Shown piece by piece: positions 1 through 45,166 of a stretch of DNA of 45,166 nt; position 1 is the stretch's first letter, and each line of letters starts with the position of its first letter. The notes under the pieces were generated by a model. The model was given only the letters and a program-made list of their open reading frames with translations, had not been told where the DNA came from and ran no database searches. A program made the translations under genes and the position numbers. The DNA is from a virus (Duplodnaviria > Heunggongvirae > Uroviricota > Caudoviricetes): the IMG/VR virus record IMGVR_UViG_646311924_000016, one strand, 5' to 3'.

Positions 1-9872: not shown

Positions 9873-10023
9873 ACTTTTCCACCAATAAAAAAAGCCCGCA
9901 GCAGTGACGCCACGGGCTTCAGGACAGTGTAACTTTACGTTTCCTCAAACGCAGTTCACCCCATAAGGTGGATGAACCTGCGTATCATAACAATATTTAC
10001 AGAAGATAAATCGGCGTCTGTTG

Positions 10024-10623
10024 TCAGAAACGGTATCCGATACCAACAATAAATGCATCCGATCGCCAGTCGCCACTACCGGAACCTTCATAAGCAAGGT
10101 CAATGGTCACGGATTCGGTCGGGTTAAACTGCACGCCAGCCCCCCACGCCAGAGACGTGTTGCTGTGGCGACCGTCATCACTTCCGGTCAGCACATCGTG
10201 CGTTTTCCCCTTGTTGTCAGTTACGCGGAGATAATCCCCGGAGAAAGTCGACACACGGCTGTAAGCCACACCCGCCATCGCATACGCGCTGAACCATTCA
10301 TTCACGCGTACAGACGGCCCCGCCATCACGCTGAACCAGCGGTTACGCACGGAATCTTCATGCCAGCGGGTATCGCTGTAGCGCGTTTTTTGCTCATCCT
10401 CAGCATTGGCATAACTGAAGGACGTAATCAGCCCCAGCGCGTCCATAAACTCATAACGGTATTTCACGTTAATCCCGTTCAGATCATCACTACCGGGAAC
10501 GTTCGTCGAGGCATGGAGATACCCCGCGCTCAGCGTGGACTGATGTTCTGCTGCACTCGCTGGCGTAGCAGCGGCGACCTGCCAGACTACTGCGGACAAA
10601 ATAACAGCACATAATTTACGCAT
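10024..10623 (-). CDS. lom: Outer membrane protein Lom (Ail/Lom family)
   Basis: 199 aa with signal peptide; C-terminus '...DLAYEGSGSGDWRSDAFIVGIGYRF' matches recalled lambda Lom; located between J and stf as in lambda. Confidence 0.9.
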   Translation of the reverse strand: MRKLCAVILSAVVWQVAAATPASAAEHQSTLSAGYLHASTNVPGSDDLNGINVKYRYEFMDALGLITSFSYANAEDEQKTRYSDTRWHEDSVRNRWFSVMAGPSVRVNEWFSAYAMAGVAYSRVSTFSGDYLRVTDNKGKTHDVLTGSDDGRHSNTSLAWGAGVQFNPTESVTIDLAYEGSGSGDWRSDAFIVGIGYRF

Positions 10624-10690
10624 AATTACCTCTCGCTTTTCTGCAATAAAAAAGGCGCCATTTCTGGCGCCCGTATCTGGGTTATAAAAT

Positions 10691-13600
10691 TCAGCTAATC
10701 GTGATGCCTGCAGTGGCTTTCTTCATCACCACAACCAGCAAATCGCTGATACTTGCTGTGGGATACCAGTTATTTACCAGCCATGCTGACACCGAAAACT
10801 CCAGTGTCATGTGACCGTGACCGGCAGGCATATCAATAACACCACTGTAAATCAGCGTATTATCCAGCGCGGTACGGTTATAAATTTCAGCACCGTTTTT
10901 CCGCACTATCAGACGGCATGAGGAGTAAATATCAGTATGCTCTTTCTCATGTTTAGCGCCGCTGAATGCCACCGCCGGAATAACAATCTGCCGGTCAAAC
11001 GGCTGATCGTCATAAACCCTGACGGTAATGGTTCCTGATGGCCACCGCTCCGGTGCACGGGAGTCCCGGGGGAAAGCTTTGCCCACTGTTTTAACGAGAT
11101 CGCCTTCAATCTGGTTCGCGGACAATTTTCCCAGAACCCGACAGTTCTCGTTAATCGTGACGTTGTTGAGCGTCCCGGAGTTCGCATTCACGTTACCGCT
11201 GATATCGGCATTTTTCGCCGTCAGCCGCCCGTCCGGTGTCAGGGAAAATGCCGGAGGATTACCGCCGCTGGTAATGGTGGGAGCCGTCAGATATTTCAGG
11301 AACACTTCATTCATAAATATCTGATCGCCCTGACCAACAAACATCGGCTTTGTGTTGCCATTCGCAGGATTAATCATCGCAATCCTGTCTGCCGCCAGCA
11401 GCACCTGACTCTGCATTCCTGCTGGCGTATTCTCAATACCGGCACCGATACCCGCAATATAAAGGCGTCCGTCCTGCATCTGCTGCAGTTTCACGGCCCA
11501 CATGCTGTTCAGGTTATTATTTGTATCAACCTGAACTTTCTGTATCTGCTGGATTGCCGCACTCTGATTTTCCAGTTTTTTATTGACGGTCTGCGTGATT
11601 TCATTGCTGACATTCGTAATGGACGTCCTGATTTCAGCCAGGTCCGGCGCAAGCTGACCGTTATCAATCTGCGTCCACAGCTCCTGGGCCAGATGTGTTT
11701 TCCCGATTTCTCCTTTGAAAAAATCCAGGTAACCTTCCGCATCATCGCTCGCCCGACCGACAGCCTCCACGAATGCCGATTTGCCAACAGTATTCACACT
11801 GCGGATATAAAAATAATAATCATGGCCCGGTTTGATATTGATACTGGCAGCTATCCAGTACAGCGCCGAGCCAAGATAGCGGGCTGCGGTTTCAACCTGC
11901 CTGATATCCGCAATCCGCTTTTCCGAGAACCAGAACTCAAACTGTACCGTCGGGTCATAAACGGCAAGATGCGGCGTGGCGGTTATCTGAAAATAGCCCG
12001 GCGTCAGCTCAATCCGCGACGGTGCTGCCGGTGCGGCAATCCGGAAGGTGGTGGTGGCAGGTTCACCCTGCTGGCCATAGCTGTTTATCGCCCGCACCGT
12101 CAGGGTGTATTCCCCGAGCGGCAGGCCGCTGAAACGGTGCTCCGTGTCTGCGGTGATGGCGGTGGTCACCAGTCTGGCATCCGTTCCCTTACCACTGGTC
12201 AGGCGCAGACTGAAGCGCACGCCCTTCACCACCCGCGGCGTGTCCCATTTAGCCTGCGCCAGATACTGGCCGTCAGCTGCACTCACCTCCACCGTCAGGT
12301 GCTGTACTGCCGGTGGGATGACGCTGTTCAGGGAACCTGACTGCGGCTCAAAGCGGGCACCGTTATCCACGATGGCTTCTTTTTCCGGTACGTGCTGCAC
12401 CGCCGTGATGGCAAAGGTGCCGTCCGTGTTTTCCCGGACGGAGACACAGCGGAACAGGCGACGACGCAGTGACGGCAGGGAGAGTCCCCATACACCGTAT
12501 GTCTCCACACCATCAGGCAGGGTGCTGACCTGTATCCGGTCCGGCGCGGGGTGTGCAGTGATGGCCACGCTCACCGGCTTACCGCTGCCGTTAATCAGGT
12601 TCACCGTGGCGGCACCTGTCTCCGGCAGGGTCACCTCACGGTCCAGTGTCAGGGTGCGGCTGGCGGCATCAATGGACAGGACACGTCCGCCGGTCATGGT
12701 CCCGGCATAGTCGTTATCACAGATTTCAATAATGTCACCGGGTGTGTGACGCAGCCCCTGTGACCCGAGCGTGAAATCCACCGTCTGCGTTTCCAGCAGT
12801 CCGGTCTTTATCACCCACAGCCCGGCACGGTGGGCCTGACCGCGACTGGTGCAACCGAACGCATCCATCTTCAGCAGGTTGCGCCCGTAGCGCAGTATGG
12901 CTTCCGGGTCTTCCACCAGTTCCGTGGAGGTCTGCCAGCCGTTCTGCGGGTCGGTGTAATTCACCTCCACCGCCGTGTGGCGGTCCTTCAGGGCGCTGAA
13001 GCTGTAGCGAAACCCCACGCCGTTATCATCCACCACCACATCGCAGTTGGTGTACGGCCACACCACATCCGACGGGCGGTCCTGAACGAACGTCAGCGTC
13101 TGGCCGTTCCATACCGGCATACAGCGCATCGCCGAGCAGAAATCACTGAGAACGTCCCACGCCTTACGCTGTTGTGACAGGTACGCATTAAAGGTCATCC
13201 GCGGCTCTGTGCCCCCGAAACCATCCGGGACCGTCTGGTCGCAGTACTGCCCGATGGCATACAGCGCCCACTTGTCCACATCCGCCGCCCCCAGACGTTT
13301 TCCCATGCCGTAGCGCGGGTGAGTCAGCATGTCCCACAGACACCAGGCCGGGTTGTTGCTGTATGCCGGTTTCAGACTGCCGTCCCAGATACCACTGTAC
13401 GTGCGTTTTTCCGGGTCATAGTTTGACGGCACCTGGATGATGCGACCGCGGATATGGTAGTTCACCGTCATCTGCTGGCCGCCGAACTGCTCCGCATCCA
13501 CCTGCAGCCCCACAATGGCCGTGTTCGGGTAGCACTGTTTCACATCGATGATTTCGGTGTATGACGACCACAGCGTCTTATTCTGCAGCTGGTCCGTGGT

Positions 13601-14164
13601 GCTGTCCGCCGTCTCCCTGACCATCCGGATGTTAAAGGGCCGGGGAGGCAGATTATCCAGAATCACCGAGGCCAGGAACTGTGAGGTGGTCTTGCCGTTA
13701 ATGGTGACGTCCTTTTCTGTCACCCAGTTACCGTTACGCTGTAACTGAATCAGCAGGCGGACGGATGCCGGGTTACGGTCACCCTTTGAGGTGGTCTCCA
13801 CCAGTGACTGCACCCCGAAGGTAACCCGCAGGCGGTCAATGTTCGCGGACGTAATGGTGCGCGTCACCGGTTTTGCCTTCGTCACTTCCACGCCCAGTCC
13901 GGTTTCAGCTCCGGAGGACTCAAAGCCTTCCGGTGGTGTCTGCTCCTGCTCCCCGGCGCGCCAGACCGCGGTCACACCGTGTATCACGGGATTGCCGTCC
14001 GTGTCCGTCAGTGGGGTTTTGTTCACCAGAATACTCTGCAGTCCCTTCACCGGACCTTCTATCGGTCCCTCACCAATCGCATCAATCACACTCATCATCT
14101 GCGTGGATTTGAGATTATCCTTCGCCTCACGAGGCGTGTGTGCCTTACCGCCACCTTTTCCCAT
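10691..14164 (-). CDS. J: Host specificity / central tail fiber protein J
   Basis: 1157 aa; N-terminus '[42 protein letters not shown]' matches recalled lambda J; size and position after I. Confidence 0.95.
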
Positions 14165-14369
14165 ACAGCCTTCCCCTGAATAAATTAACCGCCACTTGCC
14201 ATTCCGTACAGAAGTCGGATATCCTTCGCCCGAAAAGCATGAAACACATTTCTGCCATGCTAAAGAGAAACCCCGGTATCAGCAGATACCGGGGTTTTCT
14301 TTCATGCCCACCGATAATCCTGTTGGTTAAAACCGGTAATGGCATAAAAATTCTGAATATCTTCACATT

Positions 14370-14397
14370 TTCACACACTGACTGTGGCGCTTATAAT
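14370..14397 (+). promoter_or_regulatory. Near-consensus sigma70 promoter in the I-J intergenic region
   Basis: -35 'ttcaca' (14370-14375), 16-nt spacer, -10 'tataat' (14392-14397); faces away from J toward a terminator 100 nt downstream. Confidence 0.4.
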
Positions 14398-14404
14398 TTC
14401 GCTG

Positions 14405-14502
14405 CGTTAGTGTTTTTTTGCCCGAGTAACAAAAACAACTCCTTAACATTGATCTTCATTTGTCTGTCCCCGCAGCTCCGCGATCACTGCGGGATTTTTT
14501 TA
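14405..14502 (+). ncRNA. Candidate small RNA (about 95 nt) defined by promoter and intrinsic terminator in the I-J intergenic region
   Basis: Promoter at 14370-14397; terminator hairpin cccgcag / ctgcggg (14469-14475 / 14487-14493) followed by T-run to 14502; CA-rich single-stranded segment 'aacaaaaacaactcc'; no ORF with RBS. Unverified. Confidence 0.3.
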
Positions 14503-14506
14503 TGTT

Positions 14507-15187
14507 TTATCCCTGTCGCCCGACAACCACGACCGTTCCGCCCCCGCCTTCATCACGGGTGCTGATGTCCTGGGATATACGGCGGGAGCCAACCAGCATT
14601 TCCCCGTAAGGCACCGGCATCGGGTTCCCCTGGGCAATCATGTTATCCAGCGAGGAAAAGTACGTGTTCTGTCTGCCGTTATCCGTTGCGCGGTAATCCG
14701 GTGTTTTTGCCTTCGGGGCCAGCATCTGGGCCACACCGCCCAGAATCATGCTGGCTCCAAGTGAAAACAGCATCGTGGTGGCAGAAAAACCACCGGCTGC
14801 CAGGGCTGAACCCCATAACGCCATTGATGCCCCGGCAGTGAAGAAAGAGCCCACGATGGCTGCCGCCCCCAGCACAATCTGCAGTCCGCCCTTTCCGGCT
14901 CCGGCCAGTCGCGGCACAATATGGATGACCGTTCCCTCACCCAGCTGTTCGTGAAGACGGGCGTACACCGCCTCCGGTGCCGTGTCCTCACCGCGAATAC
15001 GTATCTGGTACCAGCCTTCGTTCATCTGACGGCGGAATCCCGGCATCTGCATCGACAGGGCACGGATGGCTTCCGCTGCCGTGTTCACATACAGGCTGAG
15101 GCGGCGGCCAAATCGTTGTAAATCCCCGTGAAGGCAGATACGTGCCAGTGGCGGTGACGCCAGGCTGAATGCGTTCGTCGTTGCCAT
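14507..15187 (-). CDS. I: Tail assembly protein I
   Basis: 226 aa; 'MATTNAFSLASPPLARICLHGDLQRFGRR...' and C-terminal membrane-like region match recalled lambda gpI. Confidence 0.9.
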   Translation of the reverse strand: MATTNAFSLASPPLARICLHGDLQRFGRRLSLYVNTAAEAIRALSMQMPGFRRQMNEGWYQIRIRGEDTAPEAVYARLHEQLGEGTVIHIVPRLAGAGKGGLQIVLGAAAIVGSFFTAGASMALWGSALAAGGFSATTMLFSLGASMILGGVAQMLAPKAKTPDYRATDNGRQNTYFSSLDNMIAQGNPMPVPYGEMLVGSRRISQDISTRDEGGGGTVVVVGRQG

Positions 15188-15828
15188 TTTTCGGAATACC
15201 TCTCCCGTTTACTCAGTTGTTCAGGCAGATGGTGAAGCAGCTCACCGTTGCCGCAGTATATGGCGGCATGATTGGCCACCGATGCGCCAAAGCAGCACAG
15301 CAGGATATCGCCAGGCTGTGCGGAAGGCAGGGAAATCCTGTAAAAACCAGTCGCCTCCATATTGCCCAGGTACAGGTTCTGACCGTTGCGCCACCAGTCA
15401 TCCTCACGCTCAAAATCCGGCATATCAATTCCCGCCAGATGGTAGGCATCCCGGAACAGCGTGTAACAGTCCGTCACCCCGTGCTCAAAGCGCCGTCCTG
15501 TCAGATGTGGCACACAGCGGAATTTGTGAATGTCACCCCGGCAGACCAGCCACCAGGGCAGTGCGCTTTTTATCTGCAGCCGCCGGTCAGCCTCGCTCAG
15601 CCAGGGCAGCCCACCGGGATGACTGTGGACCAGTGCCACAATCTCCCCCTGCATCTCTGCCCGCAGCCAGTCTTCCGGTGCGATACGAAAATACGCCTCC
15701 GGCTCTGCAGAAATATTCACACAAGGGATATACCACTCCCCCTCCGGCGTGCTTATCACGAAGCCGCACGACTCCGCAGGCACACACCGCCGGGCATGCG
15801 CCAGAATCGCTGATTCTGTCTGTGTCAT
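15085..15828 (-). CDS. K: Tail assembly protein K (JAB/MPN plus NlpC/P60 peptidase-like)
   Basis: 247 aa; 'MTQTESAILAHARRC...ALVHSHPGGLPWLSEADRRLQ...' matches recalled lambda gpK; overlaps the start of I as in lambda. Confidence 0.9.
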   Translation of the reverse strand: MTQTESAILAHARRCVPAESCGFVISTPEGEWYIPCVNISAEPEAYFRIAPEDWLRAEMQGEIVALVHSHPGGLPWLSEADRRLQIKSALPWWLVCRGDIHKFRCVPHLTGRRFEHGVTDCYTLFRDAYHLAGIDMPDFEREDDWWRNGQNLYLGNMEATGFYRISLPSAQPGDILLCCFGASVANHAAIYCGNGELLHHLPEQLSKRERYSEKWQRRTHSAWRHRHWHVSAFTGIYNDLAAASACM

Positions 15829-15833
15829 TGGAT

Positions 15834-16532
15834 TTACTGCGAAAGTTTGTTAATGGAAAGGAAACCGCCAAAATTAGCCACCATGCCGCGCATCTCACAC
15901 CCGCGCATGCACTTGCTGCATCTGTCCTTACGGATATCGGTGGTGGGTTTATCGAACTCATCCGCCACCGCAGGACCGTTATACCCGCATTCATCTCCCC
16001 GGTAATCCCACATACAGGTGTTCGCCAGCATGATGCGACCGGGAAACAGCGCCCCATCCGTCTCGGTCGGTGTAGCCAGCACAAACGAGGCCGTCATGGC
16101 TGTCAGCTGCGACATCTGCTCCACCACCCAGCGGTCACTCAGCTCCTGCTCCGGGTCCGCTTCCGGATTGCCCGCAACGAAATTCACCGCATCCAGAAAA
16201 CGGGCATACACCCGGCGGCGGACCACCGTGGCCCCCACCAGACTCTGCAGGTCCTCCGCCATCCCGGTGACAAGGCCAAACAGATTGGACACCGTCAGCG
16301 ACGGGCGGGCACTGCTGCCCCGGCCGTTCATCTCAAAGCCGCTGCCGTCAATCGGGTATGCCTCATACTTACGCCCCTGCCAGGTGACCGGCTCCCCTTT
16401 TTCATTCAGCTCATTACAGAAAAAATACCGCTCACCACCCTGTACCGTCAGGTCGATTTCCCAGAGTACCACCCGCGGTGACTGCTCTGACTTAACCGAC
16501 TCGTTCAGACTTTCTTCGCGAATATCCTGCAT
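15834..16532 (-). CDS. L: Minor tail protein L
   Basis: 232 aa, same length as lambda gpL; position between M and K. Confidence 0.85.
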   Translation of the reverse strand: MQDIREESLNESVKSEQSPRVVLWEIDLTVQGGERYFFCNELNEKGEPVTWQGRKYEAYPIDGSGFEMNGRGSSARPSLTVSNLFGLVTGMAEDLQSLVGATVVRRRVYARFLDAVNFVAGNPEADPEQELSDRWVVEQMSQLTAMTASFVLATPTETDGALFPGRIMLANTCMWDYRGDECGYNGPAVADEFDKPTTDIRKDRCSKCMRGCEMRGMVANFGGFLSINKLSQ

Positions 16533-16873
16533 CAGTTCACCACCTGCTCAATCGTACAACTGAAATCACTGTACCTGGCGTTATCTGTGACGCTCCACTC
16601 CCGGCACACCACCCTCACCGTCCGGTTATGTTTCGGCGGTCGCCACAAAAAGGCACGGTAACCACCATGCCAGGATAAAAATTCATCCAGCCAGCGCCGG
16701 GTTGGTTCATCCGTCACCCGGAACACCGCCTGAAACGTCTTCAGTCTGGCATTAAGTCCCGTCGGTCGGCGCTGTTCATAACCGTCACCAAACCGAACCC
16801 TCACCACCGACGGTTTCTCACTCACCTGCATCCCTTCACGCGGGACCAGATGCAGCGTTTTTATCTCAGCCAC
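16532..16873 (-). CDS. M: Minor tail protein M
   Basis: 113 aa; position between H and L; start overlaps the H stop. Confidence 0.85.
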   Translation of the reverse strand: MAEIKTLHLVPREGMQVSEKPSVVRVRFGDGYEQRRPTGLNARLKTFQAVFRVTDEPTRRWLDEFLSWHGGYRAFLWRPPKHNRTVRVVCREWSVTDNARYSDFSCTIEQVVN

Positions 16874-18314
16874 TCAGCATTCCTCCGTCACGTCGCATGG
16901 ACAGCATCACCGCCTGCACCCGCTGGTCAATCAGCTGCACAAGACTGCCTGCCGCCTCCGGCCCTATCTGGCCATTAGTCCCGTCATTCTGAATGGCGAT
17001 ATGGTAGACCGGGGAATACACCAGACCCGCACTGCCGTTCATACTGCCCACCGCGCGTACGCCCAGCGAGCCATCCGCCGCCCGGGTCAGGGGCATAATA
17101 GCTTCAGGTCCGGCTTCCCCCATCAGCCCGGCCCCTTTTGCAAACGCAAAGTACGTGGGCGTATCCACAATACTGTTGCTGTACGCACTCAGGTTTGCCG
17201 AGGTATACACGCCGCCTTTTGCATTGGCCACCGCCCCGCCCAGCCAGTCACCAATGCTGCCGAGAAATCCTCCCGCACCGGACATACCGTTTGCCGCCGT
17301 CTTAATTCCGTTGACAATCGCGGCATTCATAAGAACTTTTGAGATTTCCTGCAGTACGGATGAGGCCCAGTTGCGCCATTCCACTTTGTTTCCGTTCAGC
17401 ATCTCCGTGATGTTATTCACCATCCCTGAGATACCCTCCGTCGCAAGCTGTGCTGCCTGTGAAGCGTAATCGGATGCATTGTCCACCCAGTTACTGAGCC
17501 CCTCCTGCAAGCCTTTCTGCCAGTCCGCACGCTGCGCATCCGATTCGGCATAAAAGGCTGCCTGGTCCTTAAGGCGTTCGCTCAGATACTGCGCGTTCTG
17601 TGCCCGTGCCTGTCTGTAAAAATCCTCACTGATATCCCCGGTCTGATACTGAGACTGAAGGTCCGCATCCTTCTGGCGGAAGCTGTCGCGGATCTGCTGC
17701 AACTCCCGCATGCGTTCCCTGGCTCGTTCTCCCTGCCCGTATCCCAGCAGTTCGGCTTCATTTGATGCACGCGCAGCCACATTATCATTCTTCAGGGTCT
17801 CTTCCCGGGATCGCAACTGTTCCCGGATTTTTTGCTGGTCAATCAGGGCCGCGTTACGCAGCAGTTCCTGCTTCTGCATCTCCGTCAGGGTTTTCAGTTC
17901 GCCCTGCGCAGTCTGGTACTTCAGCTTCGCCAGCTCTGTATTCTGACCCGCCAGTGCCAGTTGCTCTTTCTGCTGCTTCAGTAGCCGGGAAAAACTGTCT
18001 TCCGCTTTTTCCGTCTCTGATTTTCCACCCCGGGATTTAGGTTTGTTCGCCTCGTTATTACGCCAGGCTTCCAGAGCATTACTGATATAACGCTGTCTCG
18101 CCTCCTGATACGAATCCCCCACAAAACCAAGGTCATCCGCCGCATACCCCAGCCGGACACGCTCTTTTTCCTCCCCCTTCAGTCGGGACAGGGCCAGCTC
18201 ACGTTCTGTTTTTGTCAGGGCGCTCTGCTGTTTATCATCGAGTAGGCAGCCTGGCGGCTGCGGCTTGTCATGGCCTGAAATTACCGTTATAAAAACAGAC
18301 AATATCATTGTCTT
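16866..18314 (-). pseudogene. H: Tail tape measure protein H, C-terminal portion (gene split by IS insertion)
   Basis: C-terminus '...INNDGTNGQIGPEAAGSLVQLIDQRVQAVMLSMRRDGGMLSG' matches recalled lambda gpH C-terminus; reading frame bounded upstream by a stop at 18315-18317 next to the IS. Confidence 0.85.
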
Positions 18315-18326
18315 TCAGGTAGTTAT

Positions 18327-18692
18327 ATGTCCCGTTCAGCTAAACCCCGTAAACGAAAACCTGCCCCTCAAAGAAGCAAACTTCCCCGCTATGTCGTGAA
18401 GCTTCACGACGATGACTTCTTTGACGAAGAAGACGCAGAAGCTCTGCGCTTTGATAATTTTGACGATGCCGTTGAGTGCTGCGCAGACCTGAATATTCCC
18501 TTCTTTGTGGATGCCGGAAACAAAAAGCTGGTCTTCTGGTTTGTACGTGTTGATGACGAAGGGTATCCTGAAATAGCCCGCTGCACGGAGCGGGAGTTTG
18601 CGACCATTCTTGCCGGTATCAGCGCCGGCGGCATGTACTGCCCGGAGTGTGGCACGGTTCACTGGCCGGACGGAGTCCCCCCGCCCTTCTGA
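18327..18692 (+). CDS. IS91-family accessory ORF (ORF121-like)
   Basis: 121-aa ORF immediately upstream of and overlapping the transposase start (TGATG); matches the recalled IS91 ORF121 size. Confidence 0.6.
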   Translation: MSRSAKPRKRKPAPQRSKLPRYVVKLHDDDFFDEEDAEALRFDNFDDAVECCADLNIPFFVDAGNKKLVFWFVRVDDEGYPEIARCTEREFATILAGISAGGMYCPECGTVHWPDGVPPPF

Positions 18693-19879
18693 TGCTTCCC
18701 CGTTTTGCCGACATTTTTCAGCAGGGAAACCGCTGGCTTAACTGGCTGGAGAAACAACCGGAAGGTTCAGTGCGTCCGGTAGTCATTGAGTCTGTGACAA
18801 AAATCATGGCCTGCGGGACCACGCTGATGGGGTACACACAGTGGTGCTGTTCATCTCCGGACTGCAGCCACATAAAAAAGATCTGCTTCCGGTGTAAAAG
18901 TCGCTCCTGCCCGCACTGCGGAGTGAAGGCTGGCGCACAGTGGATACAGTATCTGCTGAGTCTGGTTCCCGACTGTCCGTGGCAGCATATTGTGTTCACA
19001 CTTCCCTGCCAGTACTGGTCCCTGGTGTTCCACAACCGGTGGTTACTGGCAGAGATGAGCCGCATTGCTGCGGATGTGATACAGGAAATCTGCCGCCAGG
19101 CAGATGTGGTGCCGGGGATATTCACGGTCATCCACACATGGGGACGTGACCAGCAGTGGCATCCGCACATTCACCTGTCGACAACGACCGGCGGCGTGAC
19201 ATCAGACCACACCTGGAAAAACCTTCATTTTTACGCCCGTAAGGTGATGAGTATGTGGCGTTACCGGATAACGCGGTTACTGTCACGGAAATATCCGGAC
19301 CTGGTGATACCGGATGCGCTGGCAGCAGAAGGAAGCAGTAAACGGGACTGGAATCGCTTCCTGGACAGTCATTACCGGCGGGGCTGGAATGTCAACGTAT
19401 CCCGGGTGATGGATAACGCCACACATGTGGCGGTGTACTTCGGCTCTTACCTGAAAAAACCGCCGGTGCCGATGAGCCGTCTGGAGCACTATGCTGGTCA
19501 GGATGAAATTGGTCTGCGTTACAACAGTCACCGGACAAAACGGGAAGAATACCTGGTGATGAGTGGTGATGAGTTTATGGAAAGGTTCTCCTGGCATGTG
19601 GCGGATAAGGGGTTCCGTATGGTGAGGTACTACGGTTTCCTGAGTCCGGTGAAGCGCCGGTTACTGGAAGATGTTGTGTACGTCATAACGGAGACGGTGA
19701 GAAAGACGGCGATGCAAATCAGGTGGAGAGGGATGTATCAGCGGTTACTGAAGGTTGACCCGCTGAAGTGCATCCTGTGCGGAGGTCAGATGCGTTTTAC
19801 GGGGCTGAAGCGGGGCTACCGTCTGACAGAGCTGGTCCTGATGCATGAGCCACTGGCGCAACAGCGGGTGTGCGGCTGA
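18692..19879 (+). CDS. tnpA: IS91-family HUH (rolling-circle) transposase
   Basis: N-terminal Cys-rich zinc-binding region ('CFRCKSRSCPHCG'), HUH-type motif 'WHPHIHL', C-terminal tyrosine motif 'RYYGFLSP'. Start may be the upstream in-frame codon at 18647. Confidence 0.8.
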   Translation: MLPRFADIFQQGNRWLNWLEKQPEGSVRPVVIESVTKIMACGTTLMGYTQWCCSSPDCSHIKKICFRCKSRSCPHCGVKAGAQWIQYLLSLVPDCPWQHIVFTLPCQYWSLVFHNRWLLAEMSRIAADVIQEICRQADVVPGIFTVIHTWGRDQQWHPHIHLSTTTGGVTSDHTWKNLHFYARKVMSMWRYRITRLLSRKYPDLVIPDALAAEGSSKRDWNRFLDSHYRRGWNVNVSRVMDNATHVAVYFGSYLKKPPVPMSRLEHYAGQDEIGLRYNSHRTKREEYLVMSGDEFMERFSWHVADKGFRMVRYYGFLSPVKRRLLEDVVYVITETVRKTAMQIRWRGMYQRLLKVDPLKCILCGGQMRFTGLKRGYRLTELVLMHEPLAQQRVCG

Positions 19880-20058
19880 GAGCCGCATCGGAGAAGTTGC
19901 GTCCATTTTCAGGGGAATGGGGTAAAAAACCATCAGTGATATGCAGTATCAATCGATAAGATCCATTTAATTGACGGCGGTGCACTCATGGCACGCAGGC
20001 AGTGTTGAATAAACATCCGTTTTTGGGTGTTTTTTTAATCTTTTTGGGATTTAAATTC

Positions 20059-37969: not shown

Positions 37970-38101
37970 CTACAGCAATACCACAATGCCGCAGACCAGC
38001 ACCCCATCCGCCAGCACCGACATGATTCTGCTGGTGAAATCCACCATCACCACCAGAAACAGCAGGAGTGCAGCCACAGCCAGGCGCAGTTTTACCGTCA
38101 C
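37970..38101 (-). CDS. 43-aa hydrophobic peptide, translationally coupled to the upstream gene
   Basis: GTG start overlapping the upstream TGA (caGTGAcg), GGAGA RBS 7 nt upstream; 'MTVKLRLAVAALLLFLVVMVDFTSRIMSVLADGVLVCGIVVLL', predicted single or double transmembrane segment. Confidence 0.4.
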   Translation of the reverse strand: MTVKLRLAVAALLLFLVVMVDFTSRIMSVLADGVLVCGIVVLL

Positions 38102-38496
38102 TGGTGATTCTCCAGACGAAGACCCAGAACACCGGCAATCTCTTCCAGCACCTTGCGCTCTTCCGGCTCAATTATTTCTGACGTAAACGCGGACAGCGCA
38201 GGCTGATTACGCAGTACCTGTTCGATCTTCGATTTCTAGGAAGCCTCACATTCACCATCTGCACAGGCCACCAGGTAGGCAGCATTAATAACCGCCTGTG
38301 CCACTCGATTAACGCCAAGCGCTCGCTGATCAACCGCGCCACCTTCATCTGTGACACGCTGAACATCGATGTTCGGGCGCTCTTTCAAAGCCCAGAATGA
38401 TTCAGTGATTAATATCGTCGCCTGCTCCTGTGTCATTCCTGGTCGACATATCCAGGCATCCAGAGCCTCACGAGCCTGTTCAGGAGTGATTTTCAT
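38098..38496 (-). pseudogene. Hypothetical gene interrupted by an in-frame amber codon (possible TerB-like fold)
   Basis: ATG at 38494-38496 overlaps the dicC-like 3' end; 'MKITPEQAREALDAW...LVACADGECEAS' then TAG at 38236-38238, then same-frame continuation 'KSKIEQVLRNQPALSAFTSEIIEPEERKVLEEIAGVLGLRLENHQ*'. TerB-likeness is a weak recollection. Confidence 0.4.
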
Positions 38497-38734
38497 TGTT
38501 CAACCGCCCCGCCCGCTTCGTCTTACGATATTCGTCATAAACCTTGGGATCATACAGAAGCTCGCCGCCAGATGCCTCCTGTAGACGCATCGCGCGACCT
38601 TCAGGAACCAGCTCTTGCCATTGAGAAACAGCAGATGGGTCAACGCCAGCAGCTTTCGCTACTTTGGCTTTCGTACCGTAAAAATTAATTACGTCTGATT
38701 TAAACATCGCACCTCCAATATTGAGTTTTCTCAA
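38480..38734 (-). CDS. dicC: Cro-like HTH regulator, DicC-like
   Basis: HTH '...FYGTKAKVAKAAGVDPSAVSQWQ...'; divergent from dicA across a 50-bp operator region, as in Qin. Start may be the internal codon at 38707. Confidence 0.65.
   Translation of the reverse strand: MRKLNIGGAMFKSDVINFYGTKAKVAKAAGVDPSAVSQWQELVPEGRAMRLQEASGGELLYDPKVYDEYRKTKRAGRLNNENHS
38721..38733. promoter_or_regulatory. Operator-like motif copy 1 (TTGAGTTTTCTCA) in the dicC/dicA divergent region
   Basis: 13-bp motif with internal dyad ttgag / ctcaa; recurs at 39257-39269 and inverted at 39293-39305. Confidence 0.5.
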
Positions 38735-38784
38735 AGCTAATCACTCAAGGAATCTCAAGTCAAGGGTTATTAAGATATCTAAAT

Positions 38785-39192
38785 ATGAACGAGAAAACTT
38801 TAGGTCAACGCATTAGAGAAAGACGTAAGCAGGTAGGCTTAAGTCAAAACGGTTTAAGCAAAGCTGCTGGCGTATCTGGCTCATCAATTTCATTATGGGA
38901 AAGTGACCATACAGCCCCGCGTGGGCAAAATTTGCATCGCCTCGCCGAGGTATTGCAATGTTCACCAACCTGGATACTGTTTGGCGACGAGGACAAAACA
39001 CCAGCTCCCCCTGTTTCACTCGATAGTGCCTTAGACTTATCGGAAGATGAGTTAGAGATGCTGCGTTTGTATCGCGCACTTCCTAAATCAGAGCAACAAG
39101 CACAACTCAGCGAACTCCGCGCCCGCGTTGAGAATTTTAATCGCCTGTTCACCGAGCTATTAGAGGCTCGCAAACGCAACAAGCATCAATAA
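38785..39192 (+). CDS. dicA: XRE-family repressor DicA
   Basis: 135 aa; '...LQCSPTWILFGDEDK...' and overall sequence match recalled E. coli K-12 DicA (135 aa). Confidence 0.85.
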   Translation: MNEKTLGQRIRERRKQVGLSQNGLSKAAGVSGSSISLWESDHTAPRGQNLHRLAEVLQCSPTWILFGDEDKTPAPPVSLDSALDLSEDELEMLRLYRALPKSEQQAQLSELRARVENFNRLFTELLEARKRNKHQ

Positions 39193-39256
39193 TCATCCCT
39201 TCACAAAATTTTAAAGCCTTACATTTCAATGTATTGGCTTTATCTTGCGCCAATAC

Positions 39257-39305
39257 TTGAGTTTTCTCATCAAAAAATCTTGACGAAAAATAATGAGAAA
39301 ACTAA
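39257..39305. promoter_or_regulatory. Operator motif copies 2 and 3 flanking a promoter-like element upstream of ydfA
   Basis: 'ttgagttttctca' (39257-39269), -35-like 'ttgacg' (39279-39284), 17-nt spacer, -10-like 'taaatt' (39302-39307) overlapping inverted motif 'tgagaaaactaa' (39293-39305). Confidence 0.45.
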
Positions 39306-39384
39306 ATTACCTCCATCAACACACCGCACGGTGTTCTCAGCAAACAGTTCCGCTACCCCGGCGTTAAGGGGAAATGAGGTCAGC

Positions 39385-39537
39385 ATGGATACTATCGATC
39401 TTGGCAACAGCGAATCTCTGGTATGTGGCGTGTTCCCCAACCAGGACGGTACGTTCACCGCGATGACATATACCAAAAGCAAAACGTTTAAAACCGAATC
39501 TGGCGCGCGTTGCTGGTTAGCCAGAAACACTGACTGA
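39385..39537 (+). CDS. ydfA: YdfA-like small protein
   Basis: 50 aa 'MDTIDLGNSESLVCGVFPNQDGTFTAMTYTKSKTFKTESGARCWLARNTD' matches recalled K-12 YdfA; GAGG RBS. Confidence 0.7.
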   Translation: MDTIDLGNSESLVCGVFPNQDGTFTAMTYTKSKTFKTESGARCWLARNTD

Positions 39538-39548
39538 TGAGGCTGACG

Positions 39549-39914
39549 ATGGAATTTAAAGATTTACCGTCTGATGTACAGAAAACAGCAGCTCATACAT
39601 TGCATTCTGTGCTGCGAGAAATCGGGAAAGATATTGCAAGCGAGCCAGCAAAAGATCTGGCCCGGAAAATCAAGACCGCTTTCGTTGAGCTTTATAATGT
39701 TGGCACTGACTCTGAAACTGTCGAGACCAAGACCGTAAGTTCACCAATATTCTCACTTGAGCCAGGCGTATTAGCAGGTGAAATGTGCACCGAGATTTCC
39801 AGCGAACTGCTTCCGGTAATACGAGAAGCAATTTGCCGTCGCGGTTTGGATGGAAGTTACGATCATGACGTCCTGCAAGTTCTCAGGACAATGGTGACTT
39901 CACTGGGGATTTGA
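39549..39914 (+). CDS. Hypothetical protein (121 aa)
   Basis: ATG at 39549 with GAGG RBS; acidic; no recognisable motif. Confidence 0.45.
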   Translation: MEFKDLPSDVQKTAAHTLHSVLREIGKDIASEPAKDLARKIKTAFVELYNVGTDSETVETKTVSSPIFSLEPGVLAGEMCTEISSELLPVIREAICRRGLDGSYDHDVLQVLRTMVTSLGI

Positions 39915-40083
39915 TCCCTGCGTCCTCTAACCTTTTGATATAGCGGTCCTCCAAGAAGCGGTAAATTTTGTCGAAATCATCTTTCCCCTCTGGTTTATTC
40001 AGAGGATTACAGGACCCGTAAGTAGCGGCATACATTTCAACCGTTTTATCAAAAATATAAGAGACAAATTCTTCTTTAGTCAT
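39883..40083 (-). CDS. Hypothetical protein (66 aa), convergent with and overlapping 39549..39914
   Basis: ATG at 40081-40083 with AAGGA RBS; 'MTKEEFVSYIFDKTVEMYAATYGSCNPLNKPEGKDDFDKIYRFLEDRYIKRLEDAGIKSPVKSPLS'. Confidence 0.4.
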   Translation of the reverse strand: MTKEEFVSYIFDKTVEMYAATYGSCNPLNKPEGKDDFDKIYRFLEDRYIKRLEDAGIKSPVKSPLS

Positions 40084-40357
40084 ATAGATTTCCTTCTTGG
40101 TTATTCGGAATAAGAAGGATACCACCTCGCCTGACGTGGTTAAAAGCAGGCACACAACACGAAAGCGCACGGCGAAGTTCGTCTCACTGTACGGTGTCGT
40201 TAAATTTAATTCGACCGTGCGCTTCCGGTTGTGGCAACCCGCGAAATGGCGCGGCGGTAAGTATGGCGGGGTTATTCCTTCCCCGTTGAGGACACCGGGT
40301 TGTCAGGTTGACCATACGCTTAAGTGACAACCCCGCTGCAACGCCCTCTGTTATCAA

Positions 40358-40416
40358 TTTTCTGGTGACGTTTGGCGGTATCAGTTTTACTCCGTGACTG
40401 CTCTGCCGCCGTTTTT
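40358..40416 (+). ncRNA. dicF: DicF small RNA (cell-division inhibitor sRNA) with terminator
   Basis: 'tttctggtgacgtttggcggtatcagttttactccgtgactgctctgccgccgttttt' matches the recalled 53-nt DicF sequence; located upstream of dicB as in Qin. Confidence 0.75.
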
Positions 40417-40585
40417 AAAGTGAATTTTGTGATGCGGTGAATGCGGCTAAGCGCACGCGGAACAGTTAAAACCAAAAACAGTGTTATGGGTGGATTCTCT
40501 GTATCCGGCGTTAATTGTTAACTGGTTAACGTCACCTGGAGGCACCAGGCACTGCATCACAAAATTCATTGTTGAGGACGCGATA

Positions 40586-40774
40586 ATGAAAACGTTATTA
40601 CCAAACGTTAATACGTCTGAAGGTTGTTTTGAAATTGGTGTCACTATCAGTAACCCTGTATTTACTGAAGATGCCATTAACAAGAGAAAACAAGAACGGG
40701 AGCTATTAAATAAAATATGCATTGTTTCAATGCTGGCTCGTTTACGTCTGATGCCAAAAGGATGTGCACAATGA
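40586..40774 (+). CDS. dicB: Cell division inhibitor DicB
   Basis: 62 aa 'MKTLLPNVNTSEGCFEIGVTISNPVFTEDAINKRKQERELLNKICIVSMLARLRLMPKGCAQ' matches recalled K-12 DicB; GAGGA RBS. Confidence 0.9.
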   Translation: MKTLLPNVNTSEGCFEIGVTISNPVFTEDAINKRKQERELLNKICIVSMLARLRLMPKGCAQ

Positions 40775-40962
40775 ATTCAGCATTTGCGCTTGTTCTGACA
40801 GTTTTTCTTGTTTCCGGAGAGCCAGTTGATATTGCAGTCAGTGTTCACAGGACAATGCAGGAGTGTATGACTGCAGCAACCGAACAGAAAATTCCCGGTA
40901 ACTGTTACCCGGTCGATAAAGTTATTCACCAGGATAATATCGAAATCCCGGCAGGTCTTTAA
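40771..40962 (+). CDS. ydfD: YdfD-like small membrane protein
   Basis: 63 aa 'MNSAFALVLTVFLVSGEPVDIAVSVHRTMQECMTAATEQKIPGNCYPVDKVIHQDNIEIPAGL'; start overlaps dicB stop (ATGA). Confidence 0.85.
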   Translation: MNSAFALVLTVFLVSGEPVDIAVSVHRTMQECMTAATEQKIPGNCYPVDKVIHQDNIEIPAGL

Positions 40963-41055
40963 AACAGTTCCGTAATAAATATCCGGTTTCATTCTTATAT
41001 GCCAGCAATGGCAGGGATTTGTTCATCCTTAAATCTGTCATGAGGTTAAAACAAA

Positions 41056-43527
41056 ATGAGTAAAGTCTTTATTTGCGCCGCTATTCCTGACGAACTGGCA
41101 ACAAGGGAAGAAGGCGCTGTGGCTGTAGCCACAGCCATTGAAGCTGGCGACGAACGCCGTGCTCGAGCAAAATTTCACTGGCAGTTCCTGGAACATTATC
41201 CGGCTGCTCAGGACTGCGCTTATAAATTTATTGTCTGCGAGGATAAACCTGGCATACCCCGCCCTGCCCTCGATTCATGGGATGCTGAATATATGCAGGA
41301 AAACCGCTGGGATGAGGAATCCGCTTCCTTTATTCCGGTCGAACCAGAATCCGATCCGATGAACGTCAATTTTGACAAGCTGTCCCTTGAAGTACAGAAC
41401 GCGGTCCTGGTTAAGTTCGGTACATGTGAAAACATCACCGTTGATATGGCGATTGACGCGCAGGAATTACTGCAGGAAGACGTTGCTACCTTTGACGGGC
41501 ATATCGTTGAAGCACTGATGAAAACGCCTGAAATTAACGCTATGTATCCGGAACGCAAACTGTTCGCTATCGGATGGGTTAAACACAAATGTAATCCGGG
41601 TGCCAAATGGCCCGAAATTCAGGCTGAATTACGTAACTGGAAAAAACGGCAGGACGCAGAGCGCAAAGAGACTGGAAAATACACGTCTGTTGTTGATCTC
41701 GCCAGCGCCAGAGTCAATCAACAGCACACTGAAAACTCAGCAGGAAAAATCAACCCAGTCACTGCCGCCATTTGTCGCGAATACAAGCAGACATGGAAAA
41801 CGCTGGATGAAGAACTGGCCTACGCTCTCTGGCCTGGTGATGTGGATGCCGGAAACATTGACGGCAGCATCCATCGCTGGGCAAAAAATGAAGTTATCGA
41901 CAACGACCGCGAAGACTGGAAGCGTATCTCGGCATCAATGCGCAAACAGCCTGATGCCCTTCGCTACGACCGCCAGACTATTTTTGGCCTTGTCCGTGAA
42001 CGTCCGATCGACATTCACAAAGACCCTGTGGCACTGAACAAATACATTACTGAATACCTGACTACAAAGGGCGTGTTTGAGAATGAAGAAACAGACCTGG
42101 GCACTGTTGATGTTCTCCAGTCATCAGAAACACAAACTGATGCAGTGGAAACTGAGGTATCTGATATCCCAAAAAATGAAACCGCGCCGGAAGCTGAACC
42201 ATCTGTAGAGCGTGAGGGGCCGTTCTATTTCCTCTTCGCAGATAAGGACGGAGAAAAATACGGTCGCGCAAACAAACTTTCTGGTCTGGATAAGGCACTG
42301 GCTGCTGGCGCCACTGAAATCACAAAAGAAGAATATTTTGCCCGAAAAAATGGCACATACACGGGCTTACCGCAAAATGTAGATACCGCTGAAGATTCAG
42401 AACAACCAGAGCCGATAAAAGTTACCGCTGACGAAGTAAACAAAATTATGCAGGCAGCCAATATCAGCCAGCCTGACGCCGATAAGTTGCTTGCTGCATC
42501 ACGTGGTGAATTTGTTGAAGGGATTAGTGACCCGAATGATCCGAAATGGGTAAAGGGGATTGAAACCCGCGATTCTGTAAACCAGAACCAGCAAGAATCG
42601 GAACAGAACGACCAGAAAGCGGAACAAAACAGCCCAAATACGCAACAAAACGAGCCAGAAACGAAACAACCTGAGCCAGTAGCGCAACAGGAACCGGAAA
42701 AAGTCTGCACCGCCTGCGGTCAGACCGGCGGCGGCAACTGCCCTGATTGTGGCGCGGTGATGGGCGACGCAACATATCAAGAAACATTCGATGAAGAATA
42801 TCAGGTTGAAGTTCAGGAAGATGATCCGGAGGAAATGGAAGGCGCTGAACATCCACACAAGGAGAACACTGGCGGCAATCAGCATCACAATAGCGATAAT
42901 GAAACTGGCGAGACGGCAGATCACTCAATTAAGGTGAACGGTCATCAAGAAATCACATCCACCAGCAGGACGTGTGACCATCTAATGATCGACCTTGAAA
43001 CCATGGGAAAAAATCCTGATGCCCCGATCATCTCAATAGGTGCAATATTTTTCGATCCGCAAACCGGAGATATGGGACCGGAATTTAGTAAGACTATCGA
43101 TCTGGAAACTGCTGGCGGAGTCATTGATCGGAACACCATTAAATGGTGGCTTAAGCAATCACGCGAAGCGCAATCTGCCATTATGACCGATGAAATCCCG
43201 TTAGATGATGCACTGTTACAATTGCGGGAATTTATCGACGAAAACTCCGGTGAATTTTTTGTTCAGGTTTGGGGAAATGGAGCCAACTTCGACAACACGA
43301 TTTTGCGCCGTTCATACGAACGGCAGGGGATCCCCTGCCCGTGGCGTTACTACAACGATCGCGATGTACGCACAATCGTTGAGCTGGGGAAAGCCATAGA
43401 CTTCGATGCCAGAACGGCTATTCCATTCGAAGGTGAGCGCCATAATGCACTTGATGACGCCCGTTACCAGGCAAAATACGTTTCAGTTATCTGGCAAAAA
43501 CTGATCCCGAGTCAGGCTGATTCTTAA
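41056..43527 (+). CDS. Large putative exonuclease (C-terminal DnaQ-like DEDDh 3'-5' exonuclease domain, internal zinc ribbon)
   Basis: 823 aa; C-terminus 'LMIDLETMGKNP...ISIGAIFFD', 'VWGNGANFDNTIL', 'HNALDDARYQAKY' fit Exo I/II/III motifs; 'CTACGQTGGGNCPDCG' zinc ribbon; acidic Q/E-rich linker. Confidence 0.6.
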   Translation: MSKVFICAAIPDELATREEGAVAVATAIEAGDERRARAKFHWQFLEHYPAAQDCAYKFIVCEDKPGIPRPALDSWDAEYMQENRWDEESASFIPVEPESDPMNVNFDKLSLEVQNAVLVKFGTCENITVDMAIDAQELLQEDVATFDGHIVEALMKTPEINAMYPERKLFAIGWVKHKCNPGAKWPEIQAELRNWKKRQDAERKETGKYTSVVDLASARVNQQHTENSAGKINPVTAAICREYKQTWKTLDEELAYALWPGDVDAGNIDGSIHRWAKNEVIDNDREDWKRISASMRKQPDALRYDRQTIFGLVRERPIDIHKDPVALNKYITEYLTTKGVFENEETDLGTVDVLQSSETQTDAVETEVSDIPKNETAPEAEPSVEREGPFYFLFADKDGEKYGRANKLSGLDKALAAGATEITKEEYFARKNGTYTGLPQNVDTAEDSEQPEPIKVTADEVNKIMQAANISQPDADKLLAASRGEFVEGISDPNDPKWVKGIETRDSVNQNQQESEQNDQKAEQNSPNTQQNEPETKQPEPVAQQEPEKVCTACGQTGGGNCPDCGAVMGDATYQETFDEEYQVEVQEDDPEEMEGAEHPHKENTGGNQHHNSDNETGETADHSIKVNGHQEITSTSRTCDHLMIDLETMGKNPDAPIISIGAIFFDPQTGDMGPEFSKTIDLETAGGVIDRNTIKWWLKQSREAQSAIMTDEIPLDDALLQLREFIDENSGEFFVQVWGNGANFDNTILRRSYERQGIPCPWRYYNDRDVRTIVELGKAIDFDARTAIPFEGERHNALDDARYQAKYVSVIWQKLIPSQADS

Positions 43528-43599
43528 TGTTCAACTGTCGCCGGTTGTGACTGGTATTCTGCAACCGGCGCTCGTCTGATGTAAGAGATAAAGAAATCG

Positions 43600-43851
43600 A
43601 TGAGCGAAGTAATCATGATTGTCTCTCCCGGCAAATGGGTATCCGAAGAGCAGTTAATTGCGCTGAAAGGAATAAAAAAAGGTACGTTAAAAAAGGCCCG
43701 GGAAAAATCGTTTATGGAAGGAAGGGAATATAAGCATGTCGCTCATGACGGTATGCCATGGGATAACAGTCCATGCTTTTACAACCTGGAAGAAATTGAT
43801 CGCTGGATTGAGCGCCAGGCATCAGCGAGACCAAGACGTCATCTTACTTGA
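43600..43851 (+). CDS. Putative excisionase / small DNA-binding protein
   Basis: 83-aa ORF immediately upstream of the integrase; identification by position and size only. Confidence 0.4.
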   Translation: MSEVIMIVSPGKWVSEEQLIALKGIKKGTLKKAREKSFMEGREYKHVAHDGMPWDNSPCFYNLEEIDRWIERQASARPRRHLT

Positions 43852-43870
43852 CTAAAAGCCACACTAACTA

Positions 43871-45166
43871 ATGAGAGAAGTTGAAATGAAATATCCGACA
43901 GGCGTGGAAAACCATGGAGGGAAATTACGTATCTGGTTTGTTTATAAAGGCGTAAGAGTCAGGGAAAATCTGGGGGTTCCTGACACAGCAAAAAACAGGC
44001 GCGTTGCAGGTGAACTACGCTCCTCTGTTTGTTACGCAATAAAAACTGGTGTTTTCGACTATGCAAAACAGTTTCCCTCCTCACGCAATCTGGAAAAATT
44101 TGGTGAGGCCCGACAAGATTTAACCATAAAAGAACTGGCTGAAAAATTTCTGGCACTGAAAGAAAATGAAGTCGCCAAAACATCACTCAACACATACCGT
44201 GCCGTCATCAAAAATATCCTGAGCATAATCGGTGAAAAAAATCTTGCCTCATCGATTAATAAAGAAAAATTACTGGAGGTTCGTAAAGAGCTACTGACTG
44301 GATACCAGATCCCCAAAAGTAACTATATTGTTACACAACCAGGGAGATCGGCTGTAACTGTAAATAATTACATGACAAATCTTAACGCCGTGTTCCAGTT
44401 TGGTGTTGATAACGGTTACCTGGCAGATAATCCGTTTAAGGGGATCTCGCCATTAAAGGAATCAAGAACCATTCCGGATCCTCTTTCGCGGGAGGAATTT
44501 ATCCGTCTTATCGATGCGTGCAGAAATCAGCAAGCAAAAAATTTATGGTGTGTTTCTGTTTATACTGGCGTTCGCCCTGGTGAGCTGTGTGCACTTGGAT
44601 GGGAGGACATAGATCTGAAAAATGGAACAATGATGATCAGGAGAAATTTAGCAAAAGACCGTTTCACGGTACCAAAAACACAGGCGGGAACCAATCGGGT
44701 CATTCATCTTATTAAGCCAGCAATCGACGCTCTCCGGAGTCAGATGACATTAACGAGACTGAGTAAAGAGCATATCATTGATGTTCACCTCAAAGAGTAT
44801 GGCAGAACAGAAAAACAAAAATGCACCTTTGTTTTTCAACCTGAAGTGTCAGCGAGAGTAAAAAATTATGGTGACCATTTTACCGTTGACTCAATAAGGC
44901 AGATGTGGGACGCAGCGATAAAACGTGCCGGACTCCGCCATCGAAAATCATATCAGTCGAGACATACTTATGCCTGCTGGTCGCTGACAGCTGGTGCTAA
45001 CCCGGCATTTATAGCAAACCAGATGGGCCATGCAGATGCGCAAATGGTATTTCAGGTATACGGAAAATGGATGTCTGAAAACAATAATGCACAGGTAGCT
45101 TTGTTAAATACACAGTTAAGCGAGTTTGCCCCAACCATGCCCCATAACGAAGCAATAAAAAATTAA
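43871..45166 (+). CDS. int: Tyrosine recombinase / phage integrase
   Basis: 431 aa (or 426 from ATG at 43886); catalytic-domain pattern '...RHTYACWSLTAGANPAFIANQMGHADAQMVFQVYGKWM' (R...H..R...Y region); stop at 45164-45166 at the window edge. Confidence 0.85.
   Translation: MREVEMKYPTGVENHGGKLRIWFVYKGVRVRENLGVPDTAKNRRVAGELRSSVCYAIKTGVFDYAKQFPSSRNLEKFGEARQDLTIKELAEKFLALKENEVAKTSLNTYRAVIKNILSIIGEKNLASSINKEKLLEVRKELLTGYQIPKSNYIVTQPGRSAVTVNNYMTNLNAVFQFGVDNGYLADNPFKGISPLKESRTIPDPLSREEFIRLIDACRNQQAKNLWCVSVYTGVRPGELCALGWEDIDLKNGTMMIRRNLAKDRFTVPKTQAGTNRVIHLIKPAIDALRSQMTLTRLSKEHIIDVHLKEYGRTEKQKCTFVFQPEVSARVKNYGDHFTVDSIRQMWDAAIKRAGLRHRKSYQSRHTYACWSLTAGANPAFIANQMGHADAQMVFQVYGKWMSENNNAQVALLNTQLSEFAPTMPHNEAIKN

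Follow-up and report, generated by a model that had tools for sequence, protein, structure and literature searches.

A promoter-terminator unit at positions 14370-14501 of a viral genome record (IMG/VR record IMGVR_UViG_646311924_000016; 45,166 nucleotides, the whole stretch analysed and hereafter the window) is, judged by its sequence, the pasB gene. An earlier note on this DNA had proposed a plus-strand, promoter-to-terminator small RNA (sRNA) at this place and left it unnamed. That guess was right, and the element was already known: the unit matches PasB of EPEC both through the published northern probe and through the corresponding spacer of strain E2348/69. We consider it very likely that PasB is an Hfq-dependent, trans-acting sRNA, an RNA 'moron' that lambdoid prophages carry between I and J, with transcription opposed to that of the tail operon.

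Identity of the I-J unit with PasB

The unit lies between two minus-strand tail genes, I and J (Table 1). Phage ASU11, whose spacer is 100% identical, labels I as tail tip assembly protein I. A stretch of J that is 100% identical in ASU11 is labelled host specificity protein J there, and relatives are labelled gpJ in RefSeq. The spacer between the genes runs from 14165 to 14506 and measures 342 bp, as the earlier note had roughly said (~340 bp). Its comparison with lambda, where I and J were described as essentially contiguous, holds in part: the genes are close, yet a 60-bp gap separates the end of I (15444) from the start of J (15505). The further description of the spacer as unusually long does not stand. 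A long I-J spacer is typical of this prophage group: among 80 viral contigs whose I protein is closely related, 79 have the same terminator immediately behind I. The pasB unit is antisense to the tail operon, its transcription converging on I.

Table 1. Features of the I-J region in window coordinates
Feature	Position	Strand	Basis or remark
J, tail tip/host specificity (1157 aa)	10691..14164	-	ORF
'Long' J-proximal spacer module, 179 bp	14165..14343	.	orphan block, absent from E2348/69
Bidirectional intrinsic-terminator-like hairpin	14259..14306	.	arms 14268-14280/14285-14297, flanking A-run and U-run
TCTGA-N6-TCACA, CRP-like	14352..14367	+	9/10 vs CRP consensus TGTGA-N6-TCACA; just upstream of -35
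pasB promoter: -35 TTCACA 14370-14375, 16-bp spacer, -10 TATAAT 14392-14397	14370..14397	+	11/12 consensus
Predicted primary PasB transcript, 98 nt	14404..14501	+	start G14404 inferred from -10 hexamer
Equivalent of published 83-nt PasB	14419..14501	+	I stop codon anchor, indel-free alignment
AAC-AAA-AAC-AAC, (A-R-N)4 motif	14428..14439	+	read from sequence
Inferred seed AACUCCUUAACAUUGAUCUUCAU	14437..14459	+	best duplexes with RIL-seq partners cluster there
Allelic position	14445	+	A in window, C in E2348/69; published PasB position 27
PasB intrinsic terminator: stem CCCGCAG/CUGCGGG, 11-nt loop, A, U7	14469..14501	+	fold and alignment
I, tail assembly (226 aa)	14507..15187	-	ORF; Pfam Lambda_tail_I E = 6e-16

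PasB (E2348CN_0006) was described in prophage PP6 of EPEC O127:H6 E2348/69, between E2348C_1436 and E2348C_1437 (Pearl Mizrahi et al. 2021, Sci Adv, PMC8550237). Table S6 of that paper places the 83-nt RNA at NC_011601.1 1466343..1466261 on the minus strand, with directionality '(> <) >', and gives the northern probe AATCCCGCAGTGATCGCGGAGCT. This probe is the exact reverse complement of 14474-14496 in the window (23/23), and shuffled sequences gave 0 matches. The E2348/69 I-J spacer is identical to the window from ~14344 to 14520, the sole difference being at 14445. Against the window equivalent (Table 1), 82 of the 83 published bases are identical. The surroundings agree too. In E2348/69, PasB is flanked on the opposite strand by a tail assembly protein gene (I) and gpJ, as in the window, and in both the RNA ends 6 nt from the I stop codon. 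Promoter and terminator are identical in the two copies, as are the strand and the position between I and J.

The copies differ by an A in place of C at 14445, which falls inside the seed that we infer below. According to Zhu, Shabalina & Storz (2026, bioRxiv 10.64898/2026.05.13.724894), position 27 distinguishes PasB-2 from PasB. The window copy, which has the A allele at that position, is probably the 'PasB-2' of Zhu et al.; we give the name as probable because it follows from the match at position 27.

General RNA resources do not reveal the gene. Rfam 15 has no PasB model. At gathering thresholds Rfam gave no match in the spacer when the whole window was searched, and at E <= 10 on 14100-14600 the best sub-threshold matches reflect terminator shape alone. 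Elsewhere in the window, Rfam matches AgvB, STnc100 and DicF. The spacer RNA sequences were not found in the main texts of the searched literature. Table S6 (PMC8550237) lists EHEC homologues (EcOnc synonyms) for PasA and PasD and none for PasB, and Tree et al. 2014 (PMC4104026) does not mention the tail region.

What is published on PasB concerns the E2348/69 allele. The RNA has been shown by northern blot, by Hfq-dependent stability and by RIL-seq (PMC8550237). Its level is higher in overnight static LB at 37 C ('non-activating') than in mid-log DMEM ('activating'). Comparisons of wild type and delta-hfq gave pasB log2 fold changes of -6.8 and -2.4 (Table S2, PMC8550237). With 37 RIL-seq interactions, PasB ranks 15th by partner number in the EPEC Hfq interactome. 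Chimera counts are 71 for E2348C_2648, 70 for the napF 5'UTR, 67 for map, 57 for yhhX, 56 for the nlpD-rpoS region, 55 for hflX and 50 for fabR; further partners are bfpB, raiA, espC, caiF, tolC, rplX, gshA and cesD2 (PMC8550237). In every PasB chimera row that we examined, PasB takes the 3' position (RNA2), where an sRNA bound to Hfq is expected. The distribution of PasB has been surveyed by Zhu, Shabalina & Storz (2026, bioRxiv 10.64898/2026.05.13.724894).

Promoter, transcript and predicted seed

The near-consensus plus-strand promoter of the earlier note, ttcaca-16-tataat, is present at 14370-14397 and agrees with the consensus at 11 of 12 positions. The region contains three promoter-like sites, compared with 0.6 +/- 0.7 in shuffles. 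This promoter is identical in E2348/69, the strain where PasB is expressed. The TCTGA-N6-TCACA element just upstream of it could, speculatively, be a putative site for the regulator CRP. Among loci found via the I protein, the CRP-like half-sites are kept with three different N6 spacers, and the -10 region varies. The element is centred at ~ -44.5 relative to the predicted start, a non-canonical location for CRP.

From this sigma-70 promoter, transcription would start at about G14404, 7 nt past the -10 hexamer, and would end at U14501 at the intrinsic terminator. The terminator had been placed ~100 nt downstream of the promoter, and it is there: its arms (14469-14475 and 14487-14493) form the stem, and seven T follow at 14495-14501. 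A start at G14404 gives an RNA of 98 nt, so the promoter-to-terminator extent proposed earlier stands and the length of ~95 nt is corrected. The published 5' end is approximate, taken from coverage and band size, and maps to 14419, 15 nt downstream of G14404. Either the primary transcript is processed, after the U-run, or one of the two estimates is off.

The predicted RNA contains no AUG and no Shine-Dalgarno sequence. Its body is predicted to be unpaired, with a fold energy equal to that of shuffles (z -0.08). A 5' stem in PasB (14411-14417/14431-14437) is not conserved in the family alignment described below. The CA-rich segment seen by the earlier note is AACAAAAACAAC at 14428-14439. Given the A-R-N rule for Hfq binding (PMC4104026), this (A-R-N)4 tract is likely an Hfq distal-face site. 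Tract and U7 tail together give a class II-like layout (cf. ChiX, MgrR), which is plausible as the Hfq-binding layout of PasB. In an RNA unstructured except for its terminator, the 5' U-run, the (ARN)4 tract and the 3' U-tail would supply the usual Hfq contacts.

Zhu et al. 2026 place the seed in the unpaired stretch upstream of the terminator, without coordinates. To locate it, we used 11 E2348/69 partners, self-chosen for high counts and narrow read windows, and a windowed duplex energy that ignores accessibility. Most of the best duplexes cluster in PasB nt 34-56 from the predicted start, AACUCCUU[C/A]ACAUUGAUCUUCAU, that is AACUCCUUCACAUUGAUCUUCAU. Summed over the 11 partners, the seed energy is -177.0 kcal/mol, compared with -130.7 +/- 7.5 kcal/mol for 40 dinucleotide shuffles, none of which was as good. 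Individually, seven of the 11 partners are matched by at most 2 of 40 shuffles. Two partners, tolC and trmJ, do not fit the seed, and tolC gave no seed duplex in the windowed search.

Many of the pairing sites lie near the start of translation. For eight of the 11 partners (napF, caiF, tolC, gshA, trmJ, rpoS, yijD and RS14200) the chimeric read window is at or adjoins the start codon; in E2348/69, yijD is downstream of fabR and RS14200 is downstream of E2348C_2648. The predicted duplex itself is at or adjoins the start codon in five (napF, caiF, gshA, trmJ and yijD). In RS14200 and rpoS the best duplex falls further into the gene, ~50-70 nt past the start. With the C allele, napF would form a 16-bp duplex across its start codon (-25.4 kcal/mol). 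At the caiF start, UCCUUCACA is predicted to pair with UGUGAAGGA, and the yijD duplex is predicted on the Shine-Dalgarno region. The seed is predicted to be unpaired and contains UCCUU, which is anti-Shine-Dalgarno-like. A single-stranded seed at ~14437-14459 would most likely pair around the ribosome-binding site and start codon of mRNAs, both host and horizontally acquired, with repressed translation as the outcome.

The allele in the window may alter this pairing. Changing C to A at 14445, in the middle of the seed, weakens the predicted duplexes of napF (-25.4 to -19.0 kcal/mol), caiF (-20.5 to -14.1), yijD (-17.3 to -10.9) and map (-18.8 to -15.1). For this reason, the target set of the window A allele is probably shifted from that of the E2348/69 allele.

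Diverged RNA bodies and other occupants of the I-J spacer

The spacer is widespread. BLAST found it in 1,611 of 5,426 complete E. coli genomes and also in PPompW-type, Stx-converting and other phages; ST131 and other non-LEE strains carry it as well. Among the 70 matches listed, no feature is annotated over the spacer, save an overlapping tail-protein/hypothetical CDS in two phage records. The pasB unit is kept in >1,000 genomes, with at least 99% identity in 901 records. A 24-nt promoter word, TCTGAATATCTTCACATTTTCACA, occurs in at least 120 IMG/VR contigs; beyond those, the only occurrences were in one contig of E. albertii and two small, probably contaminant, contigs. The promoter-word loci encode 33 distinct predicted RNAs, among which the invariance of the promoter is partly by construction, the word having been used for retrieval.

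Judged by sequence comparison, the locus is a family of diverged RNA bodies on a shared promoter and terminator. An alignment of 24 diverged members shows a common 5' GCGUUA-U-run, an AAnAA core that is invariant across all 24, and UCCUU-like and AUCUUC motifs. The terminator stem is unchanged in 23 of the 24, and in the remaining member one pair is replaced by an A.C mismatch. Divergence in the middle of the RNA and in the length of the terminator loop gives at least three body types. RNAalifold on the family returned the terminator alone as conserved structure, with no covariation.

We also sampled loci through the I protein, independently of the promoter word. In 80 contigs, all at least 96% identical in I, a PasB-type terminator directly follows I in 79 and the exact promoter word is present in 54. 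Spacer lengths cluster at ~335, 230 and 846 bp.

Two sister RNAs stand out. Type B (GUCGUGAYAUAAGAAUAAUUCCUUACAC...) occurs in Stx2c phages and many E. coli chromosomes, and type C has the sequence CGGGUCAAUAAAAACAAAACUCC... Both share with PasB the promoter block, the 5' GCGUUA-U-run, UCCUU, AUCUUC, the terminator stem and the site after I. They differ from it in the middle 40-50 nt, which are only ~60-70% alike and carry indels, and in terminator loops of 4-16 nt. We found no published name or expression data for the type B and C RNAs.

The same slot can hold a protein-coding gene. In 13 of the 80 I-anchored contigs, sodC lies in the I-J spacer upstream of a PasB-like body. These are the 846-bp spacer class. 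Their Cu/Zn superoxide dismutase gene (Pfam Sod_Cu, E = 4e-32) reads in the direction of PasB, and behind it comes a PasB-like type-B body, with the canonical promoter displaced. The gene matches the prophage sodC-F1/F2 morons known from E. coli O157:H7 (D'Orazio et al. 2008, PMC2569942) and is antisense to the tail genes; unlike PasB these morons are protein-coding, and the window has no sodC. Occupancy by both sodC and PasB marks the I-J spacer as a moron slot transcribed against the late operon.

The half of the spacer next to J is a separate module. In the window this half is different from, and longer than, its counterpart in E2348/69, and it carries the bidirectional terminator-like hairpin. 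Across E. coli the 179-bp block hardly varies: 1,441 records match it at 99% identity or more, and every match fetched or listed has it between I and J. E2348/69 and others have an unrelated module of ~77 bp in its place. Comparison with the rest of the window and with the sodC-type, short-type and lambda spacers showed no similarity to the block.

Within this module, the perfect 10-bp hairpin that the earlier note had placed at 14271-14294 is present, yet it is the core of a 13-bp perfect inverted repeat (14268-14280/14285-14297), which A-run and U-run flanks lengthen to a stem of ~20 bp. For the hairpin at 14268-14297 the fold energy is -28.7 kcal/mol (z -7.4) as plus-strand RNA and -29.9 kcal/mol (z -6.5) as minus-strand RNA, and none of 200 shuffles was as stable. 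The element at 14259-14306 may act as a bidirectional terminator. A search for a minus-strand promoter whose transcript would end at the hairpin gave none at 9/12 or better, and by eye weak candidates only. The short module carries an unrelated hairpin, CAGGCAYC...GRUGCCUG, followed on the I-to-J sense strand by UUGUUUUUGUG ~30 nt before the J Shine-Dalgarno sequence. This hairpin occurs in C-G and U-A versions, with some C.A and U.G intermediates. Through these hairpins, both J-proximal modules place a predicted sense-strand terminator before J. Such terminators could insulate the moron and limit un-antiterminated read-through into J.

Taken further, the I-J slot could hold an RNA moron of a modular, 'seed-swapping' kind. 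Interchangeable seed bodies (PasB-C, PasB-A, type B and type C) would be set into a common scaffold of promoter (possibly under a regulator), 5' leader and terminator; the window A allele would be distinct in function from the E2348/69 allele, and type B would be an uncharacterised sister sRNA. We offer this as a tentative proposal, possible and somewhat short of probable.

Proposed action in trans and competing readings

The strongest competitor of action in trans is a mainly cis role, in which PasB would pair or collide with the late I-J mRNA during lytic growth and tune J expression or mRNA processing, with trans action secondary. PasB matches the late polycistronic mRNA across the I-J junction with perfect complementarity. 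It terminates 6 nt from the stop codon of I and keeps a fixed position directly after I in 79 of the 80 related-I contigs. Both J-proximal modules also have a sense-strand terminator-like hairpin just upstream of the J ribosome-binding site, which suggests that read-through from I to J is a controlled step. The behaviour of PasB in uninduced lysogens argues against a mainly cis role. There PasB is abundant on Hfq and ligated to ~35 unlinked mRNAs, always as the 3' partner, and no chimera with its own antisense is among the PasB rows examined. The body also diverges strongly yet keeps UCCUU and AUCUUC. Because a cis-antisense RNA is complementary whatever its sequence, these motifs would not be needed for a cis role, and their retention fits trans-target selection. 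We regard a mainly cis role as unlikely.

A trans-acting PasB might act on another sRNA. Two such sRNAs, AgvB and AsxR (Tree et al. 2014, PMC4104026; RF02702, RF02703), are like PasB prophage-encoded, Hfq-bound, in moron sites and transcribed against the late operon, and AgvB has a CA-rich tract. Unlike PasB, they are 51-60 nt long, lie downstream of Q/pR' and sponge core sRNAs, and PasB has no sequence or covariance-model similarity to them, whose 3' domain of ~42 nt is conserved. In an AgvB-like role, the CA-rich tract of PasB would mimic GcvB targets and sponge the GU-rich R1 seed of GcvB. The tract at 14428-14439 does resemble the CACAACA-type GcvB target motif, and a genuine AgvB gene lies in the same window at 37674-37735. 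That gene scores 96.5 bits, whereas 14100-14600 has no AgvB/AsxR Rfam match at E <= 10. The best PasB-GcvB duplex (-13.9 kcal/mol) is no better than those of shuffled PasB (-15.2 +/- 1.6 kcal/mol; 24 of 30 as good), in a comparison of low power, AgvB itself being matched by 5 of 30. On this pairing result the tract looks unlike an AgvB-type anti-GcvB seed. GcvB is not a partner in any PasB RIL-seq row examined, and the 98-nt length and the architecture are unlike those of the 51-60-nt anti-sRNAs. We judge an AgvB-like role very improbable.

HnrS (EcOnc10-12; Poudyal et al. 2026, PMC13502914) also resembles PasB. It is a multicopy, Hfq-binding sRNA of the lambdoid late region that blocks the hha ribosome-binding site. 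It is set apart from PasB by its description, being 66 nt long and, per its authors, a separate sRNA. HnrS is reported to be almost exclusive to EHEC/EPEC (PMC13502914), whereas the PasB spacer occurs also in ST131 and non-LEE strains.

It is hardly credible that promoter and terminator are paired by chance, or that the unit survives without function, for instance as the 3' leftover of a lost moron such as sodC. In 13 of 80 related loci sodC does precede a PasB-like body that lacks the canonical promoter, and IS elements break the promoter in a few loci, yet the identical promoter and RNA (bar 14445) are expressed and Hfq-bound in E2348/69, the promoter scores 11/12, and the unit is kept in >1,000 genomes. 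A small protein encoded by the spacer can be dismissed: mechanical ORFs exist (141 aa on the plus strand, 14140-14565, and 66-77 aa on the minus strand, the latter annotated as hypothetical protein gp9c in phage ASU11, ON416862.2), yet both cross the 13-bp hairpin and are disrupted in relatives, which show indels of 1-5 nt and a left module exchanged as a whole, and the 77-aa minus ORF has no Pfam match, overlaps the J start and lacks a Shine-Dalgarno sequence. The earlier view of an RNA without an ORF therefore agrees with what was found, there being no AUG or Shine-Dalgarno sequence in the RNA and the spacer ORFs being broken in relatives. That note had also said that coding function of the region in related phages would count against it; the RNA itself is not coding there, and some relatives carry sodC upstream.

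The practical result for the window is a name, exact coordinates and a strand for PasB. An annotation pipeline would miss the gene, since Rfam has no model for it and the listed records have no annotation over pasB. As pasB itself is already described, what is added here is modest: the seed polymorphism, the sister bodies on the same scaffold, and the missing Rfam model and annotation. The side results bear on how prophages rewire host regulation. The partners of PasB span virulence genes (map, espC, bfpB, cesD2) and core genes (napF, the rpoS leader region, tolC, hflX, fabR/yijD). The natural polymorphism at 14445 should change target choice, and in ST131-type and Stx2c prophages this scaffold carries diverged sister RNAs. 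If seeds are indeed swapped in the I-J slot, the set of post-transcriptional targets would differ from one prophage to the next, and several paralogous regulons would operate side by side in EHEC genomes, where up to 8 places match. The family might then have a cis role as well, at the I-J junction of the late mRNA and in concert with the sense-strand terminator before J.

Sister RNAs and the pasB promoter

In other loci the slot of PasB, in the spacer between the tail genes I and J, is filled by diverged sister RNAs, which have a promoter and terminator as in PasB and a different body, of type B (GUCGUGAYAUAAGAAUAAUUCCUUACAC...) or type C. Stx2c-converting phages carry these sister RNAs, as do about 650 E. 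coli chromosomes whose spacer is 90-95% identical. There are 5-7 PasB-like places per O157:H7 genome. No published name for the sister RNAs was found in the literature.

A CRP-like sequence, TCTGA-N6-TCACA, lies directly 5′ of the pasB −35 element. Among loci retrieved via the I protein, the two half-sites are retained with three different N6 spacers, and the −10 region is variable. The centre of the site is at about −44.5 from the predicted pasB start, a non-canonical position for CRP. This candidate site might be connected with the difference in PasB level between overnight LB (high) and DMEM (low). In E2348/69, 56 PasB chimeras fall on the first ~50 nt of the rpoS reading frame, which RefSeq annotates as frameshifted (L137, the rpoS locus, NC_011601.1 3101474-3102467).

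The promoter is interrupted in two loci (L039 and L129), where a mobile-element insertion cuts its spacer immediately 3′ of TTCACAAACTGA. The inserted end presumably resembles IS629. At a third locus, L163, the promoter-proximal spacer is replaced by a large insertion. This promoter and the sRNA, both E. coli phage sequences, also turn up in two very small contigs of non-enterobacterial assemblies, Asaia platycodi (L129, 546 bp) and Streptomyces flavalbus (L131, 3.4 kb). Assembly contamination is the most likely explanation for both.

Features of the window and of related loci
Feature	Position or loci	Strand	Detail
AgvB	37674-37735	+	Rfam, above gathering threshold, 96.5 bits
STnc100	37736-37926	-	Rfam, above gathering threshold, 143.3 bits
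DicF	40360-40411	+	Rfam, above gathering threshold, 72.5 bits
CRP-like TCTGA-N6-TCACA	14352-14367		9/10 consensus positions
ASU11_gp9c	14145-14345	-	66-aa "hypothetical protein", phage ASU11, ON416862.2
J-proximal hairpin, left module	14259-14306
J-proximal hairpin, short module	~1425-1465 of L002, a short-module locus
Type B body	L003, L006, L007, L023 and others
Type C body	L005, L148

The J-proximal modules

Both alternative J-proximal modules, the left module of the window and the short module found elsewhere, carry a hairpin ~30-100 nt upstream of the J start, with a U-run directly behind it when read on the I-to-J sense strand. The two hairpins are mutually unrelated. The short-module hairpin occurs in compensatory C-G and U-A versions, with C.A and U.G intermediates as well. 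The hairpin in front of J has the appearance of a terminator or attenuator conserved within the late operon.

An annotated reading frame, ASU11_gp9c, spans the left-module hairpin and overlaps the J start. It has no Pfam match, lacks a Shine-Dalgarno sequence and is not kept as a reading frame in relatives; the annotation is probably an over-call. On sequence grounds, a second, putative plus-strand RNA is possible in the left module (14196-14306). A weak promoter-like TTGCCA-18-TATCCT (14196-14225, 9/12 positions) precedes a putative transcript of ~75 nt (14232-14306), which would end at the strong hairpin and has a predicted fold of −31.9 kcal/mol (z −6.8). E2348/69 is without the left module that would hold it.

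Other sRNAs and accessory genes

Besides pasB, the window has three known prophage sRNA genes, those of AgvB, STnc100 and DicF. The AgvB and STnc100 genes are convergent, their ends adjoining at 37735/37736. Tree et al. 2014 (PMC4104026) describe this layout, in which sRNAs converge at a moron site. STnc100 is related to PasD, according to Zhu et al.

Among the 80 contigs with an I protein at least 96% identical (L143-L222), 13 have an I-J spacer of ~846 bp (L149, L150, L152 and L162 included). Within it lies a gene for a Cu/Zn superoxide dismutase of 175 aa (Pfam Sod_Cu, E = 4e-32), oriented as PasB is and with its own terminator; sodC-F1/F2 invite comparison (PMC2569942). Downstream follows a type-B PasB-like body whose canonical promoter is replaced. 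The I-J slot is a moron hot spot.
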